64,000 nt of DNA from Candidatus Oxydemutatoraceae bacterium (GCA_965218975.1 OZ244717.1:32001-96000), one strand, 5' to 3'; numbered from the stretch's first letter, positions 1 to 64,000 are shown. The notes: generated from the letters alone by a model not told the origin. Translations and numbers: made by a program.

Positions 1-1045
1 TTGGTTTTATGTTTGGAGTCAACAAGATATTGATGCAGCCCTGCAAGGTGACGGCGATGCAGCCGCTTTGATTCGCCGACACTACAACCTAGGTGATGCC
101 GAAAACTTTGAGGGCAAATGGCATTTACACTTGAACGCAGCGACGGACGATCCGACACTGGCCACGGTGAAGAAAAAATTATTTGATTACCGTAACCAAA
201 GAATTAAACCGCACTTAGACAACAAAATTCTAACGGCATGGAACGCCCTGATGATCAAAGGCATGGCGAAAGCAGCAATGGTGGCGAACGAGAAACGATA
301 TGCCGATTCCGCACAACGAGCATTTCGATTTATGCAAACGACCATGTGGGATGGTAAACAGTTGCGATCATGTTGGAACAATGATGTTATGCAAACGACT
401 ATGTACCTTGATGACTGCGCCTTTTTATTAGATACGACACTGTATCTGTTACAAATGCGCTGGGACAAACAGAAATTTTCATTCGCATTGTCACTGGCAG
501 ATATTCTATTGGAACAATTTGAAGATAAACTTCATGGCGGCTATTTCTTCACTCCGGACGAACACGAAATATTATTGCAACGTCCGCGCACTTTTACCGA
601 TGAAGCGGTTCCCTGTGGTTATGGCATAGCAACATCGGCATTAATCCTCATAGGATTATTATCCGGATATGCGAAATATTTGACCAGCGCCGAACGCGCT
701 TTGGGCCAGGCGAATCGCGTTCTTGAAAAAGAACTCATGCACTGCACAACTCTTGTTCGCGTCTCGGATACTTGGGAAAATTTACCGGAGATTATCATCT
801 TGCGCGGCGCGAAGACTTTACTGCCGGACTGGCAGTATTGCGTGAATCAAACATTCAATCCGCAACGCTACTGCTTTGCGATACCGAGCGACGCAGCTGA
901 TCTTCCTCCTGCGATTGCCGACAAACCTGCAGCACAAAATTTTGCAACGGTTCGCGCTTACATTTGTCAAGGCACTGCATGTCAAAAACCGATTGATGAT
1001 CTTGATTGCTTCAGAAAATATTTAGGCCGGACTACCACTTCGTAA
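1..1045 (+). CDS. Thioredoxin-domain protein of the YyaL/SPATA20 family, C-terminal part (5' end outside window)
   Basis: Motifs R..R..PHLDNKILTAWNALMI, YLDD.AFL, D.A.P, AYICQG..C..P; frame open to the window start. Confidence 0.85.
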   Translation, partial: WFYVWSQQDIDAALQGDGDAAALIRRHYNLGDAENFEGKWHLHLNAATDDPTLATVKKKLFDYRNQRIKPHLDNKILTAWNALMIKGMAKAAMVANEKRYADSAQRAFRFMQTTMWDGKQLRSCWNNDVMQTTMYLDDCAFLLDTTLYLLQMRWDKQKFSFALSLADILLEQFEDKLHGGYFFTPDEHEILLQRPRTFTDEAVPCGYGIATSALILIGLLSGYAKYLTSAERALGQANRVLEKELMHCTTLVRVSDTWENLPEIIILRGAKTLLPDWQYCVNQTFNPQRYCFAIPSDAADLPPAIADKPAAQNFATVRAYICQGTACQKPIDDLDCFRKYLGRTTTS

Positions 1046-1047
1046 AG

Positions 1048-1842
1048 ATGAAACTGCTACGTCTGATCATTCGATTTACTTTGGTTATATTACACATCCT
1101 ATTAGGAACTATATTATGTGTTATCGCCTTGCATCACGGACTTAAAAAATCGTCTCGCCAAAAAATTATCCGTTGGTGGCTACAAACCGTCGGAAAAATT
1201 TTTGGTTTGCATATACAAACTATTGGTATCAGTCAAGAAGAACCGGTTTATTTGGTCTCTAATCATATATCGTGGCTAGATATTGTGGTACTGGGTAGCA
1301 TCCAACCGATTACTTTCCTATCCAAAGAAGAAATCAAGCACTGGCCGGTTGTCGGCTATCTGGCAAAAAAAGCAGGCACTTTATTTATCCGCCGCGGCAT
1401 CAGCGGTACCAAAGCCAAGCAGAATATTGAACAACATTTAATCAGAGGAAATAGTATCGCAATTTTCCCAGAAGGAACGACCTCCAATGGAATAGAGACG
1501 CGCCCATTTTATCCGCGACTGTTTGCTCCGGCGATGGCCGAACATATCACGATTCAACCGGTTGCACTAATTTATCCGCCTCCGGCGACAAGCAACCTTA
1601 ACAGGGTTAACCCAGTTGTTCCGCTAAAAAACAATGTGAACTTTTTTGCCAGCGTGACCGCCGTTATGAAACAGAGACATACGCCTGTTATTGTGCGTTA
1701 CGCCCGCCCAATTGCGGCTACCAACGATCAGGATCGTAAAGCAGTTGCAACCCAAGCATATCGCGCTGTTTTAGAACAAATTGATGCGGCATATTCGGAG
1801 CGACTCGCCGCCATCAACCATCTTGCTACGACCGCTGAGTAA
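1048..1842 (+). CDS. Lysophospholipid (1-acyl-sn-glycerol-3-phosphate) acyltransferase, PlsC family
   Basis: NHISWLD and IFPEGT motifs; ATG at 1048 just after the upstream stop. Confidence 0.9.
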   Translation: MKLLRLIIRFTLVILHILLGTILCVIALHHGLKKSSRQKIIRWWLQTVGKIFGLHIQTIGISQEEPVYLVSNHISWLDIVVLGSIQPITFLSKEEIKHWPVVGYLAKKAGTLFIRRGISGTKAKQNIEQHLIRGNSIAIFPEGTTSNGIETRPFYPRLFAPAMAEHITIQPVALIYPPPATSNLNRVNPVVPLKNNVNFFASVTAVMKQRHTPVIVRYARPIAATNDQDRKAVATQAYRAVLEQIDAAYSERLAAINHLATTAE

Positions 1843-2402
1843 TGCCTGTAAACGACTTTAACAAAGAGCTTCGCAAACAAGCGTCAACCCCACGCCGCTA
1901 CGGTCGCAAAATGATATTTGCCGCATGGCTCGCGATATTCGCTGTGGTATACATTTTCTTTGGCGAAACATTAGAAAATATGTATAACCCCAATCAATCG
2001 CCCGAAACCATCGCGTTAGCGGACGGCGGCGTTGAGGTTACTATGCAACAAAACCGCTATGGGCATTATTTGGTCACCGGGAAAATTAACGGAACATCGG
2101 TTAACTTTATGCTGGATACCGGCGCAACTACTATTAGCGTACCATCATCGATAGCGCGCAAAATCGGATTGCGCGGCGGCATTCCGACGCGTGTGCAAAC
2201 CGCAAACGGTGTCGCTGTCGTGTACCAAACACAGCTCGCTGAAGTGTCTATAGGTAATATCCGTCTGCATGACGTTCGTGCCAATATTAATCCTAATATG
2301 AACGATGATAAGATTTTACTTGGAATGTCTTTTCTAAAACGTTTGGACTTTAGCCAAACCGGAAAACAACTGACGATACGCCAACGTGCCGATACACTTT
2401 AA
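1842..2402 (+). CDS. Clan AA aspartic protease (TIGR02281 type), membrane anchored
   Basis: GHY, FMLDTGAT and LLGMSFL motifs; N-terminal TM segment. Confidence 0.9.
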   Translation: MPVNDFNKELRKQASTPRRYGRKMIFAAWLAIFAVVYIFFGETLENMYNPNQSPETIALADGGVEVTMQQNRYGHYLVTGKINGTSVNFMLDTGATTISVPSSIARKIGLRGGIPTRVQTANGVAVVYQTQLAEVSIGNIRLHDVRANINPNMNDDKILLGMSFLKRLDFSQTGKQLTIRQRADTL

Positions 2403-2575
2403 TCACGCGAAGCAGTGATATAGAAGCATCTATCCTAATTCCCAATGCATCGTTTCCGCTCCCTTTTCTACGCGAGGTGGCGACAAACGATATTCCTGTC
2501 AATGAAATATTCTCCCAAGCGGACCGCAACTTAAGGCCACGCTAACCATTTGCATCCTTATCGTTATAAACGGAA

Positions 2576-3409
2576 TCAGCCGCTTGCCCTCCAGCGTTGA
2601 AATAACTTTATGCCTTCAAAGCGAAATGCTTCAATCCACTGAGCTCCGTTGCCGTCCACTAGCCAATCCGCGAAAATTTTCGCATCTCTATAATGTACAT
2701 GAGGATGCTTTTTAGGATTAACCAAAACTACACTATACGGATTGATCAATGGTGGAATATTTTCCACCAACACTTTCAGATTGGCACGATTTTTGAAGCT
2801 AAACCAAGTCGCACTGTCGGAAAGCGTATAAGCACGCAGTTCATTTGCCATATTCAATGCTGCTCCCATACTATTGCCGATTTCGATGTACCAATGGTGG
2901 TATTTCGAATTGACTTGAATATCAGCGAATCGCCACAGCGACAATTCTTTTTTATGAGTCCCGCTGTTATCCCCACGCGAGATAAACGGTATACGGCCTT
3001 GAGCGATCTTACGTAACGCCGACGAAATATCCTTAGTAGCGGCAATCTCTGCAGGATCATTCTTGTCACCGACTAGAATATAGTAGTTATACATAAATGT
3101 TCGGCGCTCAATACCGTCCCCTCGCGCGACAAATTCATGTTCGGATTGCTCATCATGGACAAGTACCAGATCGGCGTCACCTTTACCCGCGATATTTAGC
3201 GCACGCCCGGTTCCAACTGCAATGACACGCACGCCGATGCCGGTTTCTTCAGAAAATTTTGGTAAAACATAACTATAAAAGCCCGAATTATCCACGGATG
3301 TGGTTGATGCCAGTGTAATTGAACGCGATGTAGCATCATCGCTTACTAGCGACACCGCTGCAGCAATAATTAAGCCGAGACTAATGCCTGCAAGCGCATA
3401 AATTCGCAT
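2576..3409 (-). CDS. tupA: Tungstate ABC transporter substrate-binding protein
   Basis: STTS.DNSG, AVGTG.AL, FISRGDNSGTH motifs. Confidence 0.9.
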   Translation of the reverse strand: MRIYALAGISLGLIIAAAVSLVSDDATSRSITLASTTSVDNSGFYSYVLPKFSEETGIGVRVIAVGTGRALNIAGKGDADLVLVHDEQSEHEFVARGDGIERRTFMYNYYILVGDKNDPAEIAATKDISSALRKIAQGRIPFISRGDNSGTHKKELSLWRFADIQVNSKYHHWYIEIGNSMGAALNMANELRAYTLSDSATWFSFKNRANLKVLVENIPPLINPYSVVLVNPKKHPHVHYRDAKIFADWLVDGNGAQWIEAFRFEGIKLFQRWRASG

Positions 3410-4098
3410 ACCTCCTTCTCCTGCGAGTGATCAAAAAATTCATTAACGCCACACTGCTTAATGCATCTCCCATAGTCAAGAAAGATAATTTCATCGCATA
3501 ACCTTCTGACTTGCGCAAGGTTATGTGATGAAAAAATAATTTTAATGTTTTGTCGTTTGAGTCTGAGAATTAAATCTTCAACTGCTTTTGAAGATAACAA
3601 ATCCAAACCCGCGCTAGGTTCGTCCAGCAAAATAATTTCCGGTTTTAACAGCCACGCACGCGCAATGGCAAGCCTTTGTTGTTCACCTCCCGACAACGAA
3701 ACAGCATTACGATCGCCAAACTCATGTAAACCAACCAAACTCAGCGCTTCGCTGATATATCGGCTCTGTAGCGGACGACCAATACCGCGCAAGGACAAAA
3801 CATAGCTCAAATTAGCACGCACGCTGCGACTCAGCAAACAGGGCCGTTGAAAAACCATTGCAATTTTACGTCCCATCTGCTTAGGGCTCTTTCCTTGCCA
3901 TTGAATTGACCCGCCACTTGGCGGCAACAAACCATGACATACTTTCAGAAAAGTACTTTTACCAGCGCCATTAGGGCCGACTAAAGCGATACAATTATTT
4001 ACCCCGCTAGTCAAGCTTATCTGCTTGAGTATCGCATTACCATCTATTTGACAGCTAACATCTTGCATTAACAAATAGGGAGTCCGATTATTCATCAC
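3370..4098 (-). CDS. tupC: Tungstate ABC transporter ATP-binding protein
   Basis: Walker A GPNGAGKS, LSGGE, Walker B LLDEP; lies between tupB and tupA. Confidence 0.85.
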   Translation of the reverse strand: MMNNRTPYLLMQDVSCQIDGNAILKQISLTSGVNNCIALVGPNGAGKSTFLKVCHGLLPPSGGSIQWQGKSPKQMGRKIAMVFQRPCLLSRSVRANLSYVLSLRGIGRPLQSRYISEALSLVGLHEFGDRNAVSLSGGEQQRLAIARAWLLKPEIILLDEPSAGLDLLSSKAVEDLILRLKRQNIKIIFSSHNLAQVRRLCDEIIFLDYGRCIKQCGVNEFFDHSQEKEVCEFMRLQALVSA

Positions 4099-4101
4099 AG
4101 A

Positions 4102-4797
4102 TCAAGTATCGCTAACATGGCGTAGCAGTTGAACTGCAAATGAAACTGATAAAGCGATGATGATTAAAATAATTCCTAACGCCAATGCTAACGCAAGGTT
4201 TCCTTTGCTAGTCTCCAATGCGATAGTCGTCGTCATCATCCGTGTTGCATGATTAATATTCCCTCCCACAATCAATACCGCGCCAACCTCGGCAATCGCC
4301 CGACCGAATCCTGCTAACACCGCAGTTAACAAGCTAAACCGCCCTTCCCATAATAGGGTACGCACTGAAACCCAAGTGCCACAATCCCATGAGCGCAATT
4401 GCTCGTCGTAAGCGGCATGTAGATCTTGCATTGCCTGACAGCTAAGGGAAACAATCACAGGAAAAACAATAACAAATTGTGCGATTACCAATGCAGTCGG
4501 AGTGAATAACAAATCCAACACTCCAAAAGGACCACTCGCTGACAATAGTAAATAAACGACCAAACCGACAACAACCGGCGGTAATCCCATCAAGGCGCCG
4601 AGTAAGCTAATCCAAAATTGTCGCGTGACGAACCGCCGAATTGCCAACCATGCTCCCATCGGCAAACCAACGACAGTAGCGATCACAACCGAACCGATTG
4701 TCACTTGCAAAGAAAGCAAAATAATCTCTATTAAGTCGCTGTCGAGATGAAGCATCAGGTCCACCGCAACCGATACTGCTGTGCTGAAATCACTCAT
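4102..4797 (-). CDS. tupB: Tungstate ABC transporter permease
   Basis: LMGLPPVVVGL, GFGRAIAEVGA..IVGGNI, TTIALETSKG motifs. Confidence 0.9.
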   Translation of the reverse strand: MSDFSTAVSVAVDLMLHLDSDLIEIILLSLQVTIGSVVIATVVGLPMGAWLAIRRFVTRQFWISLLGALMGLPPVVVGLVVYLLLSASGPFGVLDLLFTPTALVIAQFVIVFPVIVSLSCQAMQDLHAAYDEQLRSWDCGTWVSVRTLLWEGRFSLLTAVLAGFGRAIAEVGAVLIVGGNINHATRMMTTTIALETSKGNLALALALGIILIIIALSVSFAVQLLRHVSDT

Positions 4798-5003
4798 CGT
4801 TTTTTCGGTCTCATATTTATTTCAGAATAAAATGATAAAGCAATACTGACGAGAAGAAATGCCGGTTTAGAAAAAAACGCTGGCTGAACTTGTGCTCAAA
4901 ATGTTAAAAAATTCCGATAGAACAACCACTTATCACCGCCCCTAGACTTAAACCTTCGTCTAATGTTTAATTGCATCTCTAAAATACTTTTGAAGGAGCC
5001 CCC

Positions 5004-5513
5004 ATGGCAATTATTTCATTACAAGGTAACAAAGTAAACACAAACGGTAAGTTGCCTGAATTGTACTCAGCTGCACCGGATTTCGTTTTAGTCAATAAAG
5101 ATTTGGAAGATATCAGTCTGAAAAACTTTAAAGGTCAACCTAAACTAATCAGCATTGTGCCAAGTCTTGACACACCCGTCTGTGCAACTTCAACAAAAAA
5201 ACTTAATGAACTTGTACAAAATCATGAACACATTGCTACTCTAATTGTCTCATGCGATCTACCTTTCGCAATGTCACGTTTTTGCGCCGCCGAAGAATTG
5301 GACAATGTAACGACACTTTCAATGATGCGTTCGAATCAATTTGCTATGGACTATGGTATTTTGATTGAAGACGGACCACTTGCGGGAATCACTGCGCGGG
5401 CAATTGTCGTGCTAAATTCTGAAAACGATGTTGTCTATACTCAACTCGTCGAAGAAATCTCATCGGAACCCGATTATGATAGCCTCGCTAAGATTTTTGA
5501 TACGCTTAAATAG
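5004..5513 (+). CDS. tpx: Thiol peroxidase
   Basis: PSLDTPVC and DLPFA..RFC motifs. Confidence 0.95.
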   Translation: MAIISLQGNKVNTNGKLPELYSAAPDFVLVNKDLEDISLKNFKGQPKLISIVPSLDTPVCATSTKKLNELVQNHEHIATLIVSCDLPFAMSRFCAAEELDNVTTLSMMRSNQFAMDYGILIEDGPLAGITARAIVVLNSENDVVYTQLVEEISSEPDYDSLAKIFDTLK

Positions 5514-5526
5514 AGAAAATAGCTAT

Positions 5527-6702
5527 TTAACCCAACGCCTGACGCATAAAACTAATTTTCAAGGGTAGACAATGATTCACCCAACGCAATCCGTGACGAC
5601 GCATCGCCATCACCGGTCCGATCTGGCTGCCGAATATATGCTTAATACCTTCAAGAGATAATTTCATCGCAAGGTTGCGTCCTTTAACTGCACGTTCATA
5701 ACGGCGTAAATTTACATAATGAAAGTTTCTTCCTGCCAACACTTGTTGCAAACAATCAATGTCGGCAAACCCCATATTCGCACCTTGCCCGGCAAGCGGA
5801 TGGATACAGTGTGCCGCATCACCCACCAAAACAACACCTGGCATAGTATATTTGTCGACGATACCTCCATATAATGGAAAAGCTGCGCGTGCCGAAACTG
5901 ACAACACCGGACCGAATTGATCGGAAAAAACTTGATTGAGGCACTCGGCAAACTTCGCATCGGTGGCTTCTGTCAACTTATCAGCGAGCGTATAATTACA
6001 AGACCAGACTATAGAAGCCCGTCTCTCCCCCACCGGTAATAATGCCAAAATACCATCCGAGTGAAACCATTGCCGGCAAGTATGGTGTAACAATTGCCGT
6101 GTTTCGATTGTTGCAGTGAATGCTTGTTGTTGATAGTTAACCGTCCGATAGGAAAATCTCGACTCGTCACGAACAACGGAATGCATACCATCAGCGCCTA
6201 TAACCAAATCAGCATCGAGTGTCCGACCATCCGATAACTTTATATGTACCCGGTTCCGCCGACGTTCTAATTTCGCCAATTTCGCCGGGCATAACAATCG
6301 CACATTCGGTTGTCGACCTAAATGTTCAAACAATATTTTTCTGAGTAGCAAATCTTCAACTATAAAGCCCAGCTCAGACAATGCGAGATCGGTTGCGTCA
6401 AAATGAATTTCCGCTTTATCGTCAAAAACACGCATAGCGTAGTAAGGGTAAACTCTAGCCGTTCGGACCGCATCCCAAACACCAATTGATACAAGCAAGC
6501 TACGCGATAAAGCATTGAGTGCGTAAACACGGCCATACTCAACCGATTTGTCCCATGCTAGCGGTGTCTCGCCCAACACGCTGATTGAGAAATGTCTTTG
6601 CGCTAATACTGCGGCACAAGCCAAGCCAACGACTCCGCTGCCGATTATGATAATTTGTTGATCGCGAGACATGCTGACATCTTTCATCATACTTTCCGAC
6701 AT
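5527..6702 (-). CDS. ubiI: Ubiquinone biosynthesis FAD-dependent hydroxylase (UbiI/VisC type)
   Basis: GSGVVG, GADG..S.VR, GDAAH.IHPLAGQG.N.G motifs; directly downstream of ubiH. Confidence 0.75.
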   Translation of the reverse strand: MSESMMKDVSMSRDQQIIIIGSGVVGLACAAVLAQRHFSISVLGETPLAWDKSVEYGRVYALNALSRSLLVSIGVWDAVRTARVYPYYAMRVFDDKAEIHFDATDLALSELGFIVEDLLLRKILFEHLGRQPNVRLLCPAKLAKLERRRNRVHIKLSDGRTLDADLVIGADGMHSVVRDESRFSYRTVNYQQQAFTATIETRQLLHHTCRQWFHSDGILALLPVGERRASIVWSCNYTLADKLTEATDAKFAECLNQVFSDQFGPVLSVSARAAFPLYGGIVDKYTMPGVVLVGDAAHCIHPLAGQGANMGFADIDCLQQVLAGRNFHYVNLRRYERAVKGRNLAMKLSLEGIKHIFGSQIGPVMAMRRHGLRWVNHCLPLKISFMRQALG

Positions 6703-7955
6703 GGTTCCAGAGGTAAACCACTCGCCAATCGTGAGACGGGTGGGGACAAACCCAAACTGCGCCGTATAATCGCGCGACGCAAAGAAGGAAACACGTCGAA
6801 AGTAAGCAATGCTTTACCGCTAAACAATGGCGCAAACGGCAGTATCGTTGCGCGCGCTATAAAATCAGTGAACGCGGTGACATATTGAATATCCTGCTTA
6901 CGGCTATTTTCCCAAGAGTCTAGTAACTGATCGTCTGCCGGATTTTCCGGTGTTTCAAATAAGTACTGGGCAAGAAATGCGATATCACGCAATGTCAGAT
7001 TAAAACTTTGTCCGGCAACCGGATGTAAAGTATGCGCTGCATTACCCAATGCAACAATCGAACGATTAACCATTTTTGTAACCCTAAACAAACGCAATGA
7101 GTAAGCAGCACGTTTGCCGATTCGAATCACGTCGCCTAGCTTCCTGCCAAAATCTTCACGTAAGCGCACAGCAAAGTAACCATCGTCCCAAGCTAACACT
7201 TTCGCCGCTGTTAGATCATGCGAGACATTAGGATAAACCCAAACGACACCGTAACGCCGTCTATCTAACGGCAACATCACTAATATTCCATGCCGAGTAA
7301 AACGTTCATAAGCAACATGCTCAATATAATGTTCAGTGCGGATATTTGTCACGATCGCTGATTGCTTGTAGTCAAAAGTACGTGTATGAAAGCCAGCCAA
7401 CTCTAGTAAATCGCCACCGCCTTCTGCCAGAATAACTAAGCGCGCTTTTATCCGGTATAAGGTATCACCTTCACGTACCCGCAAACAAACACTACCGTTT
7501 TCATAAGCCAGAGACTGCACTGTTGTTTCTGCAAAAAATTTTGGGTTGGCGCTAGCATTAAGTTGTGTTTGCAAAGTTCTTAACAAAAAGGGATATGGTA
7601 TTACCCATGCCAATGCCTCCAACCCCTCTTCGTCGGCACGAATTTGTGTGACACCAAACGCATGCTTTTGTGAAACATGAATAGTCTTCACGGCAGTCGC
7701 TGCATGCACAATACCAGACCAAATTCCCAAGCTGTTAAAGATTCGTCGACTACTATCAGACAAGGTAATATTACGCCGATCAAAATTGTTATCATCGGGA
7801 ACAGCAAATTCGGGAACAGCAAATTGCAAACCCTTCGGCGCAGCATCAATAACGGCAACCCGACCCGGATAACCACGCAGGGCGAGCCCCATTACACTAC
7901 CCGCCAACCCGCCACCGACAACTATGATATCCCAGTGCTTATTTGTCAGTTGCAC
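6687..7955 (-). CDS. ubiH: 2-octaprenyl-6-methoxyphenol hydroxylase
   Basis: GGGLAG, AYERFT..G, GNAAHTLHPVAGQSFNL.LRD motifs; pepP-ubiH-ubiI synteny. Confidence 0.85.
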   Translation of the reverse strand: MQLTNKHWDIIVVGGGLAGSVMGLALRGYPGRVAVIDAAPKGLQFAVPEFAVPDDNNFDRRNITLSDSSRRIFNSLGIWSGIVHAATAVKTIHVSQKHAFGVTQIRADEEGLEALAWVIPYPFLLRTLQTQLNASANPKFFAETTVQSLAYENGSVCLRVREGDTLYRIKARLVILAEGGGDLLELAGFHTRTFDYKQSAIVTNIRTEHYIEHVAYERFTRHGILVMLPLDRRRYGVVWVYPNVSHDLTAAKVLAWDDGYFAVRLREDFGRKLGDVIRIGKRAAYSLRLFRVTKMVNRSIVALGNAAHTLHPVAGQSFNLTLRDIAFLAQYLFETPENPADDQLLDSWENSRKQDIQYVTAFTDFIARATILPFAPLFSGKALLTFDVFPSLRRAIIRRSLGLSPPVSRLASGLPLEPCRKV

Positions 7956-9265
7956 GGACCGCCACTCGCCATCATTGCTTCAATCGCATCCGGATCCTTC
8001 GGCGCCATTTCAGTCAAAACTCGATTACCGGTTGCAGTAACCACGACATCGTCTTCAATACGTATTCCCGTGTTCCACCAGCGTCGCCGGATATTAACGT
8101 CACGTTTAATATACAAACCGGGTTCCACTGTCATAACCATTCCCGGCTCAAGCATCCGCCATTTGCCGTTAACTTGGTAGTCGCCGACATCGTGCACATC
8201 CATCCCTAACCAATGCCCAGTATTATGCATATAAAAACGCCGGTAAGCGCCCTCTTTGATCAAAGTGTTTGCCGGTCCCCTTAATAAACCAAGCTCTTTC
8301 AAGCCCATAGTTAATGTTCTTACTGCCGCGTGGTGAAAATCATCATATCGGTTACCGGGCTTAATCTGGCGAATTGCATCAGACTGCGCTTGCAAAACTA
8401 CTTCATACAATTCTCTTTGGGCGGCGCTGAAACGACCAGCAACCGGATATGTCCGAGTAACATCCGAAGCATAGTTCTCCCATTCGGCGCCGGCATCTAC
8501 CAAAAGCAAATCTTTGTGCCGAAGTTTTGTGTTGTTTTTAGTGTAGTGCAAAGTACAGGCATTCACGCCGCCACCGACAATGCAAGGATAGGCAGGCACT
8601 GCACCAAGTTGACGAAACACGTGAAGAAATTCCGCTTCAACTTCATATTCATACATTTCAGGACGGCAAGCGCGCATCGCGCGGCAATGCGCCTGACAGG
8701 AAATTTGTGCCGCCCGAAACATTATATCGGTTTCCATTGCTGTTTTACGCAAACGCAATTCATGGATCAAGGGTTCTACCGGTTGCAAACAAACGCTGCC
8801 GGAATGGATACTAAGCGAACGTATAATATGACTGTTAAATTGCCATGTTTGCGCCGTCGGTTGAGGGCCATAAACCCGGGTCCGCCCGTGAATTAAATGC
8901 GGGAAAATCATTGCGAATTCATCAATCGGATATGCCTGATCCGCACCATACACACGCACCGCATCCTGACAACCTATGCGAGCACCAGTCCATAGCTCTT
9001 CTCGCGGATCTTTGGGCTGACAAAACAACGTATATCTTAGTTGACTAGCACTGCCCTCCGTGGTCAGTACCGCAATTGCATTTGGCTCCGGGAAAGCGGT
9101 TAAATAAAAGAAATCACTATTCTGGCGAAACGGATACTCAACATCATTATTGCGCAAATAAGACCCGGCGGCAGAAACCACTGCCGCGGCTGATTTTCCG
9201 ATTGCCCGCATCAGCTTGCGCCTACGTTGTCTGAGTAGCACATGCTTATCACCATTAGGCGTCAA
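7946..9265 (-). CDS. pepP: Xaa-Pro aminopeptidase
   Basis: RNNDVEYPFRQNSDF.YL, H.TGHWLGMDVHD, EPGLY, GIRIEDD motifs. Confidence 0.95.
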   Translation of the reverse strand: MTPNGDKHVLLRQRRRKLMRAIGKSAAAVVSAAGSYLRNNDVEYPFRQNSDFFYLTAFPEPNAIAVLTTEGSASQLRYTLFCQPKDPREELWTGARIGCQDAVRVYGADQAYPIDEFAMIFPHLIHGRTRVYGPQPTAQTWQFNSHIIRSLSIHSGSVCLQPVEPLIHELRLRKTAMETDIMFRAAQISCQAHCRAMRACRPEMYEYEVEAEFLHVFRQLGAVPAYPCIVGGGVNACTLHYTKNNTKLRHKDLLLVDAGAEWENYASDVTRTYPVAGRFSAAQRELYEVVLQAQSDAIRQIKPGNRYDDFHHAAVRTLTMGLKELGLLRGPANTLIKEGAYRRFYMHNTGHWLGMDVHDVGDYQVNGKWRMLEPGMVMTVEPGLYIKRDVNIRRRWWNTGIRIEDDVVVTATGNRVLTEMAPKDPDAIEAMMASGGPCN

Positions 9266-9277
9266 TTCATTCCCCTC

Positions 9278-9600
9278 TTAAAACTTCGTGCAATGAACCG
9301 TCATTTTTAGCAGTAAAACCCTACTCATATCATTGGCCACTTGCGCGTAATATCTTATTTTATTTGGCTCGGAATCTCATCAATTTTTACACGCTAAAGC
9401 TATATAAAACACCTGGAAGCGCTTCTATCAATACACCGGTGTATATGAAATAGCAGATATTAACCCACAGTAATAGTAATTTAAAAACCCGTATTTTTGA
9501 TTGTATATCTCGACGTCAGCCGGAAGAAAACTCCAAAATAAGTAATCCCCTATAGACATTTACTTAATGTTGAAAAACAGTTCATAGCCTGTACACCGCA
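9278..9600 (-). pseudogene. Possible heavily decayed ygfB (UPF0149) remnant
   Basis: Occupies the usual ygfB slot between pepP and zapB. Broken minus-strand frames give DYLFWSFLPADVE and YAQVANDMSRVLLL, loosely like the YgfB F.LLLPDD and Y.E..EYVR...LL motifs. No intact ORF. Confidence 0.35.
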
Positions 9601-9876
9601 CATCGTCTCGCACAATTTAGATTTCCCCAACAATTTTCCAATCGACATAAATTTCCTCACATTTTTTAGCGCTGTTTTTTTATTATTATTTTCAACTAGT
9701 TATAAATAATATAGCACACTATCCGTTGTCGGTTTATTTTTTTAAGCTCGGGAAAAAAACCATACTAAAAAAGTCTGTACAAAAAATTCAACAAAGACTG
9801 TCGAATTTAAACTATTGACCATTGAATTGAAATAAGTACTATTCGTTAAAATAAATATAAAAACAGAAAAAACTCT

Positions 9877-10104
9877 ATGGAAGAAAACACAAATTCAAGT
9901 TATCAAATATTATTAGAACTAGAGGAACACATAAGTACTCTTCTGGAAGATTATAAAAAGCTGTCGCAAGAAAATGACCTCCTGAGGCAAAACCAGGAAG
10001 CATTACTCAATGAGAAAGCCAACTTATTGGAGATAAATTGTCAAGTACAGGATAAAATTGAGTCAATGGTAAATCAACTAAAGATGTTAGAGAAATCCAC
10101 ATGA
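9877..10104 (+). CDS. TIGR02449/ZapB-like coiled-coil cell division protein
   Basis: LE..I..LL.....L..EN..LR coiled coil ending IESMV..LK.LE; upstream of zapA. Confidence 0.8.
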   Translation: MEENTNSSYQILLELEEHISTLLEDYKKLSQENDLLRQNQEALLNEKANLLEINCQVQDKIESMVNQLKMLEKST

Positions 10105-10442
10105 ATGAAAGCCAGTCCATAGTGGAGATAAAAGTTTTCGGCAAAACCTATCATGTTGAATGCTCTTCCGGTGAAAAGGAGAACTTATTCAGAGCGGCAA
10201 ACTACTTAGAGGAGCAAATGCGCCTCATACAAGCAAAAAACCACGGTAGAATTACCGGCGAACGTCTCTTGATAATCACCGCGTTAAACCTCGCCAACGA
10301 TCTACTCACCGCCCGACATATTTTTTCAAAAAATGAAGAAAAGCTAAACCAACATATACAAGAAATCAGTAACAAACTGATTAAAAAAATTACTCGGGAT
10401 AGCATAGATCCGACAACAAAAATTTTTGGAGCAACTCTGTGA
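10101..10442 (+). CDS. zapA: Cell division protein ZapA
   Basis: I.VFGK.Y.V.C, L..AA.YL...M, ER..IITALNLA motifs. Confidence 0.9.
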   Translation: MNESQSIVEIKVFGKTYHVECSSGEKENLFRAANYLEEQMRLIQAKNHGRITGERLLIITALNLANDLLTARHIFSKNEEKLNQHIQEISNKLIKKITRDSIDPTTKIFGATL

Positions 10443-10614
10443 TGTGCGAAAATATTCGTAATATCTTTGAGCGTATTAATAATCTTCACGGAAATCCTGC
10501 CGAGTGGTGGTGCACATACCCACCATGCTAGGGAGAGTCTAAAGCACTCAATGGGAAAGCACCGCCTTGACATTCGGTTCAAAGTGAATGAATAAAACGA
10601 CATTGTGGAGCTGC
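10431..10614 (+). ncRNA. ssrS: 6S RNA
   Basis: Directly after zapA. Termini pair (GCAACTCTGTGATGT...ACATTGTGGAGCTGC). Contains a CCTTGACATTCGGTTCAAAG block resembling the E. coli CCTTGAACCAAGGGTTCAAGG block. About 185 nt. Confidence 0.85.
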
Positions 10615-10706
10615 TTCAAAGTGAGCGTAGTGCCGACGAATTCTGATCTATTGGTTCAGATGCTGACAGCGCTATAAATCTAAACTTAGTAAGGAGACAT
10701 TTCATT

Positions 10707-10949
10707 ATGGCTACTAAGAGACGCACGAAAAAACGTGCTACTGTAAAAAAGACAACTGCAAAGCGATCGCCGACAAAGAAGCGAGTGACGAAGCGAGTGA
10801 CCGCTAAAAAAAGTAGCGCCGTTAAGAAAAAATCGACAGCAAAGCGCCGTACCACAGTTAAAAAACGCAGCACTGTTAAGAAAAAGTCAACAGCAAAGCG
10901 TCGCGTCGTGCCTACGAAGAGACGTGCAATTAAAAGTAAGAGTCGCTAA
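10707..10949 (+). CDS. Small Lys/Arg-rich histone H1-like (nucleoid-associated) protein
   Basis: Strong RBS (AAGGAG); repeated VKKKSTAKRR-type units; followed by a terminator. Confidence 0.75.
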   Translation: MATKRRTKKRATVKKTTAKRSPTKKRVTKRVTAKKSSAVKKKSTAKRRTTVKKRSTVKKKSTAKRRVVPTKRRAIKSKSR

Positions 10950-10963
10950 ATACGTCATTTGCA

Positions 10964-11584
10964 CTAAAGCCTGGTTTTTAGCAAGCTGGGCTTTTTTGTT
11001 GTGCGTAAATAGTGAGTTAAAAATAATCCCGCAATAACCAGCACTCCACTGAATGCACCATATAGATGTGCTTCCGTAATAACCCGCATTTCAATTAACT
11101 CAGCGGTAGTAGGAGTCGGACCATAAAATGCCTCGTAAACCAATTTTCCGGTAATAAAAAGTAATATAATCCAACCAGTCATAGCGTATCGCGAATGATG
11201 AATATGCAACACCGCGATCACGATTAAAAACCCGTGTAAAATACCCGATAGACCGGTATATGTTTGCAAGTCAGGCAGAAATATTAAGATACCGGAACTA
11301 ACTCCCACCGAACATACCAGCAATGTACACACCCAAACCAATGCTGAACAAACCGATCTGCCGTACAGCCAAATCAGTATCCAAGCAAACAAATTAATCA
11401 ACCAGTGAATAGTGGCAAAATGAGTGAGGTGTCCGGTGATCATACGCCAATATTCTCCGGATAAAATCTCCTGGCGTTGGTAGGCGAATAAATCAAATAT
11501 ATCCTTGAAGAATAAAATGCAGAAAAATACAACTACAATGGCAACATAAGAATTGCCTTCACGTGCCAGTTGCTTAATGCTCAT
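10964..11584 (-). CDS. rrtA: Rhombosortase (GlyGly-CTERM-associated rhomboid protease)
   Basis: Y.R..I..GEYWR.ITGH.TH, Y.GLSG.LHG, V..EAHLYG motifs. Confidence 0.85.
   Translation of the reverse strand: MSIKQLAREGNSYVAIVVVFFCILFFKDIFDLFAYQRQEILSGEYWRMITGHLTHFATIHWLINLFAWILIWLYGRSVCSALVWVCTLLVCSVGVSSGILIFLPDLQTYTGLSGILHGFLIVIAVLHIHHSRYAMTGWIILLFITGKLVYEAFYGPTPTTAELIEMRVITEAHLYGAFSGVLVIAGLFLTHYLRTTKKPSLLKTRL
10966..10998 (+). terminator. Intrinsic terminator, possibly bidirectional
   Basis: AAGCCTGGTT...AGCTGGGCTT stem followed by a T-run, between convergent genes. Confidence 0.6.
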
Positions 11585-11982
11585 TCGGCAACTTTCTCAA
11601 CTTCCCCGTCTGCAGCAATCCATGCCTTAAAGCCGCCTGCCAAAGTACATACATTATCAATCCCCATTTCTTTCATGCGGTGAGCAGCCAGAGACGACCG
11701 CCCTCCACTAGCGCAGTAGACAACAAATTTCTTGTCTTGACCGAAAGTTTCGTCGTAATAAGGACTAGCCGGATCCACGAGAAACTCCAACATCCCGCGC
11801 GAAGCATGTTCCGCTCCCGCAATTTTACCGCCGGCAATCAGTTCGTGTCGCTCACGAACATCAATAAACTGCACACCGGGATTACTGGTAAGACGCACTA
11901 CCTTCGAAACTTCTATCGCATCTACCTGACTTGCAGCTTCTGCCATAAATTGTTGGAACCCTTTTTTTAATTTCCTTTCCAT
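11581..11982 (-). CDS. Rhodanese-like domain protein
   Basis: DVRE, SRGMLEF..DP.SPY, YCASGGRS motifs; start set at MERK after a GGAGG RBS. Confidence 0.9.
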   Translation of the reverse strand: MERKLKKGFQQFMAEAASQVDAIEVSKVVRLTSNPGVQFIDVRERHELIAGGKIAGAEHASRGMLEFLVDPASPYYDETFGQDKKFVVYCASGGRSSLAAHRMKEMGIDNVCTLAGGFKAWIAADGEVEKVAE

Positions 11983-12055
11983 ATTATTGATACCTCCATG
12001 ATTAAACGCTGATGTGATCGCAATGCATTTTGCTGTTGTATCAGCCGTATATCGG

Positions 12056-12829
12056 TTACATAACACCGCTACCGGAAAAAGTGACTTTCCCTTTGCCGGA
12101 ATTCTGTGCGTAAGCTTTTAATGCCGCAATCAATATCTTATTGTCACTACTCAAATCGGCAAAATAACGATAGCGTGGCCGTCGATCTCCTAAATCAACT
12201 TCCAACTTACCCTCTACCGAAAAAATATCCGTGCCTCCTGTGGTATTAACATCCAACTGTCTGTCTTGAAGCGCTAAATTGACTTTGTAATTCCCCACCT
12301 CTATATCGTTATTGGTAAGGGAGGTAATTGTACCACCAGCGGTAAAATTATCCGGTAGCGGCTGACCCAACTTGTGCGAGAAATCATGAACACTAAACTC
12401 ACCGTTACCACTGATTGATATTAGAGATCTTTTATAGCGAAACGGATAATCCTCTAAATGAATCCGCAGTACCGTATCGGTAATCGCAATTGTACGGCTG
12501 GTTAAAGCATAGATAAAATACCCGTCACCTTCCACTTCGGAACTATCAACCGCGATACACATTCGTATCGGCTGAATACTTGGACACCACTTCCAAAGTA
12601 CTTCAAGAGGTTTATTGAGTCCGGGTATATTCACCGGAGGTTTACTTCGCCAAACGGCTTGCATTTGTCCCGACCAAATTGATCCCGTCACTGAGTTAAC
12701 CTCAAGCTCCTTAGGCAATTGAACTTTGTCCAGCACAAAGCTAATCGGCATGGTCGACAGAAAAATCCCGCCACCTAAAACCAGTAACAATAAAGCAAGC
12801 AATACTTTGCCAATAGCGGCGAACCTCAT
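12056..12829 (-). CDS. gspN: Type II secretion protein N-like
   Basis: N-terminal TM, V.GSIWSG motif; position after gspM. Confidence 0.7.
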   Translation of the reverse strand: MRFAAIGKVLLALLLLVLGGGIFLSTMPISFVLDKVQLPKELEVNSVTGSIWSGQMQAVWRSKPPVNIPGLNKPLEVLWKWCPSIQPIRMCIAVDSSEVEGDGYFIYALTSRTIAITDTVLRIHLEDYPFRYKRSLISISGNGEFSVHDFSHKLGQPLPDNFTAGGTITSLTNNDIEVGNYKVNLALQDRQLDVNTTGGTDIFSVEGKLEVDLGDRRPRYRYFADLSSDNKILIAALKAYAQNSGKGKVTFSGSGVM

Positions 12830-12832
12830 CTT

Positions 12833-13330
12833 TTATCCTCCCACAACAATAGTACCGAACAAAAACCCTTTCCTATTCTCCAGGTCTGCTTCAACAATCC
12901 TTTTTCCGCCCAACGATAAAGATTCGAGCCATCGCATGAATTTTGTTCCGGGCGCTTTTTCAATTGCAATTTTGACAAGTTCCTCCTCTCCTTTTTTTAC
13001 AATTTCAGTCGTGTTTTTAACATTGATTTTATCCAACTCGGCGGTGATCTGCCCTTTGATCAATTTTGCCGGCTTTGCAATAGGCAAAACCCCGCCTGCT
13101 TCGGAGCGTAAGCGGTTAAGCAAACGCCCCTGATCCTGTAGCCAGCGATAGCCCTCGTCAGCTGTTTGATGAGCAAGCTGCGCATCACGATAACGATTTA
13201 CAACCGGCGCTACTACTCCGACATAAGCTACGGCGGCACTTACCAAAACAATGAGCAGTATTAATAATTTCTGTTCTCTAGCACTTTTTTCACGCCACCA
13301 TTGCAAAGTACTATCCGAAAGGATTTTCAT
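12833..13330 (-). CDS. gspM: Type II secretion protein M
   Basis: WW...SAREQ.LL followed by a TM; F.RWLE.L motif; synteny. Confidence 0.85.
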   Translation of the reverse strand: MKILSDSTLQWWREKSAREQKLLILLIVLVSAAVAYVGVVAPVVNRYRDAQLAHQTADEGYRWLQDQGRLLNRLRSEAGGVLPIAKPAKLIKGQITAELDKINVKNTTEIVKKGEEELVKIAIEKAPGTKFMRWLESLSLGGKRIVEADLENRKGFLFGTIVVGG

Positions 13331-14436
13331 ACTTTCCCTTCTGTTTCTAAAATCAAACGAACTTTTTTCCTGTTTTCTCTGGCGGACAGAGGTTCCGATC
13401 CCACTTTGATGTTCGGTAATTTACTAATTTCTTGCATAACAGAATTAAAATTTTTTGAAGTGCTTACCTCCATTTTAAGAACTTTAGAATCCAATTTGAT
13501 TCTTTCAACTTCACACGCCGCGCATGATGAGAAAATTGGTTCCATTGTAAGCATCAATCGCCAAGGACCCGCCTTGCGCTCTACAACTTCATTCTGTAAC
13601 CGGTCAAGTAATCGTGATAAGTGGACGCGCACGTTTGCACCGCCAAGTTGTTCATCCGGAAAGTATGCGGCAAATATACGCTCGGTCGCTTTTTCCAAAG
13701 TGGCTGCCTGAACATTAAACGAATACGCTTTAATCCGCAATTCGGCAAGAAAAAGAGCCGCCAACACCAGCAGCAGCATCGCTGCCCAATACCAAGGCTT
13801 CAACCACGTCAGAATTAATGAAGTTGGCTTAAAAGCTCCTTGCAAAAGACTAACCGGTAAGGATTGATTCGCCGCTTGTATCATCAATTCTTCAAGACTG
13901 TGCGGCGACGATTCAACACGTACGCGCCAATCTTCAGGTAACGATTGCGGGTTGTCGCTGAAAATCCTTAAATCGGCACCATAAGATTTAACTTCGACAA
14001 TGGAACGCACCCATTCCAAAGACCCACTAATCGTTTCCTGCAAACCAAAACGCAAATAGTAATAATCGTTTTGGCACCAAAGAACAGGACGTTCTGTGTC
14101 TTGGTCAAATGGAATTGCCAAAAAGTCGGGATAAACGACACGTGGTTTAATGCCGCGTTCCGCCAGCGAATCCATCCATTCGCGCATCGCACTTAACGGA
14201 GTGCAAATAACCGGAATTCCTTCGTCTTCCTCCATCTGGCCGATCGCAAAATGCATTGTTTCAACCCTGTTTAATAATTGATCTTCTACTACAAAAGGAA
14301 CGGTTTTTTCCCACACTTGTTTACTTTTTAGCGGCAAATCCGCCCGATAGACAACCATCTGATCAGACGGCACCCAAACGATGTCTTTAGGTCCCGCCAG
14401 ATGATGTAACTCGTTATCGGAATCAATCCGCCACAT
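13327..14436 (-). CDS. gspL: Type II secretion protein L
   Basis: PF.VED.L...VE.MHFA, PD.LA.P, LLQG.F motifs; synteny. Confidence 0.85.
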   Translation of the reverse strand: MWRIDSDNELHHLAGPKDIVWVPSDQMVVYRADLPLKSKQVWEKTVPFVVEDQLLNRVETMHFAIGQMEEDEGIPVICTPLSAMREWMDSLAERGIKPRVVYPDFLAIPFDQDTERPVLWCQNDYYYLRFGLQETISGSLEWVRSIVEVKSYGADLRIFSDNPQSLPEDWRVRVESSPHSLEELMIQAANQSLPVSLLQGAFKPTSLILTWLKPWYWAAMLLLVLAALFLAELRIKAYSFNVQAATLEKATERIFAAYFPDEQLGGANVRVHLSRLLDRLQNEVVERKAGPWRLMLTMEPIFSSCAACEVERIKLDSKVLKMEVSTSKNFNSVMQEISKLPNIKVGSEPLSARENRKKVRLILETEGKV

Positions 14437-14443
14437 AATTGAA

Positions 14444-15751
14444 TTAAGTTCCTTTTACCAAACCGGATTTTGCCGCCTGACATTTTGCGTAATACCCTTT
14501 TCCGAAACGCCTTTGTACTACACTAACTTCTCTATTTTTAATATTGCGGTACATCATAACTTGCATCTCATTTTCGAAACTTCCTGATTTCACTTTAATC
14601 GCGGCGGCGAAATATTCAGTGATAACGCCAATATATTTTCTGTACTTATTACCCCCTTTCCCCCTACGCCAAAAAGTGTACGGAGTATTTTCTTTTTTTT
14701 CATCAGAGCTCAAATTGACCGGATTGCAAAAAACATCCAACCCCGGACTAATGCCGCGGCATAGTTTACTAGAACTCTTAATCGGCGGACTATCCCAAGA
14801 AGAACGATATAGCTCAATGTCGCTTAATATACCACCTAACTCGGAATCAACCGGCTCATCACCGACATGTATACCTGGCAATGCTGCCAATACTTGTCGC
14901 GGCACCGTGTTAATGTTGATTTTCGGATGCACGGGTCTAGTCTTTTCACCCAGCAAATAGGGTCTTGCGGTTAGAATGTCAATGAAATCTCGTGCAGTCT
15001 TATGGCGGAATCCGTTAATCAAATAAATTTCCTCAGGCCATGCCATTCGCATTGCAGCGGTTTGATAAGGCGGAACACGATCGGAGTAATCGCCATTTTC
15101 CGCTCCTTCGGGGCGCACTGCATCATCGCGATCTAACCAATCTTCTAATGAATCCACCAATTGCTGCGGAGTAGGTGTGCTGGGATCAAATTCAGGCCCT
15201 AAATTAGAATTTTCAAATAAATTCAGCAATACGGTTTCCATAAATGTTTGCGTATTCCAAATATTCTTTTTAATGTTCGCGCTGCTCTTACCCCGATTCT
15301 TCACTAACCCCCGATGTAATAGATTGATATCTAACAGACCATTGGCATCCTGTACACAAAATTCAAGCGTAACATTTTGAAATGCTTCAGTATTATCAAA
15401 TCCCTCCAAATTGTGCACGTTGATTTTCCATCGTCGCGACCACAATTCATCAAGCGAATCGCCGACCAATTCTCTTTCTTCATTGAGGGGCGTCCAAGTT
15501 GTGTAGTAATCCGGACGCCTTTTATCCATACTTAATAGTTTAGTAACCAAATTTTCTACTCCGAAAACATGCAAGATCGCTTGCTCTTGGCTGACAATTC
15601 GGGTCGTACGCTGCACCGATATATGCTGGCTCTTCATCAACCACGAAGCTGATGCCGATACCATTGCGACGACTATAAGAACACTAATTAACGCAACGCC
15701 GCGAATCGTTTCAAGCCGATTGTCGAAAATATTCGGAGTAGACTGATTCAT
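14444..15751 (-). CDS. gspK: Type II secretion minor pseudopilin K
   Basis: RG|VALISVL prepilin motif; DWLD.D...R..GAE...Y; KININT. Confidence 0.9.
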   Translation of the reverse strand: MNQSTPNIFDNRLETIRGVALISVLIVVAMVSASASWLMKSQHISVQRTTRIVSQEQAILHVFGVENLVTKLLSMDKRRPDYYTTWTPLNEERELVGDSLDELWSRRWKINVHNLEGFDNTEAFQNVTLEFCVQDANGLLDINLLHRGLVKNRGKSSANIKKNIWNTQTFMETVLLNLFENSNLGPEFDPSTPTPQQLVDSLEDWLDRDDAVRPEGAENGDYSDRVPPYQTAAMRMAWPEEIYLINGFRHKTARDFIDILTARPYLLGEKTRPVHPKININTVPRQVLAALPGIHVGDEPVDSELGGILSDIELYRSSWDSPPIKSSSKLCRGISPGLDVFCNPVNLSSDEKKENTPYTFWRRGKGGNKYRKYIGVITEYFAAAIKVKSGSFENEMQVMMYRNIKNREVSVVQRRFGKGYYAKCQAAKSGLVKGT

Positions 15752-16350
15752 TGCATATCCACTCCCGGAAACCAGCGGGTAAATACACCTTCGGCTGTTT
15801 CAATTTCAATAATAATTTTCCCTTGCGGCAAAAATTCATACTCGCGCGGGTCAACCGGGTCCTCGCTATTAATTGCATTTAACGGAGAATCAATCTCCAT
15901 AGTGAATGTATCCACATCTTCCATCAATAAAGCTTTCTGCGGTTCCGTCACTTGTACACGGTCCAAAACCGGCCACACTAAACGGTATAAGTTCCCGTCT
16001 TGCAAACAATAAGAAATACGTTGCAGGCCGGCACGGGCAAAAAATATACTCCCTTCACCGCTGGTTCGAGTAAAACTAACTTCACAGTCTCCGTCCTTTT
16101 GCACAAAAGCTCGCTGCAAATCTCCGAAAGTTCCTCTAATCGGACGCCGTGCAAGATTAATAAAATCATGTAATATGACAGTCCAAGCAACTTGAAACGC
16201 ATTCAAAGAATCGGCATGCCGCTCCACGCGTTCTTGTACTCTTAACGATCCTTCTAATGCTTGAAAAGTCATTGCCGATAAGAAAGCAAAAATTGACATT
16301 GCAATCAGCACTTCGATCAATGTAAACCCGAAAACGGACCGCCGCATCAC
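15748..16350 (-). CDS. gspJ: Type II secretion minor pseudopilin J
   Basis: G|FTLIEVLIAMSIFA; LQRI.Y.L..G.L.R..WPVLDR. Confidence 0.9.
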   Translation of the reverse strand: MMRRSVFGFTLIEVLIAMSIFAFLSAMTFQALEGSLRVQERVERHADSLNAFQVAWTVILHDFINLARRPIRGTFGDLQRAFVQKDGDCEVSFTRTSGEGSIFFARAGLQRISYCLQDGNLYRLVWPVLDRVQVTEPQKALLMEDVDTFTMEIDSPLNAINSEDPVDPREYEFLPQGKIIIEIETAEGVFTRWFPGVDMQ

Positions 16351-16352
16351 AT

Positions 16353-16766
16353 TTACTCTATCTGCAGAATCGCAGTCATGTTTGCAACCGGTTCGTCCCC
16401 CCTGGAATCCGGCGCATAAACTCTGACTGTGCGTAAAGTTAAAGGGTAACTTAGTTTTCTATCATCGCGCAAATAAAACACCAATTCGCCTATTTGATCA
16501 ACCGCCTCCCACTCCCAATAACCGCTTCCCTGTTCCATTCTCCCACTAGTTTGACACTCTACCTCCTCTTCTTCCGAACGTAACTGCAGATAACATTCCA
16601 TGAACGCGTCCCATGCAATCAGTTGGGCATGATAGCGTTGAGAAATATGCAACTGGAAATTAGTATAGTTCCCGATCGCTCGTAGCGATGCACCGAGTGA
16701 AACAGATAACACCAGCACTGCAATTAGCACTTCGATTAGTGTAAAACCTTGCTTAATACCCTTCAT
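16353..16766 (-). CDS. gspI: Type II secretion minor pseudopilin I
   Basis: QG|FTLIEVLIA; start set at MKGIKQG; synteny. Confidence 0.85.
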   Translation of the reverse strand: MKGIKQGFTLIEVLIAVLVLSVSLGASLRAIGNYTNFQLHISQRYHAQLIAWDAFMECYLQLRSEEEEVECQTSGRMEQGSGYWEWEAVDQIGELVFYLRDDRKLSYPLTLRTVRVYAPDSRGDEPVANMTAILQIE

Positions 16767-17304
16767 TTTCTTGCGGAAGTTTAGCTTCCATTTTTCCGCT
16801 GGAGGTCCAGACAATATTTAAATAAGGCAAGCCCTCAATCAGCAACTCCATTCCTCCGGCGGGTTCCCATAAACCGTTCGTCCAAAATGAGATTTTAGGC
16901 AAAATGCGTTTGGTATTCTCGTCGGATTCTTCTTGCTCTTCAAGATCAATACCGTCGGCAACCATTTTAATCGTCATGGGCGGGTCCCAATCTAAAAGTT
17001 CAATTTCGGTAGCACGCCGCCACGCTCCGGAAATATAAACCAATGGTGTCAGCTTTTGAGCTTTGCGGTCAAATTCAAGTGCGTAAGGATTGCCGGTGAG
17101 TACCGATTCGTTAGAGATATGGCGCATCATGAATTGTAATTCTTTGGCAAAAGTCCGTGCCTTCTGATGTCCGGTCACATCAACCGAGAGCAAAGCAACC
17201 GCTGTCACAATGCTGATAATTATCACGACGACCATGATTTCAATCAAAGTAAAACCACGCACTGTGATTGATTTACATTTTCGCACCATTTGATAGGTAA
17301 TCAT
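16753..17304 (-). CDS. gspH: Type II secretion minor pseudopilin H
   Basis: RG|FTLIEIMVVVIII; lies between gspG and gspI. Confidence 0.85.
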   Translation of the reverse strand: MITYQMVRKCKSITVRGFTLIEIMVVVIIISIVTAVALLSVDVTGHQKARTFAKELQFMMRHISNESVLTGNPYALEFDRKAQKLTPLVYISGAWRRATEIELLDWDPPMTIKMVADGIDLEEQEESDENTKRILPKISFWTNGLWEPAGGMELLIEGLPYLNIVWTSSGKMEAKLPQENEGY

Positions 17305-17370
17305 GTCACGCCAAAGAAAAGGCGTCTTTTCTCTCCTTTAATTAAAGAGAGAATATACAATAGTCATTTC

Positions 17371-17793
17371 TTATTCTTCGAGGTTCCAGTTACCAATATC
17401 AGCATCAAGATCGTTACCCCCCTCAATCCCGTCACGACCGTAGCTATATAAGTCAAACTTTGCTCTTCCGCCGCTACGATGTCCTCCTTTCTGGTACTGG
17501 TAATCGCGCTTCCATGGATCATGAGGAACCCGCTCCAAATATCTAGTATTGCCTGATGCTAGCTCATCTAGTGAATTAGGATAATCGAAATTATCCAGAC
17601 GGTACATATTTAATGCAGTCACAATATTTTGGACGTCAATCTTGGCGGCAACTCTGCGCGCATGATCGGGACGCTCCATAATATTGGGAACAATTAATGC
17701 CGCAAGAATGCCGAGAATAACCACGACAACCATAATTTCAATCAGGGTAAACCCGGATTGTTTGAAATTCTCTGCCATATAACCATACCTCAT
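17371..17793 (-). CDS. gspG: Type II secretion major pseudopilin G
   Basis: G|FTLIEIMVVVVILGILAALIVPN, YRLDN..YP, DPW..DY, D.DIGNW motifs. Confidence 0.95.
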   Translation of the reverse strand: MRYGYMAENFKQSGFTLIEIMVVVVILGILAALIVPNIMERPDHARRVAAKIDVQNIVTALNMYRLDNFDYPNSLDELASGNTRYLERVPHDPWKRDYQYQKGGHRSGGRAKFDLYSYGRDGIEGGNDLDADIGNWNLEE

Positions 17794-17794
17794 A

Positions 17795-18994
17795 TTAAAT
17801 CATTTGATTCATTTCAATAATCGGAACCAGAACAGCCATTACAATCAGCAGCACGATACCGCCCATTATTATAACTAATAAAGGTTCAAAGAGTTTTAAT
17901 GTCGCGTCAATCACGCTTTTTAGACGCTGTTCGTAGTAATCCGCAACTTTAAGCAGCATATTGTCCAAGGTACCGCTGGACTCGCCGCTACTAATCATGT
18001 GAACCAAAAAAGGCGGGAAATATTCGGCTTTTAACAGAGCTTTATGCAAGCTATCCCCTTCACGCACCCAATTGGAAACATCCCTCAAAGAATCGCGCAA
18101 TGCCACATTATGCACCCGCTCGGAAGCAATCAATAGCGATTCCATAATCGGCACACCGCTGCCAAGCAACATTCCCAAACTACGCGACCAACCTGAAACA
18201 TTCGCTAGAATCACAAGATAGCCGATGCGCGGCATCTGCAAAGTAAGCGTATCCCAGTTTTTACGGAATTCCGGCTTACGCAAAGCGAGGCTAAATAACA
18301 CGACAGCAACAAACAAGGTGGTGAACAAGTAGAAGCCGTAGGCTTGCAACCAATTACTGATTGCAATCAACGCCTCGGTTAATGTCGGCAAGGATTGATC
18401 CATATCCGAAAAAACTCGCGTGACTTGCGGGACAACATAAATCAACAGAAGCATAATAACCGTTACCGCAACAGTCAACATCAATACCGGATAAATCAAC
18501 GCGTTGATCAAAGATTGTCGTGCCTTGCCCTGCACTTCAACATCATCCGCCAAGCGGACCAATACTTCTTCGAGATGACCGGTTTCTTCTCCTGCCGCGA
18601 CCGTCGCAACAAAGTCGGGAGGAAAATTGTACGGTGAATTTTTCATCGCGTACGCAAGGCTCCGCCCTTCCGATAACTGGTTCCTGATATTTGAGACCAT
18701 ACGCTTAATTGTCATATTTTCCGCCTGATCCGCCATCAAACGCAAACTCTCTTCCAACGGCATCCCCGAACTCACCAGAGTTGCAAGCTGACGAGTAATC
18801 AGCATCATATCATTGCGGCTGACCCGCTCACGCATTCTGAACAGAGAATGCTCTTCTTTAGCAACAGTAACTTCCATCGGCATCAATCCGTTTTTGCGCA
18901 ACTTCTGGCGAACCGCACGTTCGGAGTCGCCTTCCATCACGCCTTTTTCTGATTTTCCGTGACGATCAAATGCGGTGTAATTGAATGTCTGCAT
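17795..18994 (-). CDS. gspF: Type II secretion inner membrane protein F
   Basis: TRQLATL..SG.PLEE, AGEETGHL, ALIYP, GE.SG.L..ML motifs. Confidence 0.95.
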   Translation of the reverse strand: MQTFNYTAFDRHGKSEKGVMEGDSERAVRQKLRKNGLMPMEVTVAKEEHSLFRMRERVSRNDMMLITRQLATLVSSGMPLEESLRLMADQAENMTIKRMVSNIRNQLSEGRSLAYAMKNSPYNFPPDFVATVAAGEETGHLEEVLVRLADDVEVQGKARQSLINALIYPVLMLTVAVTVIMLLLIYVVPQVTRVFSDMDQSLPTLTEALIAISNWLQAYGFYLFTTLFVAVVLFSLALRKPEFRKNWDTLTLQMPRIGYLVILANVSGWSRSLGMLLGSGVPIMESLLIASERVHNVALRDSLRDVSNWVREGDSLHKALLKAEYFPPFLVHMISSGESSGTLDNMLLKVADYYEQRLKSVIDATLKLFEPLLVIIMGGIVLLIVMAVLVPIIEMNQMI

Positions 18995-19016
18995 TTCTAC
19001 CCAAATATATTGATGA

Positions 19017-20492
19017 TTAGTTTGATGTCACCATAAGTACTTCATCAAGCGTCGTTTCACCTTTGAAGACATGGGCAAGCCCGACCGAACGCAAACTTGG
19101 TTGAGTTTTTCTAACATGCGCCTCCATCTGGACTTCACTCGCACCCTCGTGAATCATCTGGCGTAATTGATCGTCCATTACAACTAAATCAAACAAGCCG
19201 AAACGGCCGGCATAGCCGGTATGATTACACTTTTCACAACCTTTCACTTGGTAAGCTGTGCGATCATCGGTAAGATATTCGGCGGCAATGCCCCAGCGAT
19301 TAATTTCTTCCGAACTGATCTGGTATGGCTCGCGACATTCCGGACATAAGCGCCGCACTAAACGCTGTGCCAGAACCCCTTGCAAAGTGGCGGTCAATAA
19401 GAATGATTCAACATCCATATCACCGAGTCGCGTCACCGCTCCTGTTGCCGTATTAGTATGTAACGTCGATAACACCAAGTGTCCGGTTAAGCTTGCTTGC
19501 ACCGCAATATCGGCGGTTTCCTTATCGCGAATCTCTCCGATCAACACAACATCCGGGTCTTGTCGCAAAATGGCACGCAGACCTCTAGCAAAGGTCATAT
19601 TGGCTTTAGTGTTAACTTGCGTCTGACTAATACCTTCAATATTATACTCTATCGGATCTTCAATGGTCATTACATTGCGTCGTTCGTAATCAACTTCGGC
19701 CAACGCCGCGTATAGGGTCGTACTTTTGCCGCTACCCGTCGGGCCTGTCACCAATACAATTCCGTGAGGACGGTGCACCATCTGCTTGAATTGAGTCTGC
19801 ATTGCACGGCTCATCCCTAACTGATTCAAACTCGGTCGTTCCATGCCTTTGTCCAAAATCCTGAGCACCACCCGTTCACCATAGCTTGAAGGCAGCGTGG
19901 AAACCCGCAAATCTACCGCACGTCCGCCAAGCAATAGTGAAATACGCCCGTCTTGCGGCACCCGTTTTTCCGCGATATCCAACCGTGCTAAAATTTTAAT
20001 CCGGGAAACCAGCAGAGGAGCCAATTGCATTGACGGCGCCAACATAACGGTCAGAGTTCCATCAAGACGAAAACGTATCTGCAATTCGTCTTCGCGTGGT
20101 TCAATATGAATATCTGATGCTTTTTTACGAATCGCTTCTAGGAAAATAGCATTGAGCATTCTAATAATCGGCGCGTCATCTTCACTCTTTAGCAAATCTT
20201 CCGGCTTTTCCATCGCGGCGGCAACTTCACTCAACCCCATTTCACCGACATCAGGCATTTCAGCAAATGCATCATCCCGGTTGGCATATACTCTCTGGAG
20301 TCCTTCGTTGAACTCGCTCGATTTCAACTGTTTTAAGGGCAATTCGGCGCCGCACCAAAGCTTGACTTCTTGCAAAGCAGCTATATCGGCATCGGAACGA
20401 AAACAAACGATGGTATCGCCGCCGGCAGTTTGCTCAATAAAAACACCTTGTTCTTGGGCAAAATTAAATGGAATGGGTTTATCAACGCTCAT
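19017..20492 (-). CDS. gspE: Type II secretion ATPase E
   Basis: ASDIHIEP, GPTGSGKSTT, LRQDPD, Cys tetrad. Confidence 0.95.
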   Translation of the reverse strand: MSVDKPIPFNFAQEQGVFIEQTAGGDTIVCFRSDADIAALQEVKLWCGAELPLKQLKSSEFNEGLQRVYANRDDAFAEMPDVGEMGLSEVAAAMEKPEDLLKSEDDAPIIRMLNAIFLEAIRKKASDIHIEPREDELQIRFRLDGTLTVMLAPSMQLAPLLVSRIKILARLDIAEKRVPQDGRISLLLGGRAVDLRVSTLPSSYGERVVLRILDKGMERPSLNQLGMSRAMQTQFKQMVHRPHGIVLVTGPTGSGKSTTLYAALAEVDYERRNVMTIEDPIEYNIEGISQTQVNTKANMTFARGLRAILRQDPDVVLIGEIRDKETADIAVQASLTGHLVLSTLHTNTATGAVTRLGDMDVESFLLTATLQGVLAQRLVRRLCPECREPYQISSEEINRWGIAAEYLTDDRTAYQVKGCEKCNHTGYAGRFGLFDLVVMDDQLRQMIHEGASEVQMEAHVRKTQPSLRSVGLAHVFKGETTLDEVLMVTSN

Positions 20493-20498
20493 AAATCT

Positions 20499-21176
20499 TC
20501 AACGAAACATTTGATCGGCGTGCAATTTGAAACGCTGCCCGCGGAAATTTACTACGACGCCGTCCGGCAAAATCTTCTCAACGGTAAGATCATCTCCAAC
20601 AGATTGATTCTCGCGTAATATCATACCGTTAATTATAACTTTTCGCGCCCGTACTTGGGTTCCCGAATACAAATGTCCGGTCAGACGCAATGTCGGCAAA
20701 CTCTCTTGCGGCAAATCAGGTAATTGATCATAGTCAGGCTCTTTCTCCTCAATCACCGATAAATCGGATGGCGGCATTTTGATGGCTGGCAGTGGCGTTT
20801 TAATTAGGGGTTGAGTAAGCGGGGCAGCAGGTATTGATTCCGGCTTCAATGAATTCATCGGCGCACTGACAGGTTCTTTAACCGATGGGGCGGGCATTGT
20901 TTGACGATCGGATGGAAATAACGGTGTTGATTCTTGCCCGTACATCGGACGACTATCCGGATATTCAAAGGGTATCTTGACGATATCCGACCAATATAAA
21001 ATCCAAATGATGAACCCGATCAACACCAACCCACAAACGATCATGAATATCTTGTTGTTCGCCAAACGACTATCAGTTCCAACAAGCGCTTTGGGTTCCG
21101 GAGACAATGCCGTCGGAATATTACCGCTTTTTCTATCCGCATCAGCTTTCTTTAGTGCCGAAAGTATGTACGACAT
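20499..21176 (-). CDS. gspB: General secretion pathway protein B (ExeB-like)
   Basis: MSYILSALKKA start, TM, Pro-rich linker, C-terminal H.YS...R.V.ING domain. Confidence 0.85.
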   Translation of the reverse strand: MSYILSALKKADADRKSGNIPTALSPEPKALVGTDSRLANNKIFMIVCGLVLIGFIIWILYWSDIVKIPFEYPDSRPMYGQESTPLFPSDRQTMPAPSVKEPVSAPMNSLKPESIPAAPLTQPLIKTPLPAIKMPPSDLSVIEEKEPDYDQLPDLPQESLPTLRLTGHLYSGTQVRARKVIINGMILRENQSVGDDLTVEKILPDGVVVNFRGQRFKLHADQMFR

Positions 21177-21184
21177 GCTGTTAC

Positions 21185-22918
21185 CTACACATGAAACTTG
21201 CGCGGGCAATTACCGCGACGATTGTTCGTTAACACCGGTGTTTTAGTGTTGATCGTGTTTAACATAATGATTGTCTCCTTACCGATCAATCCGTCAACCT
21301 GTAAGCCGCAACGTCTCTGTAGTTGTCTGACTTTTGCCATCAGCGATATGTCATAGACAATCGGACGGCTGTCTAAAACCTTGCGCCCTTCGACCAGCGC
21401 CAATTGATTGTTTAACCATGTAACTGCCAGACTCTCGTCGCCAGGACGTACAGTACGAATAAAATTGTCGGGGCGGCGCCATAAAACAGTATATTCACCT
21501 GTCCAAAAGTTTTCTATTCGCGTCCGTTGAATCGATAGAGTTTTTTGCCCGACTCCAACTTTCCACTCATTGCTATTTAACACTGATAGTAGCGCAGCAT
21601 AAAAGGGTCGTCCCCGGTCCGACACTAGTTTTAGCAAAACCGGGCGGTTGATTCTTCGTATATCAATAAAATTGCCGTGTCTGTGCCAACAATCCAATTG
21701 GTGCTCACGCGCAAGTTCACACGGGGCTCGCCCTCCGCTCTCTGCCATGTTGTTAATCTGCCAACTTTTAAGCAATGCGGTGTACGCCTCAGATTCACGA
21801 AAATCTCCCCGTGCCAAATGCTCCCAGCTCATCGGCGCGTCATCTTGCAGAGTACTCGTGCCGGGCAAAAGCACTTTTGGTTTGGTAGACTCAAATGTTT
21901 CAGCGGGTAAACGCGATTCCGGCAGTTCCGATAATGTCGACGGAATATTTTCAGATACAGTATGGGAATTTAACAATGAATTCGACGACTGCACTCGTAA
22001 TGGAGAATAAGCGGTTATAACAATCCAATATGCGACACAAAATAACACTGTCGCTATGGAGAATGATGCCCACAAAGAACCGCTATTTGCGCCGAATAAT
22101 AACCGGCGGCGCTTACCAAATACTTCGTTTGCCGCCTGCTCCAATATTTTCATGCTGACTTCATGTTTATCATGAGCATAGCAACCGAGTAATGCGCGGT
22201 CACACAGTAAATTGACCAACCGCGGAATACCTTTGCTTAACTGTGCGATACGTAGCATAACTGTCGACGGAAAAATTGATGAGTTGCCTTGGGCAACTTC
22301 AAGGCGATGCATGATGTAGGCACGAACCTCCTTATTATTTAAGGCTTTCAAATGATACCGGGCAACGATTCTTTGCGATAACTGACGCAGTTCGGGCTGT
22401 TCCAATTTTTTTAGCAATTCCGGTTGTCCTATCAAAACAATTTGAATCAGTTTATGTTCGTTGGTTTCAAGATTGGTCAGCAAACGCAATTGTTCCAGCA
22501 CATTAATGCTAAGATTCTGCGCCTCTTCAACGATAATAACCGCATGCCATCCCTTGCTATGCGTCTGCAACAACCAAGTGTTTAATCCATCAATCAGGGC
22601 ATTGATGGTGCCGCCCGCTTCGTACGCAATTCCAAACTCGCGACAAATAGTTTCGAGTAATTCGGCTTCGCTGAGGCGGGGGTTAAAAATCATTGCAAGG
22701 TGCACATCTTTAGGCACTTGCTCAATCAAACATCTGCAGAGGGTGGTTTTACCGGTACCAACTTCACCGGTTAATAAAATGAAACTGCCGTTTTTTTCTT
22801 CGAGACCATAAGTCAAATGAGCAAGCGCCTCACGATGCTGTTCGCTTAGGTACAGGTAGTGAGGGTTCGGCGCTATCGTAAAAGGATTTTCAGTCAGATG
22901 GAAGTATTTTTCGTACAT
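21185..22918 (-). CDS. gspA: General secretion pathway ATPase A (ExeA) with peptidoglycan-binding domain
   Basis: MY..YF.L.E.PF.I.P.P, GEVGTGKTT, GQPEL motifs; C-terminal Q...GL.VDG.IG..T. Confidence 0.92.
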   Translation of the reverse strand: MYEKYFHLTENPFTIAPNPHYLYLSEQHREALAHLTYGLEEKNGSFILLTGEVGTGKTTLCRCLIEQVPKDVHLAMIFNPRLSEAELLETICREFGIAYEAGGTINALIDGLNTWLLQTHSKGWHAVIIVEEAQNLSINVLEQLRLLTNLETNEHKLIQIVLIGQPELLKKLEQPELRQLSQRIVARYHLKALNNKEVRAYIMHRLEVAQGNSSIFPSTVMLRIAQLSKGIPRLVNLLCDRALLGCYAHDKHEVSMKILEQAANEVFGKRRRLLFGANSGSLWASFSIATVLFCVAYWIVITAYSPLRVQSSNSLLNSHTVSENIPSTLSELPESRLPAETFESTKPKVLLPGTSTLQDDAPMSWEHLARGDFRESEAYTALLKSWQINNMAESGGRAPCELAREHQLDCWHRHGNFIDIRRINRPVLLKLVSDRGRPFYAALLSVLNSNEWKVGVGQKTLSIQRTRIENFWTGEYTVLWRRPDNFIRTVRPGDESLAVTWLNNQLALVEGRKVLDSRPIVYDISLMAKVRQLQRRCGLQVDGLIGKETIIMLNTINTKTPVLTNNRRGNCPRKFHV

Positions 22919-22951
22919 GGGCAGGAGATACGACGGTACCGATAATGTGCC

Positions 22952-25054
22952 TCATGCTCCATCTTCAACACTGCGCCGGCGAATCACACGGCGGATGACC
23001 TTGCGCCTCTTCTTGCTGCGCTTTTCCATGACCTCTTCATCACCGGTATCAGCATCATTGGAAATTTTAGGCAAAACCGCGCTACCTGCCATCTCTTCCT
23101 GATCACCGAGCAGACTGTTAATATTTTCACCGTAGAATAGCTGCTCCAGACGAATCCGAGCATATACTTCTTTGGAAAAGTCATGGCTTTCTTCAGGATT
23201 ACGTAAAATCGTCGGCTTAATAAAAATCATTAATGTATTGGCAGTATTATCGCTGTCGCGATTACGAAACAAATGACCAAGCACGGGTACTTTGCTCAGC
23301 AACGGTACGCGGCTCTCATTTTCCATACGTTGATTGCTAATTAACCCGCCGAGAATCAGAATATCGCCATCGTTGACGACCACGCTGGTTTTTAATTCTC
23401 GTTTTGTGGTTTCCGGAAACTCTCTGTTCCCATCTATGGTGGTACCGGTAATGTCTTCGGTTTTCTGTTCAATTTCGAGCTTAACGGCATCACCTTCGGT
23501 GATCTGTGGTGTCACTTTAAGCAAGGTGCCGAATTCTTCCTTGCTACGTGCAGTAGTTGTGCTACCTGAGCCGCTCGTCTGACCGGTTTCAACATAGCGC
23601 GTATCCGACACATCAATCATTGCCTCTTCGTTATTCAGCGTTAGAATAGACGGTGTGGACAATACGTTAGAGTTGGTATCGGTGCGTACAGCATCAATCA
23701 ACAAACTGATTTGGTGCCCTCTGTCAGTGACTGCGCCACCTGCTGTTATCCGCCCGCCGCTTAGACCTGCTAAAAGACCGCTATAAGATTCTCCGCCAAT
23801 GAAATTAGACAAAATAACATTGCCATCATCATCAAAACCAATATTGCCTAAACGCGAATTAATCTCAGCCATCTGACTAGCGCTAATATCGGCGATAATC
23901 GCTTCAATCAACACTTGCGGGCGCGGCACATCTAACTTACTGATAATATGCAGAACCGCATCGATAATCTTCGGCGGACCGCCGACGATCAAGGAATTGG
24001 TTTCCTCGTCATACTGTACTGTGTAATTGCGCGCATCATCCTTACCGGACTTAATCAAAGCCTGCTTGCTTTTCGATGAAGCGGGCTGTTTTTTCTTACT
24101 TTTCTTACTTTTCTTACTTTTAGCTTTTTTCTTCGGTTTGGACGGAGTGACTTCGGTAAACGCATAACTACCTTGCCCGCCAAGGTTTTTCAGGAACGCC
24201 GATGAGCTAAACAGATTTTTCAGCAACGTCGCCATATCTTCGGCTTTAGCATAATGTAGAGGAATAATCCGAATGCTGCCGGATAAACTAGCCGAAGCGG
24301 CAGGAGTATCCATATCGGCAATTAATGCTCGCAGACGCAGACGCATTTCACTAGGCCCGACTAAAATAATGCGATTGGCATCCTCATCGGCAATAATTTC
24401 AACCAGATGACGGAGGTTCTTATTGCTGACTTTTTGGATGACTTTCTGCATGCTGATGGCATCCAAATACCGCAACGGCACCAAATCGTAATCGGCGATT
24501 GACGGTACATCCAGCTTTGTCAAAATAGTCTTGGCACGTGCCAAATTCGCCTTCACTTCAGTAATAATGACGGTATTGGTTTCCTTATGACTCAAAACTT
24601 GCGCCTGCGGTGTCATTAGCGGTTTAATGAGCGGAATGACGCTGCCGGCATTCAGATGATTGATCGTTACGATCTCAGTGATCAAATTTTCCGGAATATC
24701 GTTTTCCGAATAACGCGCGCCGAGATTGGCAGGAACAACACGAGTGATTCCAAGACTTTCTATCGCACGAAACCCATGCATGCGTAAAATGGATAGCATT
24801 ACATCATACAATGCGCTTTCCGCAATCGGCTCGTTAGCGATAATCGTCACTTTACCGCGCACTCGCGGGTCAATTAAGAAGTTTTTACCGGCAATCTCGC
24901 CGACGCTCTCAATGATCTGACGAATGTCCACATCACGGAAGTTCATCATTAACGGCTCGTCGGATTTGACTAGCATCGGCAAAATCATCATCGACAATAC
25001 CAACATCATTGTAGGAAAAGTAAAACGCCACAGTTTATAAACGAATGAATACAT
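22952..25054 (-). CDS. gspD: Type II secretion secretin D
   Basis: NF.D.DI...I, DPRVRGK.T, LD.PRPQVLIEAII, VPLL..VP.LG.LF motifs. Confidence 0.95.
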   Translation of the reverse strand: MYSFVYKLWRFTFPTMMLVLSMMILPMLVKSDEPLMMNFRDVDIRQIIESVGEIAGKNFLIDPRVRGKVTIIANEPIAESALYDVMLSILRMHGFRAIESLGITRVVPANLGARYSENDIPENLITEIVTINHLNAGSVIPLIKPLMTPQAQVLSHKETNTVIITEVKANLARAKTILTKLDVPSIADYDLVPLRYLDAISMQKVIQKVSNKNLRHLVEIIADEDANRIILVGPSEMRLRLRALIADMDTPAASASLSGSIRIIPLHYAKAEDMATLLKNLFSSSAFLKNLGGQGSYAFTEVTPSKPKKKAKSKKSKKSKKKQPASSKSKQALIKSGKDDARNYTVQYDEETNSLIVGGPPKIIDAVLHIISKLDVPRPQVLIEAIIADISASQMAEINSRLGNIGFDDDGNVILSNFIGGESYSGLLAGLSGGRITAGGAVTDRGHQISLLIDAVRTDTNSNVLSTPSILTLNNEEAMIDVSDTRYVETGQTSGSGSTTTARSKEEFGTLLKVTPQITEGDAVKLEIEQKTEDITGTTIDGNREFPETTKRELKTSVVVNDGDILILGGLISNQRMENESRVPLLSKVPVLGHLFRNRDSDNTANTLMIFIKPTILRNPEESHDFSKEVYARIRLEQLFYGENINSLLGDQEEMAGSAVLPKISNDADTGDEEVMEKRSKKRRKVIRRVIRRRSVEDGA

Positions 25055-25063
25055 GTGCTTTGC

Positions 25064-25939
25064 CTATTGAATAAAAATATCCGTCACAACTCCCTCACGC
25101 ATAACTTGGAGGTTTATACCATCGGATTTTAGCAGGGATTGCCATGATTTCGGGTCTTTTATTAGCTCGCGCACGGTCCGATCATTAACGGAAGTAACAA
25201 TATCCCCCTCCATAAAGCCCATTTCATCAAACAATTCCTTGTATTTACTCTCTCTAGGACTAACTTTAAATCCAAATCCTTTTGCTCCTCTTACCCGCTT
25301 AAATTTTATGATTTCGGTCAGTTTGGTCGGCTCCTCAATCAAGGCCTCACGAATATTTACAGCGCTTAAAGGCTCGTCACTTACATCGTCAGTGTCATCC
25401 GATTCCTCTTCCTCTTCGTCCGGAATCTCTCCTGAAAATAAATTGATTCGTTTGATTTCTAAAACCTCTATTCGTCCGTCGCGTTCCAGATTGACATAGT
25501 AGTTCCCGACTTTTCGCAAAAAGATCGCCGGAACCACTTCATCGCCGACATAAAATATTTTTCCCTTCTTTCCTCCTATGGCAATTAGCGCAATCCCCTC
25601 ATCTTCACCACCTTGTGCGATGACTCCTAATAATTTCGCATTTAACTTTGAAGGCGCAACGGATTTGCGTGCGCGCGGTCCGGTATCCATAAACCAATTC
25701 CAAGAACCTTGCCGAAGCAATTTAGGTTGTTTGGGCAAATCTAATACAACCGGCGCCTTGAAATCTTGGGGGTACATAACTTGCCAAAACAAAACAGACG
25801 CATAATAAAAAATTAACAATAACAGACCGAATATAGCGATTCTGCTAAGCACCACATTAAATGCTTGTAAGTAAGTGGTAGATATCCGGCTTAGGAAATG
25901 AGAAATTGATATATTTTGACTTGCTTTCATTGCTATCAA
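25064..25939 (-). CDS. gspC: Type II secretion protein C (HR + PDZ-like)
   Basis: TM, L.AKLLGVI...ALI HR domain, G...GD.V.SVN PDZ-like tail; upstream of gspD. Confidence 0.85.
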   Translation of the reverse strand: MIAMKASQNISISHFLSRISTTYLQAFNVVLSRIAIFGLLLLIFYYASVLFWQVMYPQDFKAPVVLDLPKQPKLLRQGSWNWFMDTGPRARKSVAPSKLNAKLLGVIAQGGEDEGIALIAIGGKKGKIFYVGDEVVPAIFLRKVGNYYVNLERDGRIEVLEIKRINLFSGEIPDEEEEESDDTDDVSDEPLSAVNIREALIEEPTKLTEIIKFKRVRGAKGFGFKVSPRESKYKELFDEMGFMEGDIVTSVNDRTVRELIKDPKSWQSLLKSDGINLQVMREGVVTDIFIQ

Positions 25940-25966
25940 CCACCGATATCCCGTCTTACAGAGATA

Positions 25967-28192
25967 TCATGACTTACTTTGTTTCTCCAAAGCCTGTTGC
26001 GCTCGCCGTTTAATATTCTCTAAGATGTTTAGTCTTTTCTTAGCAGATGAAAAACGCTTTTTAAACCTTGATTCCTGTCGCCGTGAGTCAGCGGAATTAA
26101 GATTTTTTATGCTTTCCGAAAAACTTTTTGACTTTGCCTCTAATTTTTTCACATTTGTAGAAGCTTCGCGAATATAAAAATCTATCTCTTCAGGAACTTT
26201 ACGGTACTGCCCTGCTTGTAGCAAAACATTCATATAATTCAGTAATGTCTTATGATCCACTTTTTGCACTGATAGCAGCTGGCCAAAATAATGCGCTGTC
26301 TCCGCATATCGCCCCATTGTCCAATAGGCGCTCGCTAGATTGTACAACGTATTCCGACTGTATGGATAATCCGCAAGCACTTTCACGAGCAGAGGAATCG
26401 CTTTCTCTGCCTGACCCAATTTGAGCAGAGCTGTTGCTTCAAACCATTGTAGTTTTGTACGCAAGGGGTTGTATTCATAAGCTTTACGCGCTGCACGCAG
26501 TAGTTCGGACCCTCGACCGTTTTGCTGAATTAATATTGCCGCTTTTCGATAATAAATTTCAGACTGGAACAGATTGTAGTGGAACACCAACAACGCAATA
26601 CTTAGAATCAATGTAACTACACCGGGCAACCGGCGATAAATCGGCTTGGCGACTGATAAAGCATATTGTTTTTGACTGATATAGAAGGAATAGGCGCAAC
26701 TGAGTACTGCCAGGTAAACCACTATTACCAACAAAGGCACCGGTTGCTTGAATGGAAAACTGAATGCAGCATCTACTCCGATACCAATGAGTGCCAATAT
26801 GGGAGCAAACATCAGAAATCCTTCCGAAGATTCATGCTTAACCGATAGTAAGGCGGTGACTGTTTTAACCAAGGCTGCTAAAATGAGTAGAATGAAAATA
26901 AAGCCTATCATCCCTAGTTCACAGATGAATTCAACATAATCGTTGTGGGCATTTGCATGAAACTTATTTTGAACTAGTTGAACATCCTGCTCAACCCATG
27001 ACTGATATTCCGGATAATGAACGGTCCAGTTACCCAAACCTACCCCGGCAAAAAAATGATCAATGAGCATCGGGATTGAATTGGTCCAAATCCTAAAGCG
27101 AATATGTCCGGTATGCTCAATGTCGCTTATGACTGATTCGGCTACTTTCCACCCGTCTTTTGCATAATAAGGGCCTATTCCCTTAGTCCCTATTGAAGCT
27201 TTAGCAACTGCTTGAGATGTTCCTAACATAGTAGGTGTCACGTACGATAGTACAAGAACCAACGCTATCCCGGTAATCAATCCCAACTTTTTATCCTTCG
27301 TATTGAGTAATATATGTTTCCGTACGAATTTCCAATATGCTAAAAAAGTCAACAACACAACAATTTCAAACAAGGCGGAAACCCAAACGGCACGTGCTCG
27401 GGTATAGTATATAAATACTAAAATTAAAGCTGCCGTCAACGCAAAAAACCAAGTGCTAAATTTTGTTTTTGAGTTAAAGAAATAAATGATAGCGAGTGGG
27501 AAGGTAAGTAAGCCGTATTGACCTGCCATATTTTTGTTGCTAAATGTCGCCGCCGGAACAATATGTTGTTGCACCCAATCAATACCAAACAAGAATTGCC
27601 CGATGCCCAACAGAGCAATCAATAGCCCGCTAAGCGCCATCATAAACAAAAGTCTATGTAGCGCTTGCACATCTTTTACCAACAAAAGGACTAATAAACC
27701 GCCAACAATCGCACCGGTGTAATTGAGCGCAGCACGTGACCACTCATAGGTATTCAGCGACCAAAAAAACGATATGATTGCCCATAGATAAAACAATAAC
27801 ATCGGAAGCGGCATCGGCGCACACGGCAGCTCTATGGGACGTGTTCCGGAACGCGAAAATAGGTAGACGGCAAGTAATAATACTCCTAAAACCTGAATAT
27901 AGGCCGCCATGTGTAAATCCGGTGTATAGCCGCCTTTTTGGCCATAAGGTCCAACAATCGCCGGAGAGACAACCAAAAATATTACCAGCCAGAAAAGCCA
28001 GGGCAGAGCTGGCACGGACAACCGTGCTGCCATGGCTTCGCCTACTTGGAACTTTTTATCTTTATGAATACTTGCGCCGACTGAATCTAATACCGGCTTT
28101 TGCTTAATTTCTTGAGTACTCTGCCCTTGGGAATTCTTTGTCCGTTGCGTATTAGCGCGTAATCGCGACCTTCTTTTTTTACGTTTTGCCAT
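25967..28192 (-). CDS. O-antigen ligase / O-oligosaccharyltransferase-like membrane protein with C-terminal TPRs
   Basis: Many TM helices; ATF.NKN, R..IW, G.GLGNW, AHNDY.E..CELG..G (Wzy_C) motifs; TPR-like helices. Confidence 0.85.
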   Translation of the reverse strand: MAKRKKRRSRLRANTQRTKNSQGQSTQEIKQKPVLDSVGASIHKDKKFQVGEAMAARLSVPALPWLFWLVIFLVVSPAIVGPYGQKGGYTPDLHMAAYIQVLGVLLLAVYLFSRSGTRPIELPCAPMPLPMLLFYLWAIISFFWSLNTYEWSRAALNYTGAIVGGLLVLLLVKDVQALHRLLFMMALSGLLIALLGIGQFLFGIDWVQQHIVPAATFSNKNMAGQYGLLTFPLAIIYFFNSKTKFSTWFFALTAALILVFIYYTRARAVWVSALFEIVVLLTFLAYWKFVRKHILLNTKDKKLGLITGIALVLVLSYVTPTMLGTSQAVAKASIGTKGIGPYYAKDGWKVAESVISDIEHTGHIRFRIWTNSIPMLIDHFFAGVGLGNWTVHYPEYQSWVEQDVQLVQNKFHANAHNDYVEFICELGMIGFIFILLILAALVKTVTALLSVKHESSEGFLMFAPILALIGIGVDAAFSFPFKQPVPLLVIVVYLAVLSCAYSFYISQKQYALSVAKPIYRRLPGVVTLILSIALLVFHYNLFQSEIYYRKAAILIQQNGRGSELLRAARKAYEYNPLRTKLQWFEATALLKLGQAEKAIPLLVKVLADYPYSRNTLYNLASAYWTMGRYAETAHYFGQLLSVQKVDHKTLLNYMNVLLQAGQYRKVPEEIDFYIREASTNVKKLEAKSKSFSESIKNLNSADSRRQESRFKKRFSSAKKRLNILENIKRRAQQALEKQSKS

Positions 28193-28282
28193 AAATTCCC
28201 TAGTTTATTCGAAAAGCAATATACCTCATTTCTCTTATTTGGAAAATTTAATTATACTTGACAATATTAGGGGTTAGAAATC

Positions 28283-29410
28283 ATGTTTAGACTACCGCTT
28301 TTAACGATCATTTTTTGGTTCGGTGCCGGACTGGGGCTTGGCTGGGCAATTAGTACTGCCTACCAAAGCCGCTCGCTATCAAACAATTTTCCTGCCCCTG
28401 CAGTCGTTCAGAAAGTACCGCCCAAACAAAATGTTGCGTTGCCTACTGACGATGAAAAAAGATTTCGTGATGCTATCGTCAGTATCTTAGAAAAACATGA
28501 AAACAGAAATATCCCGTCGGAAGAAATTTCTCTCAATGACAGAAGGATTTTAGAAAGCAACACACAAAATTTGATTGATAATAATATCAACGATGCACAA
28601 AACATCTTACATCGCTGGTTAGATTCCAATCCCTATGATCCGCAAGCGATGTTTTTAATGGCTCGAACTCACGCCGAAAAGCAAGAATATGAGAAAGCTT
28701 TGGAACTTGCTCTCATGCTAAAAACCGACCCGCAGATTACCGTGCCGGCCGAAACCATAGACACTTTTATCGATGAAATCGTAGTCTTACACACCGCTAA
28801 ACTGCGTGAAACAAAGCAACTTGATCGCCTGCTGTCAGTTTATCAGAAACTTGTATTGGAACTACCCGATCCGCAAAAATATTATTACCAATTGGCTCAA
28901 ATCCAGAACGACCTCAACCTCAACACCGATGCACTCACTTCACTCAACTACGTCTTATACGACTCGGTATGGGGGCAATTAGCTCAAAAGCTTGCGCAGG
29001 AAATTCAGATTAAACTTGACCTTGTCAATAAAATACAAGTCCCCCTTGAGCGAGCGGGAGAACAGTTTATCGTGATTGCGACAATCAATGGCATCGGTGG
29101 AATCAGGCTACTGATTGATACCGGAGCGTCAATGTGTATATTACGTCCTCAAACGGCGATTCAGATCGGGCTACCCGTGGAAGAAGGGCAGAATGTTTTG
29201 CTTTCCGTCGCATCCGGAGTGGCAAATGCTCGAAGTGTCACCCTTGACAGCATAGAAATCGGTGCAGCGCAGTTAAAGGATGTTTTAAGCAGCATTTTAG
29301 AAATGCCGCCGGGTATGAAAAGCGATGGTTTATTAGGAATGAATTTTCTTAGCCGTTTTAATTTCTTTATCGATCAAAATGATGCGGTACTCTACCTTGG
29401 CGCCCGATAG
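28283..29410 (+). CDS. TPR-containing clan AA aspartic protease
   Basis: TPR-like middle region; C-terminal LIDTGAS and GLLGMNFL. Confidence 0.85.
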   Translation: MFRLPLLTIIFWFGAGLGLGWAISTAYQSRSLSNNFPAPAVVQKVPPKQNVALPTDDEKRFRDAIVSILEKHENRNIPSEEISLNDRRILESNTQNLIDNNINDAQNILHRWLDSNPYDPQAMFLMARTHAEKQEYEKALELALMLKTDPQITVPAETIDTFIDEIVVLHTAKLRETKQLDRLLSVYQKLVLELPDPQKYYYQLAQIQNDLNLNTDALTSLNYVLYDSVWGQLAQKLAQEIQIKLDLVNKIQVPLERAGEQFIVIATINGIGGIRLLIDTGASMCILRPQTAIQIGLPVEEGQNVLLSVASGVANARSVTLDSIEIGAAQLKDVLSSILEMPPGMKSDGLLGMNFLSRFNFFIDQNDAVLYLGAR

Positions 29411-29478
29411 GTTTGATATGCACCCTTATCGCAGATTCCGTCGATATTTGTCGTGACGTAAATCCGCCGGTTCTCTCC

Positions 29479-30273
29479 GTGACATCGCTCATTGATATTT
29501 GCTTTAACGCAACACACCACTCTTTTGCAAAGGACTTTGATACCGTAATCGCCGCAGCATATGCGGAAAATGTACAGCACATGATAGTGCCAGGTTCATC
29601 ATTATATGATAGCCAATGCGCTATTGAATTGTGTAAACAGCATCCCAAAAAATTCAGAGCGACAGTTGGTGTTCATCCCCACCTCGCCAAAGAGTGGAAC
29701 GAAAACACACCACAAAAGCTACACGCACTTGCACAGGATTCGACTGTTGTGGCAATCGGCGAAACCGGCCTCGACTATAACCGAAATCATTCTACTCCGG
29801 ATACCCAACGCCTGGTGTTCGAAAAACATATTGAATTGGCAACAGAAACCCAACTACCTTTGTTTTTGCATCAACGCGACGCGCACCAAGATTTTCTGGC
29901 ACTAATCACTCCTCACTACAGAGAATTAGCAGCTGCGGTTGTACATTGCTTTACCGGCGATGAACGGCAACTCGATGACTATCTCGAATTAAATTTTTAC
30001 ATCGGGATCACCGGGTGGATTTGCGATGAACGCAGAGGGAAACACCTGAAGAAAATTATTCCGAAAATCCCACCCTCTTCTCTGATGCTTGAAACGGACG
30101 CGCCTTATCTGCTTCCGCGATCGCTACCTCAACGCCCTGATCGCAATCGTAATGAACCAAGATTCTTAGCGCATATCGCGGAACAAGTAGCAATGCATTT
30201 AGACAAAGATATACAAGAATTAACGACGCAAACCACCGCCAATGCTCAGAGATTTTTTGGTTGGAATTTTTAA
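29479..30273 (+). CDS. tatD: TatD family DNase
   Basis: GVHPH, IGETGLDYNR, FLHQRDAH, HCFTG, ETDAPYL motifs; start uncertain. Confidence 0.92.
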   Translation: MTSLIDICFNATHHSFAKDFDTVIAAAYAENVQHMIVPGSSLYDSQCAIELCKQHPKKFRATVGVHPHLAKEWNENTPQKLHALAQDSTVVAIGETGLDYNRNHSTPDTQRLVFEKHIELATETQLPLFLHQRDAHQDFLALITPHYRELAAAVVHCFTGDERQLDDYLELNFYIGITGWICDERRGKHLKKIIPKIPPSSLMLETDAPYLLPRSLPQRPDRNRNEPRFLAHIAEQVAMHLDKDIQELTTQTTANAQRFFGWNF

Positions 30274-30290
30274 GCGGGAAATGTAATAAG

Positions 30291-31304
30291 TCAAATATTC
30301 AGCGAAAGACGCTTTGTCGAATAACCATAATCTTCCAACAGCTTTAGCACACCTTGTTCGCCATATAAATGCAGTGCGCCCACCGCGATAAAGGCGTTTT
30401 CACGACGCAGAGGAGCGAGCATATGATGTGCCATCACATAATTTCGTTCAAACAAAACATTCTTCAAATAAACCATCTCGAACCCACGTTTAATTGATTC
30501 TTCCGAGATAAACATTACACTTAACTGCAACATTTTTTTCAAGTCCTCTTTTAAGTACGCTTCTAACATCCTCTCACTAAATATCGGCATATCATCATAA
30601 GCATTGATCCGATCATTCAGTAAGCTAATTTGCGCTTCCATCGGAAAATCATAATAAGCGGCAACCAATTCTTCCAAAGTCTCCACTTGATATAAGTCTT
30701 GCGCTTTATCGGCGGCCATTTCATACAACATATGGTCCAAAATCGGACCGCGGTTTTCTTGTACTGCAAACTTATGAGTACCAAGCTCATTCATAACCGC
30801 CCACGGATATAAGTGCATCAGTCGCTGTTGTTTAACACCCAATTTTTCAAGTTTTTTTTCAAGTTCGCGATAAAGATCTTCGCCGATTAAACTTGGCAGT
30901 GTTTGCCCCTCGGGCAAAGTCATATCCCGGATAATGCTACGAAATCCCCAGTGCGGGTTAAAATATCGCACTCCGGGAAATGCTTCCATACTGAAGCTCT
31001 TCGCCCGCAACAACTTTTTTCGAACATTAGATGGCAACGTTATGACACGTTTATCGTTCGAATGGAAGGTGCCAAAAATATAGCCGTCCGTCTTGCCGTC
31101 TTGTAAGACTTCCCAAAATATTCCCTGATTGAAACGCGACGCGGGTGTAGCCAACCGTTGTGCTGCTGGTATCGAATTCTTCTTAGTTGCTATCGTCATC
31201 TCCGCCAACGTAACACCGCCGGCAAATCCGAAGATCAGGTAAGTCATTAAAGCATATAGTACAAACGAACCGTGAAAAACCTTATTCTTTAACATTGTTT
31301 GCAT
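30291..31304 (-). CDS. TraB/GumN family protein
   Basis: YIFGTFH, ERN..M, FIAVGALHL.GE.G motifs. Confidence 0.9.
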   Translation of the reverse strand: MQTMLKNKVFHGSFVLYALMTYLIFGFAGGVTLAEMTIATKKNSIPAAQRLATPASRFNQGIFWEVLQDGKTDGYIFGTFHSNDKRVITLPSNVRKKLLRAKSFSMEAFPGVRYFNPHWGFRSIIRDMTLPEGQTLPSLIGEDLYRELEKKLEKLGVKQQRLMHLYPWAVMNELGTHKFAVQENRGPILDHMLYEMAADKAQDLYQVETLEELVAAYYDFPMEAQISLLNDRINAYDDMPIFSERMLEAYLKEDLKKMLQLSVMFISEESIKRGFEMVYLKNVLFERNYVMAHHMLAPLRRENAFIAVGALHLYGEQGVLKLLEDYGYSTKRLSLNI

Positions 31305-31478
31305 CGCTTTAGCAAAAAATTGTAAAAAACACCAAGCTAAATATCCACTCTGACAGCAAATTTATATTACGCCAGTTTTTTTTATCATACTTTATCTTTG
31401 GTAGACCTGCTATGAAAAAATCTCATATACATGAGATGAATGCGGTATTATAACCATGCCAATCTTTAGCGATTAGAC

Positions 31479-31515
31479 AAAAAAGTGCCGGTCGGCACTC
31501 AGTGCTAACCGGCAC
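31479..31515 (-). terminator. Intrinsic terminator of the monooxygenase gene
   Basis: GTGCCGGT...ACCGGCAC hairpin followed by a T6 run on the minus strand. Confidence 0.75.
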
Positions 31516-31553
31516 AAGGGAGGAACAAGTCAGTCACCGTAAAGTTGTCACCA

Positions 31554-32696
31554 TCAGACGTAACCGGCTTGTTTATTGATTGCTTCGGCAATCGCACGTT
31601 CGCCTTCTGAGGCTTCCTCTTCATCCCATTTCGCCAATTCTTGCTTCATCAGACGATGGAATAACAGCGGAAATAACGCCACCGCAAATAAGGTGAAGTA
31701 GCCTCGTTTCGTGTTTGGAGCCCCTACCTCGTCTAATTCCCAAAAATGCGTCTCGCCTCGATCATGATGATCCGCTTGTCTGCCGATCTCAATAAAAAAC
31801 CAACTCGTCAACATCGTCGTGTTGTCCCATGAGTGACGATAGTCTATCGGCTGACCTTTCTCGCGAATCAATCCGTAGTGCTCCAGGTAGTTCAATGCTT
31901 CCAACTCAAAGTTGGATACAATCCATACTACCGCCAGACAAGCCATACCGACCCAGCCGCCTACCAACCAAAACAAAAATATGCTCGGTAAACTCATCGC
32001 ATAACCGCGCAACCAGCGGTTTTGCCACGACAAAAACGGAACGCCTAAACGTGACAGACGTTGCTCTTCCATCCCATACAAAAACTTCGATTGACCAAAA
32101 TAGGATTTCGGAAAGTGCATATACAAACTTCTGCCGCGCGGCGCCGTCGCCGGGTCGTCTTCACAACCTAGTTCCAAATGATGGTTATACACATGCGCAT
32201 AGCAAAAATGCGACGAACCGCTCAACGCCATCATCCAACGGGCAATCACAAAACTAAACCCTTTGGTGTGAGCTAACTCATGACCGTAGATAATGCCGAT
32301 GCCGGCAAAAATTGCCGACGAAATGACCGCACCGACTAATTGAGTGCCGGTTATCCCTTGATAAACCGTGATGCCGAACATTTCACCGACTCCTAAAGGA
32401 ACACCTGCGGTATATTCATAGATGCGCCATGCCAGATTGATTTGCAATAATACAAATATCCCAAGCATCGCATACATTATCGCATTATGAAACGGCACCA
32501 CTCCATATGTGTCTCCGGTCTCATCGTAACCTGCACCTTGAGTTCTTTGCATCGCTATGGTATCCAAAAATATACCTAACCCGAGCAGAAACAAACCCGT
32601 CCATGTCCACGGGCCGCCAATGAATACACCATACATCGCAATCAGAATAAATAGCGGCGCTATCAGATAACGTATGTTGATTAGAAATTTTTCCAT
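31554..32696 (-). CDS. Membrane di-iron monooxygenase, XylM/CymAa/AlkB family
   Basis: His boxes HELAH, HVYNHH, NYLEHYG, RQADHHD; the last is the XylM/CymAa-type variant. Confidence 0.88.
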   Translation of the reverse strand: MEKFLINIRYLIAPLFILIAMYGVFIGGPWTWTGLFLLGLGIFLDTIAMQRTQGAGYDETGDTYGVVPFHNAIMYAMLGIFVLLQINLAWRIYEYTAGVPLGVGEMFGITVYQGITGTQLVGAVISSAIFAGIGIIYGHELAHTKGFSFVIARWMMALSGSSHFCYAHVYNHHLELGCEDDPATAPRGRSLYMHFPKSYFGQSKFLYGMEEQRLSRLGVPFLSWQNRWLRGYAMSLPSIFLFWLVGGWVGMACLAVVWIVSNFELEALNYLEHYGLIREKGQPIDYRHSWDNTTMLTSWFFIEIGRQADHHDRGETHFWELDEVGAPNTKRGYFTLFAVALFPLLFHRLMKQELAKWDEEEASEGERAIAEAINKQAGYV

Positions 32697-32784
32697 TTTT
32701 TTCTCCTTTTTTATCCCTTTATAAAATGGGTCACATAATGGTTACTGTAGCCAACAGCAAGTCTTATAACAATGTTTTGTTTTA

Positions 32785-32803
32785 CTTTTGTCCTAGACAA
32801 AAG
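32785..32803. promoter_or_regulatory. Candidate operator (inverted repeat) between the monooxygenase and the MerR regulator
   Basis: CTTTTGTC-cta-GACAAAAG perfect 8-bp inverted repeat in a divergent promoter region. Confidence 0.4.
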
Positions 32804-32907
32804 CTTAGTAAACAACGTAGAATTCTTGAAAAATCTGGTACAAACGCTATTAGACTATAAACAGAAAATGGACAACTTAATATAAAAAATTTAATTATTA
32901 AATTAAT

Positions 32908-33852
32908 ATGACAGAAGAAGCGGGCAAAAAACATCCGATCCGGGTTGTCGCACGATATACCAACTTGAATGTCGACCGAATCCGCGCTTGGGAAAAACGT
33001 TATAAAGTGGTCAGCCCAAAACGAGATGCCAGCGGCAGACGTTTATATAGCGATCAAGATATCGAACGGCTGACATTGCTCAAACAGGTTTCAGAATTCG
33101 GCAGACGTATCAGTGAAATCGTTCATTTATCCACCGATAGCCTGAAAAACATGTTGCGCGAAGATGCGATTAAAGAATCTGCCGTTAAAGAAGCCCAAAC
33201 GCGTCCTAGTACCGGCGTGGTAATGGAATATTTTGATGTGTGCTTTGATGCGATCAAAAGCTTGAACACTAGCATATTTTACGCAAATTTCTTGCGTGCA
33301 AACGAAGCTTTAGGCCCGATATTCCTCACTGAGGAATTATTATCACCATTAATCATGCATGTTTCGGAAGAATGCCGTCGCGGTAATTTACAGAATGTAC
33401 ATTCACAAATGTGCAAAGAAATCATGCATGCTTGTCTATTACTATTATGTCCGCTCGGAAAATCTTCCGACACCAGATTCAGTACGGTTGTCTGCTCTTT
33501 GGAACAGGACCCTGAATTGATAAGTTGGCGGAGTGCGGCAATTGCCGGCATCTCCGGTTGGAATCCTATTTGCCTCGGAGAACTAGTTGACGTCGACAAA
33601 ATTCGTGATGCGGTTGAAATTAGCAATTCGCTCGCCGTCATTATCGGCTTTGGCACCGATAGCGAAAACTTTCAGACTCCGAATCAGTTACGTTGGCTAA
33701 AAACCTTGCTATTGAATAATACAGCACTGATTGTAAATTTACCGCAGACTTCTTCGTATCGGTTTGCTTTAAAAGAAATCGGTGCATTGGAAGTACACAA
33801 TTTATCCGAATTACGTTATACACTAAATAAACTAGTAGCGAAATTAAATTAA
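32908..33852 (+). CDS. MerR-family regulator with CarH/LitR-like architecture
   Basis: IR.VA....L....IRAWE.RY..V.P.R...GRRLYS..DIERL; helical bundle plus Rossmann-like C-terminus. Confidence 0.85.
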   Translation: MTEEAGKKHPIRVVARYTNLNVDRIRAWEKRYKVVSPKRDASGRRLYSDQDIERLTLLKQVSEFGRRISEIVHLSTDSLKNMLREDAIKESAVKEAQTRPSTGVVMEYFDVCFDAIKSLNTSIFYANFLRANEALGPIFLTEELLSPLIMHVSEECRRGNLQNVHSQMCKEIMHACLLLLCPLGKSSDTRFSTVVCSLEQDPELISWRSAAIAGISGWNPICLGELVDVDKIRDAVEISNSLAVIIGFGTDSENFQTPNQLRWLKTLLLNNTALIVNLPQTSSYRFALKEIGALEVHNLSELRYTLNKLVAKLN

Positions 33853-33859
33853 ATTAGAT

Positions 33860-34195
33860 ATGACGGAGAACTTTATGCAAACGATAAAAGAAAAAATTGA
33901 AGCGAAGATTCTGAACGCATTACAACCGACTCATTTAGAAGTGATCAATGAAAGCAATAAGCACAATGTCCCATCCGGTTCGGAATCACATTTTAAACTA
34001 ATCATTGTTGCCGATACTTTTGTCAATCAGCCATTGATAGAACGTCATCGTGCCATCAACTATTTACTCGCGGATGAACTTGCAGGAAGCATCCACGCGT
34101 TAGCATTACGTACACTAACTCCCGAAGAATGGCAGACCTGTCATGGCACGGTAAGCTCAACCCCGCCGTGTTTAAGTCAAGCCAAAAAAATTTGA
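33860..34195 (+). CDS. bolA: BolA family protein
   Basis: LEVINES..H, ESHFK, RHR.I, IHAL motifs. Confidence 0.93.
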   Translation: MTENFMQTIKEKIEAKILNALQPTHLEVINESNKHNVPSGSESHFKLIIVADTFVNQPLIERHRAINYLLADELAGSIHALALRTLTPEEWQTCHGTVSSTPPCLSQAKKI

Positions 34196-34196
34196 T

Positions 34197-34487
34197 ATGG
34201 ATACCATTCTCCTTGAGAAATCCCCGGCGCCGGGAAAACTAGAAGTCTTAAATGTGGATGCATGGCCATTGAAAAAATTTCCCGTCGGGGAGCACTTCCA
34301 ACATCACAAGTTAAGCGAAAAATGCTATATCGTTGCCGGTAAAGTCAAATTGGTTGCTGAAGACCAAAAGTCCTTAACCGCTTGGCAAGGAGATTTATTC
34401 ATTATTTCCGCAGATAGTAAAGTGCGATGGTGTGTTATCGAAGCGATTGAATATCATTATTACCAAACACCACTCGTCAACATTTAA
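34197..34487 (+). CDS. Cupin domain protein (DUF861/EutQ-like)
   Basis: L.V..WP, E.CYI..GKV, GDL, W.V...I..HY motifs. Confidence 0.75.
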   Translation: MDTILLEKSPAPGKLEVLNVDAWPLKKFPVGEHFQHHKLSEKCYIVAGKVKLVAEDQKSLTAWQGDLFIISADSKVRWCVIEAIEYHYYQTPLVNI

Positions 34488-34495
34488 TCTGTGAT

Positions 34496-35065
34496 TCATG
34501 CGTAGTCAATAATCCGAATTTTTCCCTCATTGTTACGAATGATTTCCCCCTGATGCAGATGGAAACATCCTTGGTTGCAATCCTCAAAATATAGTTCCAA
34601 CGATCGCTTTACGACCGGAAAAGCAATTCCATTCCATGGAATATCCTGTTTGTCACAAAGCATTGTTAGCGAAGTTTCGCTATTCGCTTTAGCTTTGCCA
34701 TCTTTTAGGACCCCGCGATAGACCATATACACCTGATCAACATACTTTAACGTATAGATACTGTGTAATTCCAATGCCTCCGATCGCGCAAATGCCTCCT
34801 CCCATGATTCACGTGCCGCCGCTTCGGAAACCGACTCTGATTTTTCCATAAAGCCTGCCGGTATCGTCCAATAACCAAGTTTCGGTTCTATCGAACGCTT
34901 ACACAGAAGTACTTTGTCATCCCACTCTAAGATGCAACCCGCAACAATCTTAGGATTTTGATAAAAAATGGCTTTGCATTCTTCGCATATATGCCGCGGG
35001 CGATTGTCCTCCTTTGGAGTTTTTAGGCGAATAGTTGACGAACCGCATTCACTACAGAAATTCAT
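34496..35065 (-). CDS. Zinc-ribbon NUDIX hydrolase
   Basis: FCSECG, C..C..IFYQNPK, PAGFME..E....AA.RE..EE motifs. Confidence 0.92.
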   Translation of the reverse strand: MNFCSECGSSTIRLKTPKEDNRPRHICEECKAIFYQNPKIVAGCILEWDDKVLLCKRSIEPKLGYWTIPAGFMEKSESVSEAAARESWEEAFARSEALELHSIYTLKYVDQVYMVYRGVLKDGKAKANSETSLTMLCDKQDIPWNGIAFPVVKRSLELYFEDCNQGCFHLHQGEIIRNNEGKIRIIDYA

Positions 35066-35068
35066 AAC

Positions 35069-35938
35069 TCATACGCTGCCCGGTTCGTCACCTTGTACAC
35101 GGGGACGATGCGACGAACGTATCCATTCGCTCCATGAGCCGACATATAGGTGTGTATCGGGGAAACCTGCTATTTTCATCGCCAACACATTATGACAAGC
35201 GGTGACTCCCGATCCGCATGAGTGAATCGTCGTTGGTTTCTGCAATTTTTCAAACATCTCGCGCAGTTGTTGTGGTGGTAAAAAACACCCTTCATCATCA
35301 AGGTTCTTAGTCAAGGAATGATTAATCGCGGTTGGTATATGTCCGCCCTCCTTGTCAACCGTTTCCTTCTCTCCGCTATATCTTGCCGGAGTACGCGAAT
35401 CAATAATCACAACATCCTTATTTCCTAATGAGCGCTCAACTTGGTCGGCACTGACCTGAAGCCGATCATTACAACGGAAATCAAAATCACCGGTAGTGCT
35501 CGAATTACTAGAAGGCAGCCACTCGCCTGACTTCAACGGCTTATGCTCCGTATGCCATTTGTCGATACCGCCGTCAAGCACTGCAACAGCTTCATGTTGC
35601 AACCAACGTAACAGCCACCAAAAGCGACCGGCAATAGAGCCCGATACATCATCGTACACAACCACTTGGGAATTTCGACTGACGCCCCAATCTTTTAATT
35701 TGTCGACAAGTTGATGCGGGTCCGGCAGAGGATGTCTACCCGTTTCGGCAGTGGACGGAGATGATAAATCCTTATCTAAATCCGCGTAACGCGCGTTTGG
35801 AATATGATTCTCAAGATATTTCTGTCTGCCTAAATCAGGCTTCCCCAAAACAAAACGGCAATCAAAAACCACCCAGTCGGGATAATCAATATGTTGTAAA
35901 AGCCGGTCGGTTGAAATAATCGTATTATACATCGTCAA
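35069..35938 (-). CDS. sseA: Thiosulfate/3-mercaptopyruvate sulfurtransferase
   Basis: GRHPLP, LDGG, CGSGVTAC, Y.GSWSEW motifs. Confidence 0.88.
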   Translation of the reverse strand: MTMYNTIISTDRLLQHIDYPDWVVFDCRFVLGKPDLGRQKYLENHIPNARYADLDKDLSSPSTAETGRHPLPDPHQLVDKLKDWGVSRNSQVVVYDDVSGSIAGRFWWLLRWLQHEAVAVLDGGIDKWHTEHKPLKSGEWLPSSNSSTTGDFDFRCNDRLQVSADQVERSLGNKDVVIIDSRTPARYSGEKETVDKEGGHIPTAINHSLTKNLDDEGCFLPPQQLREMFEKLQKPTTIHSCGSGVTACHNVLAMKIAGFPDTHLYVGSWSEWIRSSHRPRVQGDEPGSV

Positions 35939-35940
35939 AC

Positions 35941-36132
35941 CTACTTATCCGTCGCAACTGAAATAGATTCCCGCCTTGATCCCTTGCGACTACAAATATG
36001 AGGGTTCGAGCAAGCAGCACAATTAATACCGCCGCAACTGCCGCGTATACGCTTATCTTGGATAATCACACCGATCGCCATCGCCGCTACCACCAACAAA
36101 GTTAATATGAATGCCAAAAAATAAATGATCAC
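35941..36132 (-). CDS. nqrM: Na+-NQR maturation factor NqrM
   Basis: MAIGV....K.I.GSCGG plus Cys cluster. Confidence 0.88.
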   Translation of the reverse strand: MIIYFLAFILTLLVVAAMAIGVIIQDKRIRGSCGGINCAACSNPHICSRKGSRRESISVATDK

Positions 36133-36267
36133 TTTCTCATTCCCGTATGTATCTTACATTAGAATCATACCACTGTGGAAATTATTATAATTCCCAGCGT
36201 CTTGCATAATTCTCGTCCATATTGCCATGCAATATTCAGACCTTGACTACTTTGCTTAATCGTACTC

Positions 36268-37413
36268 TTACTCATGCAACAGATCCATTTGCTCCGGTAC
36301 TTTGCTTGCACCTGATTGACACAGACCCGATACCGTTACCCCCAGCAAGCGAATAGGTTTTCCTACTGTCAGTGACTTTTGAAGCAATTCCGGTAATAAT
36401 CCGTACAGTTCATACAAACCGCTTAACGGCTGCGCCAAAGTTTGGCTACGGGTGACTTGTTGGAAATCGGAAAACTTTACTTTGACCGTCACCGTTTGAC
36501 CGGTCATTTTCTTTTGAACCAATGTTTTAGCAACTTCGCGCGCACGCTGTTTTAATAGCAACAGCATCATTTGAGTATCCGTTAAGTCTTTTTCAAAAGT
36601 CTTTTCCGACCCGATGGATTTTCGAACCCGACTTGCAACCACCGGACGTTCGTCAATACCAAAAGCAGCATTATAATAATAAGCGCCGACCTTACCGAAC
36701 TCTGCGATCAAACCTTGCATTGACCAACGTTGCAAATCACGACCAAATTCAATCCCTAATGAGTGCATACGCTTCGCCGTCGCCTTGCCGACGCCATAAA
36801 ATTTAATGACCGGCAATTGCGCCGCAAATGCCTCACCTTGCTTGGGCTTGATTGTGTACAATCCGTCGGGCTTACCCGCATCAGAGGCGATTTTTGCAAG
36901 AAATTTATTATAAGAAACGCCGGCAGATGCCGTTAGACGAGTACGTTTTTTGATTTGAACTTTAATTTCTTGCGCCAAAACGGTTGCCGAGCATCGGCTT
37001 GTTCGGGTATATTCGCTGACATCTAAGTACCCTTCATCCAATGACAAAGGTTCAACGAGATCAGTGTAGCTATAAAAAATATCCAAAATTTCGCGTGAAA
37101 CCGCACGGTAAGTTTCAAACCTTGGCTTGATAAAAATCGCATGGGGGCATAATTTTGCCGCCTTTGACGAAGCAATTGCGGATGAAATGCCAAATTGACG
37201 TGCTATATAGTTGCAGGTCGCAACCACACCGCGACGTGACGGTAAACCGCCAATAATAACCGGATTTCCGGCCAATTCGGGAAAATCTCGCTCTTCAATT
37301 GCCGCATAAAACGCATCCATATCAATGTGAATAATCTTCCTGCCGACAGTGTTACGCGACATGCTGAAAATTATATTTTCCGACCCATCATTCTCCATAA
37401 ATAAAGACTTCAA
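36268..37413 (-). CDS. dinB: DNA polymerase IV
   Basis: IIHIDMDAFYAAIE, SLDE.YLD, NKFLAKIASD..KPDG motifs. Confidence 0.95.
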   Translation of the reverse strand: MKSLFMENDGSENIIFSMSRNTVGRKIIHIDMDAFYAAIEERDFPELAGNPVIIGGLPSRRGVVATCNYIARQFGISSAIASSKAAKLCPHAIFIKPRFETYRAVSREILDIFYSYTDLVEPLSLDEGYLDVSEYTRTSRCSATVLAQEIKVQIKKRTRLTASAGVSYNKFLAKIASDAGKPDGLYTIKPKQGEAFAAQLPVIKFYGVGKATAKRMHSLGIEFGRDLQRWSMQGLIAEFGKVGAYYYNAAFGIDERPVVASRVRKSIGSEKTFEKDLTDTQMMLLLLKQRAREVAKTLVQKKMTGQTVTVKVKFSDFQQVTRSQTLAQPLSGLYELYGLLPELLQKSLTVGKPIRLLGVTVSGLCQSGASKVPEQMDLLHE

Positions 37414-37416
37414 TAA

Positions 37417-38436
37417 TCACAAATATTCTTCAAACGCATCGCTCCATTTGCCGACAAATTCGTCCCCCTTGCGCAGGAGAAAGTAAGCAGCAATATTCTT
37501 AGACTGAGCGGATTTCAACCCTCGTTCCTCACCCAATATTAAAAATGCCGTCGCCCACGTGTCTGCTTTCATTGTGTTTTCCGCAATCACACTAACCGAA
37601 GCAACACGATGCGTAATCGGCCTACCCGTTGTCGGATCAATGCCGTGTGAGTATTTTTTGCCGCCAAACTCGCGATAGTTTCGATAATCACCCGAAGTAG
37701 CAATCGCCGCATGGTTAAGGTGTACTACTTGTACGATTGATCGCGATGTATCGGGGGTTTCAATTCCAACCCGCCATATTTCACCATCGGGATTTACCCC
37801 GCGCGCGCGTAGCTCACCGCCGATCTCAACTAGATAATTAGCAATTCCTTTAGCATCCAGCAATCGGGCAATTTGATCCACCGCATATCCTTTGGCAATG
37901 GCAGACACGTCTATCGCCAAATCGGGAATATCCTTTTTAATCATTGCGGGGTCCGAACTGATCGCCAAATGCCGATAGCCAATATGCCGCAAACGCTCGT
38001 TAATCTCCAAATCCGTCGGAAGTTTATCAGACATGGACTCCGGTCCGAATCCCCACAAATTGACGATGGGTCCTACCGTGACATCAAATGCCCCATTACT
38101 CAAATGGCTGATGCGTTGCGCCATAGTCAGCACTTCAACCAATGGCTTGGATACCGGCTGCCATTGCGTGCTACGAGAACGATTAAACAGACTGATTTCG
38201 GAATCGTCAATGTACGTTGACATTGAAGCATTCACTTGGCTAAGACTTTGCTCAATCAACACTTCCAGATTAACGACATTTATCTTGTCCCGCGGTTCGG
38301 CAATTGTAACCGAATAGCTGGTACCCATTGTTTTACCCGAAAACAATACAGGCGATTGCTGACACGAAGCCAGCAATCCGAAAACCAGCATCGCCGTCAC
38401 AATAGATAAGTGCGTCTGCTTACCGCGCCGTAACAC
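37417..38436 (-). CDS. apbE: FAD:protein FMN transferase (lipoprotein)
   Basis: LASC lipobox; GKTMGT.Y, AIAKGYAVD, ATSGDYRN motifs; start uncertain. Confidence 0.93.
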   Translation of the reverse strand: MLRRGKQTHLSIVTAMLVFGLLASCQQSPVLFSGKTMGTSYSVTIAEPRDKINVVNLEVLIEQSLSQVNASMSTYIDDSEISLFNRSRSTQWQPVSKPLVEVLTMAQRISHLSNGAFDVTVGPIVNLWGFGPESMSDKLPTDLEINERLRHIGYRHLAISSDPAMIKKDIPDLAIDVSAIAKGYAVDQIARLLDAKGIANYLVEIGGELRARGVNPDGEIWRVGIETPDTSRSIVQVVHLNHAAIATSGDYRNYREFGGKKYSHGIDPTTGRPITHRVASVSVIAENTMKADTWATAFLILGEERGLKSAQSKNIAAYFLLRKGDEFVGKWSDAFEEYL

Positions 38437-38440
38437 CCCG

Positions 38441-39658
38441 TCAACCTCCAAAATCGTCAAACAGAATATTTTCTTCGTCAACACTCAACGAATCCAACAT
38501 ATTAATCACCGCCGTATTCATCATCGGCGGCCCGCAGATATAGTACTCACAATCTTCCGGCGCGGAATGTTGTGACAAATAATTGTCATACAGCGCTTGA
38601 TGGATAAATCCCGTATGACCCTTCCAATCGTCCTCCGGTTGAGGATCGGAAAGTGCGATATGCCAATCAAAATTCGAATGCATTTTTGCCAGTTGATTAA
38701 AATCTTCCACAAAAAATAACTCTCTGTAACTACGCGCGCCGTACCAAAAGCTAATCTTACGTTGACTCTGTAAACGTTTTAACTGATCAAGAATATGCGA
38801 ACGCATCGGCGCCATACCGGCGCCACCTCCGACAAAAATCATCTCGTTTACCGTATCACGCGCAAAAAAGTCCCCAAACGGACCGGATACTACGATCTTA
38901 TCGCCCGGTTTAAGACCGAACAAGTAAGACGACGCCTGACCAGGGGGCAAGTTAGGTTTCGGCGGTGTTGCGATACGCACATTAAGCATGATGATTCCCT
39001 TCTCATCGGGATAATTTGCCATTGAATAAGCACGAGAAATTGTTTCCGTTACGGTCGACTTGTACTGCCAAAGATTAAATTTATCCCACGCGTCACGGTA
39101 TTCGTCCGCAACCGCAAAATCAGTGAATTTTACATGGTGGGCAGGACATTCTATCTGCACATATCCGCCAGCACGGAAATCAATATTTGCTCTGGGCTCT
39201 AATTTCAGAACTAAGTTTTTAATAAAAGTGGCGACGTTGCGATTGGAACGCACCGTGCACTCCCATTGAGCGCAACCGAAAACCTCCGGGTCAACTTCAA
39301 TCTCCATATTACGCTTAACAGTAACCTGGCACGATAAGCGATTGCCTTCACGCGATTGCCGCGGCGTGATATAAGTGGTTTCAGTCGGCAGCAAGCTGCC
39401 GCCGCCGGAGAATATTTTGACTCGGCATTGTCCGCAGGTCCCACCGCCGCCGCAAGCGGATGAAACAAACAGATTGTTTGACGCTAAACCGGTCAGTAAT
39501 TTTGTTCCAACCGGAATCAGCACTTCTTTTTCTTTATTCACACGTACTGTAGCTTGACCGGTGGCAACCAGCTTGCTTCTCGCAATCAGGATAAAGAAGA
39601 CCAAAAAAAGCACTACTAAAGTAAACAAACTAATGCCTAAACCGATTTCTATCAGCAC
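38441..39658 (-). CDS. nqrF: Na+-translocating NADH:quinone reductase subunit F
   Basis: [31 protein letters not shown] motifs; ends DDFGG. Confidence 0.97.
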
Positions 39659-39665
39659 TTCGACC

Positions 39666-40274
39666 TCACAATTGAATACCGGAAAATGCCATGAACCCCA
39701 ACGACATCAGACCTACCGTGATGAAAGTAATACCAAGTCCGCGTAAACCATCGGGCACGTCGTTATATTTTAGTTTCTCGCGAATACATGCCAGTGCAAT
39801 GATCGCAAGCGCCCAACCACCACCGCTACCAATTCCATATATGACGCTCTCGGCAAAATCATAGCTACGCTCCATCATAAATAAAGATCCTCCGAGAATC
39901 GCACAATTTACTGTAATAAGAGGCAGGAATATACCTAGTGCGTTATACAGAGAAGGAAAATATCGGTCCAGCAGCATTTCAAGAATTTGCACGATAGCCG
40001 CAATTACGCCGATGTAGCTTAGCAGAGCTAAAAAAGATAAATCCACTTCCGGCAACCCCATCCAAGCGAGGGCGCCTTTTTTCAATAGCCATTCGTAAAT
40101 CAAATTGTTGGCGGGTACGGTGATTCCTTGCACGATAATTACCGCGACCCCCAAACCAATCGCATTTTCAATCTTCTTTGAAATAGCAAGAAAAGTACAC
40201 ATTCCCAGAAAGAAAGAAAGTGCGAGATTTTCAACAAATATCGCCCGTATTGCCAAACTGATATATGCTTCCAT
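39666..40274 (-). CDS. nqrE: Na+-NQR subunit E
   Basis: [19 protein letters not shown] motifs; ends FSGIQL. Confidence 0.97.
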
Positions 40275-40282
40275 AATTTGAT

Positions 40283-40939
40283 CTACGCTGCCGTTTTCTT
40301 CGGTACTTGAATTTGAAATTCAATTTGCTCGATTTGCACCGGGCGATAGGTGCGAATGACCCAAATCATTAAACCGATAATAAAGAAAGCACTAGGCGGT
40401 AATAACAACAGACCATTCGGCTGGTACCAACCGCCATCGGCAACCAAAGAAAGTATCGGATAGCCAAGCAAGGTTCCCGAACCAAACAATTCACGTATTG
40501 TGCCGACCACCACCAATACAAGACTGTAGCCCAAACCGTTGCCGAGACCGTCCAAGAAGCTGAGCCCCGGCGGATTTTTCATCGCATACGCCTCTGCTCG
40601 TCCCAACACGATACAGTTTGTAATAATTAAACCCACAAACACCGACAACACTTTACTTATTTCATAAACGTATGCCTTCAATATTTGATCGACCACAATC
40701 ACCAAAGATGAAATAATCGTCATTTGCACAATGATCCGAATGTTTACCGGAACATGGTGACGAATCATGCTGATTGAAGCATTGGAGAGTGCGACTACCG
40801 AAGTAAGCGCAAGACACATTACCAAAGATGCTCCAAGCGTAGTCGTGACAGCAAGTGCGGAACAAATGCCAAGTATCTGCAGAGTAATCGGATTGTCATC
40901 CACCAACGGGTCAAGCAATACTTTTTTTCTCTTACTCAT
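40283..40939 (-). CDS. nqrD: Na+-NQR subunit D
   Basis: [30 protein letters not shown] motifs. Confidence 0.97.
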
Positions 40940-40944
40940 AGCAA

Positions 40945-41709
40945 TTAACTGATTTCTCCCTGTTGTATCCGTTCAAGAAAAGCTGAATAGCCGAGTTCTC
41001 CGCTCCAGAAACGCACCAACCGACTCACTCCTATACTTGTCAATGTGGCACCCGCTAAGCCGTCAACCTGATAGAGCGCGGTGGGAGAATCGCGTGCAAC
41101 TCTACCTTTAATCACTTCCAAAACGGGAATACCTTGGTCATTGTATAGCCGTTTACCGCGCCATAAGCGTTGCCATTTCGGATTATCCACTTCGCCGCCG
41201 AGTCCCGGTGTTTCCGCATGATCATAAAACTGCAAGCCATAAACCGTTTGCGCATCTTTTTCCAATGCCATATAACCATACAAAGTTGACCACAAGCCAT
41301 AGCCGTGTACCGGCAGAATCACTTTGTCCAAAACTCCTTGTTGGTCACGTGCCAAATAAACCACGACAAACTCCGGAACTTTTCTGATTTTTGCGATATC
41401 TTCTTTCCTATCCAATGTGCGATAAGGGATACTCTCAGCCGGCAATTGCATCGGATCTATCGTTTCAAACGAACCGGTATCCAGCCTGATGACACGCGCT
41501 TCAATTTGTCCGAATACCTTTTCAACCGGGACTGAAGGAATATACAACCCGGCCACCGACAAAATGCTTTTATATCGATCAAGACGCACATTTTCTTCTT
41601 GCAGAGCTCTGAACCCTACCGCTGCGGTTGAAACGACCACCGAACATATCAAACACAATATGATGGTAACCGCCAGAACTTTACCGATGCTTTCATTGGA
41701 CATTGACAT
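40945..41709 (-). CDS. nqrC: Na+-NQR subunit C
   Basis: [27 protein letters not shown] (FMN site). Confidence 0.97.
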
Positions 41710-42916
41710 ACCGCTTCATTCGTTGCTGCATATTGAACTGTATAACAAAATAATCAATCAAAGGGGCAAAAATATTCGCAAATAAAATTGCTAACATCAT
41801 GCCCTCCGGAAATGCCGGATTAACCACTCGAATCATGACTGCCATAAACCCAATCAATGCACCGTAAACCCAGCGCCCGGCATCCGTACACGAACCCGAA
41901 ACCGGTTCAGTTGCCATATACACCATGCCGAAAGCGAATCCGCCTAAAACCAAGTGCCAATACCACGGCATAGCAAACATCGGATTCGTTTCACTTCCTA
42001 TCCAATTTAACAATGACGCAGTGGCAATCATGCCTAGCATTACACCGCCGATAATCCGCCACGAAGCAATTCGAGTATATACCAAAAACACCGCCCCGAT
42101 TAAGCATGCCAAAGTGGAAGTTTCACCTAGAGAACCAGGAATTAATCCCAGAAATGATTGCGCCCAGCCGTAGCCGGCAGCAATCGCTTCCGACAAACCC
42201 GATTGTGCCGCAATACCAAGTGCCGTTGCGTTGCTATAGCCATCAACCGCAACCCAAACACTATCGCCGGACATAGATGCGGGGTAGGCAAAATATAGGA
42301 ATACACGTCCGGTCAATGCAGGATTTAAAAAATTTTTACCAGTCCCTCCGAACACTTCTTTGCCAATGACTACACCAAAAGAAATTCCCAATGCAACCAA
42401 CCACAGCGGAATATCCGGAGGTAAAATCAGAGTATAAAGAATAGATGTAACGAGAAATCCTTCATTGACGTCATGCTTTCTTATGATAGCAAACAAAACT
42501 TCCCACCCCCCCCCGACAATCAGTGTCACCATGTAAATCGGAAGAAAATGCAAGAACCCCAACCACAAACATGCCGCAATATTTTGGGGGTCGTGCGGTA
42601 TACCCAGTGCCGCAGTCAATGCACCTTGCCAGCCGGGCAAAGCGCTTATACCGCTAACTACCATGGCAAGATTCGCCTGATAACCAGTATTAAACCACGC
42701 CATAAAAATACACGGGATGGTTGCCAACACTACATAAGACATAACACGCTTGATATCCAAGGCATCACGAATATGCGGCGCACGCTGTGTAACCTGATTT
42801 GTCCAATAAATAAACGTATCTACCATTTCATAAAGCGGATACCACTGATGCCACGCACCCTCTTTGGCAAACTTCTGCGATAACGTACCGGAAAGCTTCT
42901 TTTCTTCAGCCATCAT
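41693..42916 (-). CDS. nqrB: Na+-NQR subunit B
   Basis: [40 protein letters not shown] motifs. Confidence 0.97.
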
Positions 42917-44253
42917 CCTTCCTTCTCAATCTGCTCCAGAGTGGAACGCAACATCCAACCAAACTCATGCTTACTCGGGCAAACATACGAACACAAAGCA
43001 AGGTCTTCTTCGTCTAATTCAAGACAACCTAATTTTTGTGCCATATCGGTATCCATCACCAACAATGATTTGAGTAATGGCGCCGGCAGTATTTCAAGCG
43101 GCATTACATACTCATATAGTCCAAGAGGAACAAATGCGCGCGGACTGCCGTTTTGCCGACAGTTGAAAATAAACTTGCTTTGCTTGCCCAACCAAGTTAC
43201 CGCTTTGCTCAACGAAAATGTATTACGCAAAGGTTTCAACCAGCCGAGAACCGAACTTTCACAATATTCTTCCAGCAACGTAATTTGCAAAGTCGAATAA
43301 CCCAGAAAATCCAAAGCTCCGGATGCGCGCCAGCCCTCCAATACCGAACCGGCAATGACTCGGCAGTTATCTAAAGCAATTACGCTACCACATAACTCGC
43401 TAATACTGGCACCAACATGAGTGCGTAACAAACGTGGCTGTTGCATTGTCGACCCGAGCGAAATTATCCGTTCAAACGACAGATTGCCTTGGGAAAATAA
43501 TTTGCCGATTGCAATCACGTCCTGATAGCCGATAGACCAAACTACTTTGTCCCCCACAATAGGATCAAGATAATGAATATGGGTGCCGACTAATCCCACG
43601 GGATGAGGACCGGCAAAACGCACTTGGCGAACCGTATCTTTTTGCGGCAGAGTTAATCGAGCTTGCTCGGATGTGCAAACAAATACTTGTCCGCTTGTCA
43701 TTTGTGACAAAACTTGGACACCGACGGCAAACAAACTCTCTGCTTGCCGGATAACCATTATCGGATCAATCGCCAAGGGGCGAGTATCCATCGCAGTCAC
43801 GAATATTGAATGAGGCCGCGTACCCGGATTAGGTACTTTACTGTAAGGCCGCGTTTTGAAACCAATCCATAGACCGGAATCAAGTAAATGCCGAACGATT
43901 TTATCGTCGCTGAGTTTAGTTATTTCATCATTGGTAAAGCTTTCATATTCAGGGGTCGGCGCCGGTTGTAGTTCAATCACCACCGAATGCAATAACCGCC
44001 GTTCACCGCGATTTATTTCCCGAACAATACCCGATACAGGCGCGGGATAACAAACATCGGAGTTACGCTTGTCGGTAAATAAAGTCTGTCCGACGGTTAC
44101 CCTATCACCAATTGCTACCGCCATACCGGGCTTAAGTCCATGAAATCCATAAGCAACACTTGCCGCTCGACTAACCGTATCAGCGTCTTCGATCTGCTGC
44201 ACGGTAGTCTTACCCAAAGGAATATCAAGCCCCTTATCAATTTTTATCAACAT
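42913..44253 (-). CDS. nqrA: Na+-NQR subunit A
   Basis: True start [12 protein letters not shown] (ATG at 44253, 446 aa); [28 protein letters not shown] motifs. Confidence 0.95.
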
Positions 44254-44330
44254 GTAAAGTACGAACCCGTCTGCAGAATTATGAAGTGAGTTATTGATTT
44301 TACTACGAACCTTCTGACTTATGCAGTATC

Positions 44331-46006
44331 TGTACGATGCCACCCTAAATGGGATTTTTGAAGGGCGCTTCGGGGGAAGCGTTCGGCAGTAACATTCGGA
44401 TCGGTGCTTTCTGTCCGTTGCCGGCATGAGGACGGTGCAGGGTGAGACGCGCCCGGAAAACCGATCGGTTTTCAGCGGCGAACGACCCGACAAGGATGTC
44501 GGGGCTGGCGTTCATTGACAGAACCAAGTCTCGTCATGGACGACAGACACTTTGCTGAGCATTCGCCAACAAACACAAAACGGTTTCATAACCGGTCATT
44601 GAATGCTTCCGTATCGGCGAATAGCAGGTCTTCTGCATGATCGATACAATCTTCTTGGACGGTGCGGTTGAAGCGCTCGATGTGCGCGTTCATTTTTGGA
44701 CACTTGGGATAGGTCAGCCACTGCTCAATCGCGGGTGATTCCCGGATGAGCCGGGCAAACTGTCCTTGAAACTCACTACCACCGTCTGTCAGGGTGAGAT
44801 GCGCCCGGAAAACCGATCGGTTTTCAGCGGCGAACGACCCGACAAGGATGTCGGGGCTGGCGCTCATTGACAGAACCAAGTCTCGTCATGGGTGAGACGC
44901 GCCCGGAAAACCGATTGGTTTTCAGCGGCGAACGACCCGACAAGGACGTCGGGGCTGGCGTTCATTGACAGAACCAAGTCTCGTCATGGACGACAGGCAC
45001 TTTGCTGAGCATTCACCAGCAAACACAAAATAGTTTCATCAGCTCAAAGACTTTACTGCTGCCGAAATTCTGCCAGGCGCAGGAATGCGGCTGCGTTGCG
45101 GCTGTTACAGCGGTTGGTTGCCACTGCTATTGCCATTCGGGTATAGACATCGATGGTCGTTAAGACGTAGCGGCGCACTCCGTGCTGATAACGCACAATC
45201 GTATCCAGGGCGATGCAATGCCCCGCCGGATACTGTGCTTTGAAGTGTTTCGGCTTGCGTGCCCTGCAACGGCGCTTAAACGGTCGTTTTGTTTATCCTT
45301 TGGCATTCAGCCGCTGCGGAATACAGCGCATTTTATCCGGCGCATCTGCGATCAGGCGCGCAATCGTGCGGACACTCAGGCAGGGTGAGACGCGCCCGGA
45401 AAACCAATTGGTTTTCAGCGGTGAACGACCCGACAAGGACGTCGGGGCTGGGGCTTGTTGACAGAACCCAGTCGCGTCATAGATGACAGGCACTTTGCCG
45501 ACAATCCGGCAACAAACACAAAACGGTTTCATCAGCTCAAAGATTTTACTGCTGCCGAGATTCGGATAAGCCTGGCGCAGGGTGAGACGCGCCCGGAAAA
45601 CCGATCGGTTTTCAGCGGCGAACGACTCGACAAGGACGTCAGGGCTGGCGCTCATTGACAGAACCAAGTCTCGTCATGGGTGAGACGCGCCCGGAAAACC
45701 AATTGGTTTTCAGCGGCGAACGATCCGACAAGGATGTCGGGGCTGGCGCTCATTGACAGAACCAAGTCTCGTCATGGACGACAGGCACTGCGCTGACAAT
45801 CCGCTGGCGCCTCTTACGCGGCGCTTTGCCGCGATCATGCAAGGCGCTGAGACCAGTGCGGCGATAACGCCGGCGCCAACGGTACAAAGTACTGCGACCG
45901 ATCTTGAATGCGTTCGGGAGTTACAACCCTCCCAAAATAATAGGGCATCATATTTCTGTTGAAGATTAGAGCGCTCATGAGCCTCTATTTTTGAAGCAAA
46001 ATTGGC
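44331..46006 (-). mobile_element. IS481-family element, non-autonomous copy 1 (left end missing, transposase fragmented)
   Basis: Right IR TGTACGATGCCACCCTAAATGGGA at 44331. Colinear minus-strand fragments: HTH (STLYRWRRRY), LRQAYPNLG, IALDTI, LTDGGSEF, NAHIERFNRTVQE, HRPH. Nonsense TAA at 45293-45295. Confidence 0.85.
44441..45776. repeat. Six copies of a 98-bp structured repeat unit (44441, 44793, 44891, 45384, 45581, 45679)
   Basis: Consensus GGTGAGACGCGCCCGGAAAACCGATCGGTTTTCAGCGGCGAACGACCCGACAAGGAYGTCGGGGCTGGCGYTCATTGACAGAACCAAGTCTCGTCATG; two tandem pairs. Confidence 0.97.
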
Positions 46007-46099
46007 TGTACGATGCCATCATAAATGGGATTTTTGAAGGGCTTCGAAGGAAGCGTTCGGCAGTAACATTCGGATCGGTGCTTTCTGCCCGTTGCCGGC
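46007..46099 (-). mobile_element. Third, partial copy of the same IS (right end only)
   Basis: TGTACGATGCCATCATAAATGGGA...GTTGCCGGC nearly repeats 44331-44425. Confidence 0.85.
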
Positions 46100-46324
46100 T
46101 GAGTCAGGAACAACGACAACTACTTAGAGAGTATGCCGAGGAGCACGGCCTGCAATGCCCTGGTCGGCAGAGCGATCAGGGCAAATAATACGGATTGAGC
46201 GATTTATCCCTGGGTCACAGCGATACGGCAGAATAACGGCAGAGATAGTCATTAGCGGAGGCGACTACCCGCTTTCCAAAACTCGGAAAATCACCCCGGC
46301 GGATCCGCGCATGCTGAAGTTCAG

Positions 46325-47197
46325 TCAATCAAGTCTCGGCTGATCAAACTGAGTATGCGTTTTTTTATCTAAAAGATAAGGATGTGCTGAGCGCAAGGAT
46401 GAGGGGAGAAAGGCTCTTATGGCATAAGCAACCGGACGCGCCAACACATGGAGTAACGACGGTTGTCTTGCAAAGCTGGTAGTATAAACAGGACGCACCC
46501 ATGGTGTTCTTACGGCAAATAGATTGGGCGTGCTGCTATATAGTATCTCCGTATCTATCGTTCGTTGAACATCATACGGAACCAGCTCGGAACAGAAACG
46601 GCGCGCGCATGCCGGAGTGATGACGTACCCGAGCGCCGTATAGTTCAACTTGTTGGGTTCCCACTTCTGCAATACTTTTACGTACTGGTCTGAATATTTT
46701 TCGTACTGGCCAATTCCTCCGGGCCATAGATGTAGAAAATCCGCTGATTCCGGCCATCCAATTCCGTCAAATGGAATCGCAGGATTTATGATAGCGTCAT
46801 CTTCGACAATCATACAAAGATCATCAGCCGGCATTTTACGGCAGAGGTTCCAGATTTCTATTTGGGAAAATGCAGCTGCAATACTTCCTATTCTTCGCAC
46901 CGCAGCGTCCTTTTTTTTCCGCGTGAGCATCGGATCATACTTTTGAGCAAAGTCTTGTGCATATTTTTCCCAACCCAGCCGTAGTTTCAATTTAACCCAC
47001 CACCTGCGGTCATCTTTAATCAGGTGTTGATATTTTGATTCCTCCAGAACCAAATGGTTTTTATTAACCCCGTTATACGAAATAGGCGGCGGTTTGGTTT
47101 GCCAGTTCTGAAATTGCTGTTCAAAGAGCTTGCGCCGTTTCTTTCCGAGCACGGGCGGATTGATCACAAAAATCCGAGTGATGAGACGTTTTTGCAC
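46325..47197 (-). CDS. Glycosyltransferase family 25 protein
   Basis: IFVIN, G......SQ..IW, IVEDDA, GYVITP..A motifs. Confidence 0.75.
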   Translation of the reverse strand: MQKRLITRIFVINPPVLGKKRRKLFEQQFQNWQTKPPPISYNGVNKNHLVLEESKYQHLIKDDRRWWVKLKLRLGWEKYAQDFAQKYDPMLTRKKKDAAVRRIGSIAAAFSQIEIWNLCRKMPADDLCMIVEDDAIINPAIPFDGIGWPESADFLHLWPGGIGQYEKYSDQYVKVLQKWEPNKLNYTALGYVITPACARRFCSELVPYDVQRTIDTEILYSSTPNLFAVRTPWVRPVYTTSFARQPSLLHVLARPVAYAIRAFLPSSLRSAHPYLLDKKTHTQFDQPRLD

Positions 47198-47380
47198 AAC
47201 TTTGTTCTTATCGGTTATGGTAGAGAGCAGTCATTATAACAAAAATACTGCACGATACACCCAGTGTATAGGTCCATAACATTTGCATAAGCTCAGAAAC
47301 ATTTGGCACTATACAGTATCTGCCGGTAAAATATCTTATACAAAATATTGACCAGCTCATTGATACGACTAACAAACGGA

Positions 47381-48685
47381 ATGGAAAACAACAAGCTGTC
47401 AGACCACTCATCCGCATCACTTTTCTCACGCGCCTGCAAATTGATCCCCGGCGGTGTAAACTCACCGGTACGCGCCTTCAAAGGTATGGGACGACACCCA
47501 ATTTTCTTTACCCGCGGTAAAGGGTCGAAACTCTACGACGAAGATAAAAATACCTATTTGGACTACGTCTGCTCTTGGGGATCTTTGATCGTAGGACATG
47601 CTCACCCGCATATCGTCAATGCCGTTATACAAACAACGCAAAACGGCTTGAGTTTCGGCGCGCCGACCAAACTTGAAATTAGAATGGCGGAAAAGCTGTC
47701 CGCTTTAATGCCATCACTGGAAATGGTACGCATGGTCAACTCCGGAACCGAAGCAACCATGAGCGCGATACGACTTGCCCGTGGTTATACTCGCCGCGAA
47801 AAAATCATTAAATTTGCCGGATGTTACCACGGCCATTCCGACAGTTTACTTGTTGAGGCCGGTTCCGGTGTTTTAACTCTAAGTATTCCTGGTTCGCCCG
47901 GCATCACTGCAGCGGCCGCATCCGATACGATTGTTTTGGATTACAACGACTCCAAGCAGCTGGAATCAGCTTTTGAACGATACGCTGATAAAATCGCCGG
48001 AGTGATTATTGAGCCTATCTCCGGCAACATGAACTTTATTCCCGCAGATAAGAAATTTTTGCAGAATCTGCGCCGCTTATGCGATCAATTCGACAGCGTG
48101 CTTATTTATGATGAGGTGATGACCGGCTTTCGAGTGGCGCTTGGCGGCGCTCAAGCGTTATATGGTATCCAACCCAACTTAACGACGCTCGGGAAAGTAA
48201 TTGGTGGTGGGATGCCGGTCGGTGCATTCGGCGGACGTCGCGATATTATGCAAACACTGGCGCCATCAGGCAATGTTTATCAAGCGGGAACTTTATCAGG
48301 CAACCCTGTGGTGATGGCAGCAGGTCTCGCAACTTTGGAATTGGTCGAGACCGATAACTTTTTTGAATCTTTAACTCAAAAAACCAAGACCCTTGTCAAG
48401 GGGTTGACAGAAATTGCTGCTAGTCACAATATCCCGTTCCATAGCGATCACTGCGGCGGAATGTTTGGCTTTTCTTTCATTGATACACCGGCACGTAATT
48501 TCACACAAGCAACGAAAACAAATCCGAAGCGCTTCAAACAATTTCATAATGAAATGTTGCGGCAGCATATCTATCTCGCACCATCGGCATTTGAAGCAAG
48601 CTTTGTTTCAAGCGTACATTCCGATCGGGATATTGCCGAAACTTTGGATGCGGCAAATAAGTCAATGCGCGCATTAAAACAGTAA
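47381..48685 (+). CDS. hemL: Glutamate-1-semialdehyde 2,1-aminomutase
   Basis: IPGGVNSPVRAF, NSGTEATMSA.RLAR, DEVMTGFR, LGKVIGGGMP motifs. Confidence 0.97.
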   Translation: MENNKLSDHSSASLFSRACKLIPGGVNSPVRAFKGMGRHPIFFTRGKGSKLYDEDKNTYLDYVCSWGSLIVGHAHPHIVNAVIQTTQNGLSFGAPTKLEIRMAEKLSALMPSLEMVRMVNSGTEATMSAIRLARGYTRREKIIKFAGCYHGHSDSLLVEAGSGVLTLSIPGSPGITAAAASDTIVLDYNDSKQLESAFERYADKIAGVIIEPISGNMNFIPADKKFLQNLRRLCDQFDSVLIYDEVMTGFRVALGGAQALYGIQPNLTTLGKVIGGGMPVGAFGGRRDIMQTLAPSGNVYQAGTLSGNPVVMAAGLATLELVETDNFFESLTQKTKTLVKGLTEIAASHNIPFHSDHCGGMFGFSFIDTPARNFTQATKTNPKRFKQFHNEMLRQHIYLAPSAFEASFVSSVHSDRDIAETLDAANKSMRALKQ

Positions 48686-48688
48686 GCC

Positions 48689-50512
48689 TCACAACTGGGC
48701 AGAAAAAAGTCTGGTGTAAAGTCCTTGCATTTCGATCAACTGATCATGGTCGCCATGCTCAACAATTTTTCCGTCCTCAAAAACATACACTTGATCCGCC
48801 TGCCGCACCGCGCTCAATCGATGCGCAATAATTAGCATTGTTTTATCATTTAAAACTTCAAATAATGCTCGGTACAAGTCGCACTCTGTCTTAGAATCAA
48901 CAGCGGAAGTCGCTTCATCAAAAATGACCACTCTCGGTTGCATCAATAGCATCCTGGCAATTGCTAAACGCTGACGTTGCCCACCCGACAACTTTAGCCC
49001 TTGCAGCCCGACGACCGTATCAAGTGTTCTGGGCTTTTCCCGAACGAACAAAGCAATTTGCGCAAGCTCTAAAACATCCCACAGCTGGTCATCCGAAGCA
49101 TCGCGCCCTAAAGTCAAGTTTTCACGGATCGTATCATTAAACAACATCGGATGCTGTAGGACGCATCCGACATTTTCGCGCACAGCTTTCAAACCAATCC
49201 GATTGATCAGGACACCTCCGTAAAAAATATTCCCGCTGACTGCTTGATATAAGCCTAGCAATGCGTGTACTAAAGTTGTCTTTCCTCCACCGCTAGCACC
49301 GACAATGGCAATTTTCTCACCAGGAGCAATCGATAAATTTACATCTCTTAGCACTTTGTTTTCCGCGTACGCTAAATTAAGGTTACGTACTTCAACCGAA
49401 ACGGTTTCTCGCTCGCTAAACGGATTTTCTATAGCGGTATAGCTTGGTTCGAGAACAAATTTTAGAATGCGATTTACTCGATCAACCGCAGCTTTCGCCC
49501 CAAACCAAGCATACTGCATATTCAATATTTCCTGGATCGGACCCAACATAAACCACAGATAGCCAAATACCGCGATCATCTCACCGATACTGAGGTCGGA
49601 AAACAATACCATCAACATCCCAATTGCGCGAAAAATATCAAATCCGACCAAAAAAATTAGAAATGAAAAACGATTCGCCATATCGCTTTTCCAAGCAAAT
49701 TTGGTAGCCTTATTTCTTATATCGCGAGCAAAATCAACCAATCTACCAATGTAATGCCTTTCACGATTACTTACCCTGATTTGATGAATAACCGAGAAAG
49801 TCTCGACAACTGCCTGTTGAAAAACCTCAATAGCCTTATTTTCCATACCTTTCAGCTCCTTTACCTGCTTACCGACCATCATCGTAAAATAAATCACGAC
49901 TGGATTAAGCAGAAGAAGAAACAGCGCCAATTGCCAATGTAGAAACATAAGAATGAACGCCGTTGCAATAATCGTCATTATGGAAATTAAGAATCTGCTG
50001 ATAGTCGCGCTAAAAAATTGGTCAAGTGTTTCAAGATCGGTTACCAAATACGAACTGATTGTGCCGCCTCCTTCACTTTCATATTCCGTAATGGAAGTTT
50101 TGCTTAAATACCACAACAATCTCCGGCGAAGATGGAAAATAATGTTTTTTGAAACCCGATAAAAAATCCATGACTGCCAAACGGTAAGCAACCATGAAAT
50201 TAACCTCAAAGCAATTGTGACCAATAACACTACAGCAATATAAAATTCCGGTTCATAAAAATATTCGGGAAATATAAATCGGATAGTAGCGGTCAATCGT
50301 CCCGGTATATCAAGTAAAACTTCATCAACCATCAGTGGCATCAGCAATGGCAACGGCGCACTTGCCAAAGTCGCAAAAACTGCGACAATATTGGCAATAA
50401 TCAGTTCCTGACGACGCTGAGTCGCCAAAGCAAATAAGCCTTTCAAACTGTAAGAAGGAGATCTTCCGCCATTAAAGTCGGAAGACTGCATCGTTGTGCT
50501 ATCGCCTAGCAC
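48689..50512 (-). CDS. ABC transporter, fused permease/ATP-binding protein
   Basis: TM domain plus GASGGGKT, LSGGQRQR, FDEATSA. Confidence 0.92.
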   Translation of the reverse strand: MLGDSTTMQSSDFNGGRSPSYSLKGLFALATQRRQELIIANIVAVFATLASAPLPLLMPLMVDEVLLDIPGRLTATIRFIFPEYFYEPEFYIAVVLLVTIALRLISWLLTVWQSWIFYRVSKNIIFHLRRRLLWYLSKTSITEYESEGGGTISSYLVTDLETLDQFFSATISRFLISIMTIIATAFILMFLHWQLALFLLLLNPVVIYFTMMVGKQVKELKGMENKAIEVFQQAVVETFSVIHQIRVSNRERHYIGRLVDFARDIRNKATKFAWKSDMANRFSFLIFLVGFDIFRAIGMLMVLFSDLSIGEMIAVFGYLWFMLGPIQEILNMQYAWFGAKAAVDRVNRILKFVLEPSYTAIENPFSERETVSVEVRNLNLAYAENKVLRDVNLSIAPGEKIAIVGASGGGKTTLVHALLGLYQAVSGNIFYGGVLINRIGLKAVRENVGCVLQHPMLFNDTIRENLTLGRDASDDQLWDVLELAQIALFVREKPRTLDTVVGLQGLKLSGGQRQRLAIARMLLMQPRVVIFDEATSAVDSKTECDLYRALFEVLNDKTMLIIAHRLSAVRQADQVYVFEDGKIVEHGDHDQLIEMQGLYTRLFSAQL

Positions 50513-51306
50513 CGAGATATTCCGCGTTGCGCATATACTCGCTGCTGCCGTATAGCTTGTTGAAACATTTGATAATTTTTGCTTGGGAGTTCTATCTTAT
50601 CATCTCCCAAATGAAGCACTGTAACCGCATAATTTCCATCCTTACGACGAACACCACGGTTCAACATCCGCACAACTAAATCCGAATCTTCATATCCCCG
50701 TCCTTCAAATCGCTCGTCAAATCCTCCTACTGCATAAAAATCCTTCCGATAAAAAGCCAAGTTAAAGCCAGTTGCGCCCTGCCACTTCTTATACTTCAAC
50801 TTCCTAAAAAATCCTCCGGGTAAATGTAATAAAGGTAGTATGCGCTGTACCTTCCCCGCCATCCTCAAACGTATCCACTGAGCAATACTGTAATTAAAAA
50901 TTGGCAAGCGCTCTAACTTCACCGTTGCAGTAAACGAATCCGTCAGCTTGATTCGTGAACCTCGGACAAACCAGCCAGGTTGCGCCAAACGCCGATGACG
51001 AAAAACAAAGCCGGGCAGTGACACACAATCTCCATCCAAGAATATAAAATACTCGCCGCGTGCTTGCATCGCGCCTAAATTTTTTACCGCTGCTAAGCGA
51101 TATCCTCTATCCTCCTGCCGTATATGTACTAGGCGATAAGGAAATGTTCTTTTATAATGGGCAATCAAGTCTTCAGTTTTTTGAGTAGAACCGTCATCCG
51201 CGACAATCACTTCAAATTTTTTATCGGTCTGACAAATAAAACTATCCAAAATGATTGTCAGGCACTCCGGCTGATTATATGTTGCCACGATAATGGAAAT
51301 TAGCAT
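50506..51306 (-). CDS. Glycosyltransferase family 2
   Basis: IIVATYN, ADDGS, FLDGDC, GFDE.F.G.G.EDSD motifs. Confidence 0.92.
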   Translation of the reverse strand: MLISIIVATYNQPECLTIILDSFICQTDKKFEVIVADDGSTQKTEDLIAHYKRTFPYRLVHIRQEDRGYRLAAVKNLGAMQARGEYFIFLDGDCVSLPGFVFRHRRLAQPGWFVRGSRIKLTDSFTATVKLERLPIFNYSIAQWIRLRMAGKVQRILPLLHLPGGFFRKLKYKKWQGATGFNLAFYRKDFYAVGGFDERFEGRGYEDSDLVVRMLNRGVRRKDGNYAVTVLHLGDDKIELPSKNYQMFQQAIRQQRVYAQRGISRC

Positions 51307-51429
51307 GGTAGAATACTCAATGCAAACCTTGCTTTATACAAGAAATTATAGAAAATACAATTTTTTGATTCGCGCAAGTGTAAACTTATAAATCATTATA
51401 TATAGTAAAAAACCCCTCTACTTTTTCCA

Positions 51430-52284
51430 ATGAATATCGGAATTATCGGCTACGGTATCGTAGGGAGATCTATTGCGGCAGGCTTTCAGAGCCGGTGCTC
51501 TCTTTATATTTATGACAGCAGCCCAAAAAGCTATGCGGATGACACGGCAAAAGAAAAAATAGTGTTGTGTCAGGATGTGAGCGCTGTTATTAAAAATGCT
51601 GAATTTATTTTTGTCTGCGTTCCCACACCCAGAAAAAAAAATACCAATCACTCGTTTGATGGCACACATTTAGATGCCACATTGCGTGCCATTGCGCAAA
51701 GCAAGTTAACAAACAAAAAACATATTCTGATCATAAAAAGCACTGTCGTGCCATCGAAAATCAGGGAATATGTTACCGAGTATCCTCAGTTAAATCTCGT
51801 AATCTGCCCGGAGTTCCTTATTGAAAAGAATTTTATTGAATGTTTTCTTAAGCCTAATTATCGTATATATGGCGGAGAAAATGAACAAACTCGCAAAGTG
51901 CACCAATTATTTGAGAAACATAGTATTTGCCAGCCGTGCAAAATTGCTTACACTGATTATTATAGCGCCTCTATCATAAAGTATATGATTAATTCCTTTC
52001 TCGCAATGAAGGTCAGTTATATGAATCAATTCTATGACATAGCAAAATTAAGCGGCGTCCAAATGCGGTGGGAGCAACTGGAGGAAATTTTCCATTATGA
52101 CACACGGGTAGGAAACAGCCACTCCAACGTACCGGGACACGACGGGCAAAGAGGATGGGGCGGGAAATGTTTCCCCAAAGACGTATCCGCAATCATTGAC
52201 GAAGCAAAAATGCATGGCTATACTTTAGACATATTGCAAGCGGTCTGGGATTACAATTATTCACTACGCAATGACATTGATTGA
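51430..52284 (+). CDS. UDP-glucose/GDP-mannose dehydrogenase family protein, short form
   Basis: GYGIVG, CVPTP, KSTV.P, PEFL, KY..NSFLA.KV, GGKCFPKD; ends without the C-terminal UDP-binding domain. Confidence 0.85.
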   Translation: MNIGIIGYGIVGRSIAAGFQSRCSLYIYDSSPKSYADDTAKEKIVLCQDVSAVIKNAEFIFVCVPTPRKKNTNHSFDGTHLDATLRAIAQSKLTNKKHILIIKSTVVPSKIREYVTEYPQLNLVICPEFLIEKNFIECFLKPNYRIYGGENEQTRKVHQLFEKHSICQPCKIAYTDYYSASIIKYMINSFLAMKVSYMNQFYDIAKLSGVQMRWEQLEEIFHYDTRVGNSHSNVPGHDGQRGWGGKCFPKDVSAIIDEAKMHGYTLDILQAVWDYNYSLRNDID

Positions 52285-52588
52285 TCGTACGCGGTCAACC
52301 TCATGAGCAAAATATAGCCAGTCTATTAGTAGCTTTTCTATCACTATGTGTCGCCAAAGGTAAAACCTACAGCGACTATCAAGGGAGGTTTTATACAGCC
52401 CTGAAAACATTTAAAACTCGAGTTCTTTCTCACTTCGGACTATACAGTGACAACCCCAGGTATTCGGGCAAAGCGGCGGGGCTGCAACGCTCGGACAACT
52501 AGGCATTTGGGCATTTCCCCCTCCCACCGAGCCATCCGTTTATTATGCGATGTTGTTTAACGATGTTAGGGTATAGTAGCTTTATTCC

Positions 52589-53248
52589 TTATTTGCACTG
52601 CCAATACCTCTTCACGTTTTTAAAGTGATTTATTCGTTCATTGATCTTGAAACTTTCCTTCGGGTAAAAATCCAAAAGGTTATCGCACATTTCAATCATC
52701 CAATTTTTACGCTTATTCTTGAGCATGAGAGTCACAGTACTCGCGTTGGCTATCTGAATTTGTCCCCACCCTAATGCTCCAAGCGTCAGGCAACCCCAGG
52801 AAATAAACTCTATCGGAACAAAAGTGACCCTATCAATTATTCATCTCGTATTTTCTACCTTATAGTTTACTTTCAAGACGCAGAAATGATTTTTGTCATC
52901 CTCATAAAATCGCGATAGTCGCTCAACCGAAGTTAGATTCGGCATATTAAACTTTGTATCAAGCCGATGAGTTTTGACATCAACGACATAGTAAAAATTG
53001 TCCTTATCGGTGAAAGCGAGGTCGGCCATTGCCCGGCGCGCAAATTGGGAAGAATATTCTTTCGGCAGAGCACCTAAAATCGTCCCGAAGTTTTCGGCAA
53101 GGATGTTTTCTATTGCGCCGCCGACGGCACGAGGACTATTGATTGTTCTGGGAAAAAGAAAATCAGTTTGCTCGCTGAGGAAATCCCTGATTTTCTTTTC
53201 GAGTTCTCTGTAAGTGTCCGTATAGAAAATTTTGCTTTTTGGCATCAT
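52589..53248 (-). pseudogene. Type II restriction endonuclease interrupted by an in-frame TGA
   Basis: AD......DVKTH (PD-D/ExK-like). After TGA at 52841-52843 the same frame continues for 83 codons (FVPIEF..W.CLT.GALGWGQIQIAN...) to TAA at 52589. Overlaps the MTase stop. Confidence 0.75.
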
Positions 53249-54261
53249 GGAGGTTTACTGTCAAATAATGGCTTCTGACTTTCCGATTCCCCATTATTTT
53301 TGCCCTTGATATTCAGTTGCTTACTAAGGGTATTGCGCTCCCAAAAAACACCGCCGGAATAACCCTGAATAGTTTTGTCCGCTTCCGCCATTTCAAGTCG
53401 CTTTTCTGCAAGACAGCCGTAAAACTCATCTATTTCAATTCCTACATAGTTTCTACCCAGTTTTTTGGCAACAACCGATGTAGTGCCCGAACCGAGAAAT
53501 GGGTCAAAAACTATATGCTCGGGCTTTGAGCTTGCGAGGAGAATTTTTGCGACAAGCTTTTCCGGCTTTTGTGTCGGGTGATCCGTGTTCTCCGACATAG
53601 ACCAAAATGGGATGGTCATATCAGTCCAAATGTTCGAAGGATGGGTTAAACGATATTTGCCGTTCTCATCCTCGCTCCAATCTTTCTCTCTGCCGAAACC
53701 ATCACGATAAGGAGCAATAACCTTTCTTTTCATTTTCACCGCGTCAACATCAAAATGATAATCTCTTGACATGGTGCAAAACCAAATATCCTCGGAGCTA
53801 TTTTTCCAGTTTGTTTTTGCGCCCCGCCCTTTTTCTCTTTCAAATGTAATACGGTTTTGAATCGCAAAATACTTTCGCGCGACATTGAAAATTGCGCCGG
53901 ATGATTTCCAATCGCCACAGATGTAGATTGATGCGGTTGGCTTCAAAAGCCGAACCATTTTGCTTACCCAAGAATCAAACCACTTTGCGTATTTCTCCGA
54001 TTCCATTGCCTTGAAAGTAGTGAGATTGAAAGTTTTGTTGAGATTGTATGGCGGGTCGATGAAAACAAGATCAATAAACTGGTCCGGCAGATGATCAAGT
54101 GTATCGAAAATATCTTGTTGTATTGTCGTATTCAAGATTTCATCAACAGAAATCGGCTTATCGATTTTGATAAGTCGTTTTTTGTATCTCTCCTTCTCGC
54201 TATCGCTCAAGTCAATGGTGCGATTGCGTGGAGCGCGCTGTTTTGTCGTGTTATAACTCAT
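53245..54261 (-). CDS. Site-specific amino (N4-C/N6-A) DNA methyltransferase, beta class
   Basis: DPPY precedes HPTQKP and DPFLGSGTT. Confidence 0.93.
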   Translation of the reverse strand: MSYNTTKQRAPRNRTIDLSDSEKERYKKRLIKIDKPISVDEILNTTIQQDIFDTLDHLPDQFIDLVFIDPPYNLNKTFNLTTFKAMESEKYAKWFDSWVSKMVRLLKPTASIYICGDWKSSGAIFNVARKYFAIQNRITFEREKGRGAKTNWKNSSEDIWFCTMSRDYHFDVDAVKMKRKVIAPYRDGFGREKDWSEDENGKYRLTHPSNIWTDMTIPFWSMSENTDHPTQKPEKLVAKILLASSKPEHIVFDPFLGSGTTSVVAKKLGRNYVGIEIDEFYGCLAEKRLEMAEADKTIQGYSGGVFWERNTLSKQLNIKGKNNGESESQKPLFDSKPP

Positions 54262-54432
54262 GTTTAATAAATCAAATCATCAACTCCCACATCAACAATA
54301 TTGGCAATTTTAGCAAGCGTCTCAATAGTCAGAGTTCGGGCTGTGTCGCCCGCTGAAAAACCCCTCCCCTCCGACAAGTGTGGCTAGCAAGGCAACAAGC
54401 TACCCGGCGCTTTCCCCAAAAGCAAAATACGG

Positions 54433-54522
54433 CGGAGAGGGCGGGATTCGAACCCGCGTGCCGACTTACATCGACCATCTGATTTCGAGTCAGCGCCGTT
54501 ATGACCGCTTCGGTACCTCTCC
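54433..54522 (-). tRNA. tRNA-Ser(CGA)
   Basis: GGAGAGG acceptor stem, CT-CGA-AA anticodon loop, long variable arm, GGTTCGAATCC; CCA not encoded. Confidence 0.95.
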
Positions 54523-54687
54523 GTTAGTAAAGCACTGAGGGACACTGTCTGTCTATAGCATTCGCTTTACTCTCTTAAAAGCGCATTTCGACCTGACATC
54601 CGTGCCAAAGACGCTTCCATAGCATCTTTTCTCATCAACTAACAGTTCCGCAAATTGGCAACTCTTTGTCAGATTAAGCAACTTTGG

Positions 54688-55317
54688 CTAGCTTTGCGCA
54701 AGTAGCTCCTTTAATAACCCTTCAATTGCACTAGCGCGACGGCTCCCTTTGTGAATCTCTCCGACAAAAACACCGCGAATATTACCTCGCTTATCAATCA
54801 CATAGTACGCAGGCCAATACTTATTCCGCATGGCTCGCCAGTAGCTGAAATCATTGTCGATCATGATCGGATGATGCAACTCAAACTCCGCAGATTTCCG
54901 GCGAACGTTGTCGATATCACGCTCGTGATCAAACTCCGGCGAATGCACACCGATGATTTGGAAAGCGTCACCATCAAACCGCTGCTCAACGGAACGCAAC
55001 CATGGAAATGAACGATAGCAATTCCAACAATCAAAAGTCCAAAAATCTATCAGAACCACCTTGCCTCTCAACTCAGAAAGCTTCAACGGTTCAGAGTTTA
55101 ACCATTCGGTCGGTTGTCTATGAGTGAATTCAGGCGCTACAGTGGGTCGCGCCAATTTACCGAAAGGAGTTGCCGCCGCAGGAAGCGACAGTGCGGATAG
55201 AATATAAAACGCAATCAGGCCCCATGCCATAACCCGTACGTATTGCTTATATCCATAAACGGTTTTGTGTTGGTCAGTCACGAGTGAATACCTCCTATGA
55301 TACATCAGCGCTATCAT
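54688..55317 (-). CDS. Exported redoxin (DipZ-like thioredoxin domain)
   Basis: WLNS.PL, DFWTFDCWNC, GVHSPEF, N.YWPA motifs; start uncertain. Confidence 0.85.
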   Translation of the reverse strand: MIALMYHRRYSLVTDQHKTVYGYKQYVRVMAWGLIAFYILSALSLPAAATPFGKLARPTVAPEFTHRQPTEWLNSEPLKLSELRGKVVLIDFWTFDCWNCYRSFPWLRSVEQRFDGDAFQIIGVHSPEFDHERDIDNVRRKSAEFELHHPIMIDNDFSYWRAMRNKYWPAYYVIDKRGNIRGVFVGEIHKGSRRASAIEGLLKELLAQS

Positions 55318-55449
55318 ACACTAGTACGTGCGGTTGCCTATTCACTGTATAGGTCCATAACATTCACCACATCGGGTGATGCTTTAGCTATGCCACTGAT
55401 ACAACCGTCCGTCCGATTCTTTATTAGATGCCCGGCATAACTTATCTCC

Positions 55450-57043
55450 TGTACAGTGCCAGATACATGTGGGATTCACGGCACGACTCAAAAAGGTAAC
55501 CGATATGCAATATCAGCACATCGGCCACCGCATCAAAGGTTTCTATATGAGCCAATTTTGCTTCAAAAATAGAGGCTCATAAACACAACGGCTCAACAGA
55601 AATATGATGCCCTATTATTTTGGGAGGGTTGTAACTCCCGAACGCATTCAAGATCAATCGCAGTACTTTGTACCGCTGGCGCCGGCGTTATCGCCGCATT
55701 GGCCTCAGCGCCTTACATGATTGCGGCAAAGCGCCGCGTAAGAGGCGCCAGCGGATTGTCAGCAAAGTGCTTGTCGTCCATGACGAGACTTGGTTCTGTC
55801 AATGAACGCCAGCCCCGACGTCCTTGTCGAGTCGTTCGCCGCTGAAAACCGATCGGTTTTCCGGGCGCGTCTCACCCTGCCCGAGTGTCTGCACGATTGC
55901 GCGCCTGATCGCAGATGCGCCGGATAAAATGCGCTGTATTCCGCAGCGGCTGAATGCCAAAGGACAAACAAAACGACCGTTTAAGCGCCGTTGCAGGGCA
56001 CGCAAGCCGAAACACTTCAAAGCACAGTATCCGGGGCATTGCATCGCCCTGGATACGATTGTGCGTGATCAGCACGGAGTACGCCGCTACGTCTTAACGG
56101 CCATCAATGCCTATACCCGAATGGCAATAGCAGTGGCAACCAACCGCTGTAACAGCCACAACGCAGCCGCATTCCTGCGCCTGGCAGAATTTCGGCAGCA
56201 GTAAAGTCTTTGAGCTGATGAAACCATTTTGTGTTTGCTGCCGGATTGTCGGCGGATTGTGCCGGATTGTCAGCGCAGTGCCTGTCGTCCATGACGAGAC
56301 TTGGTTCTGTCAATGAGCGCCAGCCCCGACATCCTTGTCGGGTCGTTCGCCGCTGAAAACCAATTGGTTTTCCGGGCGCGTCTCACCCATGACGAGACTT
56401 GGTTCTGTCAATGAGCGCCAGCCCCGACGTCCTTGTCGGGTCGTTCGCCGCTGAAAACCGATCGGTTTTCCGGGCGCGTCTCACCCTGACGGACGGCGGG
56501 AGTGAGTTTCAAGGACAGTTTGCCCGGCTCATCCGGGAATCACCCGTGATTGAGCAGTGGCTGACCTATCCCAAGTGTCCAAAAATGAACGCGCACATCG
56601 AGTGCTTCAACCGCACCGTCCAAGAAGATTGTATCGATCATGCAAAAGACCTGCTATTCGCCGATACGGAAGCATTCAATGACCGGTTATGAAACCGTTT
56701 TGTGTTTGTTGGCGGATTTTCGGCACAGTGCCTGTCATCCATGACGAGACTTGGTTCTGTCAATGAGCGCCAGCCCCGACGTCCTTGTCGGGTCGTTCAC
56801 CGCTGAAAACCAATTGGTTTTCCGGGCGCGTCTCACCCATGACGAGACTTGGTTCTGTCAATGAGCGCCAGCCCCGACGTCCTTGTCGGGTCGTTCGCCA
56901 CTGAAAACCGATCGGTTTTCCGGGCACGTCTCACCCTACACCGTCCTCATGCCGGCAACGGACAGAAAGCACCGGTCCGAATGTTACTGCCGAACGCTTC
57001 CTCCGAAGCCCTTCAAAAATCCCATTTAGGGTGGCATCGTACA
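55450..57043 (+). mobile_element. IS481-family element, non-autonomous copy 2 with both IRs and a target duplication
   Basis: Left IR TGTACAGTGCCAGATACATGTGGGA; right IR ...TCCCATTTAGGGTGGCATCGTACA; flanks ATCTCC/ATCTCT (6 bp, 1 mismatch). ATG at 55505 (MQYQHIGHRIKGFY). DDE fragments IALDTI, LTDGGSEF, HIECFNRT. Confidence 0.9.
55779..56935. repeat. Five copies of the 98-bp unit, reverse orientation (55779, 56290, 56388, 56740, 56838)
   Basis: CATGACGAGACTTGGTTCTGTCAATGA...CCGGGCGCGTCTCACC; two tandem pairs. Confidence 0.97.
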
Positions 57044-57198
57044 ATCTCTTTACGCTAGTTCTCTATAAATCATAATACGGCTTGCGGAAAATAATCCTCT
57101 ACACTTTACTCTTACTCATACTCAGTCACGGCACAATAGACAAGTAATATGCAGACTTGGAGGGAAACCTGTTGTCCGAACTGTGCCCTTTGATGAAA

Positions 57199-58218
57199 TT
57201 ATTTCTTCAGATCGTTAGCACATTTCACTGACAAGCGCATGCTACACCTTTCTCCTTTTCCTATCTTTAGGTATAAGGCGCTGTAAAAGCGTAGCTTTTG
57301 AAAATACGATGACTTAAACTCAAGTATCGGTCCGCCGTGATATTTATGCTGTCGAAAAAAATATATCATCCCATATATTGATAATTTCATCAGAAACTTT
57401 ACGGGCAGGGTTAAAGTCTTAGACAAGAAACGTAAGGCTGGCCATATAGGCACGGGCTTCAGGGATTGGTCATTTGTCTGCTTGAATCCGATGTGCTTAC
57501 GGGAGTGTCGGCGCTTTGCTTCCGGGTCTCCATGATGTATACCTGATTTAAACATTGAAAGATCGCTGATTACTTTCCCGTGCTCCACCAATCTTTTTCC
57601 TCTCAATGAATAATAGGCAGACAGCGAATACGTAGTATTAAACAATCGGTTGTCAGTATTCACTATAATAGGGTAAGCAAGCCGAACCCATTCTTCCGCC
57701 AGGGAACGTCGAATGAGATAGGCTTGCACACCTGTCACGAGTCCGTGCGGTAAACCCACCGTGTAATCTTTATAAGGGCGCCAGGTTTTTCGGTACCACA
57801 TAATAACTTTAGCATCCGGCTTGGGTAATGAACGGGACAAATGTACAATTTTCCAATCGTCGGGTAACTTGTCGCGATGTTCAAGAAAGGGAACGATATC
57901 GGGTGAGATATATACATCATCTTCCAGCACCAGCGCTTCGGAGAGGCTGCGCTCGCAGATGATCCGTGCTGCTTTGACATGGCTCATATAGCAACCTATT
58001 TCACCCAAAGACATTCCGCGTCCCCAATACCGAAGGGTTATCTGTCTGTTATAGACACGATTTAATTCTTCCGTTGTTATTTCATTGCCGTCAATGGCAT
58101 CAACAAATTCGTATTGCAGACCGATATCGCCCAACATTTCTCTCATGTGAACGCGGCGCTCTTTGGAATGAGCCAAATTGATGACGAAAATTGCCGGTAA
58201 AGCACTTTTTGTTTGCAT
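57199..58218 (-). CDS. Glycosyltransferase family 25 protein
   Basis: FVINL..S.ERR, F.DAIDG, GEIGCY.SH, LVLEDD motifs. Confidence 0.92.
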   Translation of the reverse strand: MQTKSALPAIFVINLAHSKERRVHMREMLGDIGLQYEFVDAIDGNEITTEELNRVYNRQITLRYWGRGMSLGEIGCYMSHVKAARIICERSLSEALVLEDDVYISPDIVPFLEHRDKLPDDWKIVHLSRSLPKPDAKVIMWYRKTWRPYKDYTVGLPHGLVTGVQAYLIRRSLAEEWVRLAYPIIVNTDNRLFNTTYSLSAYYSLRGKRLVEHGKVISDLSMFKSGIHHGDPEAKRRHSRKHIGFKQTNDQSLKPVPIWPALRFLSKTLTLPVKFLMKLSIYGMIYFFRQHKYHGGPILEFKSSYFQKLRFYSALYLKIGKGERCSMRLSVKCANDLKK

Positions 58219-58415
58219 AATGATTGAAGCCTAATCCTGCGTTGACAAAAATTTAGAGTGTACTTTATTTTATTAAAGGATTAAAATCCAAAAAGTGTTT
58301 TTAAGGTGCCGGATCAGTTTGCTATCATTAAAACTACTTTGCCATAGATAAACTTGATTGGACTTTCCCGGCTATTTTTATATAAACGAAAGGACTTCAG
58401 TATAATAATATTGCG

Positions 58416-59801
58416 ATGCTCAATAAAGTTTTTATATTCTCTGCCGCCGTCCTGATGCTTTCTGCCTGCATGACATTACCTGATGCTCCCGACGCATCGC
58501 TGCCTCCCCCCGACCGGCATGGTGTGACTGAGTTTACTCTTAGCAACGGTATGAAAATCATTGTGAAAGAAGATCATCGTTCGCCCGTTCTGGTCACGCA
58601 ATTTTGGTATAAAGTCGGCGCAAGCGACGAACCAAACGGCCTAACCGGAATCTCGCATGTGTTAGAGCACATGATGTTCAAAGGCACATCCAAATATCCC
58701 GCCGAAACGTTTACCGAAATCGTCAAACAAAAAGGCGGAAGATACAACGCTTTCACCGGTCCCGATTACACCGCCTATTATGAAGTGTTTGAAAAAAGCC
58801 ACTTAGCGCTCAGCTTTGATTTGGAATCCGATCGGATGGTCAATCTTATCTTGCGTGAGGAAGATTTTGCCAAAGAAATAGAGGTGGTTAAAGAAGAACG
58901 TCGTATGCGCACCGATGATGACCCGCGCGCAAGAGTATGGGAACAACTATATGCAACCGCTTTCAGAAATGCACCTTACGGAAATCCGGTCATCGGATGG
59001 ATGGATGATTTGGACCATCTGACACTGAAAGAGTTGCAAAAATGGTATCAAACTTGGTACTCGCCGAACAATGCTTTTGTCGTGGTCGCCGGTGATGTAA
59101 ACCCGGATGAAGTATATGCCCTCGCATTAAAATATTTGGCGCCGTTACAACCGCGAGCGTTGCCAAATCGGAAGCCTCGACGCGAAATACAACAAGCAGG
59201 CGAACGGCGTTTCACGCTGGAAGCTCCGGCAAAAAAACCCTTTCTTACGATCGCATATAAAGTCCCCAATATTAAAACTTCACCAACCGAATGGGAGCCC
59301 TACGCATTGGTTGTGTTGGCGGGTATATTATCAGGCAGCAGCAGCGCCCGATTTCAGAAAAACTTAATTCGCGGCCGAAAAATCGCTCTCGGGGTCGGCA
59401 CTAATTACGACCCTTATAGTCTGTACGATGATTTGTTTGTCATTACCGGCACACCTCTAGCGGATGTCAGTATCGCACAACTTGAACAAGCAATCGAAGA
59501 AGAGGTTAACCGAGTAAAAACTGAGGGTATTGAAGAAAAAGAATTGGATTTTATCAAAGCAAATTTAACTGCGAATGAGGTTTACAGTCAGGACTCAATT
59601 ACGCGACAAGCTTATAAACTTGGCCAATATGAAGCTATCGGCGTCGGTTGGCGGACTCTGTATGAAAAAACTGATCGTATCCGAAACATAACTCCGGATC
59701 AGGTGCAAGCTGTCGCACGTAAATATTTAAGCAAACAAGTGAAAACTGTGGGGCAATTAGCCCCCCAGCCTATCTCGCTCAATGATTCCGATATTCAATA
59801 A
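58416..59801 (+). CDS. M16 (pitrilysin-family) zinc peptidase, lipoprotein
   Basis: LSAC lipobox; L.NG, WYKVG..DE, HVLEHMMFKG, EERRMR motifs. Confidence 0.93.
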   Translation: MLNKVFIFSAAVLMLSACMTLPDAPDASLPPPDRHGVTEFTLSNGMKIIVKEDHRSPVLVTQFWYKVGASDEPNGLTGISHVLEHMMFKGTSKYPAETFTEIVKQKGGRYNAFTGPDYTAYYEVFEKSHLALSFDLESDRMVNLILREEDFAKEIEVVKEERRMRTDDDPRARVWEQLYATAFRNAPYGNPVIGWMDDLDHLTLKELQKWYQTWYSPNNAFVVVAGDVNPDEVYALALKYLAPLQPRALPNRKPRREIQQAGERRFTLEAPAKKPFLTIAYKVPNIKTSPTEWEPYALVVLAGILSGSSSARFQKNLIRGRKIALGVGTNYDPYSLYDDLFVITGTPLADVSIAQLEQAIEEEVNRVKTEGIEEKELDFIKANLTANEVYSQDSITRQAYKLGQYEAIGVGWRTLYEKTDRIRNITPDQVQAVARKYLSKQVKTVGQLAPQPISLNDSDIQ

Positions 59802-61116
59802 CGATGCGCGTCGGAAAATTATTGTTTTGAGCATGCTGTGTGCTATGTTCGGTAATGCCTATGCAGGTGTAAAAATTGAACATTGGAAAACGCAGAACAA
59901 TGTACCGATATATTTCGTGCCCCTACCGGAACTTCCGATGATTGACATTAAATTACAATTTAGAGCCGGCGCGAGCCACGACGACAAACTACCGGGCATT
60001 GCATCAATGACAACCGCCTTACTCCGAACCGGCGCCAAAGGAATGGACGTAGTTGCAATCAACGAAGCTTTTGACAGCATCGGCGCACGCTTCGCTACAG
60101 GTGCCGGCTATGACGGCATTAGCGTTTCTTTACGCAGCTTGACTGAAAAGCAATACTTAAATAAAGGCCTGCAAACATTTTTACATGTGTTGTCTCAACC
60201 GACATTCCCATTAGATGAGATAGAACTCAACAGAAAAAAAGCTTTATTAAATATCCGTGCCGTCAAAGAAAAACCCGGCAATGTCGCCAATCAACATTTT
60301 CGTGAAAATATATACTCCGGTCACGTTTACGAGCACGCTGTTATCGGGAAGGAAGAAAGTGTGAAACGCATCACCGCTGAAGACATTCGCCGCTACTACA
60401 ACACTTATTTCGTTACTGAGAATCTAGTTATCACCGCTGTCGGAGCGGTGTCAAGACAGGAATTTGAAACCATCGCCGAGCGGATTGCTAACTCTTTACC
60501 CAAAGGCAAAAAAGCCAAACCGGTTGAACCGGTGCCGCCCTTACAAGAAGCAAAAGAAGTTTATGTCCCTTTTCCCTCGCAGCAAGCGCATATTAAAATT
60601 GGCCAGCCTTTGATTGAAGCAGGTAACCCTGATTTTTTCGCCCTATACCTCGGCAACCATATCCTCGGTGGCAGCGGCTTTGGTTCGCGGTTATTAGAAG
60701 AAATTCGCGTAAAACGCGGTCTTGCATACAGCAGCAGTAGTTATTTCAATACCCGTGTCGCCGCCGGACCATTTACGATCGGTTTCCAAACGCAAATTAA
60801 TCAAACGCGGAAGGCGACTAAAGTTGCTTTCGAAACGCTTAATGAGTTTGTAGAGAAAGGTCCGACCGACAAGGAAATTAAATTGTCTATAGAAAGTATC
60901 AGAAATAATTTTGCATTAAGAATGACTAGCAATAGAAGTATTCATAATGCCATCGGTAAAATCGCGTTTCATGAACTCGGCATCGACTATTTCGATTACT
61001 ACTTGGAACAATTCAACCATTTGGATGCCGATAAAGTACTCGCCGCTTTGCAAAAACACCTTCATCCTGAAAAAATGGTCACTGTTATCGTCGGAGGAAA
61101 TAAACTACGGAATTAG
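59782..61116 (+). CDS. M16 peptidase partner subunit lacking HxxEH
   Basis: LPM.DI...F.AG, LGG.GFGSRL..E.R.KRGLAYS motifs; no zinc motif. Confidence 0.9.
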   Translation: MIPIFNNDARRKIIVLSMLCAMFGNAYAGVKIEHWKTQNNVPIYFVPLPELPMIDIKLQFRAGASHDDKLPGIASMTTALLRTGAKGMDVVAINEAFDSIGARFATGAGYDGISVSLRSLTEKQYLNKGLQTFLHVLSQPTFPLDEIELNRKKALLNIRAVKEKPGNVANQHFRENIYSGHVYEHAVIGKEESVKRITAEDIRRYYNTYFVTENLVITAVGAVSRQEFETIAERIANSLPKGKKAKPVEPVPPLQEAKEVYVPFPSQQAHIKIGQPLIEAGNPDFFALYLGNHILGGSGFGSRLLEEIRVKRGLAYSSSSYFNTRVAAGPFTIGFQTQINQTRKATKVAFETLNEFVEKGPTDKEIKLSIESIRNNFALRMTSNRSIHNAIGKIAFHELGIDYFDYYLEQFNHLDADKVLAALQKHLHPEKMVTVIVGGNKLRN

Positions 61117-61123
61117 CCGGGGC

Positions 61124-61681
61124 ATGTATCGCAAATCGCAGCTGCGTATTATTGGTGGTGACTGGCGCAGTCGTAAGTTACAATTCCCGGATATACCGGA
61201 TATACGCCCATCGCCGCAGCGGGTTCGCGAAACGCTATTCAACTGGTTGACGCCTAAAATAGAAGGCGCTACTTGTTTGGATTTGTTTGCCGGTAGCGGT
61301 GCGCTAAGCTTTGAAGCGGTTTCCAGAGGTGCGACGAGCGCCATCTTGATTGAATGCAATATGGAAATATGCGCCCAAATAAAAATTGAAGCGCAGCGTT
61401 TCGGAACAAAAAAAATAAATGCCGTGTGCGCCCGAAGCGAACAGTATATTAAGCAAACAAAGCAAAGTTACGACATCATATTTGTTGACCCTCCGTTCTA
61501 TCGGAAACTAGTTGAAACGACTATCATGCAGCTATCTGCGAGTGATTGTGTTTTACCTAAAAAAACGTTGGTTTATGTTGAACATGAAGCGGAAAAATCA
61601 CTAGAGCTTCCGCCAAACTGGCAATGGTGGCGTCAATCACGCGCCGGCGAGGTCGGATATGGACTGTTAATAGTTGCCTGA
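61124..61681 (+). CDS. rsmD: 16S rRNA m2G966 methyltransferase
   Basis: LRIIGG.WRSR, RVRETLFNWL, DLFAGSGAL, DPPF; start set at ATG 61124. Confidence 0.95.
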   Translation: MYRKSQLRIIGGDWRSRKLQFPDIPDIRPSPQRVRETLFNWLTPKIEGATCLDLFAGSGALSFEAVSRGATSAILIECNMEICAQIKIEAQRFGTKKINAVCARSEQYIKQTKQSYDIIFVDPPFYRKLVETTIMQLSASDCVLPKKTLVYVEHEAEKSLELPPNWQWWRQSRAGEVGYGLLIVA

Positions 61682-61756
61682 TAACATTTCATGTTAATCG
61701 TTAACTGGTAAATACTATAATATAAGGATGATTAACCAAACGTTATTGCATTGACT

Positions 61757-62507
<751 letters not shown>

Positions 62508-62523
62508 CCCTACGGCTAAAGCT

Positions 62524-64000
62524 ATGCGGCGAAAAATTCCGACACCTCTGCAGATTGTCTGCTTAATCGTTTGGCTAATCACCTCGTGTAGTGAAAAACC
62601 GGTAGGCTATGCCATTGCGACCGCGCATCCGCTCGCAACACAGGCGGGTTCTGAAATACTTGCACAGAACGGTAACGCTTTTGATGCGGCAGTCACCATC
62701 AGTGCGGTATTAGCGGTTGTCGAGCCCTATTCATCCGGTTTCGGCGGAGGTGGCTTCTGGCTATTGCACCGCCGACAAGATAATCGGCAAATCATGCTCG
62801 ACGGGCGCGAACGCGCACCAAGCGGCGCGAATCGCAACATGTATTTAGACAAACAAGGAAATTTAATCGAAACCAAATCTTTGCTCGGCCCTCTCGCGGC
62901 GGGTATTCCTGGATTGCCTGCCGCACTGGTTCACCTTTCTAAAAATTACGGTATTTTACCTTTATCGGTTACATTAAAGCCTGCTATCCGATATGCGCGC
63001 GAAGGTTTCCCTGCCGATATAAAGTTAGTGGAAATGATTGAAAAACGCAAGGGAATTCTATCTCCTATGGCGAAAAAAATATTTCTGCCGAATAATAAAG
63101 TCCCTGACCTAGGCGACACGATTTACCAAACCGACCTTGCCGATACTATTGAGCAAATTGTTATACATGGCTTTGACGGGTTTTACCGCAGCAATGTTGC
63201 GAACAAACTAGTAACGGAATCAAGGTCCGCAGGCGGTATTTGGACATTGGCGGACCTCGCTACTTATACAGTGGTTGAGAGAGACCCCATCCGTTTCTCT
63301 TTTCAGGGAGCCTCTATCACCAGCGCGACATTACCGTCGTCCGGTGGTATCGTCTTGGCTGAAATTCTGAACCTGCTGACACAGCTCGGTGTCCACTCGC
63401 CACAAAACTCGGAAGATATTCATTACATCATTGAAGCAATGCGGCTGGCTTACCGTGATCGCGCCAAATGGTTAGGCGACGCCGACTTTGTCGAGGTGCC
63501 GCAAAAAAAACTTATTAGCCCCGCATACGCCAAACAACTCGCTCAACAAATCAGCGCCCGACATGCCGGCAAAAGCAATCGGTTATTTAACACACAACGA
63601 AACGAAGGTCGTGACACGACACATTTCTCAATTATTGACCGACATGGCAATCGTGTCGCCGCAACACTTTCAATCAATTATCCGTTTGGGTCCGGATTTA
63701 TCGCCAAAGGCTCCGGAATACTATTCAATAATGAAATGGATGATTTCTCGGCCAAGCCCGGCACACCGAATATTTACGGTCTCATCGGGGGGAAAGCGAA
63801 TGAAATCGCACCAAACAAGCGAATGCTATCAAGCATGTCGCCAACGTTTGTGGATGACGGCAAACGTGTTGCCATCATCGGAACACCCGGTGGAAGCCGC
63901 ATTATCACAATGAACCTGCTAGGAATTCTGCGCTTCCTAAAAGGAGAAAATGCGGCATCTATTGTTGCGGCAAAACGTTTCCACCATCAATATTTACCTA
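62524..64000 (+). CDS. ggt: Gamma-glutamyltransferase (3' end beyond window; absent from the ORF track)
   Basis: Hand translation from ATG 62524 gives ITSC lipobox-like signal, AHPLATQAG, GNAFDAA, SG.GGGGF, DTTHFS (catalytic Thr), NNEMDDF, SSMSPT, GTPGGSRII. Confidence 0.93.
   Translation, partial: MRRKIPTPLQIVCLIVWLITSCSEKPVGYAIATAHPLATQAGSEILAQNGNAFDAAVTISAVLAVVEPYSSGFGGGGFWLLHRRQDNRQIMLDGRERAPSGANRNMYLDKQGNLIETKSLLGPLAAGIPGLPAALVHLSKNYGILPLSVTLKPAIRYAREGFPADIKLVEMIEKRKGILSPMAKKIFLPNNKVPDLGDTIYQTDLADTIEQIVIHGFDGFYRSNVANKLVTESRSAGGIWTLADLATYTVVERDPIRFSFQGASITSATLPSSGGIVLAEILNLLTQLGVHSPQNSEDIHYIIEAMRLAYRDRAKWLGDADFVEVPQKKLISPAYAKQLAQQISARHAGKSNRLFNTQRNEGRDTTHFSIIDRHGNRVAATLSINYPFGSGFIAKGSGILFNNEMDDFSAKPGTPNIYGLIGGKANEIAPNKRMLSSMSPTFVDDGKRVAIIGTPGGSRIITMNLLGILRFLKGENAASIVAAKRFHHQYLP

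What the first reader, a model, noticed from the sequence alone, without database searches (positions are those of the whole stretch)
44441..56935. A 98-bp structured mini-element inserted 11 times, only inside IS481 transposase genes
Seen: 11 near-identical 98-bp units, 6 in 44441-45776 and 5 in 55779-56935. Most non-tandem ends carry a ~27-nt tail (CGGATTGTCRGCAAAGTGCCTGTCRTC). All lie inside the two IS copies in the same orientation relative to the transposase, and I saw none in the other ~61 kb. The unit has no terminal IRs and no TSD, so it is not a classical MITE. It is predicted to fold: GAAAACC-GATC-GGTTTTC, CCCGACA-AGGA-TGTCGGG, and either TGACAGA...TCTCGTCA or a closing GAGAC/GTCTC stem. 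Inference: a small non-autonomous element that parasitises or silences an IS and is mobilised by an enzyme not encoded here. I do not recognise it as any described repeat family.
Basis: partly seen in the sequence, partly recalled or inferred. Interest (0 to 1): 0.88.

Follow-up and report, generated by a model that had tools for sequence, protein, structure and literature searches.

The report
Structured 98-bp repeat hitch-hiking in IS481-like elements
The 98-bp unit is real, but it is a passenger that entered an IS481-like insertion sequence a few times and was then copied across the genome with it, and it belongs to a widespread, apparently undescribed family of small hairpin-bearing elements that in other bacteria usually sit right beside tRNA genes.

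Summary
There are 11 units of 98 bp at the stated coordinates, all inside two IS481-like copies and all in the transposase orientation.

Genome-wide there are 319 units in 144 arrays. 130 arrays are flanked on both sides by IS481-like sequence. The same few illegitimate junctions recur at tens of loci. U-bearing defective IS copies carry 5-bp target duplications. So the unit spread mainly by riding the IS, not by 11 separate insertions.

Each array has a leader: 11-nt repeats plus a conserved tail. The 3' end is fixed (...CACCC). The 5' end is variable and shows microhomology. Small target deletions accompany the insertions. I read this as templated, microhomology-mediated copying followed by unequal recombination.

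No reverse transcriptase, Y1 transposase or Pfam Relaxase (PF03432) match was found in this genome. A Y2 search was uninformative.

The main new result is that covariance models find homologues in 26 of 150 sampled genomes of the same class. Hairpin 2 covaries. In 9 of 19 loci examined the element lies within 35 nt of a tRNA gene, often with tRNA-end direct repeats that start exactly at ...CTCACCC. There is no Rfam match.

The family looks undescribed and what mobilises it is unknown.

The parts
44330..46006 (-). IS481-like copy 1 ('IS-1'). In sense order it reads A (N-terminal HTH region), UU, B, U, C, UU, D, U, E (3' end with IRR ...GGCATCGTACA). It lacks the roughly 105-nt IRL region.
   Evidence: Segment map. 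rve/rve_3 and transpos_IS481 hits on the C and D pieces.
46007..46103 (-). Extra copy of the IS-1 3' end (E[10-110], IRR). It abuts the A segment of copy 1 directly, giving an IRR-to-IS junction.
   Evidence: E[10-110] <-1> A[1-229].
45678..45775 (-). Unit U, site 1 (A/B), first of two.
45580..45677 (-). Unit U, site 1, second of two.
45778..45803 (-). 5'-truncated leader tail (CGGATTGTCAGCGCAGTGCCTGTCGTCC) at site 1. It replaces about 35 nt of native IS sequence.
   Evidence: The native 35 nt are seen as 'letters between' and in copies with an empty site 1.
45383..45480 (-). Unit U, site 2 (B/C). This is the inferred founder site.
   Evidence: The empty site is seen at G000:C1:210850-211520.
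45481..45517 (-). Non-native leader at site 2 (TGTTTGTTG, then an 11-nt repeat, then the tail ...GTGCCTGTCATCT).
   Evidence: The native 19 nt CCATCGCCACCAGCTGCTC are replaced.
44890..44987 (-). Unit U, site 3 (C/D), first of two.
44792..44889 (-). Unit U, site 3, second of two.
44990..45083 (-). Copy of IS segment B plus leader, carried along to site 3 (C[300-393] is approximately B[1-98]).
44440..44537 (-). Unit U, site 4 (D/E).
44538..44586 (-). Leader at site 4, carrying an 8-nt flank derived from segment B (ATGAAACC). It replaces the 23 native nt GGAGTATTTAGCCTGGTATAAGC.
   Evidence: empty sites; joint 44440>44587 with the native letters between.
55450..57043 (+). IS481-like copy 2, complete from IRL (TGTACAGTGCC...) to IRR. 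Order: A, U, C, tail, UU, D, UU, E. Segment B is missing.
55780..55877 (+). Unit U, copy 2.
56291..56388 (+). Unit U, copy 2.
56389..56486 (+). Unit U, copy 2.
56741..56838 (+). Unit U, copy 2.
56839..56936 (+). Unit U, copy 2.

Best explanation
The 98-bp unit (U), with a leader (GTTTTGTGTTTG..., then n copies of an 11-nt CGGATTGTSSS repeat, then the tail ..GCAAAGTGCCTGTCRTCC), is a local offshoot of a widespread family of non-coding elements of roughly 100-130 nt with two conserved hairpins.

Inferred history in this lineage:
1. One leader+U copy landed in an IS481-like element ('IS-1') between the HTH region and the catalytic domain (site 2). It replaced 19 native nt.
2. Further leader+U blocks, still carrying bits of the IS flank from site 2, were copied into three other sites of IS-1 and into a sister IS ('IS-2'). 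This happened by templated, microhomology-mediated events.
3. In those events the copied block always ends at the unit's 3' end (...CACCC) and rejoins the target just after a CC. It starts at variable points in the leader or its upstream flank. It removes 13-35 nt of target.
4. The composite IS, now defective, was mobilised in trans and spread to more than 100 loci.
5. Recombination between the directly repeated units then produced arrays (periods 98, 107, about 160 and about 197 bp) and modular deletion derivatives.

Today the unit is a passenger. It keeps every IS-1 copy broken and acts as a hot spot for rearrangement.

SHOWN: copy numbers, contexts, shared junctions, empty sites, TSDs of the carriers, and homologues elsewhere with covarying hairpins.
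INFERRED: the order of events, and that the copy step is DNA template switching rather than an RNA- or nick-based process.
For: - COPY NUMBER AND CONTEXT. 319 units of at least 40 nt lie in 144 arrays. 130 arrays have IS481-like sequence on both flanks, 10 on one, 4 on neither. Orientation is constant relative to the IS, apart from one nested inverted unit.
- EMPTY VERSUS FILLED SITES. D/E: 23 nt replaced. B/C: 19 nt replaced, with a GTTTTG overlap. A/B: about 35 nt replaced.
- THE B-DERIVED FLANK TRAVELS WITH THE LEADER. ATGAAACC, or longer stretches of segment B, accompany the leader to other sites and into IS-2 and its IRL.
- 3' END FIXED. 125 of 144 arrays end in CACCC, joined to many different partners.
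- 5' JUNCTIONS. At least 9 classes.
- LANDING POINT. The target resumes after CC in most native contexts that I read by eye.
- SHARED JUNCTIONS. Identical illegitimate junctions occur at tens of loci.
- CARRIER TRANSPOSITION. 5 of 32 IRL-IRR pairs have exact 5-bp flanking repeats, against about 0.03 expected by chance. All five carry units.
- DEAD CARRIERS. Only fragmentary rve matches in this genome. Relatives have intact transposases of 337-370 aa. The unit was not found in the 40 related genomes searched.
- WIDER FAMILY. R1, R2 and R3 hits. Hairpin 2 has 6 of 8 pairs with compensatory changes, and 0 of 500 shuffles reach the observed score. Hairpin 1 folds in every homologue with a different sequence. 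The same 3' end ...CTCACCC marks the duplication junction in other genomes.
- ENZYMES. No RVT_1, Y1_Tnp or Relaxase match in this genome.
Against: - The copy mechanism is inferred from junction anatomy only. A fixed 3' end with variable 5' ends, microhomology and small target deletions or duplications is equally the signature of target-primed reverse transcription, or of repair at a site-specific nick.
- Why copying should stop exactly at ...CACCC is unexplained by plain template switching.
- The restriction to IS481-like DNA is explained only by appeal to homology-guided repair among IS copies plus hitch-hiking.
- The D/E landing site follows GC, not CC.
- Gene conversion among IS copies, rather than transposition, could account for some shared junctions.
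- 28 of 303 units had 5' contexts that I did not classify.
- No intact transposase that could have mobilised the carriers is present.
Confidence: 0.55

Rival explanations
1. First reader's view. The unit is an active, trans-mobilised mini-element that specifically seeks out IS481 transposase genes, as a parasite or silencer of the IS, and each copy is an insertion event.
For: Nearly all arrays lie in IS481-like DNA in one orientation. At least four sites in IS-1 and at least two in IS-2 were hit. Every hit breaks the reading frame.
Against: - The same junctions are shared by tens of loci, and carriers have their own 5-bp TSDs.
- No common target motif is seen at the 5' junctions.
- Homologues elsewhere are not in IS481 elements.
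- Later copies carry IS flank from site 2, as expected for copying within the IS pool.
Confidence: 0.12
2. RNA-mediated retroposition. A transcript with a defined 3' end (...CACCC) is reverse-transcribed at a nicked target whose 3' end pairs with the terminal CC(C), as in target-primed reverse transcription. This would give a fixed 3' end, 5' truncation or flank carry-over, and target duplications (at tRNA loci) or deletions (in the IS).
For: The junction anatomy. In other genomes, tRNA-end direct repeats of 9-30 nt start 0-2 nt after ...CTCACCC. These features match what is established for L1/SINE insertions (my own knowledge, not tested here). Head-to-tail arrays could come from template jumping.
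Against: No RVT_1 match in this genome or in G008, which has three tandem units. RVT_1 is present in only 3 of 5 positive genomes tested. No poly(A)-like or untemplated tracts were seen. No expression data were available.
Confidence: 0.15
3. The unit carries a site-specific nick or strand-transfer site at its 3' boundary (HUH Rep, relaxase or IS91-like, or another recombinase supplied in trans). Fork collapse or strand transfer at that nick generates the fixed-end duplications, deletions and tandem multimers.
For: A discrete boundary 8-16 nt 3' of a conserved hairpin is kept across genera. Tandem multimers and one-ended variability are present. One homologue abuts a truncated type IV coupling-protein-like ORF (TrwB_AAD_bind 21.4 bits, cut-off 20.5).
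Against: No Relaxase (PF03432) or Y1_Tnp match in this genome. The Y2_Tnp search is uninformative because its control rang nowhere. There is no conserved nucleotide 3' of the boundary. Replichore bias is only mild: 62 of 98 loci are co-oriented with replication.
Confidence: 0.1
4. The unit is a functional small RNA or cis-regulatory or protein-binding module kept by selection, for example acting on neighbouring tRNA genes in other genomes. Its abundance here would then be incidental or domesticated.
For: Hairpins covary across genera, and the loop TCCY and the block CGTTCGCCG are invariant. The position is constant at 20-35 nt from tRNA ends in 9 of 19 loci. The palindrome centre changes as coupled GC<->AT: 166 GC, 85 AT, 11 AC, 2 GT.
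Against: There are hundreds of copies inside dead IS copies. Decay is free at CpG-like positions. The unit is absent from most genomes of the class. Two of its three reading frames carry stops. No Rfam family matches.
Confidence: 0.06
5. The arrays are assembly artefacts.
For: Repeats this dense are hard to assemble.
Against: The genome is a single 2.081-Mb contig with no N and the architecture is consistent at 121 loci. In run X1, summed word depth over unit-only bins is 28,800-80,300, against about 140-180 for the unique flanks. Contigs from runs of four studies contain units, and both empty and filled junctions are seen. X1 may be the source sample.
Confidence: 0.02

Closest known systems
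BrickBuilt: a minisatellite inside a MITE of Porphyromonas gingivalis (PMC4596501; I read the abstract and the outline only)
   Same: Leader, spacerless tandem repeats and tail sit inside a transposon-derived carrier. The element is multi-copy, species-restricted, variable in length and non-coding.
   Different: BrickBuilt has a 23-nt repeat, 19 copies and is always intergenic. Here the unit is 98 nt with two conserved hairpins. There are 319 units at four sites inside a transposase gene. Homologues exist in other families of bacteria.
rtT repeats of the E. coli tyrT operon: tandem 178-bp units, each ending in a copy of the tRNA 3' end (recalled from memory, not read; Rfam RF00391 is in the library searched)
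   Same: The homologues in other genomes are tandem units next to a tRNA gene, and each unit is bounded by a copy of a tRNA end.
   Different: No Rfam rtT match at E<=1 or E<=0.1. Most homologues lie upstream of, and antisense to, the tRNA and duplicate its 5' end. In this genome none lies within 100 nt of a tRNA.
REP/REPIN, ERIC and classical MITEs
   Same: They are small, non-autonomous, hairpin-forming, dispersed bacterial repeats.
   Different: There is no TIR or TSD, no RAYT/Y1 gene, two unlike hairpins, directional anatomy (fixed 3' end, variable 5' end), and tandem arrays.
SINE/L1-type target-primed retroposition; Helitron/IS91 one-ended rolling-circle transposition (established knowledge, recalled)
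   Same: One end is fixed and the other variable. Flank is carried along. There is microhomology. The target is either duplicated or deleted. Head-to-tail arrays occur. For Helitrons, there is also a subterminal 3' hairpin.
   Different: No reverse transcriptase was found in this genome. The Y2 search was uninformative. There is no poly(A) and no CTRR or TC ends. The resemblance is in how it behaves only; membership is not met.
Integrative elements at tRNA genes (att-core direct repeats)
   Same: In other genomes, direct repeats made of a tRNA end flank the element.
   Different: The element is only about 130 nt and has no integrase. Different tRNAs are used, each with its own repeat. Mostly the tRNA 5' end is duplicated. 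Non-tRNA copies lack repeats.

Membership tests
IS481 family (the carrier element) | DDE (rve) transposase with an N-terminal HTH; best profile match is IS481 | tested here: inconclusive
   Fragments give transpos_IS481 as best hit, E 1.8e-15 to 3.8e-6, co-linear over profile positions 21-284. rve, rve_3 and HTH_28 are found. Intact relatives score 182-191 bits against a curated cut-off of 224, with IS3 second at 93-115 bits. I therefore call it 'IS481-like'.
IS481 family (the carrier element) | Terminal inverted repeats starting TGT, and short target duplications | tested here: met
   IRL is TGTACAGTGCCAGATACATGTGGGA and IRR is ...CCCATTTAGGGTGGCATCGTACA. Exact 5-bp direct repeats flank 5 of 32 IRL-IRR pairs. 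The TSD length typical of the family is recalled, not checked.
Classical MITE | Terminal inverted repeats and a target-site duplication flanking each copy | tested here: not met
   The unit's ends ATGACGAGAC / GTCTCACCC share only GAGAC/GTCTC, and that pair is broken in subtype b. No flanking direct repeats occur at the IS sites. Instead, native bases are deleted.
REP/REPIN with RAYT, or IS200/IS605-type PATE | A Y1 (HUH) transposase gene in the genome; like hairpins at both ends; insertion 3' of a fixed short motif | tested here: not met
   No Y1_Tnp match in G000. It is present in 2 of 5 other positive genomes. The two hairpins are unlike each other. The units do always follow ..RTCC or ..CACCC, which is the one feature that fits.
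Any Rfam RNA family (ribozymes, rtT and sRNAs included) | Covariance-model match | tested here: not met
   No match on any unit at E<=1 in the window region, nor in L063 and L064. No match at E<=0.1 in seven further loci.
Non-LTR/SINE-like retroposon | A reverse transcriptase available; a defined RNA 3' end | tested here: not met
   RVT_1 is absent from G000 and G008. The RNA ends cannot be tested because no RNA run was listed.
Minisatellite within a transposon (BrickBuilt-like) | Leader, spacerless tandem units and tail inside a TIR-bounded carrier; variable copy number | tested here: met
   Arrays hold 1-12 units: 63 singles, 39 pairs, 22 triples and larger ones. They lie inside IRL-IRR carriers.
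New 'tRNA-adjacent structured element' family (provisional, defined here) | Start (A/G)TG.CG; hairpin with loop TCCY; CGTTCGCCG; second hairpin; end CG.CTCACCC; tail ..GYC(R)TCC upstream | tested here: met
   Alignments A4 and A5. Covariation. The units of this window score 120.7-128.5 bits with R1 and 129.5-132.6 bits (four units listed) with R2. They were among the sequences the models were built from, so their own scores are not independent.

The most novel reading that the evidence does not exclude
The unit belongs to an undescribed, class-wide family of non-autonomous elements of about 130 nt that home to the ends of tRNA genes. They would spread by a directional, templated process with a fixed 3' end (...CTCACCC) that primes or rejoins on a CC, which in tRNA genes is the DNA for the conserved D-loop GG. 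That process gives tRNA-end duplications of 9-30 nt at tRNA genes and small deletions elsewhere. This would amount to a bacterial SINE-like or nick-templated element whose enzyme is unknown. In this genome and in G099 it has been captured and amplified by transposons.
Probability: 0.3. Interest if true: 0.85.

Novelty: new variant of a known kind. Interest (0 to 1): 0.66.

Why it matters
Three reasons.

1. **A worked example of passenger amplification.** A passenger sequence was amplified to 1.5% of a 2-Mb genome by riding a defective IS. Directly repeated passengers then shuffled and pruned the carrier into a modular family. This is relevant to how IS bursts die and how MITE-like derivatives form in small or host-restricted genomes.

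2. **A conserved, apparently undescribed element family.** It has covarying hairpins and invariant single-stranded blocks. It occurs in about one in six sampled genomes of the class, typically 20-35 nt from a tRNA gene end. Neither Rfam nor my literature searches name it.

3. **A testable mechanistic signature.** The fixed 3' end, the landing after CC, and target duplication or deletion point to a directional copy mechanism (template switching, retroposition or nick-primed synthesis). That mechanism could be tested directly.

Tried and rejected
- RFAM. Rfam at permissive thresholds gave nothing on the units.
- BLASTN. Leader+unit against plasmids and phages: no match. Against 40 related genomes: no match.
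- EXACT-PATTERN SCANS. The first exact 25-nt pattern found nothing in the genome or metagenome collections. The tool says records near the window's genome may be left out.
- RIBOZYME OR INTRON IDEA. Insertion removes native codons, so splicing could not restore the gene. No ribozyme family matched.
- PEPTIDE IDEA. A frame reading P.PTSLS.RSP.K is shared between homologues, but it changes when the hairpin stems covary, and two of the three frames carry stops. I rejected it in favour of nucleic-acid structure.
- CLOSING STEM. The GAGAC/GTCTC closing stem was rejected.
- attC, dif and IS-end likeness. Compared by eye only; no resemblance.
- TYPE IIS SITE. GTCTC/GAGAC lies near both unit boundaries. 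I noted this and dropped it, because the predicted cut positions fit only one end and subtype b lacks the site.
- REPLICHORE BIAS. Only 62 of 98 loci are co-oriented with replication, too weak for an ssDNA transposon.
- EXPRESSION. No RNA holder was listed, so nothing can be said about transcription.
- LITERATURE. Five searches found no description of this repeat. These were word searches and cannot find a sequence. Supplements are closed and were not consulted. PMC10542128 was opened for 'rtT', but the version held lacks the term.
- ENZYME CO-OCCURRENCE. Only Y1_Tnp and RVT_1 were tested, in five positive genomes. Neither is consistently present.
- UNPUBLISHED GENOME. G192 (locus L126) is unpublished. 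It contributes one of the 26 positive genomes and one of the 9 tRNA-adjacent loci. Without it the counts are 25 of 149 and 8 of 18.

Full report
**1. The observation**

The window (G000:C1:32001-96000) holds exactly 11 units of 98 bp.
- Six lie at 44440-45775 on the minus strand.
- Five lie at 55780-56936 on the plus strand.

Four tandem pairs are called by TRF at 94-96% matches. Each group lies inside a copy of one insertion sequence, and the units always have the same orientation as its transposase.

The IS fragments match rve/rve_3 and, best of all, NCBIfam transpos_IS481. Intact homologues of 337-370 aa in other genera of the same family score 182-191 bits on that model. This is below its cut-off of 224, with IS3 second. 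I therefore call the carrier IS481-like ('IS-1').

Read on the IS sense strand, a unit starts ATGACGAGAC and ends GTCTCACCC.

**2. Whole-genome picture**

The genome is one 2.081-Mb contig with 47.7% G+C.
- blastn finds 338 HSPs. 319 are at least 40 nt, 303 are near full length, and there are 211 distinct 98-mers among 268 gapless copies.
- That is about 31 kb, or 1.5% of the genome.
- The units form 144 arrays: 63 singles, 39 pairs, 22 triples and larger ones up to 12.
- 130 arrays have IS481-like sequence on both flanks, 10 on one flank and 4 on neither.
- The four 'neither' cases are fragments or parts of secondary tandem repeats that end in the IS right end.

Most carriers are IS-1. Some are a sister element 'IS-2' (IRL TGCATAAGCTCAG...), or tiny derivatives made of IS ends plus leader plus units. 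None of the 45 tRNA genes has a unit within 100 nt.

In Logan contigs of run X1, summed word depth is 28,800-80,300 over unit-only bins and about 140-180 over the unique flanks. Runs from four studies contain units. The arrays are therefore not assembly artefacts, although X1 may be the source sample.

**3. Anatomy**

IS-1 can be cut into native segments A to E. Unit arrays sit at four recurrent places: A/B, B/C, C/D and D/E. Rare copies have empty sites, and these show that each 'insertion' replaces native bases.

| Site | Native bases replaced | Evidence |
|---|---|---|
| D/E | GGAGTATTTAGCCTGGTATAAGC (23 nt) | |
| B/C | CCATCGCCACCAGCTGCTC (19 nt) | |
| A/B | about 35 nt | |
| one variant of C/D | about 13 nt | |

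Because the native codons are gone, no splicing or bypass could restore the transposase.

In front of the units lies a leader with three parts:
- GTTTTGTGTTTG..
- a variable number of 11-nt CGGATTGTSSS repeats
- the tail ..GCAAAGTGCCTGTCRTCC

The tail motif is followed by a unit in 169 of 171 matches.

At B/C the leader joins the native sequence through a GTTTTG overlap. At the other sites the leader still carries IS sequence from just upstream of the B/C site: ATGAAACC at D/E and at the IS-2 IRL, and almost all of segment B at C/D. Elsewhere it is truncated to 15-27 nt. So B/C is the founder site and the others were copied from it.

The 3' side behaves differently.
- 125 of 144 arrays end exactly in CACCC, whatever follows.
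- In most native contexts that I could read, the target resumes just after a CC. This was read by eye. The D/E site follows GC instead.
- Spacings between units are 0 nt (90 units), 8-9 nt (a collapsed spacer, 29 units), about 60 nt (a whole leader, 9 units) or about 99-120 nt (segment B plus leader).

**4. How the copies multiplied**

Identical illegitimate junctions occur at tens of loci:
- TTATG|AAACC upstream of 39 units
- CGGAT|TGTC upstream of 20 units
- GTGAAA|CC upstream of 10 units

These junctions must have formed once and then been inherited.

Of 32 IRL-IRR pairs, 5 have exact 5-bp direct repeats abutting both ends (TCTAT, ACTTA, GCGCC, ACTGA, CCCTT), against about 0.03 expected by chance. 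A sixth is offset by one base. All five are unit-bearing, defective elements of 663-1834 bp. So the composite IS and its deletion derivatives transposed, necessarily in trans.

Today only fragmentary rve matches remain.

The many architectures are what recombination between directly repeated units predicts. Examples are A-U-E, A-U-B-U-E, D-U-D-U-E, (B-U)n and IS-2/IS-1 chimaeras.

The two window copies illustrate this.
- Copy 1 reads A UU B U C UU D U E and is preceded by a stray IRR.
- Copy 2 reads A U C UU D UU E. It has lost B, runs from IRL to IRR, and spans 55450-57043.

**5. Structure**

Within this genome the units are too alike to test pairing.
- Most stem positions never vary.
- The palindrome centre switches as a couple: GC 166, AT 85, AC 11, GT 2.
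- One array has a C-G to G-C swap.
- Variable positions look like decayed CpG (TG/CA/TA at positions 24-25; G>A or C>T at 41, 59, 72 and 75).
- Single-unit folding z-scores are modest.

The decisive evidence comes from other genomes.

**6. The unit is not an orphan**

A covariance model of the units (R1) hit two genomes of another genus in the same family. Rebuilt models (R2, R3) then hit:
- those two genomes plus a weak hit in one further genome of the order
- two metagenome contigs and one MAG contig
- 26 of 150 other genomes sampled evenly across the class, with up to 23 matches per genome, the scoring being capped at 26 candidates per genome

One positive genome, G192, is unpublished. Without it the count is 25 of 149.

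All homologues share the following features:
- a tail ..GYC(R)TCC
- a start (A/G/T/C)TG.CG
- a hairpin with loop TCCY
- an invariant CGTTCGCCG block
- a second hairpin
- an end CG.CTCACCC

In the first hairpin, 6 of 8 pairs show compensatory changes. 0 of 500 shuffles reach the observed covariation, and slid controls fall to a third or less of the observed score. The second hairpin folds in every homologue with an unrelated sequence. Rfam has no family for them.

**7. Context elsewhere**

In the two same-family genomes, all three loci abut a tRNA gene (Lys, Ser, Thr).

Among the best loci of 19 positive genomes of the class, ARAGORN finds a tRNA gene within 35 nt of the leader side in 9.
- In 8 the element is upstream of, and antisense to, the tRNA.
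- In 1 it is downstream and in sense.
- A tenth locus has a tRNA-like flank cut by a contig end.

A random position would lie that near a tRNA about 0.1-0.2% of the time (my estimate).

At these loci the sequence right after ...CTCACCC repeats the tRNA end. 12 of 28 elements have a repeat of 9-30 nt that begins 0-2 nt after the element's end and matches 39-45 nt upstream of its start. Eleven of these 12 lie at loci with a tRNA gene called by ARAGORN or a tRNA-like flank; the twelfth (L116) is a tandem duplicate about 300 nt from the nearest tRNA. The repeat starts after the CC that encodes the conserved D-loop GG (read by eye). Tandem sets of 2-3 units, each with its tRNA-end repeat, are common.

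Other copies are in plain intergenic DNA, for example between a TsaD-family (tRNA t6A synthesis) gene and a PEBP-family gene. One interrupts a coupling-protein-like ORF.

In G099, a homologous module sits inside a longer dispersed repeat with AATTCCCGCTGG-type inverted ends, in the six loci examined; more than 20 near-identical matches are listed for that genome. This looks like a second case of capture and amplification by a transposon.

**8. Mechanism**

The same rule describes the IS sites here and the tRNA sites elsewhere.
- A block is copied that ends exactly at ...C(A/G)CCC and rejoins the target after a CC close to where copying left it.
- If it rejoins upstream, a target duplication results (the tRNA loci).
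- If it rejoins downstream, a small deletion results (the IS sites).
- The block's 5' end is not fixed and can include donor flank.

I think the most economical reading for this genome is DNA template switching during repair or replication among the many homologous IS copies, followed by carrier transposition and unequal recombination (confidence 0.55).

The anatomy fits two other models equally well:
- target-primed reverse transcription of an RNA ending in ...CACCC
- repair at a site-specific nick

I could not find a reverse transcriptase, a Y1 enzyme or a Pfam Relaxase (PF03432) match here. The Y2 search is uninformative. RVT_1 and Y1_Tnp are inconsistently present in other positive genomes. 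Why copying ends precisely at that boundary in many genera remains unexplained. It is the main reason to keep the bolder readings alive.

**9. Comparison with known systems, and verdict**

As a phenomenon in this genome, it resembles a minisatellite inside a transposon, as in BrickBuilt (PMC4596501; abstract and outline read). It differs in having a long, structured unit at several sites inside the transposase gene.

It is not a classical MITE, a REP/REPIN, an IS200/605-type element or any Rfam family. The membership tests are listed separately.

The tRNA-linked homologues recall the rtT repeats of the E. coli tyrT operon and att-flanked integrative elements (both recalled from memory), but they share neither sequence nor layout with these.

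I rate it a new variant of a known kind. There is a substantial chance that the wider family is a new type of tRNA-end-seeking mobile element.

'Eleven insertions' and 'IS-specific parasite' do not.

Noticed in passing
window 46007-46103 with 46006: A second copy of the IS-1 right end (IRR) abuts segment A of copy 1 directly, and that copy lacks its own IRL region. This could be a partial tandem IS or a circle-junction-like arrangement.
   Followed up: partly
window ~47240-47320 (G000:C1:79289): The two ends of the sister element IS-2 lie back to back (...TGTATAGGTCCATAACATTTGCAT|AAGCTCAGAAACATTTGGCACTATACA). This is either a minimal IS-2 derivative or an end-to-end junction.
   Followed up: no
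all units genome-wide (positions 24/25, 41, 59, 72, 75 of the unit): Most variable positions look like decayed CpG (TG/CA/TA but never CG at 24-25; CGATCG changing to CAATTG). This may point to cytosine methylation or deamination, or to palindrome-preserving correction.
   Followed up: partly
G000:C1:558400-560000 (L041): A third IS481-like element ('IS-3') has no units but does have frameshifts. No intact transposase of any of the three IS types was seen in the genome.
   Followed up: partly
L109, L110, L112, L113, L117-L119, L123; L063, L064, L078: Homologous elements in other genera lie 20-35 nt from tRNA genes (Phe, Arg, Ser, Lys, His, Thr). Direct repeats of the tRNA end start exactly at the element's 3' end. 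Arrays of 2-3 units are frequent.
   Followed up: partly
L127-L132 (G099): A homologous module is embedded in a longer, TIR-bearing dispersed repeat at all six loci examined; more than 20 near-identical matches are listed for G099. One copy carries two modules in tandem.
   Followed up: partly
window 54433-54522 (-): A 90-nt tRNA gene lies between the two inverted IS copies. The copies bracket about 9.4 kb (46.1-55.4 kb), an arrangement prone to inversion.
   Followed up: no
G000:C1:841275-842098 and 879554-880374: Two IS-1 derivatives have identical flanks on both sides, which suggests a segmental duplication that includes the element.
   Followed up: no
G000:C1:1034800-1035800: A 302-bp tandem repeat occurs three times. 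Each unit holds a 5'-truncated 98-bp unit plus 223 nt of other sequence, and the repeat ends in the IS right end.
   Followed up: partly
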